Origin: Thermodesulfobacteriota bacterium
Lineage (GTDB): Bacteria; Desulfobacterota; Desulfobulbia; Desulfobulbales; SURF-16
NCBI GenBank assembly: GCA_049323655.1
Contig: JBMONO010000011.1
Location: forward strand, 21,574-85,573
Direction of reading: 5' to 3'
DNA length: 64,000 nt
Shown here: positions 1-64,000 of the stretch, one piece after another
Layout of the letters: every line of letters begins with the position of its first letter
Position numbering within the stretch: the first letter of the stretch is position 1
The notes under the pieces: model-generated
What the model was told of the DNA's origin: nothing
The model's database searches: none
Seen by the model: only the letters and a program-made list of their open reading frames with translations
Program-made: the position numbers and the translations under genes

Positions 1-217
1 CTTCTTTTTCAACACCGGTGTCACCATCACGGCGAGCCAGTCGGATCTCATTGAGCCTTTGCGGGAGATCGAGGCAAAAGGGGTGGAGATTTTTTCCTGC
101 GGCACCTGTCTCGATTTTCTCGGGTTGAAAGAGAGGCTGCTGGTCGGCAAGACCACCAACATGCACGAAATCATGCAGTCCATGGCCAGCGCCGCCAGAA
201 TCGTGAGCCCCTGCTGA
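1..217 (+). CDS. yedF: Sulfurtransferase-like selenium metabolism protein YedF (DsrE/F-like), 5'-truncated by the window edge
   Basis: Frame 2 reads FFFNTGV...GVEIFSCGTCLDFLGL...VGKTTNMHEI...SPC*; the CGTC and TNM motifs are typical of YedF, and the gene sits just before a cysteine desulfurase-family gene. Confidence 0.8.
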   Translation, partial: FFFNTGVTITASQSDLIEPLREIEAKGVEIFSCGTCLDFLGLKERLLVGKTTNMHEIMQSMASAARIVSPC

Positions 218-221
218 TCGT

Positions 222-1388
222 ATGCCTGCCGAAACCGGGTTCATCTATGCCGACAATGCGGCGACATCCTTTCCAAAACCGCCGGCCGTCGTCGAGATGC
301 TGTGCGCCTTGCCGCAAAGCATCTCGCTCAGTCCCGGCCGCTCCGCCCATTTTTTTTCACTCCAGTGCAGTCGACACCTCTTCACCGCCCGCGAGCGGCT
401 GGCCGAGCTTTTCGGCTGTCCGGACTCAAGCCGCATCGCCTTTACCGCCAATGTCACCGAGGCGCTGAACACGGCGATTTTCGGTCTCTGCGACGAGGTG
501 CTGCGGCCCGGTGATCATGTCATCACCACCTGTCTCGAACACAACTCGGTGATGCGGCCCCTGCGGTATCTTGAACAAACGGCCAACATCTCCGTGTCCA
601 TGTTGCCACTGGCCGCGGACGGACAGGTGGCAGTGGACGCATTGCCCGGCCTGCTGCGGCCCAATACCCGGCTTGTTGTCGTCAACCATGTCTCCAATGT
701 CACCGGCGCGATCGTTGATCTGGCGGCGGTGGGCCGGCACAAGGGCAATGCCCTGCTGCTGGTGGATGCGGCCCAGTCGGCCGGGGTTTTTCCGATTCAT
801 GTGGAGGAGATGAACATCGACATCCTGGCCTTTACCGGCCACAAGGCCCTTTTCGGCCCTCCCGGCACCGGCGGCTTTTATCTGCGTGAGGGCATCACGC
901 TGCGGCCGCTGACGATGGGCGGCACCGGCAGCAATTCGGAACGGGAGATCCAGCCGGATTTCATGCCGGACCGCTATGAATCGGGCACCCCCAATACTTT
1001 AGGCATCGCCGCCCTGGGGGCCGGGGTGGAGTTTGTCCTGACGACCGGTCTGGAGACCATCAGGGCGCATGAGTTGGGATTGTGCCGTCTCTTTCTCGAC
1101 GGACTCGGCAGCATGCCCCATGTCACCGTCTTTGGCCCGGATGAGGGAGAAGATCGCGCCGCGGTCATCTCCCTGCGGTTGCGGGGCAGAAGCGAGTCGG
1201 AGGTGGCCCGCATTCTTGACCGCGATTATCGTATCATGGTGCGGGCCGGGCTGCACTGTGCGCCGGCCGCCCATGCCGCTGCCGGCACTTTTCCCGCCGG
1301 CACCGTCCGTTTCTCCTTTGGCTATTTCAACACCGCAGCGGATGTCGAGGCCTGTCTCGCCGCCCTCGCCACCTTCCGAACCCCATGA
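222..1388 (+). CDS. Class V PLP aminotransferase, cysteine desulfurase/selenocysteine lyase family
   Basis: DNAATSFPKP, EHNSV, DAAQSAG, TGHK (PLP lysine), RAGLHCAP (catalytic Cys). Confidence 0.9.
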   Translation: MPAETGFIYADNAATSFPKPPAVVEMLCALPQSISLSPGRSAHFFSLQCSRHLFTARERLAELFGCPDSSRIAFTANVTEALNTAIFGLCDEVLRPGDHVITTCLEHNSVMRPLRYLEQTANISVSMLPLAADGQVAVDALPGLLRPNTRLVVVNHVSNVTGAIVDLAAVGRHKGNALLLVDAAQSAGVFPIHVEEMNIDILAFTGHKALFGPPGTGGFYLREGITLRPLTMGGTGSNSEREIQPDFMPDRYESGTPNTLGIAALGAGVEFVLTTGLETIRAHELGLCRLFLDGLGSMPHVTVFGPDEGEDRAAVISLRLRGRSESEVARILDRDYRIMVRAGLHCAPAAHAAAGTFPAGTVRFSFGYFNTAADVEACLAALATFRTP

Positions 1389-1675
1389 CCGTTGCCCCCA
1401 TCCCGCGGGACGAGACCTGCGTCATCATCCTCTTTTCCATCCATTTTGTCCTGAAGGCGGAGCAGTTGCTGAAAAAGGCCTCGCTCGCTCACGACGTCAT
1501 CCCGGTGCCCCGCCAGATCAGTTCCGATTGCGGCATGGCCCTGGCCTTTTCCTGCCGGGACGGCGCGCTGGTTGTCAAACTGCTTTCCGATGCCGCCATC
1601 CGCATCGCCGGACTCTATCAACGGCAAGAGACCGGCGGCTATGTGGCCATCGATTTGCCGGATGGCGTCTGCTGA
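1385..1675 (+). CDS. DUF3343-family putative Se/S carrier protein
   Basis: IPVPRQISSDCGMAL motif; 4-nt overlap with the upstream gene. Confidence 0.75.
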   Translation: MTVAPIPRDETCVIILFSIHFVLKAEQLLKKASLAHDVIPVPRQISSDCGMALAFSCRDGALVVKLLSDAAIRIAGLYQRQETGGYVAIDLPDGVC

Positions 1676-1909
1676 TCGTTTCTGGACCTCCATTAAATTT
1701 TTTTAAAGGTTTGACTCCCTGTCCGACAAGAGCCTTGCCGAAAAAAGCGAAAAGCGTCGGCAGAGCGGGCAGGGCAATCACTGCTGGTGCTTCTTTTTGC
1801 TTGACAATGGGGGACGTTCCGCTGTTTGCTGTAAGGAGTGAGCCGGTTTTCAGGTATGATTTGTGCAGACTGCGTCAGTATGGCTGAAATTCACAAAAAA
1901 ATTTTTATT

Positions 1910-2470
1910 ATGAAATGTTTGAAGTGGCTTGAGAGAGTACGGAAAAGCAGCCGCGGCTTCTCTGTGGTAGAGCTGATGGTCGTCATTGCCGTCATCGGTA
2001 TTTTGGCAGCAGTGGCGGTGCCGAATTTTGCCGAATGGGCGGCTAACAATCGGCTGAAGGCTGCGGCTCGCACCTTATATACCAACATCCAGAAGGCGCG
2101 CCTTTTTGCCATCAAGGAAAATCGGCCCGTCTGTCTTGCCTTTACCACTGTTGTTTTCCCGGCCACTGGAGGAGGGTATACCGTCTTCGTCGATGACGGC
2201 ACCGGCGGTGGTGTTGCCGGCAATGGGGTGCGGGATGGCACGGAGCAGGTTCTTGACACGGTAACGATGGACAACCGGACTTCGTTGGTTACGGCAGCTT
2301 TTACCGGTGGGGTGTCTTTTTTTTCTTACACGCCGAAAGGGGTGGTGGCCAGCAGTCGCCAGGGCAATGTCACGATGAGGAATAATCAACGATGGTACAG
2401 AATCACCGTCTCCGCCGGAGGAGGGATCAGGCTTGAAATCAGTTCGGATGGCGCTACCTGGGTTCTTTAA
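1910..2470 (+). CDS. fimT: GspH/FimT-family minor pilin
   Basis: Prepilin site G|FSVVELMVVIAVIGIL, followed by RLKAAARTL...AR..AIKEN; start codon uncertain (1838/1880/1910). Confidence 0.85.
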   Translation: MKCLKWLERVRKSSRGFSVVELMVVIAVIGILAAVAVPNFAEWAANNRLKAAARTLYTNIQKARLFAIKENRPVCLAFTTVVFPATGGGYTVFVDDGTGGGVAGNGVRDGTEQVLDTVTMDNRTSLVTAAFTGGVSFFSYTPKGVVASSRQGNVTMRNNQRWYRITVSAGGGIRLEISSDGATWVL

Positions 2471-3251
2471 TCAGGGGGGTGTTAACAACGGCACGTGCAG
2501 TGCACAGGGCTTCACCCTCGTTGAGGTGATGATCGCCCTGCTGCTTTCCGGTATTGTCATCGCCTCGGTTTATTCGGCCTTTCAATCCCAGCAGAACAGC
2601 TATCTTGCCCAGGAACAGACAGCGCAGATGCAGCAGAATGTTCGTATCGGCCTTGATATGCTGGTTCGGGACATTCGCCTGGCCGGTTACAATCCGACAG
2701 AAGGGGCCGGCAGCGGCTTTATCCTTGCCGATAATTTTAACGGTACGGCTGTGGCGACCAGCGCCACTCAGATTGCCTTTACCGCTGATCTGGACGACGA
2801 TGGGACCATAGACACGGTGGCGCAGGATGCGGACGGTAACGGCACGATCGAGATGGCGGACATGGAGCAGATCGCCTATCGTCTGAACGGTACGAATCTG
2901 CAGCGGTATTCCCGGGTTACCGGAGCAGTTGTCTGGCAGACCATTGCTGAACATGTCGATAATATCGAGTTTCAGTATGTCCTCGATAACGACAGCGCGA
3001 CCATCGCCCCGACTGCGGCGGAGATTCCCAGGATACGCAGTGTGCGGGTTTCGATTCTGGTCAGAACGGAAAATGCGGATGAAAACTTTACCAGCACCCA
3101 GACCTATCTGCCGGCCTCGAATGATCCGTTTTTTACGGAGGCGGCCGATCTGACCGGCACGATCTGGGGGCCTTTCACCGGCACCCCGACTGAAAACAAC
3201 CGCCGTAGGCTGCTGAAGGTTACCGTCAACTGTCGCAATATGGGGCTGTGA
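2433..3251 (+). CDS. pilW: Type IV minor pilin PilW
   Basis: G|FTLVEVMIAL, DIRLAGYNP, C-terminal CRNMGL; start uncertain. Confidence 0.85.
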   Translation: MKSVRMALPGFFNQGGVNNGTCSAQGFTLVEVMIALLLSGIVIASVYSAFQSQQNSYLAQEQTAQMQQNVRIGLDMLVRDIRLAGYNPTEGAGSGFILADNFNGTAVATSATQIAFTADLDDDGTIDTVAQDADGNGTIEMADMEQIAYRLNGTNLQRYSRVTGAVVWQTIAEHVDNIEFQYVLDNDSATIAPTAAEIPRIRSVRVSILVRTENADENFTSTQTYLPASNDPFFTEAADLTGTIWGPFTGTPTENNRRRLLKVTVNCRNMGL

Positions 3252-3269
3252 TTGCCGGGGGAAAGAGTG

Positions 3270-3707
3270 ATGATGCAATCCGTCGGGAAAAATAGTGAGC
3301 GCGGCTTTACCCTGCTTGAGGTGCTGATAGCCGTCGCCATTTTCACCATCGGTATCCTGGCGGTCAATGCCATGCAGATCTCCGCCATTGGTGGTAATGC
3401 CACTGCCAATCGGGTCACGGAGTCGACCAACTGGGCGTCGGACCGGATCGAGACACTGCTTGCCTTGAGCTATTCCCACGCTGATCTTGATGATGATAAC
3501 GGGGATGGCGCGGCCGGTTTTGGGGCGACCGGGGCAAACGCCGACGGCACTGCCGTATCGCCGGACGGCGCTTATACCATCTCCTGGAATGTCGCGGAAG
3601 ACGATCCTTTTCCGGATATCAAAACAGTCAATGTCGTTGTGGAAAGACAGGTCGCCGGCCTGGCGCGCACCGTTACCATGACCTATGCGAAGTCAAATTC
3701 CATGTAA
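3270..3707 (+). CDS. pilV: Type IV minor pilin PilV
   Basis: G|FTLLEVLIAVAIFTIGILAV prepilin motif; position in the minor-pilin cluster. Confidence 0.85.
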   Translation: MMQSVGKNSERGFTLLEVLIAVAIFTIGILAVNAMQISAIGGNATANRVTESTNWASDRIETLLALSYSHADLDDDNGDGAAGFGATGANADGTAVSPDGAYTISWNVAEDDPFPDIKTVNVVVERQVAGLARTVTMTYAKSNSM

Positions 3708-3709
3708 TT

Positions 3710-4387
3710 GTGTTGCAAATGAACACCGTGAAAAATATCGCTGCCGATGAAAAGGGATTTGTCCTGGTCGCCTCGTTGCTGATTCTGCTCATTCTCGTCA
3801 TCATCGGCGTTGCCGCGACCACCAACACCTCCAGCGAGCTGCAGATCGCTGGCAATGAAAAGGTGCATAAAGAGACCTTTTACGCCGCCGAGGGCAGTTT
3901 GGCGCTGGGGGTCGAGGTGCTGGAGCAGAATCTCTTTTGTCCGACGGGGTTCACATCGACCGGTGTAGATGACAATGGCGTGACGGTTGCCGATCTGGAA
4001 GGAACCATCCGGGTCTATGAACGAAACGGCAATAATATGATCCTTTATCAGAACCCCACTCCGCCTGCTGCCGATATCGGTGACACCACGAAAATGGATG
4101 TTGCCTTCTCCTATCCCGTTGATCCGGCATTCAATCTTGATGCAGTCGATGCCGCCGGCGCCTCCCAGGTTTCGCAACTCTATATCGGCGGCCGGACGGA
4201 AATGGGGCCGGGCGGATCCCTGCAGATGGCCGCCGGCTATGAAGGCAAGGGCAAGTCGGCCGCCGGCGGCGGGGTGCTGAAGCTCTATGATATCACCGCC
4301 GTCCATCGCGGCCAGGTCAACAGCGAATCGATCATTCAGATCGGCTGGCGCTATCCGGTCGGCTGGACCGGTAGTTGTAATTATTGA
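3710..4387 (+). CDS. pilX: PilX-family pilus assembly protein
   Basis: G|FVLVASLLIL (no Glu5, typical of PilX), ELQIAGN, FYAAEG. Confidence 0.85.
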   Translation: MLQMNTVKNIAADEKGFVLVASLLILLILVIIGVAATTNTSSELQIAGNEKVHKETFYAAEGSLALGVEVLEQNLFCPTGFTSTGVDDNGVTVADLEGTIRVYERNGNNMILYQNPTPPAADIGDTTKMDVAFSYPVDPAFNLDAVDAAGASQVSQLYIGGRTEMGPGGSLQMAAGYEGKGKSAAGGGVLKLYDITAVHRGQVNSESIIQIGWRYPVGWTGSCNY

Positions 4388-4392
4388 ATAAG

Positions 4393-4531
4393 GATGGTTT
4401 CGTAAAAAAAAACTGGAAAATCAACCACAGAGACCACGGAGTACCCAGAGACAACTCATTGGCATTCAAAATATTTTCTCTGTGTCCTCTGTGCCCTCAG
4501 TGGTTAAAAAAATCTTTTTTACGATTTCACC
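4393..4531 (+). repeat. Intergenic element, family A, copy 1 (MITE-like)
   Basis: Ends GATGGTTTCGTAAAAA / TTTTTACGATTTCACC; internal ACCACAGAG...CTCTGTG inverted repeats; similar to 46343, 55581 and 56710. Confidence 0.75.
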
Positions 4532-4593
4532 AATGACCGTTTGTCAATTGTTGTGGCGGTGTTGTTGACTGTTTTTTGCATGAGAGGGCGGCT

Positions 4594-7500
4594 ATGAAGC
4601 GTTGTGCGCGATATCTTGTCAGGGGTTTGCTGATTGCGGGACTGATTCTGCCGATGACTCCTCCTGCCGCCATCCGCGCAGATCCATGCAGCATCGGCCT
4701 GGGGGAGCCCCCTTTTCTCTCCTTCGGCGTGCGGGCCAACCTGCTTTTGATGCTCGACAATTCGGGCAGTATGCTCGATCTCGCTTATGTCGGCGCATCG
4801 GGGGAGTGTGTGGACAATTCGTACAGCCCTGCCATCCAGTATACCGGCATCTACAATCCGGACAAGTGGTACAAATGGACGGAAGGGGTGCAGCCCTGGA
4901 AGAGCGGCACAACCTATGCGGTGGGCGCCCTGGTCTATTCCGAGGGCATCTTTTACAAGGCGACCGCCGCCACCGGTCTTGCCTCCACCGGGGTGGAGAT
5001 CGGTTTTGACACCCAGGTCACCTGGGCGCCGGCCTACTCGATCCCGGTCTGGCGGCATGGCACGCTCTACCCGGCCAAGAGTTTTGTCCAGTATGAAGGG
5101 CAGCTCTATTACAGCTCGGGTGGCGGCACTGCCAATGACACCGATCCGGCCGACGGGCTCGATATCTATGATGACACCGGGGTTGCCTGGGCTCCGGTGG
5201 AGTCGACCTGGCGCGATGGAGCCGCCTACCTTGTCGGCGCCATTGTCAGCGATGGCGGCATGCTGTTCAAGGCCACCAGTTCAGGCACCGCAAACGGCAC
5301 CGGGGTCTGGGACGACAGCGGAGTCAACTGGAGCCGGCTCGATGAGGGCTATTTCGAGGAGACCGCCTATGCGTCAAGCGCCGATGCCGCTGCGGCCTTT
5401 CTCGCTGAACCGGGAAGCCCATCGAGCCATGTCGATCTTTTCGTGAAGATCGTCAGCGCCAGCGATGGGGTATCGGTGGTGCCGACCCGGGTCACCGCCT
5501 TTGCCGCCAAGGGGAATTTCCTCAACTGGGCCTCGTCGTCCAAGTTCGATATCCAGAAAAAGATTCTTACCGGCGGTAAATATGATGCGGATGCAGAGCG
5601 GCTCATCTCCCAGAGTCGCGGTTGCGCCAATCGCGGCTTCTTCAAGGAAGTGACCATGGCCGACGGCAAGGTGTTGACCCTGTCCATCGAGGGCTCGGAT
5701 GAGGAGAACCGGATCGACAGCACCGATGACACGACCCGGATATCCGTTCTTGCCCTGAGCGCCAGCGGTTTTCTCACCAGCAGCCAGTACGAGGCCTGCC
5801 AGGATGCTCTGGAGGAGCTTCAGAAGGATGTTGTTAATCAGGGGCAGCTCAAGCAGAATATCACCGATTGTCTTGATTACGGCGGCACCAACAACGTCAT
5901 GGCCGAGTCAAACGCCGCCTACAACCATGCTCTGCATGACTGCTGGTACTATTCAAAGCACGGTTCCTTTCCGGTCGGTATTCAGGATGTCAAGCGATCC
6001 TGCGAGCATATCTACGACCACGATATCCCGCCGGCAACCATTACAACGGACAGCACCGGCTATATCTGCAGTGGTGACTATGTGCCGGGGGTGCTCGACC
6101 ATCTGCGGGACGGCTATATCGGCCGCTGCTGGGAACCGGCCACCATCCCGGCCGGCTGCGCGCCGGTGCCGTGCGGACCGCCGGTGGGAACCGGCGGCAA
6201 TCCCCGCTGCGGCACGGATGGCTATATCTATGAATGCAGCGGCAATTACAATGCCAAAAAGGACGAGTGCAACAAGGCCTGGGTGCTGAAACTCATCGAC
6301 GCCGACGGCCCCGGCCCGGGAACCTGCACGGCGGCGGACATTGCCTCCGCCTCGCCCGCCAAGTGGACGGATGATAATTTCAACAACACCGCCGATGAGT
6401 GTATCCAGCAGGCCATCGAGGATTACTGCGGCTACATGGCGATCCCGGAAGTGATCGATCCTTCCGACCAGGTTCTCGCTACCGGCGAATTCTGGAATAT
6501 CCCGGCGGTCTTGATCGACTCCGGCGTCGCCTCCTTTTTCGGCGGCGATCGACCGCTCATCGTCATGAAGGGCTATCTCAAACAGACGACAAAACCGAAA
6601 GGCGTACTTCATGAAACCGCCGCTGATCTGCGGATCGGGGTGATGGCCTTTAATGCGGTCGGCGCGCTCACCGAATGCCAGGCAGCCGATCCCGGTAGCG
6701 CCATCGTCAAGTTCTGTCCAGACGACAACAAGGACGGCGCCCGAGTCATTGCCGATGTGCGGCTCGGCACCGACGTTTCGGTCAGCGGTTCCGGCACCCA
6801 TATCGACGATGTGGTGAAACAGATCAATGATACCCGCGCCACCTCCTGGACGCCGCTTGCCGAGGCGATGTACACCGCCATCGGCTACTACACCCAGAAC
6901 CCCGCCATGCGGCTTGACAATGCCGACTTCTCCCTTGTCAATCCCGTGATTAACTGGTGCCAGGACAACCATGTGTTGATCATCACGGAGGGCGCGTCAA
7001 CGGCCGACATCAACCAGCAGGTGATCGATTTCGTCAACAACGCGCCGATCAGTGACGGCGATCAGGCAACTGACGCGAAATGCTCCGACGGCCTTGACGG
7101 CAGCACCTATCTCGACGATCTCACCTATTTCGCCCAGCATGCTGCTGCCGACCAGCTCTATCCGGCCGGCACCAGCCAGTTGCCCTCCGATGACGGCAGC
7201 CTGCACGACAAACAGAACATCACCACCCACATTGTCGCGACCGGCACCTTGCGCAATACCGGCGACAACGAATGCAGCCCGGACAAGATCATGCTGGAGG
7301 CGGCGGCCAACGGCGGCACGACCCTGATGGTCAGCGCCAATCCGGCGGAACTGGAGGCGAATCTGCTGGCAAAGTTCAATGAGCTGCGGCAACGCGCCTC
7401 GGCCGGTTCGGCGGCGTCGGTTATCTCCTCGGCCCGCGGCGGCGAGGGCGCCATTTATCAGGCTATCTTCTGGCCGGAGTTGAAACGGCTCGACAGCACC

Positions 7501-10389
7501 GGCACGGAGAGAAAAGTGGACTGGGTGGGTGATCTTCATTCACTGTTCGTCGATCAGTATGGTTTTATGTATGAAGATACCAATGGTGATCGCATCATGA
7601 GGCCAACCGAGGATCTCGATGGTGACGGCAAACTTGATGAGGATGAGGACGCCAACGGTAACGGCATCCTTGATGCCGGCGAGGATCTCGATGGCGACGG
7701 TCATCTTGATGTCCATGAGGACAGAAACAATAATGGCGTTATCGACGGCGACGACAAACGGGTCATCATCTATTTCGACAGTGTCGCCAACCGGTCGCGG
7801 GGCTGTTATAATACCTCCATTTTCGATACCGGTATCTGCACCAATGCCAGGGAGCTGCCGGAAATCCGCTACCTCTGGTCAGCCAACGACTGGCTGGCGA
7901 AAATCTCCAATCAACCCTTGTCCGGCGTTACCGTTCCTTATGACGCCGACGATGTCTATCACAACAGGGCCACCTATCTGTCAAACCAGCAGCGGCGCCA
8001 TATTTTTACCTGGAATGATCTGGACAATGACGGAATCGTTGACCAGGCGGAAGTGCTGCCCTTTGTCGAGCGCGATGATGCTGGCAACCCGATTGATTGG
8101 ACTGCTTTTGCCGTCAACAACCGCGGTCCGGTCGAAAAGGATTTTCAGGCGGCGGACAATGACGGGGTGCGTCGGATTATCCGCTGGATCCGCGGCGCCG
8201 ACGAGGCGGGCAGCCGCAGCCGGGAGATTCCGGTCACCGACGGCAGCGCCACCTTCGCCACCTGGCGGCTGGGTGATATCATCCACTCGACCCCGATGAC
8301 GGTCACCTCGCCGGCGGAAGGCTATCATCTCATTTATAATGATAAATCCTACGCGCAATTTTTCGCCAAGTATCAGAACCGGCGGCACATGATCTACATG
8401 GGTGCGAACGACGGCATGCTCCATGCGGTTAACGGCGGTTTCTACAGTGAAAAGGAGAAGAAATTCTGTCTGGCGCCGCTGGCCGCGGACGGCACCTGCA
8501 ACGAGGTCGCCGTCAATGCGCCTGCCCTTGGCGCCGAGATGTGGGCCTATGTTCCATACAATCTGCTCCCGCATCTGCAATGCCTGACTGATAACGATTA
8601 CGCTGGCGCCAACCACAAATATTACGTTGATCTGCGGCCCCGCATCTTTGATGTCAAGATTTTCAACGAAGAGCCGGCCTGCGCCGATATTAATGATCCC
8701 GGCTGCATCCATCCCCAGGGCTGGGGCACGATACTGGTAGGCGGCATGCGCTTCGGCGGCGCGCCGCTTGATGCGGCGAACGATCTCGGCCAACCCAATA
8801 CCGACAACCGCCGCTTTGTTTCTTCCTATTTCATTCTCGACATCACCAATCCGGAAGCGCCGCCGCTGCTGCTCGGTGAGGTAACCCAGACCCTGGCGGA
8901 TACGGATGGCAACGGCATGCCGGAGACGCCAGATTATGCGGATCTCGGCTTTTCCACCGTCATTCCCACCATGGCGATCATGAAGGATTACGGACCTGAC
9001 AAGACCCACGGCACGGTCGATGACGCCAATGACTGGTATCTGGTGTTCGGCAGCGGACCCAGTGGCCCTGACGCCATGAAGGGGGTCAGTGACCAGAAGG
9101 CCAGGTTGAGTATTCTCTCCCTGAACAATCTGGTGAACAACAGCAACGAACCGGTAAAACCTTTGCGGATCAGCGCCGCCGCGCCGGCGCCGGACGGCAC
9201 CATCATCCTGGAAGGTTCACCGGATGGCTTTGTCTCCGATCCCATTACCGTGGACTTCGATATCAATCCTTCGATTGAGAACTATAAGTCCGACGCCATC
9301 TATTTCGGCACCGTCGAAGGTGATTTCGATGCCACCGGCTCCTTCTGGGAGGGCGGCGGCCATCTCTATCGCCTCGTCACCAGAAAGCTCGATGCGACCG
9401 GCCGTTCCGAATATGGTCGGATCGATACGGTTGTCCCGCCCCTTGAGGCCGCCGAGCCGGTTACCACCCCGGCCGAGTGGCAGATCAAGCCTCTGCTCGA
9501 TCTGAGCAGTGATGTGGTGGATGGCAATGGCAATACCCATCCGGCCCAGCCGATCACCGCCTCACCGGCGGTCGGCACCGATGGCAAGAATTTCTGGGTC
9601 TATTTCGGCACCGGCCGCTTCTTCGACGCCAATGACAAGACCGATGCCACCCAGCAGAGCTATTACGGCATCAAGGAACCGATGGTTTTTGTCGATCCTG
9701 CTGATTGCGGCAACAGTCTCAGATACTTTACCTGGGAGTCGGTCGAGCTTGCTCCCTCCGGCGCCGTTCCCGGTTCCATGGGACTGCTCAAGACCGATGA
9801 GATTCTTGTCCGGGAGTCGTTTTCCAGCACAACCTCGGCGATGACCTGCCTCGACGGCACCACCGCCTGTCTGCCGGCAAGCCTTGTCGCCGCCGGGACG
9901 ACGACATTTAACTACCTCATTGATTATTTTGCCGGCAGCCGCCTCTGCACCAATCCTGATTACTTTGGCTACGCCGATGGCTGGTACCGTGATTTTTATC
10001 CTTACGCCAATCGTGAGCGCAACCTCGGCCAGGGCACCCTGCTCGGCGGTCTGCTGACCTTCACCACCTACCAGCCTTACCAGGATACCTGTCTGGCCGA
10101 GGGGCTGGCCTATCTCTACGGCCTCTATTACCAGACCGGTACGGCCTGGCATCTGCGCATTTATGGGGATTACGGGGTGGATCTGCTTGGCAACGTGGAG
10201 GCGAAAATGATGCTCGGCCGCGGCCTTGCCCTGACCCCGAACCTCTATGTCGGCGCCGGCGAGGATGACCAGACCGAAGGTGGGCCGAAGGTCTTTATCC
10301 AGACCAGCACCGGCGAGATCAAGGAGATTCAGCAGATGAATCTGCCCTATGCGACGAAGCCGGGCAAGTACAAATGGTATGAGTGGTAA
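4594..10389 (+). CDS. pilY1: Giant PilY1/PilC pilus tip adhesin (~1930 aa)
   Basis: Signal peptide; vWA MIDAS DNSGSM and TPLAEA; C-terminal PilY1 beta-propeller motifs LGDIIHSTP, GANDGMLHA, VYFGTGRF, GWY; follows pilX. Confidence 0.9.
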   Translation: MKRCARYLVRGLLIAGLILPMTPPAAIRADPCSIGLGEPPFLSFGVRANLLLMLDNSGSMLDLAYVGASGECVDNSYSPAIQYTGIYNPDKWYKWTEGVQPWKSGTTYAVGALVYSEGIFYKATAATGLASTGVEIGFDTQVTWAPAYSIPVWRHGTLYPAKSFVQYEGQLYYSSGGGTANDTDPADGLDIYDDTGVAWAPVESTWRDGAAYLVGAIVSDGGMLFKATSSGTANGTGVWDDSGVNWSRLDEGYFEETAYASSADAAAAFLAEPGSPSSHVDLFVKIVSASDGVSVVPTRVTAFAAKGNFLNWASSSKFDIQKKILTGGKYDADAERLISQSRGCANRGFFKEVTMADGKVLTLSIEGSDEENRIDSTDDTTRISVLALSASGFLTSSQYEACQDALEELQKDVVNQGQLKQNITDCLDYGGTNNVMAESNAAYNHALHDCWYYSKHGSFPVGIQDVKRSCEHIYDHDIPPATITTDSTGYICSGDYVPGVLDHLRDGYIGRCWEPATIPAGCAPVPCGPPVGTGGNPRCGTDGYIYECSGNYNAKKDECNKAWVLKLIDADGPGPGTCTAADIASASPAKWTDDNFNNTADECIQQAIEDYCGYMAIPEVIDPSDQVLATGEFWNIPAVLIDSGVASFFGGDRPLIVMKGYLKQTTKPKGVLHETAADLRIGVMAFNAVGALTECQAADPGSAIVKFCPDDNKDGARVIADVRLGTDVSVSGSGTHIDDVVKQINDTRATSWTPLAEAMYTAIGYYTQNPAMRLDNADFSLVNPVINWCQDNHVLIITEGASTADINQQVIDFVNNAPISDGDQATDAKCSDGLDGSTYLDDLTYFAQHAAADQLYPAGTSQLPSDDGSLHDKQNITTHIVATGTLRNTGDNECSPDKIMLEAAANGGTTLMVSANPAELEANLLAKFNELRQRASAGSAASVISSARGGEGAIYQAIFWPELKRLDSTGTERKVDWVGDLHSLFVDQYGFMYEDTNGDRIMRPTEDLDGDGKLDEDEDANGNGILDAGEDLDGDGHLDVHEDRNNNGVIDGDDKRVIIYFDSVANRSRGCYNTSIFDTGICTNARELPEIRYLWSANDWLAKISNQPLSGVTVPYDADDVYHNRATYLSNQQRRHIFTWNDLDNDGIVDQAEVLPFVERDDAGNPIDWTAFAVNNRGPVEKDFQAADNDGVRRIIRWIRGADEAGSRSREIPVTDGSATFATWRLGDIIHSTPMTVTSPAEGYHLIYNDKSYAQFFAKYQNRRHMIYMGANDGMLHAVNGGFYSEKEKKFCLAPLAADGTCNEVAVNAPALGAEMWAYVPYNLLPHLQCLTDNDYAGANHKYYVDLRPRIFDVKIFNEEPACADINDPGCIHPQGWGTILVGGMRFGGAPLDAANDLGQPNTDNRRFVSSYFILDITNPEAPPLLLGEVTQTLADTDGNGMPETPDYADLGFSTVIPTMAIMKDYGPDKTHGTVDDANDWYLVFGSGPSGPDAMKGVSDQKARLSILSLNNLVNNSNEPVKPLRISAAAPAPDGTIILEGSPDGFVSDPITVDFDINPSIENYKSDAIYFGTVEGDFDATGSFWEGGGHLYRLVTRKLDATGRSEYGRIDTVVPPLEAAEPVTTPAEWQIKPLLDLSSDVVDGNGNTHPAQPITASPAVGTDGKNFWVYFGTGRFFDANDKTDATQQSYYGIKEPMVFVDPADCGNSLRYFTWESVELAPSGAVPGSMGLLKTDEILVRESFSSTTSAMTCLDGTTACLPASLVAAGTTTFNYLIDYFAGSRLCTNPDYFGYADGWYRDFYPYANRERNLGQGTLLGGLLTFTTYQPYQDTCLAEGLAYLYGLYYQTGTAWHLRIYGDYGVDLLGNVEAKMMLGRGLALTPNLYVGAGEDDQTEGGPKVFIQTSTGEIKEIQQMNLPYATKPGKYKWYEW

Positions 10390-10447
10390 TTGCGGTCTCT
10401 GCTCTGCGGTGATTCTTTTTTGAAAGCGGCGCCTTTGGCGCTGTGGG

Positions 10448-10849
10448 TCAGACCCTGGCGTCGATTTTGGGCAGAAACCGTCCCCAGGTGAGGATTTTTT
10501 CATCCGCCGTCATCAGTGTTGCCGAGTTGTCGATGGCTGTGGCAACAATCATGCGGTCGGCGGAATCACCGTGAAAGGCGCGTAATTGCCCCGCCCGGAG
10601 CGCTGTTGCACCCTGCATGGGGATTTCGAGCAAACCTGCTTCCAGCAGGTCAAACCGCCAGATGTCAAGAGCCATGCGGAGAGCCAAACGTTGCTTTTCG
10701 ATCAGCATGGCAATTTCCCAGAAACTGATCGTTGCCACGCCAAGTTGGCCTGTTGCCAGGAATTCGTTAATTGCCTGCAATGCGGCATTCCCCAAGCGGG
10801 GATTTCCTTCATCCAGCCAGATGAGAACGTGGGTGTCAAGGATCAGCAT
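10448..10849 (-). CDS. vapC: PIN-domain toxin, VapC family
   Basis: ILDTHVLIW, ISFWEI, HGDSADRMIVATA, TADEKI. Confidence 0.9.
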   Translation of the reverse strand: MLILDTHVLIWLDEGNPRLGNAALQAINEFLATGQLGVATISFWEIAMLIEKQRLALRMALDIWRFDLLEAGLLEIPMQGATALRAGQLRAFHGDSADRMIVATAIDNSATLMTADEKILTWGRFLPKIDARV

Positions 10850-11073
10850 TATTCCGCGTCCCAGGTGATGTTCAGCGGGGCGATCAGGTCGTCCTTGCTC
10901 TCGATTTTCCCTTTATGCAAAGCAAAGAGGGACGCCGGGGCCGTCCGATAGGGTTTGAGGATGGAGACCGGCTTACCGTTTTTGGTTATGACGATTTCCT
11001 CGCCCGTCCGGTTCGCCTCGTCCATGAGTTGCAGGCATTTTGCCTTGAATTCCGATGCTTTGATTGTTTGCAT
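10849..11073 (-). CDS. Phd/YefM-family antitoxin
   Basis: IKASEFKAKCLQLMDE...IVITKNGKPV; 1-nt overlap with the toxin gene. Confidence 0.9.
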   Translation of the reverse strand: MQTIKASEFKAKCLQLMDEANRTGEEIVITKNGKPVSILKPYRTAPASLFALHKGKIESKDDLIAPLNITWDAE

Positions 11074-11105
11074 GTTTCCCTCTTCTGTTGTTGTATTGGT
11101 ATGAT

Positions 11106-11131
11106 ATGACTATAGTCATTACCATGGTCAT
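11106..11131. promoter_or_regulatory. Putative TA autoregulatory operator (two tandem palindromes)
   Basis: Perfect ATGACTATAGTCAT (11106-11119) overlapping near-perfect ATTACCATGGTCAT (11118-11131), about 33 bp upstream of the antitoxin start. Confidence 0.65.
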
Positions 11132-11176
11132 CCGCAAGTTTTTTCTGGTTCGTCACCTTGATCAACGGGGATTGGT

Positions 11177-11229
11177 TGACAAAAATTGTCACTCCGGGGT
11201 GACAAAAAATGTCACTGACAAAATCGGCA
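11177..11229. promoter_or_regulatory. Putative sigma54-activator (PilR) upstream binding sites
   Basis: TGACA-N5-TGTCA palindromes at 11177-11191 and 11200-11214, plus a degenerate third site at 11216, about 130-165 bp upstream of the -24/-12 element. Confidence 0.6.
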
Positions 11230-11343
11230 ACCGCTAAATTGCCGGAGACGAATGGCTGACAATTGTGTTGTGTTTTAATAGTACTGCATTATTTTTTTAG
11301 TGAAACAGACAGGTTATGGCTGTGGTGAAAATAATACAACAAC

Positions 11344-11359
11344 TGGCACGGAACTGGCT
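11344..11359 (+). promoter_or_regulatory. Sigma54 (-24/-12) promoter of pilA
   Basis: TGGCACG-GAAC-TGGCT: correct GG-N10-GC spacing, about 80 bp before pilA. Confidence 0.75.
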
Positions 11360-11440
11360 TATTACAGAAAACAAAACGAGCCATCGTGTCATGGATGACA
11401 AAACACCATAACCCGGCATATTCTGCCAAGGAGGATCACT

Positions 11441-12100
11441 ATGATGTCATTGTTGAAAAAAATGCAGAGGAACAACCAAAAAGGTTTTACCCTGGTCGAG
11501 CTCATGATCGTTGTCGCCATCATCGGTATTCTGGCCGCCATCGCTATTCCGCAGTTTGCGGCGTATCGGATCAGAGGGTATAACTCTTCCGCCCAGAGTG
11601 ATGTGAGAAACCTCAACACGTCGCAGGCGGCATTTTTCTCGGACTGGCAGACCTATGGTCTAAGCCAACAAGCTCCTGGTGCAACCCCTGACGTGGCCCT
11701 TGCTGCGGCAGCTGGTGGCAACGGTGGTGGTGGTGGTATAATAAGTGTTGCCGTACCCGGTACCAGTTATCCCATCATCACCTCCGATGATAATGCTGGT
11801 ACGGCAAGGGGGTTGATTGTCCCGATTGGCAACGGTGTTTTCGCGGTGGCGACTACTGACGCAGCAGCAGCACCGGCTCTGGCAACATCATTTGTTGCTG
11901 TCTCAAAACATCTCCAGGGTGACACTTTCTACGGGGTGGATGGTGATTCCACCGCAGTGTATCAGGATAGTTCAGCTGCTAATGTGAACACTGGGGTGGG
12001 CTATACACTCGCTCAGAACGATGAACCAGCTTCTACCCCTGCGCAAGATGATTTTGCTAACCAAAATGGCCCCAGTGGTAGTCTTTGGACTGTCAGGTAA
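11441..12100 (+). CDS. pilA: Type IVa major pilin PilA (long form, ~204 aa mature)
   Basis: QKG|FTLVELMIVVAIIGILAAIAIPQFAAYR; AGGAGGA RBS; sigma54 promoter and terminator. Confidence 0.92.
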   Translation: MMSLLKKMQRNNQKGFTLVELMIVVAIIGILAAIAIPQFAAYRIRGYNSSAQSDVRNLNTSQAAFFSDWQTYGLSQQAPGATPDVALAAAAGGNGGGGGIISVAVPGTSYPIITSDDNAGTARGLIVPIGNGVFAVATTDAAAAPALATSFVAVSKHLQGDTFYGVDGDSTAVYQDSSAANVNTGVGYTLAQNDEPASTPAQDDFANQNGPSGSLWTVR

Positions 12101-12124
12101 GATGCTGCTAAGTCTTTTTCTTAA

Positions 12125-12162
12125 AGAGGAGCTGTCCTTGAGGGCAGCTCCTCTCATTTTTT
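12125..12162 (+). terminator. Intrinsic terminator after pilA
   Basis: AGAGGAGCTGTCC-TTGA-GGGCAGCTCCTCT hairpin followed by a T-run. Confidence 0.75.
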
Positions 12163-12258
12163 CACAAGATAGATATGCACATGATGACCCCTGTATTACG
12201 CTATTCATGTTTGGATTTCTTGTCTTTCTGTTATATTGTGTAACCTCCCGATTCTTTT

Positions 12259-13002
12259 ATGATCGTATTTCGTTCTGTATCTAAAACATATCATAAGGAA
12301 ATTGGCGCCCCCGCGCATACCGCCCTAAAGATCCTTTCTTTTACTCTTAATAAAGGGGAAACATTAGGGCTCATAGGCGCCAACGGGGCAGGGAAGTCTA
12401 CCAGTATCAAATTACTGATGGACTTTATCCGTCCGGATAGCGGTATGATTACAATTTGGGATAGTCCGCCGAACAATCCTGCCATTCGCTCCCGCATCGG
12501 CTATCTGCCGGAAACCGCCAACTTCCCCTCGAACCTCACTGTCCTCGATATGCTGCGCTTTACCGGCAGCGCTTGCAATATGCCGAAAGATGATATTCGC
12601 GCTGCCGGCGAGAAGTGGCTGCGTCGACTCGGGCTGTGGGATGATCGGAAAAGACCGTTGCGGACTTACTCGAAGGGGATGCAGCAGCGCGCCAATTTTG
12701 CCATTGCCCTGCTCAACGATCCGGAACTGCTCATCCTCGATGAGCCGATGAGCGGGCTTGATCCCATCGGCCGGGCTGACATCCTCGCCCTGATTACCGA
12801 ACTGAAGAAAGAGGGCCGCACTATTCTCTTCTGCTCCCACATTTTAGAGGATGTTGACCGTCTGGTGGACAAGGTACTGGTGCTGCACAAGGGCAAAAAA
12901 CTCTTTGACGGTGAACCGCATGCGTTGGCCCGGGAACAGGGCTGCGCCACCTTTGTCGAGGGGTACCTTCAGCTGGTCCAGGGGGTAGGAGCAGATGCCT
13001 AG
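12259..13002 (+). CDS. ABC transporter ATP-binding protein (pilA-associated, XapD-like)
   Basis: GANGAGKST, YSKGM, LILDEP, H-loop CSH. Confidence 0.9.
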   Translation: MIVFRSVSKTYHKEIGAPAHTALKILSFTLNKGETLGLIGANGAGKSTSIKLLMDFIRPDSGMITIWDSPPNNPAIRSRIGYLPETANFPSNLTVLDMLRFTGSACNMPKDDIRAAGEKWLRRLGLWDDRKRPLRTYSKGMQQRANFAIALLNDPELLILDEPMSGLDPIGRADILALITELKKEGRTILFCSHILEDVDRLVDKVLVLHKGKKLFDGEPHALAREQGCATFVEGYLQLVQGVGADA

Positions 13003-13822
13003 AGGACTGAAACGGATTGCCGCGGTGGCCCGCCTGGTTCTGCTCGACGGCCTGCGCCGCCATGCTCTTCTCGGTCTGGTCGGCCTCTCCGTCGCCGCCC
13101 AGGTTGGCGCATTGTTCTTTTTTGACTTCATTCCCCGCGACATCGGCCGAGCCTCGGCGGATTTCATTCTCTCCATGGCCTGGGTCTCCGGCTTTATCTT
13201 TCTCTTTTTTCACGCCGTCCAGGTCATCGCCCTCGATGAGGAGCGCAAGGTCATCTATGCGCTCCTTGCCCGTCCTGTTGGCCGGGGCGAATATGTGCTC
13301 GGCATCTTTGCCGGCCTGACCATGCTGCTCATCTTGCTCAATCTGCTTCTCGGCGCACTGGGTTTCGGCACCCTGGTGATCATCAAGGGCCTGGTGAAAC
13401 CGATGTATTTCAGTGAGTTCAGCATCCTCGCCTATTGCCTTTCCTGGCTTGGTCTCTTTGCCATGGAGCTGATGCTGCTCTCTGTCATTCTCCTTTTTTC
13501 CGGACTGGTGCGCGGCAGTTTTCCGGTGTTGCTCATCTCCCTTTCCTTTTATGCCATCTGTTCCGGACTGCCGGTGGTGCGGGAGTCGGTCAGTCAGCGG
13601 GCCGAACAGTTTGGCGAATTGGCCGGACTGGTCGGGCTCCTCAAGTGGATGACCGCCCTGTTCCCCGATTTTGACCGGCTTGACTTCAAGAACATGGTCA
13701 CCGCTGCCGCCTCTCTGCCCGATCTTTCCCTGCTTGGGGTGAATTTCGGACTGACCCTTTCCTACACCGGCATCATGCTGTGGCTGGCCTGCTTTGTCTA
13801 CCAGCGGCGGGATCTGCAATGA
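12995..13822 (+). CDS. ABC-2 type permease (XapB-like)
   Basis: About 6 hydrophobic segments, LLARPVGRGEYVLG, C-terminal RRDLQ. Confidence 0.8.
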   Translation: MPRGLKRIAAVARLVLLDGLRRHALLGLVGLSVAAQVGALFFFDFIPRDIGRASADFILSMAWVSGFIFLFFHAVQVIALDEERKVIYALLARPVGRGEYVLGIFAGLTMLLILLNLLLGALGFGTLVIIKGLVKPMYFSEFSILAYCLSWLGLFAMELMLLSVILLFSGLVRGSFPVLLISLSFYAICSGLPVVRESVSQRAEQFGELAGLVGLLKWMTALFPDFDRLDFKNMVTAAASLPDLSLLGVNFGLTLSYTGIMLWLACFVYQRRDLQ

Positions 13823-14649
13823 GCGCCGCCCGTTCGTCATTTTTGCTGCTCGTGCTCTGCGCTTATGGGCTTTTCTTTTCCATGCAGGAAAACCGTTTTG
13901 CCCAAAGGATCGAGCAGCTTGCCCCGCCCCTGCCCCCGCTTATTCAGCGCGTCGCCCTTGGTTACCTTCGCCAGCTCGGCGGCGAGATACAGTTCATCAA
14001 GGCCAGTGTCTTTTACGGCGGCGTCAAACCCGGACGTGATCCGCTCGAATACGCCGAACCGCTGGCCGCCCATTTCGCCGCCGCCGCGACGCTGCATCCC
14101 CATTTTGTCGATACTTATTTTTTGTGCCAGGCGACCTTGCCCTATATCAACCCCGAATACACAATGCAGGCGAATGACATTCTTGATATGGGGATGCAGG
14201 CCCTGCCGGACAACTTTGTTTTGCCTTTTTTTGCCGGGTTTAATCACTTTTATCACCTGAAACAGCCCCAGGAGGCTGCCCACTTGTTGAAAAGGGCCTC
14301 GGAACTGCCGAATGGTCCGAGCTGGCTCGCTCATCTGGCCAGCGTTTTGCGAGGGGAAGGCGGTGATATCTACGGCGGGTTGCTCTGGCTCAAGGCCATG
14401 CTGGCGGCGGAAGAAGACGAAGGAATGCGCGAGCGATACAGGCACAGCATCAGTATGTTCGAGCGGGCGGTCACCGTGCAGCAGGCCATTGACGCCTTCA
14501 AGAAACAGCGGGGCGATTACCCGCAGGAGCTTGGCGAGCTGGTACCCGCCTTTCTGCCCGTTCTGCCGGATTTCGAGCCGCCGTTTCAGCTCCGCTGGGA
14601 GTCGCCGACCCTTCGTCTGTTGCGGGAAAGCAAAAAGAACGAGGGGTGA
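13819..14649 (+). CDS. Membrane-anchored TPR-like protein (XapA-like)
   Basis: N-terminal TM; LHPHFVDTY, FFAGFNHFYHL, YP..L.ELV; ATGA overlap with the permease gene. Confidence 0.6.
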   Translation: MSAARSSFLLLVLCAYGLFFSMQENRFAQRIEQLAPPLPPLIQRVALGYLRQLGGEIQFIKASVFYGGVKPGRDPLEYAEPLAAHFAAAATLHPHFVDTYFLCQATLPYINPEYTMQANDILDMGMQALPDNFVLPFFAGFNHFYHLKQPQEAAHLLKRASELPNGPSWLAHLASVLRGEGGDIYGGLLWLKAMLAAEEDEGMRERYRHSISMFERAVTVQQAIDAFKKQRGDYPQELGELVPAFLPVLPDFEPPFQLRWESPTLRLLRESKKNEG

Positions 14650-14775
14650 ATCCGGAAACGGAGCAGCTTCGGTGCATACGATTTTCCCTTGCAGATCAGG
14701 AATGGCATTGCTGTTTTGCAAGGAAAAAGCAGCGGCTTGAAAAAAAAAGGAGGGAGAAAAGCAAAAATAATGAAT

Positions 14776-14849
14776 TGGCTGGGAGACAGGGATTCGAACC
14801 CCGATAAGCAGAGTCAGAGTCTGCTGTCCTGCCGTTAGACGATCTCCCA
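14776..14849 (-). tRNA. tRNA-Gln(CTG)
   Basis: Reverse complement TGGGAGATCGTCTAACGGCAGGACAGCAGACTCTGACTCTGC...GTTCGAATCC...CCCAGCCA. Confidence 0.95.
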
Positions 14850-14987
14850 GCTCGGTAGAGCTTTTCTATTTAGATAATACGGGCTGAAAAGTCAAGGAAA
14901 AACGAGGCTGCGTTCTCTTTGGTTGCAGAGAAAACGCCTCGCTTTTGGCAAGAGTCGGTCCGTCCCGCCCGCTATTTTCTCCAGAAC

Positions 14988-15788
14988 CTACATGATGATC
15001 AGCCCGGCATAGCCGACCACATGGTCGGTGTCGCCGCTCACTGCGCCGGAATCGGTGTAGCGGACCAGCTCCGTCTCTGTTGCCCCCAGCTCCAGGGCGG
15101 CGAGCAGGGCAACGGTGGTCGGCATGATGCCGCACATGGAGATGCGCTGGCCGGTGACGGTGGCATACAGCCCTTCCGGATCGAGGTTCTGGAGATGGCT
15201 CAGGGCCAGATGATCCTTACGGCTGGCCGATTGCCGCGGTTCGTAATGGGTCATGTCGGTGCTGGCCACCAGCAGAACCGGTTTTTGGTAAGCGCGGATC
15301 GCTCGGACCAGGGCCTTGCCGGTTGACAGGCAGAGGGAATAGGGGATATGCGAGATGACCAGGGGAACGATGGTGAGATTCTCCTGGAGATACTGGAGAA
15401 AGGGGACCTGCACCTCCAGGGAATGTTCGTAGCGGTGGGCCAGGTCATCCGCTTCGATCATGGGGTCGTCGATCAGGGCCGCCAGTTCCCGGTTGATCGG
15501 CACCCGTCCCAACGGCATGTCCCATTCGCCCTCATTCATCATGGCGATGGGGGCGCCGTGGCCGTGATGATTCGGTCCCAGGATAATGACATTCTCCGGA
15601 ATTGCCACCTCGCTGAAGGTTTCACCGGCAACGCCGCCGGAATAGACATAGCCGGCGTGGGGGGAGACAACGGCGACGGCCTTTTTCTTTTCCCGTTTCG
15701 ACCCGGGAATGAGATGGGCCAGGGTATTTCTGAGAATGTCCGGATCTCCCGGATAAAACTGATTGGCAACAACCGGTGACCGTCTCAT
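14988..15788 (-). CDS. amrB: AmmeMemoRadiSam system protein B (MEMO1 family)
   Basis: RSPVVANQFYP, PHAGYVYSG, EHSLEVQVPFLQ, STDMTHYE, SMCG, VVGYAG. Confidence 0.9.
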   Translation of the reverse strand: MRRSPVVANQFYPGDPDILRNTLAHLIPGSKREKKKAVAVVSPHAGYVYSGGVAGETFSEVAIPENVIILGPNHHGHGAPIAMMNEGEWDMPLGRVPINRELAALIDDPMIEADDLAHRYEHSLEVQVPFLQYLQENLTIVPLVISHIPYSLCLSTGKALVRAIRAYQKPVLLVASTDMTHYEPRQSASRKDHLALSHLQNLDPEGLYATVTGQRISMCGIMPTTVALLAALELGATETELVRYTDSGAVSGDTDHVVGYAGLIIM

Positions 15789-15810
15789 GGCAATGCCTCG
15801 CGCAAAGGGG

Positions 15811-17280
15811 TTACATTTTCACCTGCCAGCTTGTCGTCCCATCCGTCTCATCCTTGATCTCGATCGTGAGGGCCAGGAGCTGATCGCGGATCTCGTCGGC
15901 CCGGGCCCAGTCTTTTTGCTCCCGCGCCTGCCGCCGGAGTTCGATCATGTCAGTGATCGTCTTTTCGTCAATCTCCAGCCCGGCCAGGATTTTTTGTTGT
16001 CTTTCGGTGATGTAGGCAACCGGATCCCGGCGCAGCAGCCCCATGACGCCCATTACTTCCCGGATCCTGTCGGCGCCGGTGCGGAGCAGTTTTAGGTCAG
16101 AGTCTGCCGGTTTGTCGGGCAGGGCCTGCCGGATGGTGTTCAGCGCCTTGACGACCTCAAAGACGTGGCCCATGGCCTGGGCGCTGTTAAAATCATTATC
16201 CATTGCCTGGGTGAAACGGTCAATCAGCGATTCGATTTTGACAATGTTTTTTTTGCCGGCAACCGCTTTTGCGTCGGCGTCGCCCTGTTCCGGCAATCCG
16301 GCGATTTCCGCCAGGCAGGTGTAAAGTCGATTCAGGCCGGTCTCCGCATCTTTCATCGCGGTCTCGGAAAAATCAAGCGGGGTGCGGTAATGGGTGGAAA
16401 AAACGAAAAAGCGCAGCACCTCCGCCGGATATTTTTCCAGAATTTCCCGGATGGTGAGAAAGTTGCCCAGGGATTTGGACATCTTTTCATCCTTGATGGT
16501 GACAAAGCCGTGATGGATCCAGGTGGAGACAAAGGGTTTGCCGGAGGCCGCCTCGCTCTGGGCGATTTCATTTTCATGATGGGGAAAGACCAGGTCCTTG
16601 CCGCCGCCGTGGATGTCAAAACTCTCGCCGAGGTACTTGCGACTCATGGCGGAGCATTCAATGTGCCAGCCGGGCCGGCCCGGTCCCCACGGACTGTCCC
16701 ATTGCGGCTCCCCCGGCTTGCTGCTTTTCCAGAGGGCGAAATCCATGGGATGCTGCTTCTGTTCATTGATGGAGATCCGGGCGCCAGCCATCATGTCGTC
16801 GAGGTTGCGGCCCGAGAGGGAGCCGTAGGTGGAAAACTGTTCGACCCGGAAATAGACGTCGCCGCCCACCTCATAGGCATAGCCCTTGGCGATCAGATCC
16901 TCGATGATGGCGATGATTTCCGGAATATTCTCGGTTGCCTTTGGTTCGATGTCCGGCGGCAGATTGCCGAGGCTTGCCATGTCTTCATGGAACGCGTCAA
17001 TAAAACGATTGGCAAGTTCTTCGGTTGTGGTATTTTGCTCCAGCGCGCGTTTGATGATCTTGTCGTCGATGTCGGTAAAGTTGCGGACATAGGTGACCTT
17101 GTAGCCGACATAGCGCAGATAGCGGACGATCAGATCAAAGACCAGAGTGGAGCGGGCATGGCCGATATGGCAATAGTCATAGGCGGTGATGCCGCAGACA
17201 TAGAGTTTGACATGATTGTCTGCCAACGGGGTGAATGGCTCTTTCCGGCCGGTTTTTGTGTTGTAAATGGCAACGGTCAT
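15811..17280 (-). CDS. cysS: Cysteine--tRNA ligase
   Basis: YVCGITAY, HIGH, PGWHIECSAM, KMSKS; start reassigned to MTVAIYNT (17280). Confidence 0.96.
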   Translation of the reverse strand: MTVAIYNTKTGRKEPFTPLADNHVKLYVCGITAYDYCHIGHARSTLVFDLIVRYLRYVGYKVTYVRNFTDIDDKIIKRALEQNTTTEELANRFIDAFHEDMASLGNLPPDIEPKATENIPEIIAIIEDLIAKGYAYEVGGDVYFRVEQFSTYGSLSGRNLDDMMAGARISINEQKQHPMDFALWKSSKPGEPQWDSPWGPGRPGWHIECSAMSRKYLGESFDIHGGGKDLVFPHHENEIAQSEAASGKPFVSTWIHHGFVTIKDEKMSKSLGNFLTIREILEKYPAEVLRFFVFSTHYRTPLDFSETAMKDAETGLNRLYTCLAEIAGLPEQGDADAKAVAGKKNIVKIESLIDRFTQAMDNDFNSAQAMGHVFEVVKALNTIRQALPDKPADSDLKLLRTGADRIREVMGVMGLLRRDPVAYITERQQKILAGLEIDEKTITDMIELRRQAREQKDWARADEIRDQLLALTIEIKDETDGTTSWQVKM

Positions 17281-17394
17281 GGATGCTCCGCGTATAATGT
17301 GCATATGTCTGGAAAGTGTGTCGCAAAAAAATATCTTATACCCTTTTCGTGCAACTGAATCAACTATCGTTATTATTCTGACCGGGACACTCTG

Positions 17395-17850
17395 ATGGAA
17401 AAAGTACTGCTGGATAAAAATCTGCCGAACGGCATGCGGGTAACGTTTTTTGATGAATCGAAAAAGGTGGCTGCTGACCGCTGGCTGGTCAGGATCCGCT
17501 GTGAAGCGGTTTTGACGCCGGCTGACGAGATGTTTCCAAACGACGCCGAGGCCGAGCTGCGGCTGGAGTTCATGGGAAAATATGGCGCCGGGGTACGCCA
17601 TGTTATTGTCAAGGAGCGCAATTTTATCGATGAACGGGACCGTGATGCCGTTCGTGACGATTTGTTACGGCAACTGCTCGACAACGCCTTCGCTTATCTC
17701 AGCGGAGCACGCTTTCCGGGCAGCCTGCTGGAGAAGAAATTTGCCGATTTTCGGCAGGAGCGCGAGCTGGCCCGGCGCATGAGGGAACTGGCCGGGGATG
17801 AGGAAGATGAGGGCGGCCCGGCGGATTTTTCCTTCTGTTTCCGGGACTAG
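17395..17850 (+). CDS. Conserved hypothetical protein
   Basis: 151-aa ORF divergent from cysS with plausible codon usage; DESKKVAADRW and ERNFID segments; no family recognised. Confidence 0.6.
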   Translation: MEKVLLDKNLPNGMRVTFFDESKKVAADRWLVRIRCEAVLTPADEMFPNDAEAELRLEFMGKYGAGVRHVIVKERNFIDERDRDAVRDDLLRQLLDNAFAYLSGARFPGSLLEKKFADFRQERELARRMRELAGDEEDEGGPADFSFCFRD

Positions 17851-17869
17851 TTGTTTTTTTTCTTTGTTC

Positions 17870-17898
17870 TTGACAAAATATGGCGGGAAAAGCATAGT
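17870..17898 (+). promoter_or_regulatory. Putative sigma70 promoter for the serA operon
   Basis: TTGACA-17 nt-CATAGT. Confidence 0.55.
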
Positions 17899-17938
17899 AT
17901 TCTGTTTTATTTAAGCGGTATTTTGAAGATATTGTTTT

Positions 17939-18043
17939 GTCGGAATCGTAAAAAAAAAACGACGCTTCCGACGGGCGGAGTATTGTTACTCGTTGTTTTC
18001 GCTTTCCCGCCTGCCATGGTTTGCCGGTTTTTGCGAGACCATC
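17939..18043 (+). repeat. Intergenic element, family B, copy 1
   Basis: GTCGGAATCGTAAAAA...TTTCCCGCCTGCCATGGTTTGC..TTTTTGCGAGACCATC; matches 21018-21116 and (reversed) 46505-46568. Confidence 0.75.
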
Positions 18044-18089
18044 ATTGTTTTGGATAATTTCTTGTTTTTTTATGTGAAAAGGAGCGGTC

Positions 18090-19685
18090 ATGAAGGTACT
18101 TATCAGTGATAATCTGGCCCCGGTGGGAGCGAAGATTCTGCAGGATGCCGGGCTTGAAGTCGACATCAAGACGGGAATGAGCCCGGAGGAGTTGAAAAAG
18201 GAAATCGGCCAGTATGACGGCCTGGTCATCCGCAGCGCCACCAAGGTAACCGCCGAAATCATCGAGGCGGCGGACAGGCTCAAGGTTGTCGGTCGCGCCG
18301 GCATTGGTCTTGATAACGTCGATGTGGCCGCTGCCAGCAAACGGGGTATCGTCGTTATGAACGCGCCGGATGGCAATGCCACCACCGCGGCGGAACACGC
18401 CATTGCCATGATGATGTCCCTGACCCGCAATATTCCCCAGGCAACCGCCCGGCTTAAGGCCGGCGGCTGGGATAAGAAAAAGTTCCAGGGCCGCGAAGTG
18501 ACCGGCAAGACGCTGGGCATTGTCGGCATCGGTCGGATCGGTGCCATTGTCGCCAACCGGGCCCAGGGGTTGCAGATGAAGGTGATCGCCTATGATCCGC
18601 ACATGCCGAAAGACCTCGTTGACAAGCTGGGGGTTGAACTGGTCAGCCTGGAGGATCTCTGCAAACGGGCGGATTACATTTCCGTGCATGTGCCGTTGAC
18701 CAAGGAAACCAGTAAGCTGATCGGTCCCGATCAGTTCAAGCTGATGAAAAAATCGGCCATGTTCATTGACTGCGCCCGCGGCGGGGTTGTAGACGAGGCT
18801 GCCCTCTATGATGCATTGAAGAATAACGTGATTGCCGGTGCGGCCCTCGATGTCTTTGAAAAGGAGCCGACCTCTCTGGAGACGACGCCGCTGCTGGCCC
18901 TCGACAACTTTATCTGCACCCCCCATCTGGGCGCGTCAACCGCCGAGGCCCAGGAAAATGTCGCGGTGACCATCGCCGAGCAGATCGCCGATTATCTGCT
19001 CAATAATACAGTGGCAAACGCGGTGAACGTTCCCTCGGTCAGCGCCGAGGTACTCTCCAAGGTGCGGCCATATGTCACCCTTGCCGAGATGCTCGGCTCT
19101 TTTCATATGCAGATCGCCAGAGGCAGCGTGGAAGAGGTCAACATCGAGTTCAACGGCGATCTCGCCGAGATGCAGACCGGTCCAATTACTGTTGCTTTTC
19201 TGAAGGGGCTTTTTACCCCGATTCTCAAGGATGCGGTCAACTTTGTCAATGCGCCGATGATCGCCAGGGAGCGTGGCATTCGGGTGATCGAGTCAAAAAC
19301 CGCGGATTCCGATGATTTTACCAATCTGCTTTCCGTGCGGGTAAAGACATCGGAGGATGAAAACGTGCTGGCCGGCACCGTGTTCGGTAAAAAAGAGCCG
19401 CGTCTGGTCCGCCTCAACACCTTCCGGCTTGAGGCCCTGCCCGATGGGCCGATGCTGTTTGTTTACAACCGCGACGTGCCGGGTGTTATCGGTTCGTTGG
19501 GTGTGACGCTGGGGAATTTCGGTGTCAATATCTCCAGGATGACGGTCGGCCGGGAATCGGGTGAGGGTGATCAGTCCCGCAATGTCATCCTCCTCAATAC
19601 CGATACCCTGGTCACCAAAGAGCAGTTGGAACGCGTCAAGGAGCTGGCCAATATCGACAGCGCCATGGTGCTTGATCTGAGCTGA
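18090..19685 (+). CDS. serA: D-3-phosphoglycerate dehydrogenase
   Basis: GRAGIGLDNVD, GIGRIG, TPHLGAST, C-terminal ACT domain. Confidence 0.96.
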   Translation: MKVLISDNLAPVGAKILQDAGLEVDIKTGMSPEELKKEIGQYDGLVIRSATKVTAEIIEAADRLKVVGRAGIGLDNVDVAAASKRGIVVMNAPDGNATTAAEHAIAMMMSLTRNIPQATARLKAGGWDKKKFQGREVTGKTLGIVGIGRIGAIVANRAQGLQMKVIAYDPHMPKDLVDKLGVELVSLEDLCKRADYISVHVPLTKETSKLIGPDQFKLMKKSAMFIDCARGGVVDEAALYDALKNNVIAGAALDVFEKEPTSLETTPLLALDNFICTPHLGASTAEAQENVAVTIAEQIADYLLNNTVANAVNVPSVSAEVLSKVRPYVTLAEMLGSFHMQIARGSVEEVNIEFNGDLAEMQTGPITVAFLKGLFTPILKDAVNFVNAPMIARERGIRVIESKTADSDDFTNLLSVRVKTSEDENVLAGTVFGKKEPRLVRLNTFRLEALPDGPMLFVYNRDVPGVIGSLGVTLGNFGVNISRMTVGRESGEGDQSRNVILLNTDTLVTKEQLERVKELANIDSAMVLDLS

Positions 19686-19693
19686 TTATTTCG

Positions 19694-20014
19694 ATGGGTG
19701 AATTGATGGACGAGGCGGAGAAAAAATGTCGATGCGCCGGCGGTAAGATGGTGGATGGCAAATGTGTGATGCCGGAGGTCACCTTTGCCGCATTTGTCAT
19801 GTCTCTCAATACCTCGGCTCTTTTTCATCTTGGCGAGATCGCCGATCCGGCAACCGGGGTGAAAAAACTCGATCTTGTCCTGGCCAAACATACGATCGAT
19901 ACCCTCAATGTCCTGAAAGAGAAGACCAAGGGGAACCTGACCGAGGACGAGGAGAATATGCTCGGCAAGTTTCTCTATGATCTGAAGATGCGTTATGTGA
20001 AGGCGCAGTCGTAA
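19694..20014 (+). CDS. DUF1844 domain protein
   Basis: F..FVMSL...AL.HLG, AKHTIDTL..LKEKTKGNL, LYDLKMRYV. Confidence 0.85.
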   Translation: MGELMDEAEKKCRCAGGKMVDGKCVMPEVTFAAFVMSLNTSALFHLGEIADPATGVKKLDLVLAKHTIDTLNVLKEKTKGNLTEDEENMLGKFLYDLKMRYVKAQS

Positions 20015-20893
20015 ATGGAATCCGGTCTCCTGCGTCTTGCCGCACCGGCCAAGGTCAATGTCTTTCTCCGGGTGGTCGGCCGCAGGCCGGATGGTTACCA
20101 TGATCTGGTCACCTGGATGCAGAAGATCGACCTGGTCGACCATCTTGACATGGAAAGGACAGCAGCGGGCATTACCCTGCACTGTCCTGACTCGGCTTTG
20201 CCGGAGGGCGAAGGCAATTTGGCCTATCGGGCGGCCCGGCTTTTTTTTCTGAAGACCGGGGTGACCGGCGGCGTGGCAATCACCCTGGAAAAACGGATCC
20301 CGGTTGCGGCCGGTCTCGGCGGTGGCAGCAGCGATGCGGCCGCGGTATTAAAGGGGCTGCGGAGCCTGTATCCTGGGTCGTCATTAACTGATGCGGAGAT
20401 GCTGGAGCTGGGGCTGGCCTTGGGCGCCGATGTTCCTTTTTTTGTCTCTGAACTGAACTCGGCGCTGGCAACGGGGGTCGGCGAAAAGCTTGTCCCCAGA
20501 GAGCCCCTGCAGGGCTGTTTGGTTCTGCTGGTCAATCCCGGTTTCCCGGTTTCGACAAAATGGGTCTTTGCGCAGCTGGACAGCGGCTATGACGGCAGTT
20601 TTGCGTTGACAAGGCCGGACAATACATTTAAAGTATTCGCCTTGCCGGGTAAAGGGCGGAGGGAAGCGATCGGTAACGACCTTGAGTCGGTGACGGCGGG
20701 TCGTTATCCGGAAATCGAGGAAATCAAATCGTTGCTGACGACAGAGGGGGCGGATGTCGCCCTGATGACCGGCAGTGGACCGACGGTTTTCGGTCTTTTT
20801 TCGAATCCGGCAAGGGCAGCGCAATGCCGGGACAGGCTGCGGGAAAGATACCCGAGCGGGGTATTTCTTGCGAAACCCCTCACGTCATTCTGA
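20015..20893 (+). CDS. ispE: 4-diphosphocytidyl-2-C-methyl-D-erythritol kinase
   Basis: APAKVN, KRIPVAAGLGGGSSDAA, LGADVPFF, NDLE, MTGSGPTVF. Confidence 0.95.
   Translation: MESGLLRLAAPAKVNVFLRVVGRRPDGYHDLVTWMQKIDLVDHLDMERTAAGITLHCPDSALPEGEGNLAYRAARLFFLKTGVTGGVAITLEKRIPVAAGLGGGSSDAAAVLKGLRSLYPGSSLTDAEMLELGLALGADVPFFVSELNSALATGVGEKLVPREPLQGCLVLLVNPGFPVSTKWVFAQLDSGYDGSFALTRPDNTFKVFALPGKGRREAIGNDLESVTAGRYPEIEEIKSLLTTEGADVALMTGSGPTVFGLFSNPARAAQCRDRLRERYPSGVFLAKPLTSF
20606..20634 (+). promoter_or_regulatory. Putative sigma70 promoter inside ispE for tRNA-Gln-prs-rplY-pth
   Basis: TTGACA-17 nt-TAAAGT within an AT-rich patch of the coding sequence. Confidence 0.55.
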
Positions 20894-20911
20894 GTGACGC
20901 TTTGTGTGAAC

Positions 20912-20986
20912 TGGGGCGTCGTCAAGCGGTAAGACACAAGACTTTGACTCTTGCATTCGTAGGTTCGAATCCTGCCGCCCCAGCCA
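20912..20986 (+). tRNA. tRNA-Gln(TTG)
   Basis: TGGGGCGTCGTCAAGCGGTAAGACACAAGACTTTGACTCTTG...GGTTCGAATCC...CCAGCCA; canonical ispE-tRNA-Gln-prs synteny. Confidence 0.96.
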
Positions 20987-21017
20987 TTTGCATTTTCTTT
21001 GACAATCAGCACTCATT

Positions 21018-21116
21018 GTCGGAATCGTCAAAGCCACGATTTCGACTGGCCGTGCTTTGTGGCTCGATGCTTTCACTTTCCCGCCTGCCATGGTTTGCGG
21101 GTTTTACGAGACCATC
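21018..21116 (+). repeat. Intergenic element, family B, copy 2
   Basis: GTCGGAATCGTCAAA...TTTCCCGCCTGCCATGGTTTGC.GGTTTTACGAGACCATC. Confidence 0.75.
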
Positions 21117-21209
21117 ACTTTTTTTTGATGCAATCGCAAAAAAAATATATGTTGCTTCCGGCCGGCGGCGCGCTGAAGGAGGCACAACGGAAAGAAGACG
21201 GACGGTATC

Positions 21210-22160
21210 ATGGGCAGCCTTAAAGACATCATGATTTTCAGCGGGAACGCCAATCGGCCTCTGGCTAAAGATATTTGTCAGCATCTGAAAATGGAACTCA
21301 GCAAGGCTGATGTCAGAAAATTCAGCGACGGTGAAACGTATGTTGAAATAGGCGAAAATGTTCGTGGTAAGGATATTTTTGTCGTCCAGCCGACTTGTAC
21401 CCCGGTCAACGACCATTTAATGGAACTAATTCTGATGGCCGATGCCCTTCGCCGTGCATCGGCTCGCCGTATTACTGCGGTCATGCCCTATTACGGGTAT
21501 GCCAGGCAGGACCGCAAGGTAGCGCCCCGGGTGCCTATTTCGGCCAGGGTGGTCGCTGAAATGCTGATGGCGGTCGGCGTTCGCCGCGTGCTGACCATGG
21601 ATTTGCATTCCGGGCAGATACAGGGTTTTTTTAATATTCCGGTTGACAACCTTTATGCCGCCCCTGTTCTTCTGCGCAATATTTCGCAACTTTTTGCCGG
21701 AAAAGAGGTTATCATGGTTTCCCCGGATGCCGGTGGTGTTGAACGAACCCGAGCCTTTGCCAAAAGGCTTGATGCCGGACTTGCCATCATTGATAAGAGA
21801 AGGGAAAGGGCGAATCAATCTCAGGCAATGAATGTCATCGGCAACGTTGCCGGCAAGCATGCCGTTCTCCTTGATGACATGGTTGATACTGCAGGAACAT
21901 TGTGTCAGGCTGCTGAGATTCTTGTCAAGGAGGGTGCGAAGGAGGTTTATGCCTATTGCACCCATGCGGTTCTTTCCGGTCCGGCGATTGAGCGTATCTC
22001 AAACTCCTGTATCACGAAGCTCTTCGTCACCAATACCATCCCGTTGACAAGTGCGGCGCAGCAGTGCAGCAAGATCAGCGTCCTCTCCGTTTCAGCCCTG
22101 CTGGGAGATTCGATACGCTGCATTCATTCCGAGGATTCGGTCAGCTCGCTGTTCGTGTGA
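21210..22160 (+). CDS. prs: Ribose-phosphate pyrophosphokinase
   Basis: [35 protein letters not shown]. Confidence 0.97.
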
Positions 22161-22161
22161 C

Positions 22162-22276
22162 GGGAGTGGCGCTGGAGAGAAGTATGCATTTCGAGGAATG
22201 AGGCGTACTTGGGGACGCCGCAGTGACGAGATACTATGCAGCAACGAAACAGTTGGCGACTTTTTGCGGCGCCATC
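22162..22276. repeat. Degenerate intergenic element, family C
   Basis: Right end GACTTTTTGCGGCGCCATC resembles the family A/B termini; internal GAGGAATGAGGCGTAC...ACGCCGCAGTGACGAG; left end eroded. Confidence 0.5.
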
Positions 22277-22358
22277 AAATGTTTGAAGTGTGTTACAGGT
22301 CATGAACACTCGTTATTGAGTGTATGAAAAGAGTTTACCGTTTGAGGAGGAGTAAATC

Positions 22359-22934
22359 ATGATACAGATCGATGTATCTGCTCAGGTGAGAAAAAATTTT
22401 GGTAAAGGTGCTGCGCGGACGTTGCGCCGCTCAGGTAAAACTCCAGCGGTTCTGTATGGGCCGAAAAACGAACCCGTGTCCCTGATTCTTGACACCCATT
22501 CCTTTACCCAGTCCCTGCTCCTTTTGCAGAGACGGAATGCGGTATTAAACATTGACATTGATAACGAGGTCGGCCAGGAAAAGCGTCATGTTGTAATCAA
22601 AGAGATCCAGGTCGACCCGATCTCGAACAGTCTTGAACATGCAGATTTTTATGAAATCGACCTTTCCGCTCCGGCGGTTTTCACTGTTCCGGTCAAATAT
22701 CACGGCAAGGCCCGTGGTGTCGAGATGGGCGGCGATATGAGCGTATTCGTCAATCAGGTCAAATTGAAGGGGAACCCCCTTGATATTCCTGACGTGATCG
22801 AGGTGGATGTCGCTCCTTTGGGAACGAATGAGCAGTATACATGTCAGGATTTGCCGTTGCCAGCTGCCGTGACCCTGGTCGACAAAAAAGACAAGGTGTG
22901 CGTTGCGGTCAACGCTCCAGTCAAGGCTGCCTAA
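22359..22934 (+). CDS. rplY: 50S ribosomal protein L25/Ctc
   Basis: GKGAARTLRRSGKTPAVLYG, KEIQVDP, HADFY. Confidence 0.95.
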   Translation: MIQIDVSAQVRKNFGKGAARTLRRSGKTPAVLYGPKNEPVSLILDTHSFTQSLLLLQRRNAVLNIDIDNEVGQEKRHVVIKEIQVDPISNSLEHADFYEIDLSAPAVFTVPVKYHGKARGVEMGGDMSVFVNQVKLKGNPLDIPDVIEVDVAPLGTNEQYTCQDLPLPAAVTLVDKKDKVCVAVNAPVKAA

Positions 22935-23104
22935 GTTTTGTAACTCGTTTCTTTCGATTTTTGGCCGGGAAGAGGTGATCCTTTTCCCGGTTTTTGTTTG
23001 TCTGTTCCTGCCTTGCCCCGTTTCCTTGGCTGATGTCGTCCGAGTTCGCCCCCTGCGGCAAGCTTTTTCCGGTTTTGGCGGAACGTTACTCTTTCTGGTG
23101 TTCT

Positions 23105-23695
23105 ATGTTTCTGGTGGTCGGATTGGGTAATCCGGGCAGACACTATCAACTGACCCGGCACAATGTCGGTTTCCTCTGCGCGGATTATCTCGCCGAATTG
23201 CTGCGTGTTGATTTTGTTTCAAGCAAGTGGCAGTCTGAGGTTGCCCGCGGTGTTGTCGAAGGCTGCCAGGTGATTCTTGCCAAACCGCAAACCTACATGA
23301 ACAGAAGTGGCAGTGCGGTTCAGGCTCTTGCCGCTTTTTATAAGATCCCTCCGGAAAAAATTATCGTTATTCATGATGATCTCGATATGGCCCCGGGGTG
23401 TCTGAAAGTGGTTGTCAACCGCGGGGCTGGAGGGCACAACGGGATACGTTCACTCATTTCCCATCTCGGCTGTCAAAGCTTTATCCGCATCAAAATCGGT
23501 ATCGGCAAGCCGATCGATGGGCTGGATGTCGAATCCTATGTGTTGCGGGAGTTGTCCTCCGATGAGCATGTCATGCTGGTGCACATGCAAAAAATTGTTG
23601 CTGATGCGGTGTCTCTCATTGTCAGCAAAGGGGTTGAGGCGGCAATGAACCGGATTAATTGTCTCAAGCGTCTCGTTGTGGATAACACCCCCTGA
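23105..23695 (+). CDS. pth: Peptidyl-tRNA hydrolase
   Basis: LVVGLGNPG, TRHNVGF, KPQTYMNRSG, HDDLD, GGHNG. Confidence 0.96.
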   Translation: MFLVVGLGNPGRHYQLTRHNVGFLCADYLAELLRVDFVSSKWQSEVARGVVEGCQVILAKPQTYMNRSGSAVQALAAFYKIPPEKIIVIHDDLDMAPGCLKVVVNRGAGGHNGIRSLISHLGCQSFIRIKIGIGKPIDGLDVESYVLRELSSDEHVMLVHMQKIVADAVSLIVSKGVEAAMNRINCLKRLVVDNTP

Positions 23696-23957
23696 CTGTC
23701 CGGCTGTCTCCACCCTGTCACCATGTTCGGCACCTTTCGAACGATTGTTTGCCAAAAGCGACATGACATGGTAATATAATACATTATGTATTGAAATGCC
23801 GGAGACGTGAAAGACTCGTCATCAGCCGGACTACTACCCATTCGCCCTTGAGGCATTTCTGTGCCATCACGCTCCACGGCGATTGATCGACTGTTTGCGA
23901 GACCGTCTAACATTGTTGTGCCGTTTTTTTTAAATTGAGGCAGGCAAGGGGGAAGGT

Positions 23958-24440
23958 GTGTTCAATAAAGGCGATATGGCGGTGTATCCCGCCCACGGTG
24001 TTGGTGTCATCCAGGCGATTGAAAACAGACTGGTCGGAGATCGTATGCAATCTTTTTATGTCATGCGGATCATCGACACCAGTATGGTGGTCATGATTCC
24101 CACCTCCACCAGTGAAAACGTCGGCCTGCGTGGTATCATCTCTTCTGCTGAGGCGGAAAGGGTATTTGATATTCTGAAAGACAGGGATGTCGAAATCCAG
24201 TCGCAGCCGTGGAATCAGCGTTACCGGCAGTATATGGAAAAGATCAAAACCGGTTCTGTCTATAAGATAGCCGGCGTGCTGCGTGACCTCTATCTGCTGA
24301 AAGAAGACAAGGATCTCTCTTTCGGGGAGAGAAAGATGCTGGATACGGCCAAAAGTCTTCTGATGAAGGAGATTGCCCTCGCCAATAAGGTGCGCGAGGA
24401 TCAGGTCGAAAAAGACATTGAACGCATATTCGATAACTGA
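23958..24440 (+). CDS. carD: CarD/CdnL-family RNA polymerase-binding regulator
   Basis: FNKGDMAVYPAHGVG, WNQRYR, LSFGERKML. Confidence 0.93.
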   Translation: MFNKGDMAVYPAHGVGVIQAIENRLVGDRMQSFYVMRIIDTSMVVMIPTSTSENVGLRGIISSAEAERVFDILKDRDVEIQSQPWNQRYRQYMEKIKTGSVYKIAGVLRDLYLLKEDKDLSFGERKMLDTAKSLLMKEIALANKVREDQVEKDIERIFDN

Positions 24441-24517
24441 CGGCGCGCCTTGATTGTCGCGTTTTCGCCTGCTTTCCGGTTGGTTTTTTTCGATTGAGTC
24501 ATCCAGATTCGCAGTTC

Positions 24518-25456
24518 ATGCGACAGAAGAATCTCACTCTTTCTGTCCTGCCCACCCAGACCGGCAAACGACTCGATCACCTGCTGAACGATCATCCCGG
24601 ATGTGCCGACCTGACTCGTTCCCGAATTCAACAGCTTATCCGGGGCGGGAATGTCCTGGTCGACGGTGAAGTGAAAAAAACCGGATATCGACTCCGTGGG
24701 GGCGAAACGATTCATATTGTTCTCCCGCCACCCGAGCCTTCTTCTCTTGTCCCTCAGGATCTCGATCTTCTCATTCTTTTTGAAGACAACGACGTCGTTG
24801 TTGTCGCGAAACCGCCCGGACTCGTTGTTCATCCATCCCATGGACATGGTAGCGGCACCCTGGTCCATGGTCTGCTTCATCACTGCTCCCACTTGTCCGG
24901 AAAAAGCGGCCTGATACGACCGGGAATTGTCCATCGTCTGGACAAGGATACCTCAGGCGTGATGGTGGCGGCAAAAACCGACATCGCACATCAGCGGCTG
25001 GTTGAACAATTCAAAGAAAGAACGGTACAAAAAACCTATCTGGCCATTCTTGCCGGTGTCCCGAAAGACAAGTCCGGTCGTCTTGTCACCATGATCGGAC
25101 GTCACCCTGTTGATCGGAAAAAGATGGCGGTTCTTGAAAGGGGTGGGCGTGAAGCGATCACCAACTGGCGTGTCCTTGAGGAATTCCCGAACGGTTTTTC
25201 CTTTGTCGAGGTGCGGCTGGAAACGGGCAGAACACATCAGATTCGTGTTCATATGGCGTATCTCAGCTGCCCTGTCGCCGGTGATCCGGTCTACGGGGGT
25301 AAAAAAAGCAACATTCCGGCGCCTCTGATTTCCCGTCAATGTCTGCATTCGCACGTTTTATCCTTTCGCCATCCGATTAGCGGCTTCCCAATGTCATTTG
25401 TTGCCCCCCTGTGGCCGGATATGGAGGAGGTTCTGCACCTGCTCCGAAATCCTTAG
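24518..25456 (+). CDS. rluD: RluA/RluD-family pseudouridine synthase with S4 domain
   Basis: RLD..L, KPPGLVVHP, GIVHRLDKDTSG, ETGRTHQIRVH. Confidence 0.92.
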   Translation: MRQKNLTLSVLPTQTGKRLDHLLNDHPGCADLTRSRIQQLIRGGNVLVDGEVKKTGYRLRGGETIHIVLPPPEPSSLVPQDLDLLILFEDNDVVVVAKPPGLVVHPSHGHGSGTLVHGLLHHCSHLSGKSGLIRPGIVHRLDKDTSGVMVAAKTDIAHQRLVEQFKERTVQKTYLAILAGVPKDKSGRLVTMIGRHPVDRKKMAVLERGGREAITNWRVLEEFPNGFSFVEVRLETGRTHQIRVHMAYLSCPVAGDPVYGGKKSNIPAPLISRQCLHSHVLSFRHPISGFPMSFVAPLWPDMEEVLHLLRNP

Positions 25457-25488
25457 CATTTTCCGTCAGCAGCATCCTGGTCGGCGTT

Positions 25489-26268
25489 ATGGTTATCCTC
25501 TCTTTTAACGGGAATCTTGTTGATCTGCTTCCCCGACGCTATGGGCGCGCATCGGTTCTTTCCGTTGATCTGCAGCGTGAAGCCTCTGTCAAGGATGTCG
25601 TTGAATCTTTCGGTGTGCCGCACCCGGAGATCGCAAAGATAGTGGTTGATGGCATTGAGGTTGATTTCGCGTGTCGAGTCCGGGGTCAGATGCACATCGA
25701 AATATATCCTCTTTCCCCGGCAACCGATTTTCTTTCTCCATCAATGCTGCGTCCGCAGCCTCTTTCTGGATATCGTTTCATTGCCGATACCAATGTGCGG
25801 AAATTGGGGGTCTGTTTGCGTCAACTCGGATTCGACACCATGCTGGCAGATGGTTTGCGTGACAACCGGATTGCCGCCATTGCCGGTTGTCAGCGACGTA
25901 TTCTCCTGACCCGTGATCGTGGATTGCTGAAACGGAAAATCGTCGAATTCGGTCATCTTGTCCGGGAAAAATCTCCCCCGGCCCAGCTTCGGGAGGTGGT
26001 CGCTCTCTATGGTCTGCGAGGTGCGATAAAGGCGTTTACCCGCTGCCTTCGGTGCAACGGAATGCTTGTGCCGGTCGAAAAAAAGGAGGTGCTCCCCCGT
26101 CTTCAGCCCCTGACCAAACTGTATTACGATGTGTTTCATCGGTGCAGCAGTTGTGGCCAGGTATACTGGAGCGGTTCCCATCGGGAGAAAATGGGTAGGG
26201 AGCTCGACGATCTTTTATCTTGCGACGAAACGAGAGAAAAGGGCTTTCCGGCTGACAGGGAAGAGTAA
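25489..26268 (+). CDS. Mut7-C ubiquitin-like plus RNase (PIN) domain protein
   Basis: SVKDVVESFGVPHPE; RFIAD..LRQLGFDT, RILLTRD, RCLRCNG, C..CGQVYWSGSH. Confidence 0.88.
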   Translation: MVILSFNGNLVDLLPRRYGRASVLSVDLQREASVKDVVESFGVPHPEIAKIVVDGIEVDFACRVRGQMHIEIYPLSPATDFLSPSMLRPQPLSGYRFIADTNVRKLGVCLRQLGFDTMLADGLRDNRIAAIAGCQRRILLTRDRGLLKRKIVEFGHLVREKSPPAQLREVVALYGLRGAIKAFTRCLRCNGMLVPVEKKEVLPRLQPLTKLYYDVFHRCSSCGQVYWSGSHREKMGRELDDLLSCDETREKGFPADREE

Positions 26269-26276
26269 TGCGCGGC

Positions 26277-26310
26277 AAAAAAAAGGGGTTCAGGTGGAAT
26301 CCTGAACCCT
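26277..26310 (-). terminator. Terminator after tRNA-His
   Basis: GGGTTCAGG/CCTGAACCC hairpin next to an A-run on + (U-tract on -). Confidence 0.7.
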
Positions 26311-26317
26311 GGAAAAA

Positions 26318-26395
26318 TGGGGTGAGCGATGGGACTCGAACCCACGACCGTCGGAGCCACAATCCGATGCTACCACCAGCTGAGCTACGCTCACC
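26318..26395 (-). tRNA. tRNA-His(GTG)
   Basis: Reverse complement GGTGAGCGTAGCTCAGCTGGTGGTAGCATCGGATTGTGGCTCCGA...GTTCGAGTCCCATCGCTCACCCCA, with G-1:C73; D-stem has one mismatch. Confidence 0.92.
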
Positions 26396-26539
26396 GTCCA
26401 ATCTGTTATGCTTTTTATGCTAACAGCGGGGATTTATAATATTTATTTCCCCCGCTGGCAAGGTAAAAGTGCGGTACCCTAAAAAAAGGTGATTCCCTGT
26501 CAGTTGCCACAAAAAAAATCATTCGGTTGCCATGGCTGA

Positions 26540-27196
26540 TTAAAACTCCCGGTTGCAGTGTTTGCAGACCTTTGCCTGTTTTTTGATGATCTCCTGACAG
26601 GCCGGGCATTCCTTTTTGAAGTTTGCCTGCAGTATCCGGTCGATGGCCAGGTTGGCGTTCTGCTCTACGTCGGTGTTGGCGAAGGTGTGATTGCGGATCG
26701 GATCAATGCAGTCAAGATCATTCATGTCAACGAGGAGCTGACAGGCCCGTATCCGTCCCTCCAAACCGGCGCATTCATCGAGAATAAGCGTCAGCAGGGG
26801 CTTCAGGTCATGCTTTTCAATGCAACCGTTTAATTCCTGCAACGCCTCTTTCTCTTTTTGGTAACGGACATTCTGTTTGCGAAGGGTCTCCGGGTCGATG
26901 ATGCAGCCGGTGAAGGCCTCCCTGCTGCCGACCATGATCAGTTCCCCTTTTTTTTCACCGGGGAGCAGCATGTAACGATACGAGCCGGCATGGCCGTATT
27001 GATCTTCGATATGTTTCCAGCCGCGTTCATAGATGGGACACTCATCATTGAGGCAGATAAACATGACGTCGCATCCCCAGCCGAGACCGTCACCGATATG
27101 AAACGGCGGTGTCTCGCAACAGGAAAGCCGGGTCTTACAATGGGGACAATAATGTTCTTCTTCGGCATATTTGATACACGCGTCATAGGTCAGCAT
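26540..27196 (-). CDS. Cys-rich zinc-ribbon/HEAT-like hypothetical protein
   Basis: CPHC...CC, CLNDEC, C-terminal CPAC-x10-CKHC zinc ribbon; AGGAG RBS. Confidence 0.7.
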   Translation of the reverse strand: MLTYDACIKYAEEEHYCPHCKTRLSCCETPPFHIGDGLGWGCDVMFICLNDECPIYERGWKHIEDQYGHAGSYRYMLLPGEKKGELIMVGSREAFTGCIIDPETLRKQNVRYQKEKEALQELNGCIEKHDLKPLLTLILDECAGLEGRIRACQLLVDMNDLDCIDPIRNHTFANTDVEQNANLAIDRILQANFKKECPACQEIIKKQAKVCKHCNREF

Positions 27197-27817
27197 CGGT
27201 TAGAAACTCCTTTTCTTAATAAGGATATGGTTAGTGTGCAGGATGTCATAAAGTGCATCCGCCCGCTGCTTGGGCTTTCTCCGGGGCGGGTATGGTTGCC
27301 GGAACAGGGACAATGTCTGTTCTACGGTTCTTCCGGCGATTGCGGTACCGTGCATATATCCGTGGACCCGGATAAAGGAATAATAGTTCGTCAGCTGCCG
27401 AACTGCCGGTCGTCAAAAGGGTAGGCGAGGGCCAGCAAAAGCAACAGGAGTATATAGAGAAGAATGTCAGGAATATTTTTTTTCATGTATGCAAAATAAC
27501 GCAGAAAACGGCGGAAATCAACCCGGTGAATGGCCATTCATTTTTTTTGAATGTAAGGGGAAATGGGTTTTGTTGTGTAACATATTGAAATTGTAATTTT
27601 TTGTTGGTATAATTTTTTGTTTTGGTTTGACCGGAAAAGAAAAGCGATTGACTTTTTAACTGTGGAAAAGTAAATAATTTGCCTAATTACTGACCTTGTT
27701 GGGGCATTTCGCCAAGTCTTCCAGATGAATTCCTGATGGATATCACCGTGGCCCTTCCTGTGCGCGAAAGTCGTGGACACGGGGGGAGCCGGTTCGCTAT
27801 GAGTACAGACGGTTAAT

Positions 27818-28876
27818 GTGAAAATGGATTCAAAACACAGTTCGAGATATGCCGAATCAGGCGTTGATATTGACAAGGGAAATCAATTTGTCAAGAATAT
27901 CAAACCGTTGGTTGCAGCTACTTTCCGGCGTGGGGTGTTGACCGACATTGGCGGCTTCGGCGGGCTGTTTGCCATTGGTGGTGATCGTTTTTCCGATCCC
28001 GTCCTGGTCGCCTCCACTGATGGGGTCGGGACAAAATTAAAAATCGCCAGTCTTTGTAATATTCATGACACTATCGGCATTGATCTGGTCGCCATGTGTG
28101 TCAACGATATTGTTGTTTCCGGTGCGCAACCCTTGTTCTTTCTTGATTATTTTGCCATCGGTAAACTCGATCTCGATGTGGCGACAGCCGTTGTCAAGGG
28201 TATTGCCAAGGGCTGCGAAATCGCCAAATGCTCTCTTATCGGTGGCGAAACCGCCGAAATGCCCGGTCTTTACCATGGCGGGGATTATGACCTCGCCGGT
28301 TTTGTTGTCGGCATTGCCGAGCGGGACAAAATTATTGACGGTTCGGAGATCAAGGTCGGCGACAAACTCATCGGGCTCGCTTCCAGCGGTATTCACAGTA
28401 ACGGCTATTCCCTGGTGCGGAAAATCTGTTTTGAAGAGCTTGGGTTAACCGTCTCTGATCATGTGCCGGAACTGAACGCCACCCTCGGTGACGAACTGCT
28501 GAAACCGACCCGGATCTACGTCGAACCATTGCTGAACCTTTTCAAGAATTTCAAGGTGCGCGGCCTTGTCCATATCACCGGCGGCGGTTTCACCGACAAT
28601 ATTCCCAGGGTGCTGCCAAAGGGAACAAAGGCCTGTATTCGTCAGGCGAGCTGGCCCATGTTGCCGATCTTCAGTTTCCTGCAGGGAAAAGGCAGGATTT
28701 CCGCTGAAGAGATGTATCGAACCTTCAACTGCGGTATCGGCATGGTCCTTATCGTTGATTCCCGTATCGTTGATGACGTTTCCCAGCAGCTGACCGCCCT
28801 CGGCGAAGTCCCGTACGTAATCGGCGAGGTGGCGGTGAAGCGGGATGATGAAGAAGCGGTCGAATATCTTGATTGA
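27818..28876 (+). CDS. purM: Phosphoribosylformylglycinamidine cyclo-ligase
   Basis: Y..SGVDI, STDGVGTK, GGETAEMPG, HITGGG, TFNCGIG. Confidence 0.97.
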   Translation: MKMDSKHSSRYAESGVDIDKGNQFVKNIKPLVAATFRRGVLTDIGGFGGLFAIGGDRFSDPVLVASTDGVGTKLKIASLCNIHDTIGIDLVAMCVNDIVVSGAQPLFFLDYFAIGKLDLDVATAVVKGIAKGCEIAKCSLIGGETAEMPGLYHGGDYDLAGFVVGIAERDKIIDGSEIKVGDKLIGLASSGIHSNGYSLVRKICFEELGLTVSDHVPELNATLGDELLKPTRIYVEPLLNLFKNFKVRGLVHITGGGFTDNIPRVLPKGTKACIRQASWPMLPIFSFLQGKGRISAEEMYRTFNCGIGMVLIVDSRIVDDVSQQLTALGEVPYVIGEVAVKRDDEEAVEYLD

Positions 28877-28919
28877 TTCGGCTTCTTTTTTGTTTCTTGG
28901 CCGGATTTTTTGAAGCCGG

Positions 28920-30590
28920 TCAGGGCAGAGGCAGAGTGAGCAGAAAACAGGCGCCTGTCTGGCTGGTGTCGTCATTATCATCCACTCTGATCTCGCCGCC
29001 ATGACTTTCCACCAGCTGCCGGACAATGGCCAGCCCCAGTCCGGTGCCGTTTTCCCGGGTGGTAAAAAAAGGCTCAAAAATTAAATTTCTGTGTTTCGGA
29101 TCGATCCCCGGACCACTGTCCTGAATGCGGATCTCGGTTTTTTCCAGTCCGTTTTCAACGATTTCTTCCGCTGCTATGGTAATGACGCCGCCGTTCTCAC
29201 CCATGGCGTTTCTGGCGTTTCCCATCAGGTTAAGAAAGATCTGTTTGATCTGGCGGGCGTCTCCCCAGCACTCAAGATGCTCAGGGATGTGGACTGCCAC
29301 CTGAAATCGCTCGTCCCACTCCTTGCCCTGACGAAGCAGATCGATGGTTTCCTCGACGATGCCGGGCAGGGAAATCCAGTTTTTTTCCGGAACAGCCGGT
29401 TTGGAAAACTGGAGGAACTCACTGATGGTTCCCTCAAGGCGATCACATTCCCGGACAATAATCGTCATCAGGCTTTTTGAGGCTGTTCCGGGCGCAAATT
29501 CTCCCTCCAGCACCTGGGCTGCCCCGGAAATGGCGGCCAGTGGATTACGGAATTCATGGGCGATACCAGCGGCCATTTCCCCGATGGCCGCCATTTTTTC
29601 CGACTGTCGGACCTGTTCCTCCATCTTTTTGATCACGCTGAGATCCTGCATTGTGTAAACCCGGCAGTTGGTGCAATCGCCGGGCATGTTGAGCCTGGTC
29701 CACGAATAACCCACCGGAATTTTTTCTCCCCCCTTTTTCTGCAGAGAGGTCATCGGCCGGAGAGAGTCGGTTTTTTCGGTGGTCAGCTCAGGGAAGATGC
29801 GATCAAAACTTTTTCCGAGCACCTCCATTGCCCCATAGCCGGTGATGACGCCGGCGGAACGGTTGAAGGAGGATATCCGACCATGAGAATCGACGGTGAT
29901 AATGCCGGTGGCGATATCGTCGAAGATCTGTTTGTAGAGCAGGGCCAGGCGGTCAAGGTCGCGGGATGCTCGGGAAAGTTCGGCCTCGGCCCGGTAAAGG
30001 CGTTCTGAGAGAAAGGAGCTGAGCAGGGCGACGAGAAAGAAACTTACCCCCCGGATGGCAAAGAAATGCATAGCCACCCGGATGCTGGTAACCGGTGAGG
30101 CACCGCTGCGCAGCAGGGGATCGACATGGTTGAGGTATTCGAGCAGGAGTATGGCGCCGTAGCTGCAAGTGGACAGAGCGGCCAGCAGCAGGGCGCCCCG
30201 ACGAAAGAGAATCATTGCACTGCTGATAATGGGCAGAAAATAGAAGACCGTGAAAATGGATTCACTGCCGCCGGTAAAAAAAACAATACAGGTGGTCAGG
30301 CCACAGTCAATGATGATCTGCACATAGGCGAACCGCTGGGCGCAGGGGATGATCTTCAGCAACAGGGCGGAGATGATGGTGAAAAGGTAGGTGACGACAA
30401 GAAACCAGATGATGCTGGTGATCGACGGTAGAACGATGTCATGTTCCTTGCCCTGCAGAAGCAGGGTGAGGCCGAGAAGACTGGTAATGATCACTACCCG
30501 CAGAAACAGTACCCAATGCAGCTGGTTTTTCAGGTGGTAGTCCGTGGTGGCCCTGCTGGTAAAAAGTGTGCGGATTTTTTCGAGTGTCAC
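28920..30590 (-). CDS. pilS: PilS-like sensor histidine kinase (TM-PAS-HisKA-HATPase)
   Basis: About 6 TM segments, FFTGG.ES.F motif, PAS, AHEFRNPL, DSGPG, FEPFFTT, GTGLGL. Confidence 0.85.
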   Translation of the reverse strand: MTLEKIRTLFTSRATTDYHLKNQLHWVLFLRVVIITSLLGLTLLLQGKEHDIVLPSITSIIWFLVVTYLFTIISALLLKIIPCAQRFAYVQIIIDCGLTTCIVFFTGGSESIFTVFYFLPIISSAMILFRRGALLLAALSTCSYGAILLLEYLNHVDPLLRSGASPVTSIRVAMHFFAIRGVSFFLVALLSSFLSERLYRAEAELSRASRDLDRLALLYKQIFDDIATGIITVDSHGRISSFNRSAGVITGYGAMEVLGKSFDRIFPELTTEKTDSLRPMTSLQKKGGEKIPVGYSWTRLNMPGDCTNCRVYTMQDLSVIKKMEEQVRQSEKMAAIGEMAAGIAHEFRNPLAAISGAAQVLEGEFAPGTASKSLMTIIVRECDRLEGTISEFLQFSKPAVPEKNWISLPGIVEETIDLLRQGKEWDERFQVAVHIPEHLECWGDARQIKQIFLNLMGNARNAMGENGGVITIAAEEIVENGLEKTEIRIQDSGPGIDPKHRNLIFEPFFTTRENGTGLGLAIVRQLVESHGGEIRVDDNDDTSQTGACFLLTLPLP

Positions 30591-30653
30591 GTCAGGCCCC
30601 CCGGTTTGCTCGCCGACCTGTCAATTTTTTTGAAGTTCAACCGGAGGGTGCGC

Positions 30654-32042
30654 TCACTGGATGTCATATTTTTTCACCTTGTAGCGCATGGAACGGAAAC
30701 TGATCTTCAAGAGATCGGCAGCCTTCATCTTCGAGTTTCCCGCCTTTTTCAGGGCAAGCTCGATCATCTTTTTTTCAAAGCGGTTGGTAACCTCCTCCAG
30801 GCCGAGATCGTAGAGTTCCTCCTCGCTGGCCAGGGTGAAGATCGTGTCGGAATGGGCCGGTTGGGCTGGTGGTTCCTGTTTTCGATGAGAGGAAATGGTC
30901 AGGCTTTCAGGCAGGATGAGGTTGGAGGTTGACAGGGCAACCCCCCGTTCAATGATGTTTTCCAGTTCCCGGACATTGCCGGGAAAATCGTAATTCATCA
31001 ATACCTCCATGGCATAAGAGGAAAGCTGCTGAACATCTTTTTCAAAAGTTTTCGCGTATTTTTTCAGAAAATAGTCGACCAGCAGGGGGACATCACCTTT
31101 GCGTTCCCGCAGGGGCGGCATGCGGATGGGAACGACGGCCAGTCTGTAGAAGAGATCCTCGCGGAACCGTTTTTCCAGAATCTCCTGTTCAAGATCGCGA
31201 TTGGTTGCTGAAATGATCCGGACATTGACCTTGATGGTTCGGGTGTCGCCGACCCTTTTGAATTCCCGTTCCTGGAGGACGCGCAGCAGCTTGGTCTGCA
31301 CCATGGGAGTCAGTTCGCCGATTTCATCGAGAAAGACGCTGCCGTTGTTGGCCAGTTCGAACAGGCCGATCTTGTTCGTGTTGGCACCGGTAAACGAACC
31401 CTTGACGTGGCCGAACAGCTCGCTTTCAAACAGACTTTCCGGAATGGCGTTGCAGATGATGGGGACGAAATTGTTGTCCGCCGCCTTGCTTTTGCGGTGA
31501 ATGGCCTGAGCAACCAGTTCCTTTCCGGTGCCGGACTCGCCGACGATGAGGACATTGGCATGGGTCGGGGCGATCCGGTCGATCTGATCAAAGATTTTTT
31601 TCATCTCCGGGCTCTGGCCGATGATGTTGGGAAAGTCGGAATGGAGGTCCTGCCGCGCGTCGACCGCCTCGGCCGCACCGCCAGCGTTCCTGATGGCGGA
31701 ATGGATGATCGATTTGATTTCGTCGAGCTTGAACGGTTTGGTGATATAGTCATAGGCGCCGTATTTCATGGCCTGAACCGCATCTTCCGGCGAGGCAAAG
31801 GCGGTGATCATGACAAAGGGCAGATCGGGCTGGATCTGTTTGACCTGACCGAGCAGTTCGAGCCCGCCCATTCCCGGCATCCGGATGTCGGAAATGACCA
31901 GGTGAATCTCGTTCTCTTCGATAATCTTCAGCGCCTTTTCGCCGTCCTGGGCGGTTATCGCCTTATATCCTTCTTTTTCAAGAAGGATTTTCAGGAACTC
32001 GCGCATGCTGAGTTCGTCATCAACAACAAGTATTGTGGGCAT
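30654..32042 (-). CDS. pilR: PilR-like sigma54-dependent response regulator
   Basis: Receiver domain; GESGTGKE, ESELFGHVKGSFTGA, FPGNVRELEN; Fis HTH ISFRSMRY. Confidence 0.88.
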   Translation of the reverse strand: MPTILVVDDELSMREFLKILLEKEGYKAITAQDGEKALKIIEENEIHLVISDIRMPGMGGLELLGQVKQIQPDLPFVMITAFASPEDAVQAMKYGAYDYITKPFKLDEIKSIIHSAIRNAGGAAEAVDARQDLHSDFPNIIGQSPEMKKIFDQIDRIAPTHANVLIVGESGTGKELVAQAIHRKSKAADNNFVPIICNAIPESLFESELFGHVKGSFTGANTNKIGLFELANNGSVFLDEIGELTPMVQTKLLRVLQEREFKRVGDTRTIKVNVRIISATNRDLEQEILEKRFREDLFYRLAVVPIRMPPLRERKGDVPLLVDYFLKKYAKTFEKDVQQLSSYAMEVLMNYDFPGNVRELENIIERGVALSTSNLILPESLTISSHRKQEPPAQPAHSDTIFTLASEEELYDLGLEEVTNRFEKKMIELALKKAGNSKMKAADLLKISFRSMRYKVKKYDIQ

Positions 32043-32214
32043 GATCGATCAGTGGTAATGTGAATGCTGCTTTGGGTGACAGCAACGGTTTTGTTCCGCT
32101 GCGGGTGGCGGACACACGAATCGTCCTGGCCGATCCATCTCGGATGCGACGGTTGTCCTCAATCGTAGCAGGTTTTCCTCATACTGACAAGCAACAGAAT
32201 AACCTTCGGAGATC

Positions 32215-32415
32215 ATGGCGAAAAATCTCATCCTTTTCGGCATTCTGCTTATTATTGCCGGTCTGTTGTGGCCTGTGCTGAGCAAACTGCCCTTGGGCCG
32301 GTTGCCCGGCGACATCATCATCCGTCGGGGCGGCCTAAGCCTCTATCTGCCGCTTGGCACCTCAATCGTTATCAGCATTATTCTCTCGCTGCTCTTCACC
32401 ATTTTCCGCCGGTAA
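32215..32415 (+). CDS. DUF2905 small membrane protein
   Basis: LGRLPGDI, Y.PL.TSI.IS. Confidence 0.85.
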   Translation: MAKNLILFGILLIIAGLLWPVLSKLPLGRLPGDIIIRRGGLSLYLPLGTSIVISIILSLLFTIFRR

Positions 32416-33429
32416 CGAGGCTAAAAGCTCGGCGATGTGACGGCGTAGCCCGGCAAAGGTCGGGACGGCGTAGATCGAGCTGCGCAGAGTCGCCCCGTTT
32501 GCCATCCCTTTGAAGTATTTCCCGGCGTGATTGCGGACTTTTCCCATGGAGCATTCCTCTCCGGAAAAGCGGGCAATGAGTTCCAGGTGACGGGACAGGG
32601 CCTGGAGGCGAAAACGGGGGGAAACGATCCTGTCGGTCTCCCTGAAGACCCAGGGCCGGCCAAGAGCGGCTCTGCCGATCATCACCCCGTCGCAGCCGGT
32701 TCTGGCCATCATGGCGAGGCCTTCGGTCCTGGCATGGATGTCGCCGTTGCCGATCACCGGAATCGAGACGCTTTTTTTGACTTGGGCGATCACCTGCCAG
32801 TCGACGGTTCCGGAAAAACCGTCACTCCAGGTCCTGGCATGGATGGTGACCGCGGCGGCGCCCGCCTCTTCCGCCATCCTGGCAAAATCTGGTGCGGTGA
32901 CGGACTGGTGAGTCCAGCCGGAACGGAATTTCACCGTCACCGGTTTCTCGGTGTTCGCCACCACCGCCCGGATGATTTCGCGGGCCACCTCCGGTGTTTT
33001 CATGAGGGCGCAGCCTGCCCCTTTTTTCACCACCTTGCGAACCGGACAGCCCATATTGATGTCGATGCCGTCAATGGCAAGGCCGGCGAGCATGGCCGCA
33101 GCCCGGCCCATGACATCAGGCTCCTCGCCAAAGAGCTGGATGATCACCGGTCTCTCCTCATTCACTGTTTCAAGCATCTCCCATGTTTTATGTTGGTGAT
33201 AGGTCAGGCCGTGGGCGCTGATCATTTCCGAGAACACCAGACCCGCCCCGTATTCCCGGCAGAGCAAACGGAAGGGGAGATCGGTGTACCCGGCCAGCGG
33301 CGCGAGGATAAAGGGATTGTCGATGGTGATGTCGCCGATTGTCAGCGGGGTGACCGGCTGGGGGAAGGGCGGCGTGTCGTTTCCCCCCTGGAAAGACGGG
33401 CGGCTTGCAGTCGTACTGGGTGTTTTCAT
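32362..33429 (-). CDS. dusB: tRNA-dihydrouridine synthase DusB
   Basis: LAPLAGYTD, DINMGCP, TIHART, IGNGDI, GVMIGR. Confidence 0.92.
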   Translation of the reverse strand: MKTPSTTASRPSFQGGNDTPPFPQPVTPLTIGDITIDNPFILAPLAGYTDLPFRLLCREYGAGLVFSEMISAHGLTYHQHKTWEMLETVNEERPVIIQLFGEEPDVMGRAAAMLAGLAIDGIDINMGCPVRKVVKKGAGCALMKTPEVAREIIRAVVANTEKPVTVKFRSGWTHQSVTAPDFARMAEEAGAAAVTIHARTWSDGFSGTVDWQVIAQVKKSVSIPVIGNGDIHARTEGLAMMARTGCDGVMIGRAALGRPWVFRETDRIVSPRFRLQALSRHLELIARFSGEECSMGKVRNHAGKYFKGMANGATLRSSIYAVPTFAGLRRHIAELLASLPAENGEEQRENNADND

Positions 33430-33567
33430 GGATTTTCTGCTGGAGTGTTGCCCCGGAACATAGTAATATGTTCATCCTTGTCCCACCATGTCGGTCAGAC
33501 AGGGATCTGTTTCCCGCCTGCATCGATCACTCAACCAGGAATATGAGCTTAACCGGACGGAGATGTC

Positions 33568-35514
33568 ATGACTTTGCGATTAAACCCGAACAACAAGGAA
33601 TTGTCCACCACAGAGCTGCAGGCTCTCGCGGAGATGAGAAAACGGTGCGCCCGCCGCATTCTGCTGTCAACCTCTCTTGCTGCGTCAGGTCATCCCGGCG
33701 GCTCTCTTTCCTCGCTTGACCTGCTGCTCGTCACCTACGGTCTGATGAACCATCGGCCGCAGGAACCGCGCTGGGGCGGGCGTGACCGGGTGGTCATGAG
33801 CATCGGCCATATCTCTCCCGGTGTCTACAGCGTGCTCTGTGAATACGGCTATTTCAGCGAGGCGGATTTTCTGACCGGTTTCCGGCGGGCCGGCTCCGGC
33901 TTTCCCGGCCATGTGGAGAAGATCGTCCCGGGGGTGGAGTGGGACACGGGTAATCTCGGTCAGGGGCTGTCCACCGCGGTGGGCATGGCCATGGCCATGA
34001 AGCTCAAGGGCCAGCCCGGCCGGGTCTTCGCCTTCATGGGTGACGGCGATCTCCAGAAGGGGCAGGCGGCCGAGGCCATGCGTTTTGCCCATAAATACCA
34101 GCTCGACAACCTGATCGGCATCGTCGACCGCAACCATCTGCAGATCTGCGGCAGCACCGAGGAGGTAATGCCGAGCGACATCCCCGGCCTTTTCGCCTCC
34201 TGCGGCTGGCAGGTTGAGCATCTTGACGACGGTCATGACTGCGGCAGGATTTTTTCTGCCCTTGCTCCTCTCTGCCGGGGAGTTGGCGCTGCCCAACGGC
34301 CCACCGTCATTATCGCCCGGACCGTTATGGGCAAAGGCATCTCCTTTATGGAGAACCTGGCCAAGTACCACGGCTCCCCTCTGAAGGCGGAACAGCTCGA
34401 CGCCGCCTGCGCCGAACTCGGGGTGGAAAACGACTTCGTCCAGTGGGCCGAAAAACGCAGACAGCCGGTGTCCACGGCCACCCGCCTGGCCAACACGGTC
34501 TGTTATCCGACGATTGCCACCGGCACGCCGGTGACCTACGCGGCCGGCACCAGGACCGACTGCCGTTCCGCCTATGGCACCGCCCTCCATGATCTGGCCA
34601 AGGGCAACAATGTCCCCGGCCAGACGCCGAAGGTTGTCGGTGTTTCCTGCGACCTGGAGGGCTCGGTGAAGATGGGCGATTTCCGCAAGCACATGCCTGC
34701 CGCTTTTCTTGAGACCGGAATCCAGGAACATCACGCAGCCACCATGGCCGGGGCCATCAGCCGCGAGGGCATGGCGACCTTTTTCAGCACCTTCGGGGTG
34801 TTTGCTGTTTCCGAGGTGTACAATCAGAACCGGCTCAACGATATCAACCACACCAACGTCAAGGTGGTGGCCACCCACCTCGGCCTCGACGTCGGCGAAG
34901 ACGGTCCCACCCATCAGGGCATCGATTATATCGGCTTGATGCGCAACTATTTCGACTTCCAGGTTTTTCTGCCGGCTGACCCCAACCAGACCGACCGCGT
35001 TGTCCGCCATGTCGCCTCATGCCCCGGCAATTGTTTCGTCGGCATGGGACGTTCCAAGATGGATATGATTCTCGCCGTGGACGGCACTCCGTTTTTCGGG
35101 GGAGACTACCAATTCACCCCCGGCCGGGGCGACTGGGTGCGGCGCGGCGGCCAGGGCACCATCATCTCCTGCGGCAGTCTCAGCAACAATGTCATGGATG
35201 CCTGGCGGATGCTGAGCGACGAAGGCATCGAGGTATCCGTACTGCTGATGGCCTCCATCATTCCTTTTGACCGGGAGAGCGTGCTGGCAGCGGCACAGGA
35301 CGGGCCGATTCTCACCGTGGAGGACCATCATGTCGATACCGGCCTCGGCGCCATGGTGGCGACCATGCTGGCTGATGAAGGGATGCCCTGCCGTCTGCAG
35401 CGGCTCGGGGTAACGCGCTACGGTTCTTCCGGCAAGCCGGCGGATCTCTATGCCGCCCAAGGGCTTGATGCTGCCGGTATTGCCCAGTCTTTCAAAAAAA
35501 TGTTGGGAAAATAG
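33568..35514 (+). CDS. tkt: Transketolase
   Basis: SGHPGGSLS, GNLGQG, GDG TPP motif, GEDGPTHQ. Confidence 0.93.
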   Translation: MTLRLNPNNKELSTTELQALAEMRKRCARRILLSTSLAASGHPGGSLSSLDLLLVTYGLMNHRPQEPRWGGRDRVVMSIGHISPGVYSVLCEYGYFSEADFLTGFRRAGSGFPGHVEKIVPGVEWDTGNLGQGLSTAVGMAMAMKLKGQPGRVFAFMGDGDLQKGQAAEAMRFAHKYQLDNLIGIVDRNHLQICGSTEEVMPSDIPGLFASCGWQVEHLDDGHDCGRIFSALAPLCRGVGAAQRPTVIIARTVMGKGISFMENLAKYHGSPLKAEQLDAACAELGVENDFVQWAEKRRQPVSTATRLANTVCYPTIATGTPVTYAAGTRTDCRSAYGTALHDLAKGNNVPGQTPKVVGVSCDLEGSVKMGDFRKHMPAAFLETGIQEHHAATMAGAISREGMATFFSTFGVFAVSEVYNQNRLNDINHTNVKVVATHLGLDVGEDGPTHQGIDYIGLMRNYFDFQVFLPADPNQTDRVVRHVASCPGNCFVGMGRSKMDMILAVDGTPFFGGDYQFTPGRGDWVRRGGQGTIISCGSLSNNVMDAWRMLSDEGIEVSVLLMASIIPFDRESVLAAAQDGPILTVEDHHVDTGLGAMVATMLADEGMPCRLQRLGVTRYGSSGKPADLYAAQGLDAAGIAQSFKKMLGK

Positions 35515-35549
35515 GGAAGCACACCTCGCGAAGATTGTCGGATAAGACC

Positions 35550-35595
35550 AAAAAAAACGCCGGATCATTTTTTATCAATGGTCCGGCGTCTTTTT
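35550..35595. terminator. Bidirectional terminator between convergent tkt and lptE
   Basis: A-run, ACGCCGGATCATT/AATGGTCCGGCGT stem, T-run. Confidence 0.75.
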
Positions 35596-35602
35596 GGGGT
35601 CA

Positions 35603-36229
35603 TCATTGACCGGATTGTCCGGTCTGGGACGTTGCCGGAGGATCGGCCGGTTGCTCGGCCATTTTTGTCTGGGGGTGGGAGAAGCGATAAAAGAGCTGCA
35701 CATACATGTCTTCCGCGATGTGCTCGGCAATTTCCCGCAGCGCCTCCCGTTTCTGCATCTCGGTGGTTGCCGCATCCCCGCTGGCCGGAAAGGATTCGTG
35801 CCAGCGCTGTTCCTTTTTTCGCAGAACTATCGTCCCATTTTCCCGTTCCTGCAGGGAAAAACTGAAGACGACCTGGGCCCGAAGCTCCACCGCCCTGTCC
35901 CAGGTGCCATAGGAGAGCCCCGGAAAATCAAGAGAATCAACGGTGCCGGTCAGGATGTAGTCTGCCTGTTCCCTGCTGCTTGCCAGAGTGAAATGGGGTG
36001 ATTTTTTCAGCCAGCGAAAAAGGGCCTGGGTGATTTCCGTCTGATAACCCAGTTCGCTGGTCTGGTTGCCCCACATCTCAACAGAGAGGGCAACCGCCTT
36101 GTTGTTGAAATCTTCACCTGCCTCGACCTTGCCGGCATAGGGATGTGAGTAGCCGCACCCGGAGAGGGAAAGAGCGGCAAGAAACATCAGGCCGATGACT
36201 GTAAGACGTGTGCTGTTCCGGCAACGCAT
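35603..36229 (-). CDS. lptE: LPS assembly lipoprotein LptE family
   Basis: Lipobox LSGC-GY; immediately downstream of leuS (canonical synteny). Confidence 0.8.
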   Translation of the reverse strand: MRCRNSTRLTVIGLMFLAALSLSGCGYSHPYAGKVEAGEDFNNKAVALSVEMWGNQTSELGYQTEITQALFRWLKKSPHFTLASSREQADYILTGTVDSLDFPGLSYGTWDRAVELRAQVVFSFSLQERENGTIVLRKKEQRWHESFPASGDAATTEMQKREALREIAEHIAEDMYVQLFYRFSHPQTKMAEQPADPPATSQTGQSGQ

Positions 36230-36242
36230 AGGTGGCTATCCT

Positions 36243-38726
36243 TCACGAAACAACGATGTTGATCAGCTTGTTGGGTACGATGATGACCTTGCGGATCGTT
36301 TTACCATCGATGAATTTTTTTATTTTTTCATCGGCCAGGGTTTTTTCCCGGACCGTTGCCTCATCAGAGTCTGCAGCAATCTGCAGTTTGCCGCGCATTT
36401 TGCCGTTGACCTGCACCCCGATGATCACCTCGTCCTGGCGGGCGGCTTCCTGATCGCAGGAGGGCCAGGGCGAGAAGGCAAGTTCGGTTTCGTGGCCGGT
36501 GCGCTGCCACAGTTCCTCGCAGAAATGGGGGACCATCGGCGAGAGGAGAAGAAGAATTGCCTCCACCGCCTCCTTGATAACCACGTTTTCCGGTCGCTCC
36601 GTCTTTTCCCCGGTCAGCGCATAAAGGGTGTTGGTCAGCTCCATCACCGCACTGATGGCGGTGTTGAAGTGGAATTTGTCGTTTATATCGCTGGTCACCT
36701 TGTTGATCGTCTGATGGGTCTTGCGGTGCAGCTCACGACCCGCTCCGCTGAGGTCGGCCGGCACCGTTGCCGCGGTGCGGCAGAGCATGTCGAGATTGTC
36801 GGCAATGAAGCGGTACACCCGATTGAGAAAACGGTACGCCCCCTCAACGCCTTGATCGCTCCACTCCAGATCCCGCTCCGGCGGGGCGGCAAACAGACTG
36901 AAGAGGCGGACGGTGTCGGCTCCGTATTTTTTGATCAGGGCATCGGGATCAACGACATTGCCCTTTGATTTGGACATTTTAGTACCATCTTTGATGACCA
37001 TGCCCTGGGTCAGCAGGTTGGTGAAGGGCTCATCGATGCCGAGATAGCCGAGGTCACGAAGAATCTTCGTGAAAAACCGGGCATAGAGAAGATGCAGGAT
37101 GGCGTGTTCGACCCCACCGATATACTGATCAACCGGCAACCAGTAATCGACTGCTTCCCGTCGCAATGGTCCGGTGACATGATCCGGGCAGGCGTAACGG
37201 GCGTAATACCAGGAGGACTCGACAAAGGTGTCCATGGTGTCGGTTTCCCGTCGGGCCGGGCCGCCGCAGCGTGGACAGGAAGTTCGGTAAAAGCTCTCCA
37301 GGTCATGGAGTGGGGATTTTCCGGATTTTTCGATAACCACATCGGCCGGTAAGGTAACGGGCAGATCCTTTTCCGGCACCGGTTGCACCCCGCACTGCCG
37401 GCAGTGAATCATCGGGATCGGCGCTCCCCAGTAACGCTGGCGTGAGATGCCCCAGTCGCGCAGCCGGTAGGTGACCCGTGGCCTGCCGAATTTTTTTTCC
37501 AGGCTCGCCTCGGTGATTTTTTCTTTGGCCGCGGCGGCAGAAAGTCCGGTGAAAGGCCCGGAATGGACGAGAAAGCCCGGTCCTTCATAGGCCTGCTGCA
37601 TGGTTTCGGGGATGAGCTCATCTGCTTCCGGCTGAACAACGACCTGGATCGGCAGCCCGTACTGGCGGGCGAACTCGAAATCGCGCTGGTCATGGGCCGG
37701 TACCGCCATGACCGCGCCGGTACCGTACTCGGCGAGCACGAAGTTGGCGGCATAGATCGGTAGCCTGTCCCCGTTGAAGGGGTTGCGGGCATAGAGGCCG
37801 GTAAAGACTCCTTCCTTGGCCAGCTCATCCTCCGGATTCTGTCGTTGCCTGGCAATGCGGGTTCTGGCGGCAAAGGCGGCGACCTGCTCTTCCTGTTCCG
37901 TGCCCTGCACCAGTTCCTGCAAAAGGGGATGGTCAGGGGCAATGGACATGAAGGTCGCACCAAAGATGGTGTCAGGTCGGGTGGTGAAGATGGTCAGCGT
38001 TTTTTCCGACCCTTCGATGGGAAAATCGATCTCAGCTCCGGTGCTCTTGCCGATCCAGTTGCGCTGCATGGTCAGCACCTTCTCCGGCCAGCCCGGTAGT
38101 CGGTCGCAATCTGCAAGCAGCTCTTCTGCGTAATCGGTGATTTTGAAAAACCAGCCGTTCATCTCCCGCGGCAGGACACTCTCGTCGCAGCGCCAGCAAC
38201 AGCCGTCAATGACCTGCTCGTTGGCCAGCACGGTCTGGCACTTTTCACACCAATTGACGGTGGTCACCTTGGGATAAACCAGCCCTTTTTCATAGAGCTG
38301 GATGAAAAAGAGTTGTTCCCAGCGGTAATAGTCAGGGGAACAGGTCGCCAACTCGCGATCCCAGTCGTAACTGAGTCCCATGCTGCGCAACTGGTTACGC
38401 ATGTATTCAATGTTCTCGTAAGTCCAGCGGGCCGGATGGGTATTATGTTTGATCGCCGCGTTCTCGGCCGGCAGACCGAAGGCGTCCCATCCCATCGGAT
38501 GGAGGACATTATACCCCTGCATGCGTTTAAAGCGGGCCACCACGTCGCCGATGGTGTAATTGCGGACATGGCCCATATGGATGCGGCCGGAAGGATAGGG
38601 AAACATCTCCAGGAGATAATATTTCTTCCTGCCGATCTCTTCACTGACTTGAAATGTTTTTTCGGTCAGCCATTTTTGCTGCCATTTCGCCTCGATGGCG
38701 GCAAAGTCATAAATGGTCGTGTTCAT
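36243..38726 (-). CDS. leuS: Leucine--tRNA ligase
   Basis: [31 protein letters not shown]; start reassigned to MNTTIYD. Confidence 0.97.
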
Positions 38727-38817
38727 AAAGTGTACTGTCAGGGATGGAGTTGTCTGGGTTAATAATGCCGCTGTCGAATCGCCCCAAGACGAAGCAAAAC
38801 CGGAGGCAGTCTGTTTG

Positions 38818-40182
38818 TTATTTAGGCATCGGCGTCGGCATGGGAGGCGCCAGATTCTCGAAACTGGTGTACTTGCCGAGGAAGGCAAGTTCCACCGTGC
38901 CGGTGGGGCCGTTCCGCTGCTTACCGATGATCAGCTCGGCAATGCCCCGTTTCGGATTGTCCTCCGCCTTGTTGTAGACCTCGTCGCGATAGATGAAACA
39001 GATGACGTCCGCATCCTGTTCGATGGCCCCGGATTCACGCAGGTCGGAGAGCTGCGGGCGTTTGTTCGGCCTGCTCTCCAGGCTGCGATTGAGCTGAGAA
39101 AGGGCAATGACCGGGATATTCAGTTCCTTGGCCATGGCCTTGAGTGACCGGGAGATCTCGCTGATTTCCTGTTCCCGGCTGTCCGCCCGGCCGCGCATGA
39201 GCTGAAGATAGTCGACGACGATGAGGCCGATGTCATGTTCCGACTTGAGCCGACGGGCCTTTGCCCGCATCTCGAGAACGGAAAGGGCAGGGGTGTCGTC
39301 GATGAAAATGGTGGCATTGGAGAGCTCGCCCGCCGCCCTGGTCAGCTTTGGCCAGTCGTTGTCCTTGATAAAGCCGGTCCGCAGATCATTGGAATCGACC
39401 TTGCTCAGAGAACAGAGAAGACGCAGACCGAGCTGAGCCTTGGACATCTCCAGACTGAAGACGCCGACCGCAGTGCCGTGATGAAGGGCGGTGTTCTGGA
39501 CGATGTTCATGGCCAGGGCGGTTTTGCCCATGCTGGGCCGACCGGCCAGGATGATGAGATCGGCAGGCTGAAGGCCGGCGGTCATACGGTCGAACTGGTC
39601 ATAGCCGGTGGGTACGCCGGTAATCAGTTCCTTGCGTTCGGCCAGGGTGGTGACCCGTTCAAAGGCATGGGTGATGATTCGGTTCAAGGGTTCAAAGCTG
39701 GCGCTGCCCTTGTCTCTGGCAATCTCAAAAACCGTCTGTTCAACCTCGTCGAGGAGTTTCTCGATATCGTCCTGTTCCTCGTAGCAGCGGCCGGCAATGT
39801 CGGTGGCGGTGGCGATGAGTTGGCGCAGGATCGATTTTTCCCGAACAATCCTGGCATAATGGACGATATTGGACGCCAGGGGAACGAGGTCGGTCAGCGA
39901 GGCGAGGTAGGCAGGTCCACCACTTTCGGCGAGGCTGCCACTTGTCTTGAGATAGTTGGTGACGGTAATGAGATCCTGCGGCTCATTTTTTTCAAAAAGA
40001 GCCAGCATGGCTTTGAAGATCAGCTTGTTGGCATGAAAATAAAAATCATCCGGGCTGAGAATATCGATGGTTCTGGCAAGAATCCCCTGCTGCTGCAAGA
40101 CCGCGCCCAAGACACACTGCTCCGCCTCTTTGTTGTGAGGAGGGATGCGGTGGCTTGCTGTAAGAGATTGTTGAGGTATCAT
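38818..40182 (-). CDS. dnaB: Replicative DNA helicase
   Basis: [40 protein letters not shown]; no intein. Confidence 0.97.
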
Positions 40183-40382
40183 CGTGTACGATCAAGGCGA
40201 CAGGTGCTGCAGCCATTTGGGTGAAACAGTATACATACGCAGCAAAGGGCATGTTTCACGAAAAAAGCCGACATCGGGAGTTGGCGGCATTTAAGGTGTA
40301 GTGGCTGTTTGCCTTGCCACGCGAATCCTCTCTCTCCCCGGCTCATGCCGGTCCGCGGACCGAGTGACGCGCAACGCGGAAA

Positions 40383-40418
40383 ACCGGAAAACCCGCAGCG
40401 TCCGGCGGGTTTTCCGGT
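40383..40418 (-). terminator. Strong hairpin after rplI
   Basis: ACCGGAAAACCCGC/GCGGGTTTTCCGGT 14-bp perfect stem. Confidence 0.6.
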
Positions 40419-40446
40419 CAGCATCATCTGCTGAACTTCTTTTCCT

Positions 40447-40902
40447 TTATTCACCGCTGGTCAGCGGCACGATCTCAACCTTGATTTCCGCCATCATCTG
40501 ATAACCGGTCTTGCAGGGAACCATCGTTACCCCCAGGGTCTTGATCGGCTCATCGAGTACTATTTTTCTTTTGTCGATGACAATGCCGATCTCAGCGAGC
40601 TTCTCGGCGATATCAGCGGAGGTGACCGAGCCATAGAGCTTGTTTTCCTCTCCGACCCGCTGTTCGATGACAACGGTGGCGCCGGCGATCTTTTTGGACA
40701 GCTCTTCGGCCGCCTGCCGTTCCTGCTCTTTGCGGGCCCGGATGGCGCTCATTTCCTGTTCAAGGATGGCGCGATTCGCCTTGGAGGCGAGTACCGCTTT
40801 GCCCTGGGGCATGAGATAGTTGCGTCCGTAGCCCGGTTTGACTTTGACAATATCACCTTCCTGGCCCAAGGTATCAATCGTTTCCTTCAGTATCAATTCC
40901 AT
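40447..40902 (-). CDS. rplI: 50S ribosomal protein L9
   Basis: LGQEGDIVKVKPGYGRNYL, KLYGSVT. Confidence 0.97.
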   Translation of the reverse strand: MELILKETIDTLGQEGDIVKVKPGYGRNYLMPQGKAVLASKANRAILEQEMSAIRARKEQERQAAEELSKKIAGATVVIEQRVGEENKLYGSVTSADIAEKLAEIGIVIDKRKIVLDEPIKTLGVTMVPCKTGYQMMAEIKVEIVPLTSGE

Positions 40903-40949
40903 GTTTCTACCTTTTATGAAGAGGGAACATCACCTGCCCGCAAAGACCA

Positions 40950-41894
40950 TCAGGAGGTTTCGTTCCGTGATTTACGTAAATCAAACCACACATCAATCAG
41001 ACCGGCAATGGCGAGAAAGATGATGCCGTATGCCTGGACGAGGATGAGTGTGTAAACAAATACTCTGAACATCCAGGGAACCGCCCATCTGTTAAACAGA
41101 TTCGACAGGACGGCAAGTCCCTGAAAAAAATATAGAACCGCGGAAATCAGCACCCCATTCAAACAGAGTTTATTGAGCGCGGGTATCGGCAACAGCAGAC
41201 CGAGTCCCGAGACAATCACCACCCAGACAAGCTGATCAGGCAGCTTCCACTGGCCAAAGGGCGGCCAAGGGGAGAGAACATCGTTTTTTTTTCTGATCAG
41301 GGCATCGCCCAGTACCATATTGATCCAGACCGTACTCAGAATCGTGATCAGGATAATTGCCGGGAAGATGACCGGTATGATCGAACGAATTCTGAGGAAG
41401 GCGGCTTCGAGCTGCACCAAGGTATCAGCGGAGATCTCCGAACTCTGCTGATATGCCGTGAATGTCTCTGTCAAGGACGAGTCAATCGCGGCGAGAACCT
41501 GTCTGTAAGGGTGAGCGTGCTCAATAATACCGTACAAAGCTGCACCGATAATCCAGGTTGCCAGCAGCACCAGGCTACCCGTTGTTCCGGTGCGAAAGAC
41601 GCTCTCTTTTCCCCGGATCGATCTGGCCAGAGAAAAGGCCAGAGGGAGAAAGGAGATCGACAGAATGAATCCCGGCAGGGCGCCAAGCGCGATGCTTGCC
41701 AGACCGGCGCCGATCAGTCCCTTTGACAGCAGTCCGCCTCCCTCTCTTTCTCCGCGGACAACAAGCACATAAAAAACGGGAAGAGGAATAAACGTCCTCA
41801 TCCAGCCCAGTTCCTCGAATATGGCAGGAAGAAGCAGCAGTGTCGTGAGAAGAAAAAACCTCAACAACTCATACGGAAGGCCCGGTCCTGCCAT
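40950..41894 (-). CDS. DUF2232/YybS-family membrane protein
   Basis: Polytopic; LYFFQGLAV, GLIDVWFDLRK; lies between rpsR and rplI. Confidence 0.85.
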   Translation of the reverse strand: MAGPGLPYELLRFFLLTTLLLLPAIFEELGWMRTFIPLPVFYVLVVRGEREGGGLLSKGLIGAGLASIALGALPGFILSISFLPLAFSLARSIRGKESVFRTGTTGSLVLLATWIIGAALYGIIEHAHPYRQVLAAIDSSLTETFTAYQQSSEISADTLVQLEAAFLRIRSIIPVIFPAIILITILSTVWINMVLGDALIRKKNDVLSPWPPFGQWKLPDQLVWVVIVSGLGLLLPIPALNKLCLNGVLISAVLYFFQGLAVLSNLFNRWAVPWMFRVFVYTLILVQAYGIIFLAIAGLIDVWFDLRKSRNETS

Positions 41895-41901
41895 ATCTTC
41901 C

Positions 41902-42135
41902 TTACATATGGGGGCCGGTGTACGGCAGCAGAGCAATCTGCCGGGCCCGCTTGATCGCTTCGGTCAGCTCGCGCTGATGCCTGGCGCAGTTACCGTAAAT
42001 ACGCCGGGGAATGATCTTGCCCCGTTCGGTGATGAAATTCCGCAGAGTTTTGACATCCTTATAATCAATGACAAGCTCCTTATCCGCGCAAAAACGGCAT
42101 ACTTTCCGGCGATGAAATATCTTTTTCTTTCTCAT
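41902..42135 (-). CDS. rpsR: 30S ribosomal protein S18 (Zn-binding type)
   Basis: [30 protein letters not shown]. Confidence 0.97.
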
Positions 42136-42154
42136 GATTGCCTCTTCGGTCGTA

Positions 42155-42529
42155 TTATTCTTCGTCGTTGGATGCGTCTTCTTCCGCATCGTCAGTGGCC
42201 CGGGCCGACAACGCTGTTTTCACCGCCTTGTTCGGATCGTAGACTTCCTGGAGCTTGATCGTCATGAACTTCAGGACGTTGTCGTCAATCTTGAAGATAC
42301 GCTCCATTTCCGCCACCGCCGAGGGGACAGCGGCATACTCGGTATAAACGTAGTACCCCTGCTGTTGTTTGTTGATGGGGTAAGCGAGTTTTTTCAGGCC
42401 CCAGTTATCGACATTGATAATGATGCCGTTTTCCTTTTCGATGATCTCGGCGGATCGCTTACTGATCGCCTGGATCACATCCTCCCCGACACCGGGGTTG
42501 ATGATAGATATGGTTTCATATCTGCGCAT
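42155..42529 (-). CDS. rpsF: 30S ribosomal protein S6
   Basis: [19 protein letters not shown]. Confidence 0.96.
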
Positions 42530-42534
42530 TATGT

Positions 42535-42586
42535 CCTCCTTGTGGACTTTTGGCCCTCTTCCGTTGCCTCTGTCAGAGAGCAAGGC
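42535..42586 (-). ncRNA. S6:S18 ribosomal protein leader (cis-regulatory RNA)
   Basis: Minus strand CCTTGCTCTC...GAGGGC-CAAAAGTCCA-CAAGGAGG: CCTTG pairs with CAAGG next to the SD, upper GCTCTC/GAGGGC stem, CC-containing internal loop. Confidence 0.65.
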
Positions 42587-42703
42587 AAGACGTTTTGACG
42601 GCCGGTTTCCCCGTGAAACCGGCAAAATAAGACGAATTTGATACCATGATCGCTATGGTGGTGTCAATTAAAAAGGGCACATTTCACCTGGCTGGTTTAT
42701 CGG

Positions 42704-43519
42704 TCAATCAGGCATCCTGCTATCGCCTGATCGGCCCATGACCTCCCGCCAGTAGTCCGCCAGACTGTTTTCGTCCAGCTCTTCCAGTCGCTTGCCGGCC
42801 CCGGCGATTCGTCTTTCCATTTCCTTGAAGCTCCGAACAAAGTTGTTTACCGTCGTCTGGAGGCACTCTTCCGCGGCCAGCTCATATTTTCCCGCGATAC
42901 GGGTCAGTTGAAAGAGCATGGTGCCCAGTTTTTCATGAATCATGACCCTGTCTCCGGCGGCAATGGCGGCCAGCAGTTTCTGCTGGCTGCGTTCCAGGCT
43001 GTCGACCAGAGCCGGTGTATCGCGGCGGTCAAAACCGCGACGGCTGGTTCGGGCGATAATGCGCTGGGCTCGGATCAACGCCGGCAGGGATTTGGGTACG
43101 TCCAGTTCATTTTCCGTACTTTTTTTCGCCTTTTTTTCCTTCTCTTTAACCTTTCCCCAGTTTTTCCGCATCTCTTCATAGGAGTCAAATGTTACATCAG
43201 CGAAGACATGGGGATGGCGACGGATCATTTTGTCGATGATGGCCTGCAGCACCTCTGTGATGGTGAAGTGATCCGCTTCTTCGTAGAGCCGGTTGAGAAA
43301 GCCGATCTGGAAAAGAAGGTCGCCCAGTTCCTCGCGTACCTGCAGGGGATCATCACCTTCGAGGGCCTCGGAGAGTTCATGGCTCTCTTCGATAAAGTAG
43401 GGTTTGAATGACTGAACCGTTTGTTTCTGATCCCATGGACAGCCACCGGGTCCCCGCAACCGGTCGATGATATGAAGCAGTTCGGTGAATTTTTCGCCGA
43501 TCTCGCTGTTTTTTTTCAT
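42704..43519 (-). CDS. mazG: Nucleoside triphosphate pyrophosphohydrolase MazG
   Basis: LRGPGGCPWD, EELGDLLFQ, KMIRRHPHVF. Confidence 0.93.
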   Translation of the reverse strand: MKKNSEIGEKFTELLHIIDRLRGPGGCPWDQKQTVQSFKPYFIEESHELSEALEGDDPLQVREELGDLLFQIGFLNRLYEEADHFTITEVLQAIIDKMIRRHPHVFADVTFDSYEEMRKNWGKVKEKEKKAKKSTENELDVPKSLPALIRAQRIIARTSRRGFDRRDTPALVDSLERSQQKLLAAIAAGDRVMIHEKLGTMLFQLTRIAGKYELAAEECLQTTVNNFVRSFKEMERRIAGAGKRLEELDENSLADYWREVMGRSGDSRMPD

Positions 43520-43922
43520 GTTGTGTCAATTTTCCTTCACATTGGTGGTTGATTTTAGTAAAAACGGATGACGCAAAAAAAATGTCAATTTTCCTTGACG
43601 AAACGATACATTCCCTGTCAAGGTGCAATTGTCAGGTTTTTTTGTGCATCAGGAAGTTTTGCGCACCATAAACCCGCACTCCATGCGGGGAGACCGTCCT
43701 TTGCAGGGGAGCGCAGAAAGCGGCAGATTTTTGAGTGATGGTAAAATAAAACTATACAAAAAATCATTACTCCTATATCATGTTAATGAATTGAAAATGA
43801 ATGGTTGTCAAACAACTTATTCCGGTATATAAGATGATGTAGGTAGTTATACCGATTAGCGGTCAAGCAGGCCGTGCAACGCACAATGTTTTTATGCCAC
43901 AATCTTGCGAAGAGGTAAAGTG

Positions 43923-44363
43923 ATGGAAGGCAAAAAAGACCAGAAGGCAGTCAACGAAAAACACAAGGATATTGCCAGAATCGATCAGGAGACAAAAAGA
44001 ACCCATGGTTGGTATGTGCGGGTCCGTTATTACGGCAAAACACATTCCAAGTTTTTTTCGGACGGGAAATGCGGTGGTCGTTCCGCCAGTCTGCTGGCAG
44101 CCATTGCCTGGCGTGACGAGATCGAGGCCCGCATCGGCAAGCTGCGCACCAACAAGCACATTGTAACGGTCAGCAACACGACGACCGGCGTGGTCGGCGT
44201 CCGCCTCAACGACAAGCTGAATCGTTATGAGGTAAGCTGGGTCAATGCCGAGGGCAGGCAGGGCAAGACCTCCGTCTCCATCAGGAAACACGGCAAGGAA
44301 AAGGCCTTCAAGAAGGCCTGCGAGATCCGGCAGCAAAAGGAAGCGGAACGGCTTTCCTCCTGA
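43923..44363 (+). CDS. Basic protein with tandem AP2-like DNA-binding domains
   Basis: HGWYVRV...SKFFSD...AAIAWRD and TGVVGV...YEVSW...SIRKHG.E.AFKKA..IR. Confidence 0.7.
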   Translation: MEGKKDQKAVNEKHKDIARIDQETKRTHGWYVRVRYYGKTHSKFFSDGKCGGRSASLLAAIAWRDEIEARIGKLRTNKHIVTVSNTTTGVVGVRLNDKLNRYEVSWVNAEGRQGKTSVSIRKHGKEKAFKKACEIRQQKEAERLSS

Positions 44364-44367
44364 TCCA

Positions 44368-45021
44368 TCAAAGATGGAGGATGATCTCCTCCGGTCTGGC
44401 GAGGAGGGCGCTGGCGCCGGCCCTTTGCAATTCATCGGCGGTCCGAAATCCCCACAGGGCTCCGAGGGGCAGCATGCCGGCTGAGACCGCTGTCTGCATG
44501 TCGGTTGCCGTATCCCCGAGATAGAGAATATCGTGTCCTGAAATTCCCAGTTTATCCGCGATGTCGAGGGCGCCTGCCGGATTCGGTTTTTTCGGCACAT
44601 CCGGTCTGGCGCCGACGACATGGTCGAAACGATGACCAGGGAAAAAGGCGGCAACAATACGCTGCGTCATGGCATCCGGCTTGTTGGAGAGGATGTTGAG
44701 ACTGAGTTCGCGATCGGCAAGGGTTACCAGCATGTCGTCCACGCCGGGATAGGTGCGGGTTTTATCACGCCAGTGGACCCCGTATTCCAGTGTCATTTCA
44801 TGAACCAGTCGTTTCGTCAGCTCCGGGCTGCGGGCATGGTCCGGCAGAGCTCGGCTGATCAGCAGATCGATCCCGTCACCGACAAAATAACGGTAACGGT
44901 CAACCTGATGTTGTGGAAAACCATTATCACCAAGGACCCGGTTCATTGAATCGGCGAGATCTTCCAGGGTGTCCAGCAAGGTGCCGTCGAGGTCGAAAAT
45001 AATCGCTTTGATGCTCTTCAT
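44368..45021 (-). CDS. HAD-family hydrolase (phosphoglycolate phosphatase-like)
   Basis: FDLDGTLLDT, SNK, KPNP, LGDTATD, WGF. Confidence 0.9.
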   Translation of the reverse strand: MKSIKAIIFDLDGTLLDTLEDLADSMNRVLGDNGFPQHQVDRYRYFVGDGIDLLISRALPDHARSPELTKRLVHEMTLEYGVHWRDKTRTYPGVDDMLVTLADRELSLNILSNKPDAMTQRIVAAFFPGHRFDHVVGARPDVPKKPNPAGALDIADKLGISGHDILYLGDTATDMQTAVSAGMLPLGALWGFRTADELQRAGASALLARPEEIILHL

Positions 45022-45159
45022 GCGTGCAGTCGCCTTTGACTGATCATCTTTATGAGGATTTTTGGGGTCAGGCGTTGTCGTGCAAATTCCCGTTATCCCT
45101 TTCCCACTCCGGGTGGCCCGGAAAAATCACAAAATGAGGGGCCGTTCAATCTTTTGTTC

Positions 45160-45188
45160 TTGACTCCGAACTCTATCCGAACTATCTT
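45160..45188 (+). promoter_or_regulatory. Putative sigma70 promoter for ppaC
   Basis: TTGACT-17 nt-TATCTT. Confidence 0.5.
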
Positions 45189-45349
45189 TCACACGTTTTA
45201 AAAGGAAGAAGAATAAAGGTTTTGCGCGGCCTTTGACGGTGTTTTATCTACGTAAACGGCTCGTTTATGAAACCGGATTCAGTTTACCCCAGCACAGGTA
45301 AGATGTATAGAAGAAACTAAAATTGTATTCAAGGAAAGGAGGAGTTACC

Positions 45350-46279
45350 ATGTCAATTTGTGTTGTTGGCCATTCAAATCCCGATACCGATTCCGTTGCA
45401 GCGGCAATTTCCTATGCGAATTACCTGAAGGCCCAGGGACAGGATGCGGTCGCCTGTATGCAGATCGACGCCGCCGCTCTTAATCCCGAGAGCAAGACCG
45501 TTCTTGCCAAGTTCGGCCTGAAGGCCCCGGAAACACTGATGGACGCAAGCGGCAAGAAGATCGCCCTGGTTGACCACAGCGATCTGGCCCAGGCTCCGGC
45601 CAATCTCGGCGCCGCTGAAGTGGTAGCCGTTGTCGATCATCACAAGATCGGCGATCTTACCACCAACAATCCCATTTATTTCAACGCCCAGCCGGTCGGC
45701 TGCACCTGCACTGTCCTGAACGAGATGTATAAGAACAGCGGCATCGCCATTCCCAAAGACATCGCCGGCATTATGCTCGCCGCCATCCTGAGCGATACCG
45801 TCAATTTCAAGTCGCCCACCTGCACCGATGCCGACAAGGCCGCTGTTGCCGATCTGATGAAGGTTGCCGGCATCAGCGACAAGGACTCCCTCTTTATGGA
45901 TATGCTGAAGGCCAAATCCTCGGTTGACGGCATCCCGGCCAAGGATCTGCTGTTCCGCGACTACAAGGACTTCGACATGAAGGGCAACAAGGTCGGTGTC
46001 GGTCAGCTCGAACTGGCGACTCTCGATCAGGTGGCAGCCATTCGTGGCGATCTTATGAAAGAGATGGAGAAGGTGAAAGCCGAAGGCCGTCATTCCGTCC
46101 TGCTGATGCTCACCGACGTTGTCAAGGAAGGAACCGATCTCGTGGTCCTCTCCGACGATCCGGCCCTCATCGAGAAAGCCTTCAACGGCAAACTGGCCAA
46201 CAGCTCCATGTGGATCGACGGTATGATGAGCCGCAAGAAACAGACCATCCCCAATCTGCAGAAGGCCTTCGGCTGCTAA
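45350..46279 (+). CDS. ppaC: Mn-dependent inorganic pyrophosphatase (family II)
   Basis: GHSNPDTDS, VDHH (DHH), ILSDT, SRKKQ; GGAGG RBS. Confidence 0.95.
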   Translation: MSICVVGHSNPDTDSVAAAISYANYLKAQGQDAVACMQIDAAALNPESKTVLAKFGLKAPETLMDASGKKIALVDHSDLAQAPANLGAAEVVAVVDHHKIGDLTTNNPIYFNAQPVGCTCTVLNEMYKNSGIAIPKDIAGIMLAAILSDTVNFKSPTCTDADKAAVADLMKVAGISDKDSLFMDMLKAKSSVDGIPAKDLLFRDYKDFDMKGNKVGVGQLELATLDQVAAIRGDLMKEMEKVKAEGRHSVLLMLTDVVKEGTDLVVLSDDPALIEKAFNGKLANSSMWIDGMMSRKKQTIPNLQKAFGC

Positions 46280-46302
46280 GTCCTTTTTTTTCGCAGAATC
46301 AG

Positions 46303-46342
46303 AAAATGCCGTGTTTCCCGAAAAGGAGAACACGGCATTTTT
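46303..46342 (+). terminator. Terminator after ppaC
   Basis: AAAATGCCGTGTT...AACACGGCATTTTT. Confidence 0.75.
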
Positions 46343-46475
46343 GATGGAATCGTAAAAACTGGAAATTAACCACAGAGACCGCAGAGCGCACAGAGATAAC
46401 TAATTATAATTAAAGATTTTTTCTCTGCGTTCTCTGTGCGCTCTGTGGTGAAAAAAGACTTTTTACGGGTTTGTC
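46343..46475 (+). repeat. Intergenic element, family A, copy 2
   Basis: GATGGAATCGTAAAAACTGGAAATTAACCACAGAG...CTCTGTGGTGAAAAAAGACTTTTTACGGGTTTGTC. Confidence 0.8.
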
Positions 46476-46504
46476 ATTTTTGTTTTAAGCCCAGCCGAAT
46501 TGCA

Positions 46505-46568
46505 GATGGTCTCGCAAAAAAAAACGCAAACCATGGCGGGCTGGCAAGTGAAAACAACGAGTTACAAT
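46505..46568 (-). repeat. Intergenic element, family B, copy 3 (truncated, reversed)
   Basis: GATGGTCTCGCAAAAA..GCAAACCATGGCGGGC..AAAACAACGAGTTACAAT matches the reverse complement of 17939-18043. Confidence 0.7.
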
Positions 46569-46634
46569 TTCTGTTGCCTTCCAACTTCCAGGATACCGGA
46601 GCGCGAGGCTGAGGGGGTCGAAAAACGTTTCTTT

Positions 46635-48170
46635 TTAATGTACCAGTTTGCTGTCGCGGCTGTACTCAAAAGAATCGTCATGCTCCGGGACATGGCAGAG
46701 CAGGCAGATATCCGCCGCCGGTTTGGCGGCGAGTTTCTGGTTGGTCGGATCGCTGGTGTGGAGCAGTGCCGGGCCATGGCATGACTCGCAGCCGACGTTG
46801 CGCAGGTTCTCGGGCAGGGTGAGGGCCATGACCTGGTCCTGTCGGGAAACGCCGGTCACATGACAGTAGAGGCAGGCGGCATTGAACTGCTGGTTCTTGT
46901 CAACCAGCGTCTGATAGGCCCGGCCGTGCTGACTCTGCTGCCAGGTGTCGCTGATCTCGCGATGACACTCGAAACAGGCCTGGCTGCCGGCATAGCCCGG
47001 AAGCCCGAGTTGATCCGTCACCTGTCTGCCCATGGTGTTGATCTTTTTTCTGGTCTCCTTGTTGATCGCTGCGATTTCTTGGTCATCGGCAAGACTGACG
47101 GCGATTTCCAGAAAGCGGTTTTCATAGGTTGACCCTGCCGGGTTTTCCTTCTTTTTTTCCTCTGCCAGCCGGATCTCCTGCTCCAGGGACTTCATCCTCT
47201 CGGCGATTTTCCGGTAGGCGTTGAGGGTTGCCGGCTTATCCTTGAAAATTACCTCCGGATCACCCTTTTGCTGGATCCTGTCAAGCTGCCAGGCAAGGCG
47301 ATCATGCTCCTGTTTTTTGAGCAGCGCGTCATCCTGGCCGTGATCTTCCCATTTGCCGCTGTCATTCCAGGTGATGGCGATTTTGCCCAGATATTTTCCC
47401 CGCCTTTCCGTCTGACAGATCAGGGTGTTGCCCTGCAATACCGGTGGGATATTGTGGGCCTGGCGGGTGGAGTGAACGAGCAAGTGGATATCCTCGAATT
47501 GATGGCTGATTTTTTTGTTTTCCTCGGCACCGGCACTGGAGAGAAGGATGATAAAGTCGGTGTGCGGCCGCAGCTCGGCCATGATCTTCGGCAGCGCCTC
47601 CTCCCAGGAGAGGATCCGGTAACCTGAATCGGTTTTGCCTGGAGGCGAATTGTCATTGCCGGTCAGACCGATGATGCCGATACGCAGGCCATTCCTTTCC
47701 AGGACGAGAGAGGGGGAAAAGAGCGGGGTGTTGCGGGCGTCAACCAGGTTGGCGCTCAGCCAGGTAAATGAGGAAACCTTGGCCTGCTGTTGCAGAAAGT
47801 CGAGACCGCCGCCCAGATCGTTAGGGGAGACGCCAACGGCATGATAGCCCATGCGGTTGTATGCGGCGACGATGCCCTCGGCATTGATTTTTGCCTGCTC
47901 GCCTGACCTGCCCGGTGGGATCGGCAATTTGTCGAAAAGCGGGGCGCCGGCGTCGACCAGCAGCATGGTTGCCGGGTCAAATCCCTGTTGGGTGAGCAGT
48001 GTTTGTTTTTTGGGCAGACCGCCCAGTTGTTTTGTCTTTCAGCCGCACGGTTCGGTTTCCCCGTGGATGTCGTTGGTGTAAAAAACGGTCAGTTTTCCTG
48101 TGGTTCCTGCATGCAGGGCAGCAGGAAGAAGAACGAGCAACAGCAGTAAAAACGTCCGGAGAAGATGCAT
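46635..48170 (-). CDS. UshA-like selenoprotein (Sec44, C-G-U) fused to a tetraheme cytochrome c (c554-like) domain, 511 aa
   Basis: ORFs 48039-48227 and 46635-47966 are in frame across a single TGA (48039-48041): signal peptide-TNDIHGETEPCG-U-KTKQLGGL...LLVDAG; four CxxCH motifs (CFECH, CLYCH, CESCH, CLLCH). Confidence 0.85.
48011..48041 (-). promoter_or_regulatory. UGA plus putative bacterial SECIS hairpin
   Basis: UGA, then 13 nt, then UGGGC-GGUCU-GCCCA stem-loop with a G-leading apical loop. Confidence 0.7.
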
Positions 48171-48181
48171 GGTTGCTTCCT

Positions 48182-49507
48182 TTACTGTTTTGGGGTGGAT
48201 TTTCTTTGGGAGAGAATAAGACGCCATTTGGTCAGCCTGTCCTTGATGGTCGCTTCATAGCCGCGGGTGGTCGGTTCGTAGTAACGGGCGCCGTGCAGTT
48301 CCTCGGGCAGGTGGTCCTGATCAACCAGGGCCAGGGAGGAATCGTGAGCATACTGGTAACCCTTGCCGTAACCGAGTTCTTTCATTAATCTGGTCGGCGC
48401 GTTGCGGATGTGGAGCGGCACCGGCAGGCTGCCGGTCCGCTCGATGTCCTGGGTAACCAGGTTGAAGGCAGCGTAGGTGGCGTTGCTTTTGGGCGCGGTG
48501 GCAAGATAGATGGTTGCCTGGGCCAGGGCGAGCTCACCTTCCGGGGAGCCCAGCATGTGATAGGTTGCCCGGGCGTTGAGAGCGAGGGCAAGGGCCTGGG
48601 GATCGGCATTGCCGACATCCTCGGAGGCGAAGCGGATCAGGCGCCGGGCGATGTAGAGCGGGTCTTCGCCGGCTTTCAGCATGCGAACAAGCCAGTAGAG
48701 GGCGCCATCGGGGTCGCTGTCGCGCAGGCTTTTGTGGAGAGCGGAAATGAGGTTATAGTGCTCCTCGCCGTCCGCGTCGTAGCGGAGACTGGTGCGGTGA
48801 AAGGCGTCGGTGACAATATCCAGGGTGACGTGCCGAATGCCGTCCTCGCTTTGTGGCGCCAGTGACGCCGCCAGTTCCATGCTGTTGAGCAGCCGGCGGC
48901 CGTCGCCGTCCGCCATGGCAATGAGATGGTCAACCGCCTCATCGGCAAAAGACAGATTACGGTCGCCCAGACCGTTTTTGCTGTCTGCCAGGGCCCGCGC
49001 GAAGATGGTATTGAGATCAGCGGGCGAGAGCGGGGTAAGGGGCAGCACCCGGCATCGGGACAAAAGGGGAGCGATGATCTGAAAGGAGGGGTTCTCGGTG
49101 GTGGCGCCGATAAGAATGATGAGACCGCTTTCCACATGGGGGAGAAAGGCATCCTGCTGCGCCTTGTTGAACCGGTGGATTTCATCGACAAAAAGAATGG
49201 TGGACAAGCCGGCAAACTGGTTCTGCCGGGCCTCTTCGATGATCTGACGAATCTCCTTTACGCCTGCCAGTACCGCGGAAAAAAAGATAAAGGCCGCCTC
49301 GGTCGAGCGGGCGAGAATCCGCGCCAGTGTCGTTTTGCCGGTGCCGGGCGGTCCCCAGAGAATAAGCGACGGCAGCCGGTTTTCCTCAAGCAGGCGCCAC
49401 AGTATCTTTCCTTCGCCCAGCAGGTGTTCCTGCCCGGCGAATTCGCTGAGCTGCTGGGGCCGCATGCGTTCGGCCAGCGGTTTATTGTCCGGAGCCGGGG
49501 TAATCAT
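48182..49507 (-). CDS. rarA: Replication-associated recombination protein A (MgsA/RarA)
   Basis: [49 protein letters not shown]. Confidence 0.96.
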
Positions 49508-50316
49508 GGTGTTGTGGTAAAAAGCCGGATGATTTTTTCTGCCAGCCGTTCGGAGGAAAAAACCAGGGATTCGAGATCGAGGTAATCCAGAACCCCGGCA
49601 TCGTAGAGAATCTTGACCCTGGCCGGAAAGGCGTCCTCTTTTTCCTCATCCCAGAAAAGAAGCTGCTGGGGCAGCCGGGGCAGCACCGGGACGAGAAAGG
49701 TCAGGTCCGTTGCTGCCGAGGACAGGGGGGCGGCGCCGACAGAGCGGCAGGCGGCGATGATTTTCGTTCTCGACTGACCGGCAAAGAGCCGGGCCAGCGG
49801 CTCCTCACAGTAACGGGCCAGGGTTTTCACCTTGGAGATGGAGTTTGGCAGGCTTTCCAGGCCGATCCATTCTCCGGTCGGCGGCGCTCCGCCGCCGAAA
49901 CGGATATAATTGTAAAGGAGAATCTGATCCCGCGGGTCTTCCGGTTCGCGGCCGTCGATCAGGAGCGTCCTCTGATCCAGCAGGACCTGATGGTTGAGAT
50001 AAGAAAAGGAAAGGCGGCCGTCGTTCTCGGCGGAGGGGGGATGAATGCCGAGGGCTGGAGTGATGGCGGCCAGGTCGAGATCAGCGATCTGCCCCCGCAG
50101 CCGTCGGACCAGTTCGAGATCATGCTGTTCACCGAGTTTGTCGAGCCCGGCGCCGGGTTGCTTGTCCAGAACGAGGCCGTCGAGGCGGAGAAAGGGGCAT
50201 TTCCGCGGGTCTTCGCCGCTGCGCGCCACGTTGGCGGCAAAGGCAAGACAGGTGGGGTAGCCACACTGGCCGCAGTTTGTTTTCGGGGTCCGCTGGACAA
50301 TATCGAGGGGATTCAT
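49504..50316 (-). CDS. DUF3786 protein with N-terminal 4Fe-4S (CxxCxxxxC...CP) domain
   Basis: PKTNCGQCGYPTCLAFA...CP; QILLYNY, VLPRLP, FWD. Confidence 0.8.
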   Translation of the reverse strand: MNPLDIVQRTPKTNCGQCGYPTCLAFAANVARSGEDPRKCPFLRLDGLVLDKQPGAGLDKLGEQHDLELVRRLRGQIADLDLAAITPALGIHPPSAENDGRLSFSYLNHQVLLDQRTLLIDGREPEDPRDQILLYNYIRFGGGAPPTGEWIGLESLPNSISKVKTLARYCEEPLARLFAGQSRTKIIAACRSVGAAPLSSAATDLTFLVPVLPRLPQQLLFWDEEKEDAFPARVKILYDAGVLDYLDLESLVFSSERLAEKIIRLFTTTP

Positions 50317-50321
50317 ATCCC

Positions 50322-50597
50322 TCACAAAACCATTGTAATTGAGGCGTGGTGACGGAGGGCGGCAAAGAAAAAGTTTCTCGCCTCTTCGGAGGCCACCGTC
50401 ACCTCAAGGTTGAAGGAAATATATCTGCCGGTGCGGCTCGTATGGGAAAGGTCAAGAGTGTGTTCCGTCTCCCCCATGATCTGCTGAACCGCGACTTCGA
50501 TCTCCCTGGCCTCGGAACCGATGATTTTATAGAGCCAGCGACAGGGGTACTCAATTACCGGTTTGTCTTCATGTATGTTGCTGTTCATGGTCGTCAT
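50322..50597 (-). CDS. DUF493/YbeD-family protein
   Basis: IEYPC.W.YKIIG, SRTGRYIS; GGAGG RBS before MTTM. Confidence 0.85.
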   Translation of the reverse strand: MTTMNSNIHEDKPVIEYPCRWLYKIIGSEAREIEVAVQQIMGETEHTLDLSHTSRTGRYISFNLEVTVASEEARNFFFAALRHHASITMVL

Positions 50598-50727
50598 GCC
50601 GACACCTCCGGTGGGCGATACCAGTGCCAGGTTGAGGTGCTGAGATAAAAAAAGGAAGTTGCTCTGTTCATCCATGCTGAGACGAGGTAGTATACATGAG
50701 ATGAATTTCATACGCAATGCAGATGAC

Positions 50728-52494
50728 ATGAAAGAGGAAGGTCGTTTTCTGCCGACGTCGGCGGTGGAGATGGCGGCCCTGGGCTGGAATCGGCCCGATA
50801 TTATTCTGGTGACGGGCGATGCCTATGTCGATCATCCCGCCTTCGGCGTGGCCCTGATCGGTCGTCTACTTGCCGCCAACGGCTACCGGGTGGCGGTGCT
50901 GGCCCAGCCGCGCCATGACAGTCATGAGGATTTCCGGCAGTTCGGTCCGCCCCGGCTTTTCTGGGGCATAACCGCCGGCAACCTCGATTCCATTGTCGCC
51001 AATTATTCCGGCAACGGCAAGGTGCGGGACGAGGATCATTACTCCCCGGCCGGCAATCCCTATTTTGGCGACCTGCGGATCAAAAACGAACGGCGGCGCC
51101 CGGATCGGGCGACCATCCGCTACGCGAACCTCGCCCGCAGCGCCTATGCCGGGGTGCCGATCATCCTGGGCGGCATCGAGGCCTCCCTGCGCCGTTTCGT
51201 CCACTACGACTATCAGCAGAACAAGCTGCGCGCCTCGGTGTTGACCGACGCCAAGTCCGATCTTCTGGTTTACGGCATGGGGGAACGGGCGGTGCTGGAG
51301 GTGGCGGCAAGACTGGCCAATGGTCGGGATCTTGCCGGCATTGCCGGCACCTGCCGCCGCCTGACTGAGGCGGAGTTTGCCCGCTTGGCAACGACAGATA
51401 CGGTCATTTTGCCATCATTTGCCGCCATCATGGAGGATATGCGGCTTTTTCTCCAGGCCGAGCGCGTTATCGATGCCCATGCCCGCGCCCTCGCGCCAAC
51501 GGTACTTGCGCAGCAACAGCAAGGCCTCTGGGTGGTACAGCAGCCGCCCGCCACCCCACTGAGCAGCGAGGAACTCGATGCCCTCTCGTCTCTGCCCTTT
51601 GTCCGCAAGCCCCATCCTGATGCGGGAGACGTGCCGGCCTATCGGATGATCCGCCATTCCGTTACCATCGTCCGCGGTTGTTTCGGCAATTGCTCATTCT
51701 GTGCCATTGCTCGCCATCAGGGCCCGGTGATCACCTCCCGCAGTGTCGATTCGGTGCTTGCCGAGATAAAACGGATTACCCGGATGGACGATTTTCATGG
51801 CACCATAACCGATCTCGGCGGCCCCACTGCCAATCTCTACGGGCTGGGCTGCCGCAGCACCGGTTGTCGGCGCCATGACTGCCTTGCCGATGGCGGCTGC
51901 CGCCATCTCGTCGTCGACGAGAAGCCGCTGCTCACTTTGCTTGACCAGGCCGCGCGCATCCCCGGGGTCAAGCATGTTTTTGTCTCCTCTGGTCTGCGGA
52001 TGGAGTTGCTGCTCCGGACTCCCCGCCTGTTGCGGCAGCTGCTCACCCGGCATACCTCCGGCGCCATGAAAATCGCCCCGGAACACACCGTGCCCCATGT
52101 CTTGCGACTGATGCACAAACAGAAAAACGATGTGCTGCCGGCCTTTGTCGAATTGTGCCGGAAAATCGGGCAAGAAACCGGCAGCAGGGTGGCCTTGACC
52201 CCTTATCTCATCTCTTCCCATCCCGGTTGTTCCGTTGCAGACATGGCGCAATTGGCCGAGGATCTGGCCCGTCTCGCTCTTGTCGTCCGCCAGTTTCAGG
52301 ATTTCACCCCGACACCCGGCACCCTCTCCACTGCCATGTATGTCAGTGGGCTCGATCGCGATACCCTGGTGCCCGTCCATGTGCCCCGGAGCGCCGGCGA
52401 AAGGCACCGCCAGCGCAACATTCTGGAAAGGGCCATGAAACCGGAAGGGCGACCGCCTCGGATCAGGACAGCGCGAAGCAGGCCGGACCGATGA
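50728..52494 (+). CDS. YgiQ-family radical SAM protein
   Basis: [49 protein letters not shown]. Confidence 0.92.
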
Positions 52495-52732
52495 CCCCTT
52501 GATCTGCTGGTGCGAAAAATTGTTTCTGTAATGTCAGTATGTTGACCATGAATAGTGCGTTGTGAACCTTTTGCCGGAGATGGTGGCGGCATGCCGTTAT
52601 TTATCTTGACATCATTTTGGCTGCCATTGTATGTAGACTACTTTACATTATGAGTTGACAGCCGCTCTTTCCCGCGTGTTCCCATGAACCACGGAGGCTT
52701 TTTTCTCCCCCTCCTGAACTGACGAGGACAAT

Positions 52733-53767
52733 GTGGACCCCTCAACCCGCAATGCCAGCCCCCTTCTTGTCGGGATCGACCTCGGCACGTCACGCACCGC
52801 GGTCATGACCAGTACCGGCTTCCGGCAGATTACCCGTTCCATCGTCGGTTACCCCCGGGATGTCGTCAGCCTCAAACTGGTGGGCAAAAATCAGGTTTTC
52901 GGCGATGAAGCCCTTAAATATCACTCTGCCCTGACCCTTTACCGGCCCCTTGAAGACGGGGTGATTCGCGAAGCGAGCAAGAGTGACTACAACGCCGCCT
53001 ATGAGTTGCTCAAGCATGTCATCGGCCAGGCCAAGCAGGGGAGCAATGAGTCGGCCTGTGGAGTCATCGGCGTTCCGGCCCGGGCATCGGTTATGAACAG
53101 GGAGCTGCTCCTGCAGCTTGCCGGCGACCTGCTGAGCCGGACTGTTGTCGTCTCCGAACCGTTCATGGTCGCCTATTATCTTGACAAGCTCTCCAACTCG
53201 ATCATCATCGATATCGGCGCCGGCACCGTCGATATCTGCGGCATGAAGGGAACCATCCCTTCTCCCGATGATCAGGTCACCCTCCTCAAGGCCGGGGATT
53301 ATATCGACGAACGATTCGAATCCGCCATCCGCCAGCATTATCCCGAGGCCCAGGTGACCCGAAATTTTCTGCGGCGCATCAAGGAAGAACATGGATTTGT
53401 CGGCCAGGCGGAAAAACCGGTGATGGTGACCATGCGGTTCGGCGGCAAACCCTACCAGATCGACATCACCGACGATCTTCGTCTGGTCTGTGAAAGTATT
53501 GTGCCCGACATCGTTGAACACCTGGAAACCATCATCAAGGGATTTGATCCGGAGGATCAGCCGGAAACTCTGCGCAACATCTATCTTGCCGGTGGCGGTT
53601 CCCAAATAAAGGGACTTGACCACTATCTCGCAGCTCAACTGCAAGGCTACGGTGAGGTGCGGGTAACCTGTGTGCATGACTCCGATTTTATCGGCAGCGC
53701 CGGAGCTCTGAAAATGGCAACGGAAGTCCCCCCTGAACTGTGGGAGCAAGTCGGCTTCCTGAGCTGA
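52733..53767 (+). CDS. mamK: MamK-family actin-like ATPase, paralog 1
   Basis: GIDLGTSRTAVM, SIVGYPRD, IGVPARAS, VSEPFMVAY, DIGAGTVDIC.MKGT.P..DQVTL.KAG.YIDE, GGGS, GALKMA.E.P..LW: MamK-type rather than MreB-type signatures. Confidence 0.82.
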   Translation: MDPSTRNASPLLVGIDLGTSRTAVMTSTGFRQITRSIVGYPRDVVSLKLVGKNQVFGDEALKYHSALTLYRPLEDGVIREASKSDYNAAYELLKHVIGQAKQGSNESACGVIGVPARASVMNRELLLQLAGDLLSRTVVVSEPFMVAYYLDKLSNSIIIDIGAGTVDICGMKGTIPSPDDQVTLLKAGDYIDERFESAIRQHYPEAQVTRNFLRRIKEEHGFVGQAEKPVMVTMRFGGKPYQIDITDDLRLVCESIVPDIVEHLETIIKGFDPEDQPETLRNIYLAGGGSQIKGLDHYLAAQLQGYGEVRVTCVHDSDFIGSAGALKMATEVPPELWEQVGFLS

Positions 53768-53780
53768 TCACGTGTGAATT

Positions 53781-54281
53781 ATGGATTTTTTTATCTGGTT
53801 CCTGTTTCTCGTCCTGGGGATCGCCGCGGGCAGCGGCGGCACGGCTTATTTTCTGCGTAACAAGGAAAAGCAGGAAAGCGAGCAGACAAAAAACGGTTTT
53901 GAAGAGCAGATCAACGCTCTCAACAACCAGATCCGCGATCTCAAAGCGAAGATGGAAAGCGTCCGCGATGAGGGAAAGCGCTACTGGGATGAACTGCAGC
54001 TTGAGAAGAAATTACGTCAGGAGGCGGAGGAAAAGGTCAAGGTCATTCCCGGACTCGAATCACGGCTGCAGGATAAGGAAGAGCAGGTGGCGGCCCTGGT
54101 CCGGGAAAACGACGACCTGAAAAATTCCCTTGAGACGGCGGTCAGGGAACTGGCTGAGGAGCGCAAATCCTTCCAGGAAAGTCTCATTTATGTCCAGGGA
54201 AATCATTACCTCCCGGCCGGAGTTGTCAGGAACATGATGCGGCAGCAGGAGGAAAAGGGGGGAGAGGGGAGCAAGAGCTGA
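53781..54281 (+). CDS. Single-pass membrane-anchored coiled-coil protein
   Basis: N-terminal hydrophobic helix (FFIWFLFLVLGIAAG...AYFL), then an E/K/Q/L heptad-rich stretch of about 110 aa. Confidence 0.75.
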   Translation: MDFFIWFLFLVLGIAAGSGGTAYFLRNKEKQESEQTKNGFEEQINALNNQIRDLKAKMESVRDEGKRYWDELQLEKKLRQEAEEKVKVIPGLESRLQDKEEQVAALVRENDDLKNSLETAVRELAEERKSFQESLIYVQGNHYLPAGVVRNMMRQQEEKGGEGSKS

Positions 54282-54338
54282 AACCGTCATTCCGTTTTCC
54301 TGGTCATATCTTTTTAAATTATTAACGAAGGACTTCTC

Positions 54339-55406
54339 ATGATGGAAATCCAGCACAAGATACAGGACACACACAAACTGCTCCAGAATCCTCTTCTGGT
54401 TGGCATTGACCTCGGCACCTGCCGGACAGCCGTCATGTCGAACCGGGGCGCCCGCATTATGGTGCGTTCGGTGGTGGGCTATCCCAAGGATGTCATCAGT
54501 GAGCGGATGGTGGGCAGTGGCCCGATCATCGGCCAGGATGCCATTCAGAAACGGAATTTCCTCGACCTCTGTTATCCGCTGGCCGACGGGGTGATCCGCG
54601 AGGCGAGTGAACGCGACTATGATGCCGCCTATGAGTTGATCCGTCATGTGGTCGGACTGGCCCGGCAGGGAGGGGATACCGCCGTCTGCGGCATCATCGG
54701 TGTACCGGCCCGCGCCTCGATCATGAACAAGGAGCTGCTGCTTGACATTGCCAAGGAGGTCATGGCGGTGGCGCTCGTCGTCTCCGAACCATTCATGGTC
54801 GCCTATCAACTCAACAAACTGAGCAACTGCATTGTCATCGACATCGGCGCCGGTACCGTTGACATCTGCGGCATGAAGGGGACGGTCCCCGCCGCTGATG
54901 ACCAGGTGACCTTTCTTAAGGGCGGTGATTTTATCGATGAACGGCTGGAGGCGGCAATCGCCCGTCGCTATCCCGGGGTCCAGATCACCGAATCGGTGGC
55001 CTGCGCCATCAAGGAGGGCCATTCCTTTGTCGGTGACCCGCCGCAGCCTGTTATCGCCAAACTGCGGATGGAGGGGAAACCGGTGGAGCTCGATGTGACG
55101 GATGAGGTCCGCGCCGTCTGCGAAAGCATTGTGCCGGACATCGTCGAGCAGCTGGAAACGCTGGTGATGAAATTTGATCCTGAGGACCAGGAGGAGGCGC
55201 TGCGCAATATCATCCTGGCCGGCGGCGGCTCTCGCATCCGCGGTCTTGACAGGATGATCGCCCGGCAGATGCGCGATTATGGCGAGGTGGTTGTTACCTG
55301 CGTCGACGATCCCGAGTTTATCGGCAGCGCCGGCGCCCTTAAGCTGGCGATGGAGATTCCCACGGAAAAATGGCCGGAAATCGGAGTCATGTTCGGGGCT
55401 GAGTAG
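54339..55406 (+). CDS. mamK: MamK-family actin-like ATPase, paralog 2
   Basis: GIDLGTCRTAVM, SVVGYPKDVI, YPL.DGV, IGVPARAS, ALVVSEPFMV, DIGAGT, VACAIKE, GGGSRIRGL, VTCV.DP.F. Confidence 0.85.
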   Translation: MMEIQHKIQDTHKLLQNPLLVGIDLGTCRTAVMSNRGARIMVRSVVGYPKDVISERMVGSGPIIGQDAIQKRNFLDLCYPLADGVIREASERDYDAAYELIRHVVGLARQGGDTAVCGIIGVPARASIMNKELLLDIAKEVMAVALVVSEPFMVAYQLNKLSNCIVIDIGAGTVDICGMKGTVPAADDQVTFLKGGDFIDERLEAAIARRYPGVQITESVACAIKEGHSFVGDPPQPVIAKLRMEGKPVELDVTDEVRAVCESIVPDIVEQLETLVMKFDPEDQEEALRNIILAGGGSRIRGLDRMIARQMRDYGEVVVTCVDDPEFIGSAGALKLAMEIPTEKWPEIGVMFGAE

Positions 55407-55459
55407 CCGGTTTCCCTCTGATCCGGTGGCGGGAGATAAAGTGAATTGTTCCAGAACAA

Positions 55460-55573
55460 CTAAAAAATTATTACAGAACGTGCATCATACGGAGAGAACA
55501 GACTGTTTACCAAGTATTTTTTCTGTTTCCTCTGTTTTTTTTGCAGTGGCAAAAAGATTTTTACGGATTCACC
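55460..55573 (+). repeat. Degenerate family A element
   Basis: Right half TTTTCTGTTTCCTCTG...GTGGCAAAAAGATTTTTACGGATTCACC resembles 4475-4531; left boundary uncertain. Confidence 0.45.
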
Positions 55574-55580
55574 ACAGCTT

Positions 55581-55696
55581 GACAAACCCTTAAAAAGTCT
55601 TTTTTTACCACAGAGGACACAGGGAAAAACATCTTTAATTGCAATTAGTTACCTCTGTGTGCTCTGTGGTTGATTTTCAGTTTTTACGAGACCGTC
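55581..55696 (-). repeat. Intergenic element, family A, copy 3 (reversed)
   Basis: GACAAACCCTTAAAAAGTCT..ACCACAGAGGACACAGGG...CTCTGTGGTTGATTTTCAGTTTTTACGAGACCGTC. Confidence 0.8.
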
Positions 55697-55764
55697 ACAA
55701 CTTGAAATGCGAGAAAAAGTTTCCCCGGCTGCCGCGGGAAACTTTTTTTGTTGAGGCAACAGAA

Positions 55765-56709
55765 ATGACCGGTACAATACGGAAAGAGATCCTGGTGGCC
55801 ATTGATGGTTCCTATTGTTCGCTGAACGAAATCAATTACTTGCGGCTGTTGTTCACTGGCGCCAATGACATGGCCCTCCACCTGCTCTCTCTCGTCTCTT
55901 CGGCATGTCTGCCACCCAGCGCCGATCTGCTTGGGGAGAGTGACAGGATGGCTCTGCTTTCCGCTGAGGGAAAAAAGAAATACCGACTGGCGGAAAAACA
56001 TCTGGCCGATGCGGTTCATCTTCTTGCCCGCAACGGTTTTCCGACCGAGGCGATCACCTCCTCTGTCCGTCTGGCCCGAGCCGGGGTTGCCAATGATCTT
56101 GTCGAGGAAATGCATCGGGGCCATTATGATGCTCTGCTCGTTGGTCGCCGGGGGCTGGGGAAACTGCAGGGGCTGGTCATGGGCAGCGTGACCGCCGAGC
56201 TGCTCGAAAAATGTCGCAATCTGCCGCTCTGGATCGTTGACGGCGAGGTGCGATCCCGTCATTTTTTTGTCCCGGTTGACGGCAGCAGACGCAGTTTGCG
56301 GGCTGTCGATCATCTCTCCTTTGTTCTCAATGGCATTGAAGACGTCGATATCACCCTCTTTCATTCTGCCGCCTGGCTGAAAGAAAAAAAGCGGGAGGAA
56401 AGGGAAAAACTGCATGAACTCTGGGGGAAACAATGGTGTGAAGAACATCTCGACCGGCCGGACGCCATTTTCCACGGACCTGAGCAGATTCTTCGGGAAA
56501 GCGGTTTTCCCATGGACCGAGTGAGCCGGGCCGATGTCAGCCGGGGTGTGGAGCCGGCCCTTGATATCATGCTGCAGTTGCGCAACGAGAAATACGGCAC
56601 CATTGTCATGGGACGGCGCGGGCCCGATGAACCGACTGGATTTTTCGGCGGCGTGTCGAGCCGTGTCCTGTGGACAGTCAATGATCTTGCCGTGTGGCTG
56701 GTCAATTAA
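55765..56709 (+). CDS. Tandem universal stress protein (two USP domains)
   Basis: ILVAIDGS...VGRRGLG...MGSVT; FVPVDGS...IVMGRRG...GGVS. Confidence 0.9.
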   Translation: MTGTIRKEILVAIDGSYCSLNEINYLRLLFTGANDMALHLLSLVSSACLPPSADLLGESDRMALLSAEGKKKYRLAEKHLADAVHLLARNGFPTEAITSSVRLARAGVANDLVEEMHRGHYDALLVGRRGLGKLQGLVMGSVTAELLEKCRNLPLWIVDGEVRSRHFFVPVDGSRRSLRAVDHLSFVLNGIEDVDITLFHSAAWLKEKKREEREKLHELWGKQWCEEHLDRPDAIFHGPEQILRESGFPMDRVSRADVSRGVEPALDIMLQLRNEKYGTIVMGRRGPDEPTGFFGGVSSRVLWTVNDLAVWLVN

Positions 56710-56832
56710 AACAAATCCGAAAAAAGTCTTTTTTCACCACAGAGCGCACTGAGGACACAGAGAAAACATCTTTGATTGCAATTAGTTGCCTCTGCGTGCT
56801 CTGTGGGTGATTTTCAGTTTTACGAAACCATC
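56710..56832 (-). repeat. Intergenic element, family A, copy 4 (reversed)
   Basis: AACAAATCCGAAAAAAGTCT..CACCACAGAGCGCACTGAGGACACAGAG...CTCTGTGG.TGATTTTCAGTTTTACGAAACCATC. Confidence 0.8.
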
Positions 56833-56846
56833 AATTAAGGATCGTC

Positions 56847-57437
56847 ATGGACAACAGGCTGCAGAACCTGATCGAGAGGATCAGGGAACTTGAAAATGAG
56901 CTTGCCCGTGATATAGAGAGCAAGGAAAAGGAATTTTTTTATCGGATCCGTGGGAAAAAGGTTCGTTTTGACCGGGAGATCCAAAAACGGCAACACCTGC
57001 TGGTCAAGCGACTGCGTCACTTTCTGCGGGACGCCCCGCTCCTCCATTTTCTCACTGCTCCGCTGATCTGGTCATGTCTGCTGCCGGCCTTATTTCTCGA
57101 CGCAATCGTCTCGGTCTATCATGTCGTTTGTTTTCCCATTTACGGCATTCCCAGGGTCAAACGGGGGGATTATATCGTCATTGATCGTCACTCGCTGCCC
57201 TATCTCAATATCATCGAAAAGCTTAATTGTGTCTATTGCGGCTATTTCAACGGCCTCATCGCGTATGTGCGGGAAATCGCCGCCAGGACGGAACAGTACT
57301 GGTGTCCCATCAAGCATGCCAGAAAAACCCGGGCCGTCCACAGCCGTTACGGTAAGTTTTCCGAATATGGTGACGGTGAGGGCTACCGGAAAGGCATCGA
57401 GAAAATTCGCCGCGATTTTCACGATGTCAGCTCCTGA
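56847..57437 (+). CDS. Conserved hypothetical membrane protein with Cys/His motifs
   Basis: N-terminal coiled coil, hydrophobic segment, NCVYCGYFNG, EQYWCPIKH; AAGGA RBS. Confidence 0.7.
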   Translation: MDNRLQNLIERIRELENELARDIESKEKEFFYRIRGKKVRFDREIQKRQHLLVKRLRHFLRDAPLLHFLTAPLIWSCLLPALFLDAIVSVYHVVCFPIYGIPRVKRGDYIVIDRHSLPYLNIIEKLNCVYCGYFNGLIAYVREIAARTEQYWCPIKHARKTRAVHSRYGKFSEYGDGEGYRKGIEKIRRDFHDVSS

Positions 57438-57466
57438 TCACGACAAGAACAGCAAGAGCTTTCATC

Positions 57467-59125
57467 TTATGCAATTCTCACTGTTTGCACCAGCCCTGCG
57501 ACTCCTCTCTCCCTTTCCGGCAGAAAGCAGAGAATTCCCTCTCCGCCTTCAAGATCAAGCTGCTGCAGGGTCTCTTGCGAAAAACGGACAAAGATCGCTT
57601 TTTTAAAAAATTCGTTGCGGGTCGCCCGTTGGTAACAGGGGGGGAGATCCTGGGGCAGGGTCCGCCATAACCGGTTCTTTTCTGCATTGAGCAGGTTGGG
57701 GTTGAGATGAGGCGGGAGAAAGCGATGACCACTCCGCAGCCAGTCAAAAAGAAGAAGCTCGGTCAAGACGTGGCGGTGGGGATGGTCGGTGATGGCACTA
57801 AGCAAAAGGCTGCTCAGCAGTTCCTGGGTTTTCGCCCGCTGGAAAAAGTCTTCCTGCCGGCAAAGTGAGAGCAGCCGCATGAAGAAGGCAAAACCGTTTT
57901 CACCCCTCTGCCGGATACAGGCGAAAAATGAACGGAAATATCGGTTGTTGGCAAAGGCCTCAACGCATTCACCAAACCAGAACAGCTCCGCCAGCTCTGC
58001 CTGGGGAAGCCAGGCGGTGGCAAGTATCTCATAGGGGGGGGTGCGGCGGTAAACCAGGCCGAATTCGTTTGCCTGATCACGAAGCGGGGTATGCGGTAGA
58101 ACCTTGAGGAGTCCCATCTGGATGTAATGGGGGCCAACGGCAAAGACATCGTTGAAAGAGCGACTGAAGGATTCCTTGGTCTCATAAGGAAGGCCGAGGA
58201 TGAGATCGACATGGAGGTGAATCGTGTCAAGGGCGGCCAGACGCCTGATGACGGCCAGGGAGGCGCTGATATCGCTTTTTCGGTTGATGGCGGAGAGCGT
58301 CGGCGGATGGGTTGACTGAATACCGATCTCAAACTGAAAAAGTCCGGCAGGTACCTGTTGGAGCAAGGCAAACATCTCTTCGGTGAAAAGGTCGGGGGCG
58401 ATCTCAAAATGGAAAAGCGTGCCCACCGGCCGCTGCTCCAGGAGAAATTGCCAGATTGCCAGGCTGCGGCTGGGAGAGGCGTTGAAGGTTCGGTCTACAA
58501 AACGGACGGTGCCGGGAGAGTGGCTGAGAAGAGCAAGTAATTCCTGGCGCACCATCTCGTCGTCTTTGGTGCGGATGCCGCTTTCGCGGGCGGAGATGCA
58601 GTAACTGCACGAAAAGGGGCAACCCCGCGATGATTCATAATAAACGGCGCGGTTGGCAAGATGATCCCGAAAGTCTTCCGGCCGATAAGGGGAAGGGAAA
58701 AGACCGGCCCGGCCGCTTTGATAGCGGGCCGCGAGGGTGGCATCGGCCAGGTCGGCATAAAATCTGCGGTCGATGGCCTCGATTTCACCGTAAACCACGG
58801 TCGTTTTCGGCGGTAGCCGGTCCTGCTCCATGGCTGCGGCCTGCGGGCCGCCGAGGACGATCATGGTCTCCGGCCTGACCGTGGCAAGATCGGTGATGAT
58901 TCGCGCCACCAGCTCGGCGTTCCAGATATAGACCGATAAAAAATAGACGTCCGCCTTCAACCCGATGATGCGCTGGAGGGTGGCAAAATAGGGATCATTG
59001 ATGGTAAACTGGTGCAGGCTGATCTCCATGGCAGGGGCATGTCTTTCAAGCTCGTTGCGTAGATAAAAGAGGCTGAGGCAGGAATGGCTGTAACGGCAGT
59101 TGAAGCTGATCAGGGCGCATCGCAT
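57467..59125 (-). CDS. B12-binding radical SAM protein (DUF4080 type)
   Basis: SVYIWN, LGGP, ESSRGCPFSCSYC, FVDRTFN, HVDLILGLP. Confidence 0.9.
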   Translation of the reverse strand: MRCALISFNCRYSHSCLSLFYLRNELERHAPAMEISLHQFTINDPYFATLQRIIGLKADVYFLSVYIWNAELVARIITDLATVRPETMIVLGGPQAAAMEQDRLPPKTTVVYGEIEAIDRRFYADLADATLAARYQSGRAGLFPSPYRPEDFRDHLANRAVYYESSRGCPFSCSYCISARESGIRTKDDEMVRQELLALLSHSPGTVRFVDRTFNASPSRSLAIWQFLLEQRPVGTLFHFEIAPDLFTEEMFALLQQVPAGLFQFEIGIQSTHPPTLSAINRKSDISASLAVIRRLAALDTIHLHVDLILGLPYETKESFSRSFNDVFAVGPHYIQMGLLKVLPHTPLRDQANEFGLVYRRTPPYEILATAWLPQAELAELFWFGECVEAFANNRYFRSFFACIRQRGENGFAFFMRLLSLCRQEDFFQRAKTQELLSSLLLSAITDHPHRHVLTELLLFDWLRSGHRFLPPHLNPNLLNAEKNRLWRTLPQDLPPCYQRATRNEFFKKAIFVRFSQETLQQLDLEGGEGILCFLPERERGVAGLVQTVRIA

Positions 59126-59339
59126 AGGGTGGATCACCGTGCAGGAATGGAAGAAATAAAGGTCGCCGGGACGGAAGAAAAAGGTCAGTCGACCCGGAGA
59201 AGAAAGTCTTGACAGGTATTACTAAAACATTTTATGAGAAGCTAGCTCTTTTCCGGTAATGCGTACCGGCGCGGCAGCATGGGCCGCTGGCGCTCCATTA
59301 CTTTTCCTGCTAAGACCGTCTATTTTCTGATCAGTACCG

Positions 59340-60128
59340 ATGATTTCCCTGATAACCAGACTCGGTGATTCCTTTTTGTCCGCAATCCGCGAACAGGGCC
59401 GCATGGGGCTTTTTCTTCTCGCCACCCTGAAGGGAATCTTTGCCCGTCCTTTCCGGTTCCGCGAGGTTGTTCGCCAGATCGGCATCATCGGCGCCAATTC
59501 ATTGGGGGTTATTTTTTTCACCGCCCTCTTCACCGGCATGGTCCTCGGCCTGCAAGGCTATTACACCCTGCGCAAGTTCGGTTCCGAGGGACTGCTCGGC
59601 TCCGCCGTCGCCTTAAGTCTCATCCGCGAGCTGGGACCGGTGCTCACCGCCCTGATGGTTACCGGACGGGCCGGTTCCGCCATGTGCGCGGAAATCGGCA
59701 TCATGCGCAACTCCGAACAGCTCGACGCCCTGGAGTGTATGGCGGTTGACCCCTTTCGCTATCTGATCACCCCGAAGTTTCTGGCCACCATGATTTCCAT
59801 CCCGGCCCTGACCCAGATTTTCAATGTCGTGGGGATAGGTGGCGGCTATTTCGCCGGGGTCATCCTTCTCGGCGTCAATCCTGGCGCCTTTTATAACGGG
59901 ATCGAGCAGAGCGTTGTCAATCAGGATATTAACCTCGGCATCGTCAAATCCTTTGTTTTTGCCCTGCTGGTTGTCTGGATCTGCGCCGGCCGCGGCTATT
60001 TTGTTCATATCCTGCGCGGTGCCGGATTCGGCGCCGAAGGGGTCAGCCGCGCCACCACCCAGGCAGTGGTGCTCTCCTCCATTTCCGTGCTGATCTGGGA
60101 TTACCTCATTACCGCGATCATGTTATGA
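59340..60128 (+). CDS. mlaE: MlaE lipid asymmetry ABC permease
   Basis: FTGMVLGLQG, RELGPVLTAL..GR.GSA..AEIG.M, EQLDAL, ATTQAVV. Confidence 0.93.
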   Translation: MISLITRLGDSFLSAIREQGRMGLFLLATLKGIFARPFRFREVVRQIGIIGANSLGVIFFTALFTGMVLGLQGYYTLRKFGSEGLLGSAVALSLIRELGPVLTALMVTGRAGSAMCAEIGIMRNSEQLDALECMAVDPFRYLITPKFLATMISIPALTQIFNVVGIGGGYFAGVILLGVNPGAFYNGIEQSVVNQDINLGIVKSFVFALLVVWICAGRGYFVHILRGAGFGAEGVSRATTQAVVLSSISVLIWDYLITAIML

Positions 60129-60895
60129 GCGAGCCGATCATCGAATTTAAAAACGTTGTCAAGGCATTCGGGGCGCAACGGGTGCTGGATGGGGTTAATA
60201 TCGTTTTCCCCAGGGGGAGAACAACGGTCATTGCCGGCGGCAGCGGTCAGGGGAAAAGTGTCAGTCTCAAGTTGATCCTCGGTCTGCTGCAGCCTGATAG
60301 CGGCGAGATTCTTGTCAACAACCGGGATATTACCGGCATGAAGCGCCGGGAGCTCAACCGGGTCCGGGAGAAATTCGGTGTGCTGTTTCAGGGCGGCGCC
60401 CTGCTCGATTCCATGACGGTCTATGAAAACGTCGCCCTGCCTCTGCGGGAACGAACCCGCATGAAAGCAGGCGAGATCGATCAGCGGGTCCGGGAGATGT
60501 TGGCCCAGTTTGAACTCGACGGACATGAAGAAAAATTTCCGGCTCAGCTCAGCGGCGGCATGCGCAAACGGGCGGGGTTGGCCAGGGCACTGATGCTCCA
60601 GCCGGAGATCATGCTCTTCGACGAGCCGACCACTGGTCTCGATCCGCTCATCACCATGGATATTTACCGGCTTTTTTTCCGGATTCAGAAACAGTTCGGC
60701 TACACCGCGATTATTGTCAGCCACGATATCCCCAAGGTGTTCAGCCTGGCCGATCACGTGGTTTTTCTCAACCGGGGAAAGACGATTTCCTTTGCCAGCC
60801 CGGAAGAGATTTTTTTGAGTCGTGACCCCCATATCATCTCTTTTGCCGCCGAAACCATGGGGCATGTTTACTCCAGTTCAGCGATGGAACAGTAA
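60125..60895 (+). CDS. mlaF: MlaF ABC ATP-binding protein
   Basis: GGSGQGKS, FQGGALLDS, LSGGMRKR, FDEPTTGLDP. Confidence 0.92.
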   Translation: MSEPIIEFKNVVKAFGAQRVLDGVNIVFPRGRTTVIAGGSGQGKSVSLKLILGLLQPDSGEILVNNRDITGMKRRELNRVREKFGVLFQGGALLDSMTVYENVALPLRERTRMKAGEIDQRVREMLAQFELDGHEEKFPAQLSGGMRKRAGLARALMLQPEIMLFDEPTTGLDPLITMDIYRLFFRIQKQFGYTAIIVSHDIPKVFSLADHVVFLNRGKTISFASPEEIFLSRDPHIISFAAETMGHVYSSSAMEQ

Positions 60896-60899
60896 GGTT

Positions 60900-61346
60900 A
60901 TGAAGAAAACCAGTCTTGAATTTTTTGTCGGAGTTTTTCTGATTGTTTCTTTTGCCACCTTTGCCTATATCTCTTTGCAGTTCGGTGAATTCTCGTTTTT
61001 CTCCCAGGGAAGAAACTATACGCTGGTGGCCGAGTTCGACAGTGTTTCCGGCCTGAAAAAGGGCGCGCAGGTATCCATTGCCGGCGTTGATGTCGGCAAG
61101 GTTTCAGCCATCCGTCTCACCGAAGACCAGCAGGCGCGGGTCGAACTCTATCTGAACCGGGATGTGAAAATAACCGAGGATGCCATCGCCTCCATTAAAA
61201 CCCAGGGCATCATCGGCGACAAGTACATCCGCATCAGCCAGGGCGGCTCCGATGTCTTTCTGGAAGAGGGCGGGCTGATCACCGAAACCGAATCGGCCGT
61301 TGACCTGGAAGAGCTGATCAGTAAATATATTTTCGGAGATATATGA
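60900..61346 (+). CDS. mlaD: MlaD (MCE domain) protein
   Basis: F.SVSGLK.GA.V.IAGV.VGKV, IKTQGIIGDKYI, DLEELISKY. Confidence 0.93.
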   Translation: MKKTSLEFFVGVFLIVSFATFAYISLQFGEFSFFSQGRNYTLVAEFDSVSGLKKGAQVSIAGVDVGKVSAIRLTEDQQARVELYLNRDVKITEDAIASIKTQGIIGDKYIRISQGGSDVFLEEGGLITETESAVDLEELISKYIFGDI

Positions 61347-61996
61347 GCAGCGGATACGGCTGGATAAAACGGAAACGGAAACCGTTCTTTTCCTTGATTG
61401 TCTTCCTTCTCCTGGTGGTCTTACTTTATCCGTCTGCAGGCAGGGCTGGTGATGACGCCATGGAGCAGATGCGGGTTTCCATCGATCAGATACTTGCGAT
61501 TCTCCGACGGGATACGCCGGCTCAGCCATGGGAGGAAAAGAAAAGAGAGATTGTCGCTGTTGTCCGACAACGTTTCGATTCTCTGGAGTTGGCCCAACGG
61601 GTGCTGGCCCAGCACTGGCGCGATCGGACGGACGATGAGCGCCGCCGTTTCGCCCAGCTTTTTTCTGATGTGCTGGAAACGACCTACATCAACAAACTGA
61701 GGTCCTACTCCGACCAGGAAATCGTTTTCAAAAAACAGCTCGTCAAGGGCGATAAGGCAATGGTATACAGCGTCATTATCAACAACAAGCAGGAGATTCC
61801 CGTTGATTACCGGCTGCAGTTGAACGGCAGCCAGTGGCTCCTGTATGATATTATTATTGAAGGCGTCAGCCTTGTGCAGAATTACCGGAAACAGTTTGAT
61901 CAGATTATCAAGAAGGAAAAATACGAGGGGCTTATTCTGCGGATGGAAGAAAAAATACGGGAAAACCGGGAAAGGGACAGAACGATCGATGCCTGA
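61343..61996 (+). CDS. mlaC: MlaC/Ttg2D periplasmic phospholipid-binding protein
   Basis: VDYRL, W..YDIIIEGVSLV.NYR.QF. Confidence 0.9.
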   Translation: MSSGYGWIKRKRKPFFSLIVFLLLVVLLYPSAGRAGDDAMEQMRVSIDQILAILRRDTPAQPWEEKKREIVAVVRQRFDSLELAQRVLAQHWRDRTDDERRRFAQLFSDVLETTYINKLRSYSDQEIVFKKQLVKGDKAMVYSVIINNKQEIPVDYRLQLNGSQWLLYDIIIEGVSLVQNYRKQFDQIIKKEKYEGLILRMEEKIRENRERDRTIDA

Positions 61997-62825
61997 AAAA
62001 GAGGGGAGGGGGAAAGATTTGTTCCGGATCAGGGCGCTCATCGGCACGCTGATCGTGCTGATTGCCTTTGTCTGCCTGGCTCCGGCAGAGGATGGCCGTA
62101 CGTTTCCCGTTGCATGGGGCGGGCTGGTCCGTGCGGCTGAAACGGATGTTCTTGATGATGAATTCGATGATGAATTCGCCCGGGAAGAGATCGTCGTCAG
62201 TGACCCGCTGGAGCCGGTCAACCGCGTTTTTTTTCATTTCAACGACAAGCTCTATTTCTGGGCACTGAAACCGCTGGCCCGGGCTTACGGCACCTTTATT
62301 CCGGAGGATTTCCGTATCTGCATCCGCAACGCCTTTCACAATGTGTTGTTCCCGGTGCGTTTTGCCAACAATATCCTGCAGGGCAAATTCGCCAATGCCG
62401 GCATTGAATTTTCCCGTTTCTGCATCAATACCACGGTCGGAATCGCCGGTTTGGGGGATCCGGCCCGGGATGTCTTTCACCTGGAACGGAAGGATGAAGA
62501 TTTCGGACAGACGCTTGGTTTCTGGGGGATCGACAACGGTCTCTATTTCTGCTGGCCGATTCTGGGACCTTCGACACTGCGCGATACGGCAGGGTTTGTC
62601 GGTGATTCCTACCTCAATCCCCTGGCAATTGTCATGGAACACGATCCGGAGGGGGGACTTGCTCTGAGCGGGGGGGAGCGTATCAACAGCACCTCACTGG
62701 TGCTGGGCGATTACGAATCTTTCAAGGAATCTTCCTTTGATCCCTATGTCTCCCTGCGGGACGCCTATGTCCAGCATCGGCGCAGCAAGATCGCGGACAA
62801 CGGCGGCAAGGACTCCGTTTACTGA
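61989..62825 (+). CDS. mlaA: MlaA/VacJ family protein
   Basis: DPLEPVNR.FF.FND, RF.INTT.GI.G, EDFGQTLG.WG, LGPSTLRD, DPY..LRDAY.Q.R. Confidence 0.92.
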   Translation: MPEKEGRGKDLFRIRALIGTLIVLIAFVCLAPAEDGRTFPVAWGGLVRAAETDVLDDEFDDEFAREEIVVSDPLEPVNRVFFHFNDKLYFWALKPLARAYGTFIPEDFRICIRNAFHNVLFPVRFANNILQGKFANAGIEFSRFCINTTVGIAGLGDPARDVFHLERKDEDFGQTLGFWGIDNGLYFCWPILGPSTLRDTAGFVGDSYLNPLAIVMEHDPEGGLALSGGERINSTSLVLGDYESFKESSFDPYVSLRDAYVQHRRSKIADNGGKDSVY

Positions 62826-62832
62826 GAGGTAT

Positions 62833-63321
62833 ATGAAAACACAAACAGAGACGCCGCCGTCATCGGCTCCCGATGCCGCTGCCCTTTCCCATCGGTTTGG
62901 CGCATGTCTCAACGGCTTTTCCGTTGCCGAGATTGCCAGGATTCAGCCGTATCTGCATGACCGTTTTTGTCCGCAGGGAACCGATCTCTGGCAGGAGAAC
63001 GACGTGGCTGATTTTACCGGTTTTCTTTTTCAGGGCAAACTGACGGTGAAGCGGGGGGGGCGATTTCCCGGAAAATTCATCCTTCTCGCCGTTCTCGAAC
63101 CGGGGGCGGTTTTTGGTGAATCGGCCATTGCCGGCGGCCGGAAAAGAAGCGCCATCGTCACTGCCGGGGAAGACTGTCATTATCTGGCATTATCCGCCAC
63201 CGACAGCGACCGACTGTTTGCCGCGGAGCCGGAACTTGGCATCCGGCTGCTGCAGAATATTCTTGCCGTTGCCGGCAGTCGACTGAGCCGGGCTGGCGAG
63301 CGGCTCGCCGAACTGCTATAG
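62833..63321 (+). CDS. Stand-alone cyclic nucleotide-binding domain protein
   Basis: G.L.V, GAVFGESAI, RSA.V.A.ED; no HTH. Confidence 0.8.
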   Translation: MKTQTETPPSSAPDAAALSHRFGACLNGFSVAEIARIQPYLHDRFCPQGTDLWQENDVADFTGFLFQGKLTVKRGGRFPGKFILLAVLEPGAVFGESAIAGGRKRSAIVTAGEDCHYLALSATDSDRLFAAEPELGIRLLQNILAVAGSRLSRAGERLAELL

Positions 63322-63397
63322 GCAGGTGCTGCGTCCCTCTCCCTTCATATCCCCATTTCTCATTTCCCGTTCTTCTTTCCCCGTTTAGCAAAAGAAC

Positions 63398-63425
63398 TTG
63401 ACAAGAAATTAATTTTATTTATAGT
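63398..63425 (+). promoter_or_regulatory. Putative sigma70 promoter for the yceD operon
   Basis: TTGACA-16 nt-TATAGT. Confidence 0.5.
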
Positions 63426-63469
63426 TTCTTGTTTCTTTGCCATGCAAAGAAGTGTATCGGAGTGCGGGT

Positions 63470-63982
63470 GTGAAAAGAATAGATATTTATGAAATCCCTG
63501 ATGAGGGTCTTTCGCTGCACCTTGAAGATGGCGACTGGATCCCCCCTGATGTCGAACAGCACGGGCCGGCGTCGGCTGACGTGCATCTGCAGCGAACCGA
63601 AAAGCGGGTCATGGTTTCCGGTATTTTCTCGGTTCCCGTCGTCCATGTCTGTGATCGCTGCCTGCAAGAGTTTGAGCGGGCCGTGACAGGCACTTTTACC
63701 GTTGACCTCGAACTCCTTGACGAGGGGGTGCCGGCGGAGAAGGTCGACATGGATCATTTCTGCCATGAAGGAGAAATGGACATGGATTTTCTGCAGGGCA
63801 GCTTGATCGATATTGTTGATATCCTGCAACAGCAGGTCTATCTGGCCATGCCCATGAAAAAATTGTGCGCGGAGCAGTGCCGTGGCATCTGCAGCGGCTG
63901 CGGCGCGAACCTCAATGCCGAGCCGTGCCGATGCAAGGCGGGAAGCGATACCCCCTTTGCCGTGCTGGCAAGACTGAAGTAA
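63470..63982 (+). CDS. yceD: DUF177/YceD family protein
   Basis: CDRCL, PMKKLC...C.GIC..CG.NLN...C.C, PFAVL..LK; start uncertain (63437 or 63470). Confidence 0.9.
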   Translation: MKRIDIYEIPDEGLSLHLEDGDWIPPDVEQHGPASADVHLQRTEKRVMVSGIFSVPVVHVCDRCLQEFERAVTGTFTVDLELLDEGVPAEKVDMDHFCHEGEMDMDFLQGSLIDIVDILQQQVYLAMPMKKLCAEQCRGICSGCGANLNAEPCRCKAGSDTPFAVLARLK

Positions 63983-64000
63983 ACGGAGCTTGTGAGTTAT

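Follow-up and report, generated by a model that had tools for sequence, protein, structure and literature searches.

Does an in-frame TGA near the start of a gene end a short reading frame, or does it encode selenocysteine within a longer exported protein, and what might such a protein do? The question arises on the minus strand of the window, the 64,000-nucleotide stretch of DNA from a Thermodesulfobacteriota bacterium that was analyzed here (GenBank assembly GCA_049323655.1, contig JBMONO010000011.1, positions 21,574 to 85,573). An initial annotation, made from the sequence letters, had proposed a hidden selenoprotein at this place, in which a UshA-like domain with a C-G-U motif is fused to a tetraheme cytochrome.

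Proteins of this kind have appeared in surveys of selenoproteins. A 2008 paper counts "COG0737, UshA-like, CxU" as one of the major selenoprotein families in the GOS data set and describes the UshA-like family as lacking a classical Cys-based redox motif (PMC2398784); "UshA-like protein, COG0737, CxU" stands in a table of a 2022 review (PMC9312934), and "UshA-like protein" is also listed in a 2026 review (PMC13188914). The passages of these three surveys that name the family place it in tables and lists with no function assigned, and they contain no mention of a heme fusion or of a loss of metal ligands. The initial annotation had described UshA-like CxU proteins as a known family lacking a settled function, in agreement with the survey entries. 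In a full-text literature search the family name NF041198 occurred in the 2026 review only, and no publication joining selenocysteine, multiheme and metallophosphoesterase was found.

Results

One Reading Frame Across the TGA

Read on the minus strand, the gene forms a frame of 511 codons, in which the TGA at codon 44 is the sole in-frame stop (Table 1); reading through it gives a product of 511 residues. Standard ORF calling returns two pieces instead, a 62-aa ORF that closes at the TGA and a 443-aa ORF that begins at the ATG at 47966. The initial annotation had noticed that the gene is split in the ORF track and that the TGA is in frame with the downstream ORF, 24 sense codons away. Both observations were recovered exactly, the 24 codons between the TGA and the second ATG being KTKQLGGLPKKQTLLTQQGFDPAT, and the residues around the TGA read ...FYTNDIHGETEPCG-U-KTKQLGGLPKK.... 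Upstream of the first ATG, the gap to the stop of the preceding rarA/mgsA-type gene measures 11 nt and contains a Shine-Dalgarno-like AAGGAAG.

Table 1. Positions of the gene, its parts and its neighbors in the window.
Feature	Position	Strand	Basis or remark
HAD hydrolase, beyond the DHH/DHHA2 gene	44368-45021		
DHH/DHHA2 (family II pyrophosphatase-type) gene, downstream, convergent	45323-46279		
Whole UshA-like gene	46635..48170	(-)	511 codons + TAA, single in-frame TGA read as selenocysteine
Stop codon TAA	46637-46635	(-)	
Cytochrome c554-like tetraheme domain, residues 395-511	46638..46988	(-)	PF13435, PDB profile matches
CxxCH motif, C489-H493	46706-46692	(-)	
CxxCH motif, C461-H465	46790-46776	(-)	
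CxxCH motif, C433-H437	46874-46860	(-)	
CxxCH motif, C399-H403	46976-46962	(-)	
Charged helical linker, residues ~281-390	47001..47330	(-)	DSSP on model
5'-Nucleotidase N-domain-like (calcineurin-like) fold, residues ~25-270	47361..48098	(-)	PDB profile, Foldseek; degenerate metal ligands
Putative SECIS-type hairpin UGGGC-GGUCU-GCCCA	48011..48025	(-)	begins 13 nt past UGA; ViennaRNA
Hairpin parts TGGGC, GGTCT, GCCCA	48025-48021, 48020-48016, 48015-48011	(-)	
P41-C42-G43-U44 motif	48039..48050	(-)	P, C, G invariant in 33/33 rows; TGA codon 48041-48039
Predicted signal peptide, residues 1-21, MHLLRTFLLLLLVLLPAALHA	48108..48170	(-)	read from sequence, Sec-type
Start codon ATG	48170	(-)	first base
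Shine-Dalgarno-like AAGGAAG	48176..48182	(-)	read from sequence; 5 nt upstream of ATG
rarA/mgsA-type AAA+ ATPase, upstream	48182..49507	(-)	Pfam MgsA_C 229.9 bits
DUF3786/Fe-S protein, beyond rarA/mgsA	49504-50325		

The frame opens with the hydrophobic segment MHLLRTFLLLLLVLLPAALHA, the putative signal peptide that had been proposed from the sequence, and hydrophobic N-termini were found in 31 of 33 aligned homologs, the exceptions being L025 and L042 as their starts were called. The occurrence of two called ORFs would be expected if the TGA were a true stop, leaving either a pseudogene or a separate 43-aa peptide next to a 443-aa protein. However, the 443-aa ORF taken alone would carry heme sites that need export and yet have no signal peptide.

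The 511-residue protein matched the NCBIfam model NF041198 ("UshA_like_PCGU", UshA-like (seleno)protein) with 577.4 bits against a cut-off of 275, and the family profile, run against the genome in six frames, returned this gene with 569.3 bits and one TGA. The match runs end to end, from residue 8 to 504 of the protein and over profile positions 5-519 of 519, and the heme tail is thus already part of the curated model. The UshA-like identity that had been assigned by eye is borne out by this score and by a fold match to Escherichia coli UshA (E ~1e-18). The gene is already known in this sense: it is an ordinary copy of a catalogued selenoprotein family and adds nothing beyond other members. 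We hold with high confidence that it specifies one exported selenoprotein of 511 residues, an ordinary NF041198 member. For the annotation of the window this means that two ORF fragments are to be joined into one predicted exported selenoprotein, and both the signal peptide and the active-site motif of this protein are lost when ORF callers treat UGA as a stop.

Conservation of Codon 44 and the Decoding Machinery

Of 61 genomes of the same order, 51 had a match to the family profile that exceeded the cut-off, nearly all such matches with exactly one TGA, and in a phylum sample 50 of 301 genomes matched above the cut-off, mostly with one TGA. In 30 of 30 fetched loci, which include the window's own locus and one near-identical relative, the TGA aligned at ..PCG*... 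The initial annotation had pointed to cysteine in homologs at the UGA column as a check, and cysteine was indeed found there in all four of four extra stop-free copies, which belong to a single genus and read PCGC, with TGC at the selenocysteine column. In an alignment of 33 proteins with 35-63% identity to the window's protein, the Sec/Cys column at position 44 was invariant along with P41, C42 and G43, and the reading frame was open and conserved before as well as after the TGA.

The genome of the window is 99.6% complete and holds selA (615 bits in the profile search), selB (376 bits), selD (377 bits, itself with one in-frame TGA) and a tRNA-Sec (71 bits, anticodon tca). All four components that the initial annotation had listed, selA, selB, selC and selD, are therefore present. 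A true stop at codon 44 is hard to reconcile with this complete machinery, with a TGA that stays in one column across the 30 loci despite protein identities of 35-63% and is replaced by Cys in the four extra copies, and with the conserved open frame that flanks it. The TGA at codon 44 very probably encodes selenocysteine, and we regard it as nearly certain that the product of the gene is a true selenoprotein of the NF041198 family.

Constraint on the Hairpin Behind the TGA

The UGGGC-GGUCU-GCCCA hairpin that had been seen 13 nt after the TGA is present as described; ViennaRNA folds exactly this 5-bp stem with the loop GGUCU. The fold of the single 71-nt stretch was at chance level (z = -0.39; 66 of 200 shuffles folded at least as well), and a scan of 47900-48200 gave no Rfam family matching the hairpin, the sole match having E = 3. 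Taken alone, a hairpin that is not significant would fit a true stop.

It was the comparison of codons across the alignment that raised the hairpin above chance. Among the 29 rows with selenocysteine, the codons that form it are nearly fixed (GGC 29/29, GGT 27/29, CTG 29/29), whereas the most frequent codon reaches just 10-22 of 29 at 17 further invariant residues whose codons have four- or six-fold degeneracy. The peptide encoded by the hairpin, QLGGL, is invariant and remains so in the Cys copies, and part of the nucleotide conservation is therefore at the level of the protein. Owing to their close relationship, the four Cys copies give no clear view of relaxation at the hairpin. Judged from these alignments, the hairpin is constrained at the nucleotide level, in part through protein conservation. 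Codons frozen at synonymous sites add to the evidence against a true stop, which we consider extremely improbable.

The N-Terminal Domain and Its Former Metal Site

An AlphaFold2 model built from the alignment reached a mean pLDDT of 83.6 and a pTM of 0.76. Residues 25-270 form a beta-rich N-domain, residues 281-382 make up long helices, and a small heme domain, likewise helical, occupies residues 395-511; the loop that bears the PCGU motif, residues 41-47, had pLDDT values below 50. DSSP assigned helices to residues 281-301, 313-342 and 364-382 of the model, and these correspond to the charged helical insert that the initial annotation had placed before the heme motifs.

Foldseek grouped the model with UshA and CD73, with matches to 1ush, 1hp1 and 1oie at E ~1e-18 (21-23% identity over ~295 columns). 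The alignment profile, searched against the PDB, matched 6i5b (1e-23), 3ivd (3e-18), 1ush (5e-15) and 1bvb (2e-14), and SoxB weakly (6e-5). The metallophosphoesterase-like N-terminus named in the initial annotation is accordingly a 5'-nucleotidase fold by both Foldseek and PDB profile, with canonical metal ligands that are degenerate.

In 5'-nucleotidases the dimetal and catalytic residues lie in the motifs DxH, GD, GNH[DE], H and GH. We located the ligand columns by HMM alignments to 3ivd and UshA, took positions of the window's protein to be equivalent to the canonical sites by the UshA residue numbers and the list of motifs, and then read the make-up of each column in the 33 rows. The His of motif I (position 36) is H in 13 rows, R in 12, Q in 4, L in 2, and A and K in one each. 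Position 76, which by the 3ivd alignment corresponds to the Asp of motif II (DAGD in 3ivd), holds A in 26 rows, S in 3, N in 2 and G in 2. The Asn-His of GNHE aligns with positions 116 and 117, both of which vary strongly, the His of motif IV is unaligned and falls in a gap beside S211 (S in 33/33), and position 233, in the region of the motif V His, is Q in 28 of 33 rows. The residues found invariant were P41-C42-G43-U44, Q48, G50, G51, L52, D73, G75, D118, S211 and N218. Of the acidic residues, D34 is conserved in 28 of 33 rows and D73 and D118 in all 33, and some form of metal site may therefore be present.

The full protein gave no match to Pfam Metallophos or 5_nucleotid_C at E <= 0.1. 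By Pfam, the protein lacks the substrate-binding domain that 5'-nucleotidases carry at the C-terminus; the model instead places the helical linker (281-390) and the cytochrome (395-511) there. The protein could still be a working phosphoesterase or SoxB-like hydrolase of the 5'-nucleotidase superfamily, in which selenocysteine merely tunes or regulates the activity. The fold and the sequence do resemble UshA, CD73 and 3ivd, and the SoxB model TIGR04486 gives weak matches, the window's protein scoring 35.5 bits and two distant members 75-80 bits. However, these scores lie far under the family cut-offs (49.4 bits against 600 for the UshA equivalog NF007109, 35.5 against 550 for SoxB), conservation is lacking at the metal-ligand and catalytic His positions, and the C-terminal domain of the 5'-nucleotidases has given way to the linker and the heme domain. 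We therefore consider a retained hydrolase highly unlikely.

As the canonical metal-ligand and catalytic His positions are not kept, classical phosphoesterase activity of the N-domain is unlikely, as judged from the aligned columns. The invariant Cys-x-Sec motif, immediately following the first strand at the place of the former metal site, would be the obvious candidate for a catalytic centre.

The C-Terminal Tetraheme Domain

Pfam, run on the full protein, recognized the C-terminal cytochrome alone, by PF13435 (Cytochrome_C554; 51.8 bits against a cut-off of 20.8, residues 398-466) and by weaker multiheme families. The four C-terminal CxxCH motifs of the initial annotation begin at C399, C433, C461 and C489, and the fusion to a tetraheme cytochrome that it had proposed is upheld by PF13435 and the PDB profile matches, which identify a c554-like domain. 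None of the 33 aligned rows deviates at the four motifs or at H415 and H471, and all 34 gene copies examined carry the four CxxCH motifs. Four genes of the cytochrome c assembly family Cytochrom_C_asm were found in the genome above the Pfam cut-off. Small stand-alone homologs occur elsewhere in the same genome.

Genomic Context

The upstream rarA/mgsA-type gene is probably co-transcribed with the UshA-like gene, which implies no functional link. A rarA/mgsA gene also lies upstream at 24 of the 28 related same-order loci, and the DHH/DHHA2 gene follows downstream in 19 of the 26 same-order loci that have a downstream ORF. Since these neighbors are housekeeping genes, the shared order in our reading reflects conserved chromosome order and not a pathway.

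At 10 distant loci from the phylum the neighbors vary. A gene of the aldehyde:ferredoxin oxidoreductase (AOR) family adjoins in three of them (L058, L060, L067), and at L044 of the same-order set an AOR-family gene is also adjacent. Next to L060 there are also genes for ZupT and for Cu/Zn efflux of the SO_0444 type. L063, which is the second copy in its genome, sits within an arsenic-resistance cluster (ACR3, ArsG-type permease, ArsR), and at L066 a PhsA/TtrB-type reductase is found at a distance of 3 kb. Across the 28 same-order and 10 distant loci there was no constant thiol-redox, quinone-linked or outer-membrane partner gene. A pathway built on the AOR, arsenic or PhsA/TtrB neighbors of the distant loci, which vary among the 10 loci, was considered and rejected.

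Discussion

A redox centre formed by Cys42 and Sec44 and wired to the four hemes appears to be the best reading of this protein. The initial annotation had likewise proposed an exported redox enzyme in which a Cys/Sec centre would be coupled to a heme chain. In the mechanism that we propose, SelB with Sec-tRNA(Sec) would decode UGA-44 with the assistance of the hairpin, the unfolded chain would be exported via the Sec route, and the four hemes would be attached in the periplasm. The mature enzyme would not hydrolyze phosphoesters. Instead, the Cys42/Sec44 pair, which would lie in the remodelled active-site cleft, might cycle between the selenenylsulfide and the thiol/selenol state and exchange electrons with the heme chain; the substrate of the enzyme might be an inorganic compound of sulfur, selenium or arsenic in the periplasm. 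We put this Cys/Sec mechanism forward tentatively, with confidence a little short of even. Arguments against it are the low pLDDT of the PCGU loop in the model, the conserved acidic residues D34, D73 and D118, and the inconstancy of any thiol-redox or quinone-linked neighbor. Extended to the PCGU family as a whole, the proposal describes a pseudo-phosphoesterase scaffold in which the dimetal site would have been replaced by a Cys-Gly-Sec redox centre that a helical linker joins to four c-type hemes, a possibility that we hold with slightly greater reserve.

The same Cys-Gly-Sec motif could alternatively supply the ligands that bind a metal or a metal-chalcogenide centre, such as an Fe, Ni, Cu or Mo/W-free site held by Cys and Sec. 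Cys42 and Sec44 would then not form a selenenylsulfide pair, and the protein would be a metalloenzyme or a metal- or metalloid-handling protein fed by the hemes. The descent of the scaffold from a dimetal enzyme is consistent with such a centre, as are the invariant D73, D118, S211 and N218 around the old site, the arsenic-resistance genes around the second copy L063 and the metal-transport genes beside L060. However, the canonical His and Asn ligands are gone, a metal or arsenic context was found at only two of the 10 distant loci and at none of the 28 same-order loci, and the C-x-U spacing is grouped with redox motifs in the survey passages that list it. A metal centre is in our judgement rather unlikely.

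If the Cys/Sec reading is true, the PCGU family would represent an undescribed type of periplasmic selenoenzyme, of which the window's gene is one ordinary copy, and its substrates in sulfur-cycling bacteria might be inorganic species of sulfur, selenium or arsenic. The family is common in the order and in the phylum sample, nearly always with selenocysteine. Because it is so common and is nevertheless only listed in the surveys, in passages that assign it no function, the biochemistry of any member would fill a real gap.

The protein can be set beside four known systems. With UshA and other 5'-nucleotidases (1ush, 3ivd, CD73 4h1y) it shares the fold of the N-domain and, by prediction, export. 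Unlike UshA, it has lost the residues at the canonical ligand positions; it carries a Cys-Gly-Sec insertion after motif I, and it is without the C-terminal nucleotide-binding domain, a tetraheme domain being fused at the C-terminus. With the Nitrosomonas cytochrome c554 (1bvb/1ft5) and the multiheme protein 6i5b it has the tetraheme packing motif family in common; unlike cytochrome c554, the tetraheme part here is the C-terminal module of a larger enzyme-like protein. The "UshA-like (seleno)protein family 2" (NF049981) has the same superfamily scaffold and likewise a selenocysteine near motif I. However, its motif is CxxU and not CxU, its profile of 262 positions is without a heme domain, and the window's protein scores 37.8 bits against its cut-off of 140. 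From NF041198, by contrast, there is no notable difference: the window's protein has the PCGU motif, the four CxxCH motifs and the predicted signal peptide in common with this family and is a typical member of it.

Gene order around the UshA-like gene

The same arrangement, a DUF3786/Fe-S protein gene, rarA/mgsA, the UshA-like gene and then a convergent DHH/DHHA2 gene, was conserved order-wide. Upstream, rarA was found in 24 of the 28 same-order loci compared, and DHH/DHHA2 lay downstream in 19 of 26; in two loci (L042 and L043) a DUF3786 gene stood immediately upstream in place of rarA. In the window, only 11 nt separate the rarA stop codon from the ATG of the UshA-like gene.

Location of the genes discussed (G000, genome carrying the window; L, fetched loci)
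Feature	Location	Strand	Remark
DHH/DHHA2	window 45323-46279	+	downstream side, convergent
rarA/mgsA	window 48182-49507	-	upstream of UshA-like gene
DUF3786/Fe-S protein	window 49504-50325	-	precedes rarA/mgsA
selD	G000:C5:10544-11470 (L010)		outside window
Paralog	G000:C29 (L057:253-1467)	-	404 aa
Small ORF	G000:C47:20913-21287		open frame 221 aa
Small ORF	G000:C10:2555-2899		open frame 162 aa
Profile match	G080:C1:3593582-3594925 (L064)		~250 bits, 1 TGA; open frame 1212 aa
Profile match	G338:C120:7835-9241 (L065)		~250 bits, 1 TGA; open frame 897 aa
Second family copy of G183	L063:4925-6325		region L063:1848-10236
Aldehyde:ferredoxin oxidoreductase family	L044:3467-4492		beside PCGU gene
Same	L058:2753-4714		beside PCGU gene
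Same	L060:7043-9004		beside PCGU gene
Same	L067:3424-4482		beside PCGU gene
Formate dehydrogenase alpha	L058:3-2312	-	split into ORFs of 185 and 568 aa

Related genes in the same and other genomes

The selD gene of G000 (TIGR00476, 377 bits) contains one in-frame TGA, and its selenophosphate synthetase is therefore itself a selenoprotein. An exported paralog of the UshA-like protein is also encoded in this genome; it matched the family profile NF041198 with 138.6 bits (profile positions 3-343), carries TPTMICGG at the site of the family's EPCGU, contains neither a TGA nor heme motifs, and gave no Pfam match at 1e-5. Two small separate ORFs matched the same profile exclusively at positions 396-518; these are free tetraheme c554-like cytochromes, kin of the fused C-terminal domain.

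In two other genomes (L064 and L065), the profile matches were embedded in far longer open frames, which received no NCBIfam name at 1e-20; these genes are possibly larger fusions.

Around the PCGU gene of L063, genes for ACR3 arsenite efflux, an ArsG-type permease, SaoE/SO_0444-like efflux and an ArsR/SmtB regulator were observed, a single case that may hint at metalloid handling. An aldehyde:ferredoxin oxidoreductase-family gene adjoins the PCGU gene in four loci, which come from different families. In one of these (L058), a formate dehydrogenase alpha gene, located downstream of the PCGU gene at a distance of two genes, is broken into two ORFs, as is usually seen when a Sec-containing FdhA is cut at its UGA.

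Follow-up and report, generated by a model that had tools for sequence, protein, structure and literature searches.

A mamK–mid–mamK gene cassette in Desulfobulbales as a candidate membrane-tethered actin system independent of magnetosomes

Introduction

Two genes for the magnetosome actin MamK, with a gene for a small membrane protein between them, were noticed in a 64-kb stretch of DNA from a Desulfobulbales genome (the window, that is, the whole stretch that was analysed). The locus raises the question of whether these actins serve magnetosomes that are encoded elsewhere in the genome or constitute a filament system of their own. MamK homologues outside magnetosome clusters are known, as the first-pass annotation of the window had correctly stated; a preprint credits their description to Lefevre 2013. 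The annotation knew of no description of the three-gene arrangement, and a literature search found no description of a mamK/mid/mamK order.

Gene organization of the cassette

The features of the locus are as follows (positions in the window):

52733..53767, + strand: mamK-A, 344 aa, GTG start; MamK-family actin-like ATPase, the upstream, faster-evolving paralogue
53781..54281, + strand: middle gene mid, 166 aa; bitopic protein of no curated family, proposed filament membrane tether
53787..53843, + strand: N-terminal transmembrane anchor of mid, residues ~3–21, from hydropathy; probable N-out/C-in topology
53844..54176, + strand: cytoplasmic long helix of mid, residues ~22–132, predicted by AlphaFold2; probable coiled-coil stalk
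54177..54239, + strand: C-terminal conserved module of mid, SLIYVQGNHYLPAGVVRNMMR, residues 133–153; predicted beta-hairpin and helix, proposed MamK-binding site
54339..55406, + strand: mamK-B, 355 aa; MamK-family actin-like ATPase, the downstream, more conserved paralogue

According to the ORF list, all three ORFs are co-oriented, and the measured intergenic gaps are 13 bp (mamK-A/mid) and 57 bp (mid/mamK-B), which bears out the tight same-strand spacing first read at 52733–55406. A GAAGGA-like ribosome site precedes mamK-B. The cassette is flanked by genes for YgiQ, a radical SAM protein (TIGR03904, 661 bits), and for a protein with tandem USP domains (PF00582), the same neighbours that had been named in the first reading.

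Classification of MamK-A and MamK-B

Both outer proteins exceeded the cut-off of the NCBIfam MamK family NF040964 (478.2 bits for MamK-A and 488.3 bits for MamK-B; cut-off 400), and they were the only proteins of the whole genome to do so. The scores with the MreB models were far under the cut-offs, namely 68.5 and 65.9 bits for the two proteins with PRK13927 (cut-off 293) and 51.2 and 49.2 bits with TIGR00904 (cut-off 365.75), so that an MreB or Mbl identity was ruled out. Membership of the BeeR family was also ruled out, as the model NF053558 gave 223.5 and 208.3 bits for the two proteins (cut-off 530).

The paralogues are 61% identical across 335 residues without gaps. MamK-B was aligned ungapped over 338 residues with the M. 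magneticum MamK structures 5LJW, 5JYG and 5LJV (390–392 bits; 391.7 for 5LJW), and its DLGT, SEP, DIGAGT and GGGS blocks match solved MamK residue for residue; the score against the BeeR structure 8R2N was 140 bits. The intact actin-fold motifs first seen in both outer genes were confirmed in the alignments. Since the ungapped alignment of ~390 bits includes all nucleotide-binding blocks, a two-stranded filament of the MamK type is plausible.

In a tree of 95 rows (quick search, with SH-aLRT as the only support measure), MamK was split from MreB with a support of 100. The A, B and S sequences, the MamK of G037 (a magnetotactic member of the order, where mamK is linked to magnetosome genes) and L079, a locus without an assigned context, formed one group (SH-aLRT 93). 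The MamK-B orthologues formed a single clade (SH-aLRT 100) and MamK-A fell into the A/S group. The MamK of G037 was placed inside or beside the A/S group (SH-aLRT 81), and a clade of A, B and S excluding it was not rejected (AU p 0.365). The family scores, the alignment to solved MamK and the tree are all in agreement with the first-pass assignment of both outer genes to MamK and not to MreB. Two further loci of the genome, which score only 64.6 and 68.9 bits with the MamK model, are read as its ordinary MreB-like genes; in the tree, one of the two fell with MreB.

Search for magnetosome genes

Two readings had been proposed at first, a self-contained module of filament and membrane anchor and a displaced satellite of a magnetosome cluster. 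In the second one, the cassette would serve magnetosomes encoded elsewhere, like the second mamK (mamK-like) gene that is described outside the island of the magnetotactic M. magneticum AMB-1 (PMC2818848). The true MamK family membership of A and B, the existence of magnetotactic genomes in the same order (G037, G165, G045 and G148) and the position of the G037 MamK in the tree are in favour of it. However, the best whole-genome matches of the studied genome to eight Mam models were all at generic background: MamM 46 bits (cut-off 350), MamB 51 (350), MamP 37 (300), MamQ 85 (250), MamO 91 (800), MamE 172 (800), MamA 79 (200) and none for MamI (80). The MamE match lies within the band of generic HtrA proteins in control genomes (155–177 bits). 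The completeness of the studied genome is 99.64%; it is a draft of 54 contigs, and an unbinned island is conceivable for this genome alone.

The positive control G037 gave MamM 370, MamB 375, MamP 207, MamI 84.7, MamE 304, MamA 190 and MamO 564 bits for the whole protein (358 + 210 in pieces), and each of these matches lay on its mamK contig or next to it. In G165, G045 and G148, the clusters are of the delta type and scored below the Mam cut-offs (137–250 bits), and their MamA and MamB matches were well above anything in the studied genome; the models are presumably built mostly on Alphaproteobacteria, which is our assumption. Among 401 Desulfobulbales genomes, a magnetosome cluster was found in only four, and MamB exceeded its cut-off in one. 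No MamB-like match was found on the mamK contig in 42 of the 46 genomes in which mid is linked to mamK. The closed, one-contig genome G043 bears the cassette and has no MamB-like match at E ≤ 1e-45. G045 contains both systems: one contig has mamK together with mid, and another has a magnetosome cluster that includes a mamK of its own.

Thus, the initial statement that the 64 kb contain no other mam genes can be extended to MamA, MamB, MamE, MamI, MamM, MamO, MamP and MamQ in the whole genome, and the studied genome has no magnetosome gene cluster. The name "magnetosome chain actin" in the strict sense was therefore rejected for A and B. With no cluster found and the same-order control positive, the satellite reading is largely refuted and in our opinion very improbable, and the reading as a module stands.

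Sequence and predicted structure of the middle protein

The middle protein did not score over the cut-off of any Pfam or NCBIfam family, and no relative was found in the PDB search. Below the cut-offs there were weak matches to coiled-coil families only, e.g., SMC, Rad50, Filament and ATG16. Known MamK adaptors include MamJ, MamY and McaA/B, and no family with a Mam name was among the NCBIfam matches of mid. One homologue, P0001, carries a JGI label of RuvC/YqgF-like nuclease; this was rejected, as no such family appeared in the Pfam and NCBIfam scans of mid and 38 members. There are 16 close homologues of 160–166 aa, and about 30 motif-bearing clusters at 50% identity were found among 1.84 billion representatives.

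A single hydrophobic stretch spans residues 3–21, and the best 19-residue hydropathy window begins at residue 3; Gly13 is found in all 38 sequences compared. The stub ahead of this helix has a median length of 3 residues and a net charge of −1, and 36 of 38 members have at least three Lys/Arg within the 15 residues after it. By the positive-inside rule, this charge pattern points to an N-out/C-in topology. In principle, a signal peptide would also explain the hydrophobic N-terminus and would place mid in the periplasm, away from MamK, but the acidic N-terminus and the basic residues following the helix argue against this.

Modeling with AlphaFold2 (mean pLDDT 85) gave one continuous helix for residues 2–132 (block pLDDT 81–94). 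The stalk is weakly conserved in sequence and differs in length among lineages; it is probably a coiled coil, and mid may form a dimer. The description of the middle gene as a transmembrane and coiled-coil protein is thus supported by the hydrophobic stretch and by the modeled helix. At the C-terminus the model contains strands 135–138 and 142–145 and a helix at 146–161 (pLDDT 77–81). Across 38 sequences this part has three invariant residues, His142, Pro145 and Val148, with Leu144 retained in at least 90% (motif H-[YL]-[LI]-P-x-x-V), whereas the remainder of the protein has diverged to 14–40% identity. The expression H[YFLHW][LIVM]P[GASV].[VI][VAI][RQK] found a single ORF in each of 37 of the 78 named loci, in every case the one directly after a mamK, and none in the other 41, including every locus with flanking magnetosome genes. 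It occurs once in the six frames of the whole studied genome. This conservation pattern allows us to propose the C-terminal hairpin and helix as a candidate MamK-binding element; adjacency of mid and mamK by itself is weak evidence for binding.

Distribution, synteny and selection

The synteny of the three genes, on which the module reading depended from the beginning, is conserved. A tblastn search showed the A–mid–B order in 9 of 12 loci of relatives, and 21 of the 78 named loci, from several families, hold a complete cassette with all three ORFs intact, including those of the cultured Desulfurivibrio dismutans AMeS2 and Desulfurivibrio sp. D14AmB. The middle gene was found only next to mamK: MamK is present in 90 of the 401 Desulfobulbales genomes and mid (at least 85 bits) in 46, all of them MamK-positive, with mid directly beside mamK on the same contig in 45 of the 46 (counted by eye from tables).

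YgiQ lies upstream of the cassette in 13 loci and is missing in 6 whose flanks are long enough to tell, and a downstream USP gene is limited to 6. No conserved third partner gene was found across the flanks of the cassette loci. These data bear on the possibility that the genes segregate the DNA of a mobile element in the manner of ParM. An actin with a small adaptor does correspond to the ParM/ParR layout, but in different genera the cassette occupies one and the same chromosomal position between YgiQ and USP, its adaptor is a membrane protein and not a DNA-binding one, no mobile genes were seen nearby, and the family scans of A and B gave no ParM match. We consider this explanation hardly credible.

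The cassette is dispensable. Of the 39 other genomes sampled in the family, 19 have it and 20 do not, and in the genus it is present in three of four. In G002, which belongs to the same genus, and in G161, YgiQ is directly followed by USP and the three-gene block is precisely absent; G007 retains one broken A/B chimera without mid. Such patchy spread, together with the loss of the catalytic Glu in part of the A-type copies, would fit a functionless relic of an ancestral magnetosome cluster that is drifting to loss. However, the dN/dS values are 0.04–0.06 for mamK-A, 0.05–0.26 for mid and 0.02–0.04 for mamK-B, with 0.02–0.1 for the informative pairs, and the 21 intact cassettes are spread over several families. 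MamK-B is 85–87% identical between genera and has 130 invariant columns in 24 sequences. The motif of mid is invariant while its remainder diverged, and a relic would not keep such a partner-specific motif. The three genes are inherited together, are under purifying selection and are lost together, and a relic is therefore very improbable.

The two actins differ in conservation, the mean pairwise distance being 0.43 for mamK-A and 0.30 for mamK-B. The catalytic SEP of MamK-B (Ser149, Glu150, Pro151) is invariant in 24 of 24 B sequences; its Glu is the equivalent of Glu143 in MamK numbering. This Glu is replaced in 7 of 25 A-type sequences (four Lys, two Asp and one Gln) and in none of 11 single-copy MamK sequences; MamK-A of the studied genome keeps it. 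In a mirror-tree comparison, the distances of mid follow those of B (r 0.96, partial 0.83) more closely than those of A (r 0.87, partial 0.07), which may merely reflect the more clock-like evolution of B.

Proposed function of the cassette

Taken together, the MamK family membership, the conserved synteny and the absence of a magnetosome cluster support the reading of the cassette as a self-contained module of filament and membrane anchor. We somewhat favour a magnetosome-independent, membrane-tethered actin filament system, in which binding, polymerisation and a cargo are inferred. MamK-B would be the conserved ATP-hydrolysing filament former, and MamK-A a diverged paralogue that joins B in the polymer or is active at the filament ends, and that in several lineages may no longer need ATP hydrolysis. 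The N-terminal helix of the middle protein would hold it in the cytoplasmic membrane and leave hardly any residues on the periplasmic side, and the helical, probably dimeric stalk of ~110 residues would project into the cytoplasm. The invariant C-terminal hairpin and helix (G-x-H-Y-L-P-x-x-V-V-R) would grip the MamK polymer, so that the filament would be kept at a fixed distance beneath the membrane. Such a filament could position or partition a membrane-associated structure or shape the envelope.

Instead of tethering, the middle protein could control MamK dynamics at the membrane by nucleating, capping, bundling or inhibiting filaments, or it could be a polar landmark from which filaments are seeded. 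This role shares all the evidence of the tether, and nothing in the data separates the two. It would also fit the agreement of mid distances with B rather than with the immediate neighbour A, and the loss of catalysis in A in some lineages, if A and mid formed a specialised seeding or capping complex. The long, weakly conserved and length-variable stalk is more like a spacer than a regulatory domain, and a regulator is regarded as unlikely.

A cell-envelope or cell-shape system, in which a membrane-bound MamK filament bends or stiffens the cell or guides wall remodelling, is a little less unlikely as an alternative to cargo positioning. In all 10 loci inspected from two other Desulfobulbales families, the single mamK overlaps with a gene that encodes a bitopic peptidoglycan amidase, which links this actin family to the wall; the amidase has a conserved cytoplasmic N-terminal peptide. 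In addition, Desulfurivibrio species, among which the cassette occurs, are curved rods. Against this, mid has 2–3 residues outside the membrane and hence would be unable to touch the wall itself, the genome retains the two MreB-like loci (65–69 bits on the MamK model), and no wall enzyme is conserved beside the cassette. The amidase pairing in all the inspected loci suggests by analogy that MamK with a dedicated bitopic membrane protein is a recurring design in the order.

Comparison with known systems

A and B share the curated family and the nucleotide-binding blocks with MamK of magnetotactic bacteria such as M. magneticum AMB-1. Unlike the AMB-1 protein, they are encoded outside any magnetosome cluster as a conserved pair of paralogues, and their partner is a new bitopic protein in place of MamJ, MamY or McaA/B. 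AMB-1 also has two paralogues per cell, one of them outside the main cluster, and these reportedly may co-assemble. However, MamK-like of AMB-1 serves magnetosomes, while here the magnetosome genes are absent and the two copies are adjacent with the adaptor between them.

The "big bacteria protein" Bbp of Ca. Electrothrix gigas and large sulfur bacteria is described as an actin homologue with a MamK-like predicted structure, forming a clade between MamK and MreB and having a hypothetical and a Kelch-like gene downstream (PMC10580974). Its function is argued there to be distinct from that of MamK, as some organisms have both (PMC10580974). A and B, like Bbp, occur in non-magnetotactic Desulfobulbales, and the co-occurrence of two systems in G045 follows the same logic. 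By comparison with the published description of Bbp, A and B differ in passing the MamK cut-off and grouping with magnetosome-linked MamKs, and the gene order also differs, the partner being a transmembrane and coiled-coil protein. BeeR of Verrucomicrobiota (PDB 8R2N) is described as 25–30% identical to MamK, lacking the MamK cross-strand loop and forming three-stranded tubes (10.1101/2023.11.07.565980). A and B are likewise MamK relatives in non-magnetotactic bacteria; unlike BeeR, they align to MamK ungapped, and the score to 8R2N is low.

In MreB–RodZ and FtsA–FtsN/ZipA, a bitopic protein with a short conserved cytoplasmic element couples an actin to the membrane or envelope. The cassette resembles these pairs in outline, with no relation in sequence. 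RodZ and FtsN have real periplasmic domains, in contrast to mid, which is almost without a periplasmic part, and MreB itself attaches to the membrane. RodZ and FtsN have a closer analogue in the amidase-linked MamK module than in the cassette. In ParM–ParR, the terminal peptide of the adaptor docks on the actin filament, and the cassette also combines an actin with a small adaptor; ParR is cytosolic and DNA-binding, whereas mid is a membrane protein and its gene keeps a fixed place in the chromosome.

Biological significance

The gene mamK serves as a marker of magnetotactic bacteria in environmental surveys, and one survey reports that 227 of 2798 MamK-like matches were kept after scaffolds were checked for other Mam genes. 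By the tests used here, 86 of the 90 MamK-positive Desulfobulbales genomes lack a magnetosome cluster, so that this marker has a large group of false positives, which can now be defined. The mid motif or the amidase partner can flag such non-magnetotactic mamK matches.

Here the "magnetosome actin" apparently has another, membrane-linked task. In mid, a bacterial actin has a membrane partner of its own that had no name before, and the candidate binding element in it is narrowed down to 20 residues. The A/B pair, in which A alone has repeatedly lost the catalytic Glu, offers a natural case for the division of labour between actin paralogues. Cell biology is possible, since cultured species carry the cassette: besides D. 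dismutans and strain D14AmB, D. alkaliphilus does so by annotation, and the isolate M19 has the single-actin form.

It can be tentatively suggested that MamK of Desulfobulbales, rather than being a magnetosome protein, is a general-purpose, modular membrane cytoskeleton with interchangeable bitopic partners, and that magnetosome positioning is one specialisation of this older system. If so, its partners would be the stalked tether with the H-Y-L-P hairpin (in the cassette and in the single-actin form), the peptidoglycan amidase and only rarely magnetosome proteins. The cassette would then form an A/B heteropolymer under the membrane that organises an as yet unseen structure, with B as the catalytic subunit and A as a subunit free to lose catalysis.

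Cassette genes and assignment to the MamK family

The cassette and its neighbours are arranged as follows:

Upstream of the cassette: YgiQ-family radical SAM gene (TIGR03904, 661 bits)
52733–53767, + strand: mamK-A, 344 aa
53781–54281, + strand: mid, the middle gene, 166 aa
54339–55406, + strand: mamK-B, 355 aa
Downstream of the cassette: tandem universal stress protein (USP) gene

The spacers are 13 nt (A/mid) and 57 nt (mid/B). Both A and B are members of the MamK family: they scored 478 and 488 bits, respectively, with the NCBI curated MamK-family model (NF040964; cut-off 400) and did not pass the MreB model (66–69 bits vs. a cut-off of 293) or the BeeR model (208–224 bits vs. 530). The two proteins are 61% identical and align without gaps, and B was also aligned ungapped to the solved MamK of M. 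magneticum (~391 bits). They were the only two MamK-family genes above the cut-off in the whole genome of the window (G000). The three-gene arrangement described in the first-pass annotation, with its ORFs, gaps and YgiQ and USP neighbours, was confirmed. In a promoter/terminator scan, which was uninformative, the + strand had neither a promoter-like site in the 239 bp before mamK-A nor a terminator following mamK-B. A 196-aa ORF without a Pfam or NCBIfam match was found downstream of the USP gene (56847–57437, +); it is kept at the same place in the genomes G001, G003 and G002 with 75–98% identity.

Search for magnetosome genes

The first-pass annotation allowed two readings of the cassette, namely a self-contained filament and membrane-anchor module or a satellite displaced from a magnetosome cluster located elsewhere. 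The genome G000 (3.56 Mb, 54 contigs, rated 99.64% complete) was searched with eight curated Mam models, and none of them gave a match above the cut-off.

Best matches to curated Mam models in G000 and in G037, a genome of the same order (bits)
Model, best in G000, cut-off, G037
MamM, 46, 350, 370
MamB, 51, 350, 375
MamP, 37, 300, 207
MamI, no match, 80, 84.7
MamQ, 85, 250, –
MamO, 91, 800, 564
MamE, 172, 800, 304
MamA, 79, 200, 190

In G037, one contig carries mamA-mamP-mamO-mamM-x-mamK-...-mamE-mamI and a second carries mamB; the MamK of this genome scored 451 bits. Since this genome scores positive, the models do detect magnetosome genes in this order. Ordinary HtrA proteases of control genomes reached 155–177 bits with the MamE model, a band that includes the 172 bits of G000. 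In addition, no MamB-like match at E ≤ 1e-45 was found in the closed, single-contig genome G043, which has the cassette. By these searches, magnetosome genes are absent from G000, and the reading of the cassette as a displaced satellite was rejected because the Mam scores of G000 are at background, G037 is positive and the closed G043 lacks a MamB-like match.

Among 401 Desulfobulbales genomes, MamB exceeded the cut-off in one. Three others (G165, G045 and G148) contained MamB-like genes of 234–248 bits on the mamK contig together with MamA- and MamE-like genes, so that a magnetosome cluster was assigned to 4 of the 401 genomes. Two systems coexist in G045: a magnetosome cluster that includes a mamK of its own and, on a different contig, a pair of the S type (one mamK with a mid-like gene after it). 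The pair is located at L128:7512–9137 (contig C88) and the cluster on contig C148 (loci L122 and L130). This cluster is of the delta type, with a MamA-like protein (227 bits), two MamB-like proteins (236–239 bits), MamE-like matches (185–206 bits) and a distant MamK. In G148 (L127, G148:C29:12000–31500), the cluster has a tandem pair of mamK genes and one FtsA-like actin (TIGR01174, 185 bits), alongside two transporters resembling MamB/M, MamE-like proteases and proteins similar to magnetochrome-type MamP/T/X; a Thermodesulfobacteriota MAG (L083) has mamK similarly paired in tandem.

In the family with the single-mamK and mid module (f7), 13 of 16 genomes encode a CDF transporter with 183–239 bits on the MamB model (for example, G030:C4:193150–193977), above the 157–168 bits typical of most other sampled families. 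Its gene lies on a contig other than that of mamK in 12 of these 13 genomes, and inside the magnetosome cluster in the thirteenth, G045. In G030, MamI was not found and no MamO-like match exceeded 76 bits. This transporter is probably an ordinary paralogue.

Conservation, distribution and loss of the cassette

The order A-mid-B was found in 9 of 12 loci fetched from relatives; two of the other three have a single mamK, and in the third (G007) a broken gene was found and mid was missing. Sampling one genome per species then gave 78 named MamK loci, which were sorted by type. Complete cassettes accounted for 21 of them, including those of Desulfurivibrio dismutans AMeS2 and Desulfurivibrio sp. 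D14AmB, and five more were cut by contig ends. The S type was found in 12 loci, including that of the isolate Desulfobacterota bacterium M19, with a thirteenth cut by a contig end. Homologues of MamM, MamO or MamP were located in the flanks of 19 loci, belonging to Magnetococcales, Nitrospinota, Alphaproteobacteria and Gammaproteobacteria. The remaining loci, mostly from Magnetococcales and other Pseudomonadota, have a MamK without MamM, MamO or MamP in the flanks. At about twenty loci (within L080–L111), from Magnetococcales and related Pseudomonadota MAGs, many of the genomes carry additional MamK copies of this kind, and flanks of up to 10 kb in both directions contain no homologue of MamM, MamO or MamP; these copies are closely related to those linked to clusters.

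In the 401 Desulfobulbales genomes, MamK (E ≤ 1e-50) was found in 90, of which 81 were above the cut-off, and in 29 of 83 genera. The mid profile scored 85 bits or more in 46 genomes, every one of them MamK-positive; matches below 85 bits were long coiled-coil ORFs and one fragment. According to a count from the tables, the mid match is directly beside the MamK match on the same contig in 45 of the 46 genomes, and the exception, G134, consists of two contig-end fragments. Apart from this exception, mid is found exclusively adjacent to mamK. The 44 MamK-positive genomes without mid comprise 38 from two families with an amidase-linked MamK, three with magnetosome clusters (G037, G165 and G148) and three with fragments or a pseudogene (G007, G025 and G057).

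The three genes are inherited as a unit and lost as a unit. In two genomes they are missing as a block and the USP gene follows YgiQ directly, with a gap of about 240 bp:

L136 (G002:C32), 3787–4022: precise absence of the cassette, same genus
L137 (G161:C6), 2660–2904: precise absence of the cassette, same family

Where the cassette is present, dN/dS values of 0.04–0.06 for A, 0.05–0.26 for mid (the highest resting on very few changes) and 0.02–0.04 for B indicate purifying selection; the B row of L072 is void because the contig ends before B and a paralogue was matched instead, and dS is saturated (1.1–2.3) in the rows against L026. YgiQ precedes the cassette at 13 loci and is missing from six with enough flank, and USP follows the cassette at six; no constant neighbour beyond the three genes was found among the cassette loci. 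These results (the order kept in relatives, the complete cassettes among the 78 loci and the adjacency of mid to MamK) bear out a conserved three-gene synteny and, with the absence of magnetosome genes, support the view of the cassette as a magnetosome-independent module. Of the sequencing runs listed as containing the sequence, 20 were DNA runs from sludge, biofilm, soil and other metagenomes, and none was an RNA run.

The broken gene of G007 (L036, G007:C40, ~7980–8997, – strand) still adjoins YgiQ. The N-terminal half resembles A (63%) and the C-terminal half B (61%), with a frameshift/TGA at the junction. A likely way for the cassette to be lost is recombination between A and B.

Characteristics of the middle protein

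No Pfam or NCBIfam family above the cut-off and no solved structure were found for mid; scans including a protein atlas returned coiled-coil families alone, all below the cut-off. The anatomy of the protein was determined from an alignment of 38 members. The N-terminus is a hydrophobic helix with an invariant glycine, the middle stretch is poorly conserved and variable in length, and the C-terminal block is sharply conserved (...[LIV][IV][FYL]-x-x-G-x-H-[YL]-[LI]-P-x-x-V-[VAI]-[RQ]...), with His142, Pro145 and Val148 invariant. Modeling with AlphaFold2 using the same alignment predicted a single helix (2–132), a hairpin (135–138/142–145) and a second helix (146–161), with a mean pLDDT of 85.

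Basic residues flank a membrane helix on its cytoplasmic side (the positive-inside rule). The stub before the membrane helix of mid has a median of three residues and a net charge of –1, and at least three Lys/Arg residues follow just after the helix in 36 of 38 members. By this rule, the stalk and conserved block should face the cytoplasm, the same side as MamK.

With a regular expression for the C-terminal block, 37 of the 78 loci gave a match in a single ORF each, in every case the one just after mamK, and the other 41, among them all loci flanked by magnetosome genes, gave none. In the whole genome, read in all six frames, there was a single match. When the mid profile was compared with 1.84 billion representatives, 26 of the best 150 matches had the strict motif, two were close motif variants and two short degenerate forms; the others were unrelated coiled-coil proteins. 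Judged from these searches, the mid family is small.

Some database homologues deserve mention. P0001, 94% identical to mid, is labelled in its source as a predicted RNase H-like nuclease (RuvC/YqgF family), an identity that the Pfam and NCBIfam scans of mid did not support. P0012 has the precomputed label PF27605, and our Pfam scan returned no such match. P0174 (230 aa) contains the mid motif with MamK-like sequence at both ends and may represent a decayed cassette that was fused or mis-called. In P0173 (340 aa), the motif is part of a longer coiled-coil form.

Comparison of the two MamK copies

The A and B proteins are asymmetric. A MamK tree of 95 sequences, with four MreB sequences as an outgroup, was built by a quick search with SH-aLRT support. 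The B orthologues form one clade (100) and the S-type genes another (99), and A-type genes are paraphyletic around the S type and the magnetosome-linked MamK of G037. The mid-linked set together with G037 and L079, a locus of unassigned context, is supported at 93. Forcing A, B and S together costs 4.1 log-likelihood units (AU p 0.365; 37 hand-picked sequences, LG+G4), a value compatible with a position of the G037 MamK either inside or beside the mid-linked set.

B has evolved more slowly (mean pairwise distance 0.30; A, 0.43), and the Ser-Glu-Pro motif is kept in all 24 B sequences. Among the 25 A-type sequences, seven have another residue in place of the catalytic Glu (Lys in four, Asp in two, Gln in one); all 11 S-type sequences and the A protein of the window retain it. 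In Magnetospirillum MamK, filaments still assemble when this residue is replaced, but they no longer hydrolyse ATP or turn over. Divergence of mid correlates with that of B (r 0.96, partial 0.83) and of A (r 0.87, partial 0.07). This gives a weak hint that mid tracks B better than A, because the steadier clock of B may explain the difference.

Amidase-linked MamK in sister families

A third type of orphan MamK module was found in two other Desulfobulbales families (MamK-positive in 33 of 119 and 5 of 127 genomes). In all ten inspected loci (L115–L120 and L123–L126, from G096, G130, G326, G364, G150, G239, G302, G194, G327 and G285), the start of a single MamK gene overlaps a gene that encodes a bitopic protein:

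L120:6773–7993 with L120:7962–8996, + and + strands: example of the amidase-linked module

The one MamK of this type that was scanned scored 424 bits with NF040964. The partner protein (376–414 aa) begins with a conserved cytoplasmic peptide and continues through one membrane helix and a variable linker to a peptidoglycan amidase domain (Amidase_3), which scored 97–129 bits on the AmiA/AmiC models, below their cut-offs. The peptide follows the pattern LK.AIL.GVY.[ED]NLRI, with five residues invariant in 9 of 9 sequences. This pair looks like a device coupling an actin to the cell wall.

Relation to previous data and proposed function

MamK homologues in non-magnetotactic bacteria have already been recorded, a finding that a preprint credits to Lefevre 2013. 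Uzun 2020 reports that 227 of 2798 MamK-like matches were kept after a context check, and more distant MamK relatives in non-magnetotactic bacteria are described as BeeR (10.1101/2023.11.07.565980) and Bbp (PMC10580974). The Desulfurivibrio proteins are already named "MamK family actin-like protein" by NCBI. No description of the A-mid-B cassette, the mid protein or its motif was found in the MamK literature searched; some of the genes may be listed in the supplements (tables and trees) to Uzun 2020 and Geelhoed 2023.

We propose that B would build dynamic filaments of the MamK type and that A would co-assemble with B or mark the filament ends. Mid would dimerise via its stalk, be anchored in the cytoplasmic membrane and hold the filament by its C-terminal hairpin and helix. 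The tethered filament would organise something at the membrane. We slightly favor this mechanism as a whole, and the binding step and the cargo are its weakest links. For MamK-A, MamK-B and residues 115–166 of mid, with an alignment for each chain, a complex prediction run without controls had ipSAE values of 0.04 and 0.00 (mark 0.32), which gave no verdict and are used here neither for nor against binding. The cassette is classed as a bacterial actin with a putative dedicated membrane adaptor.
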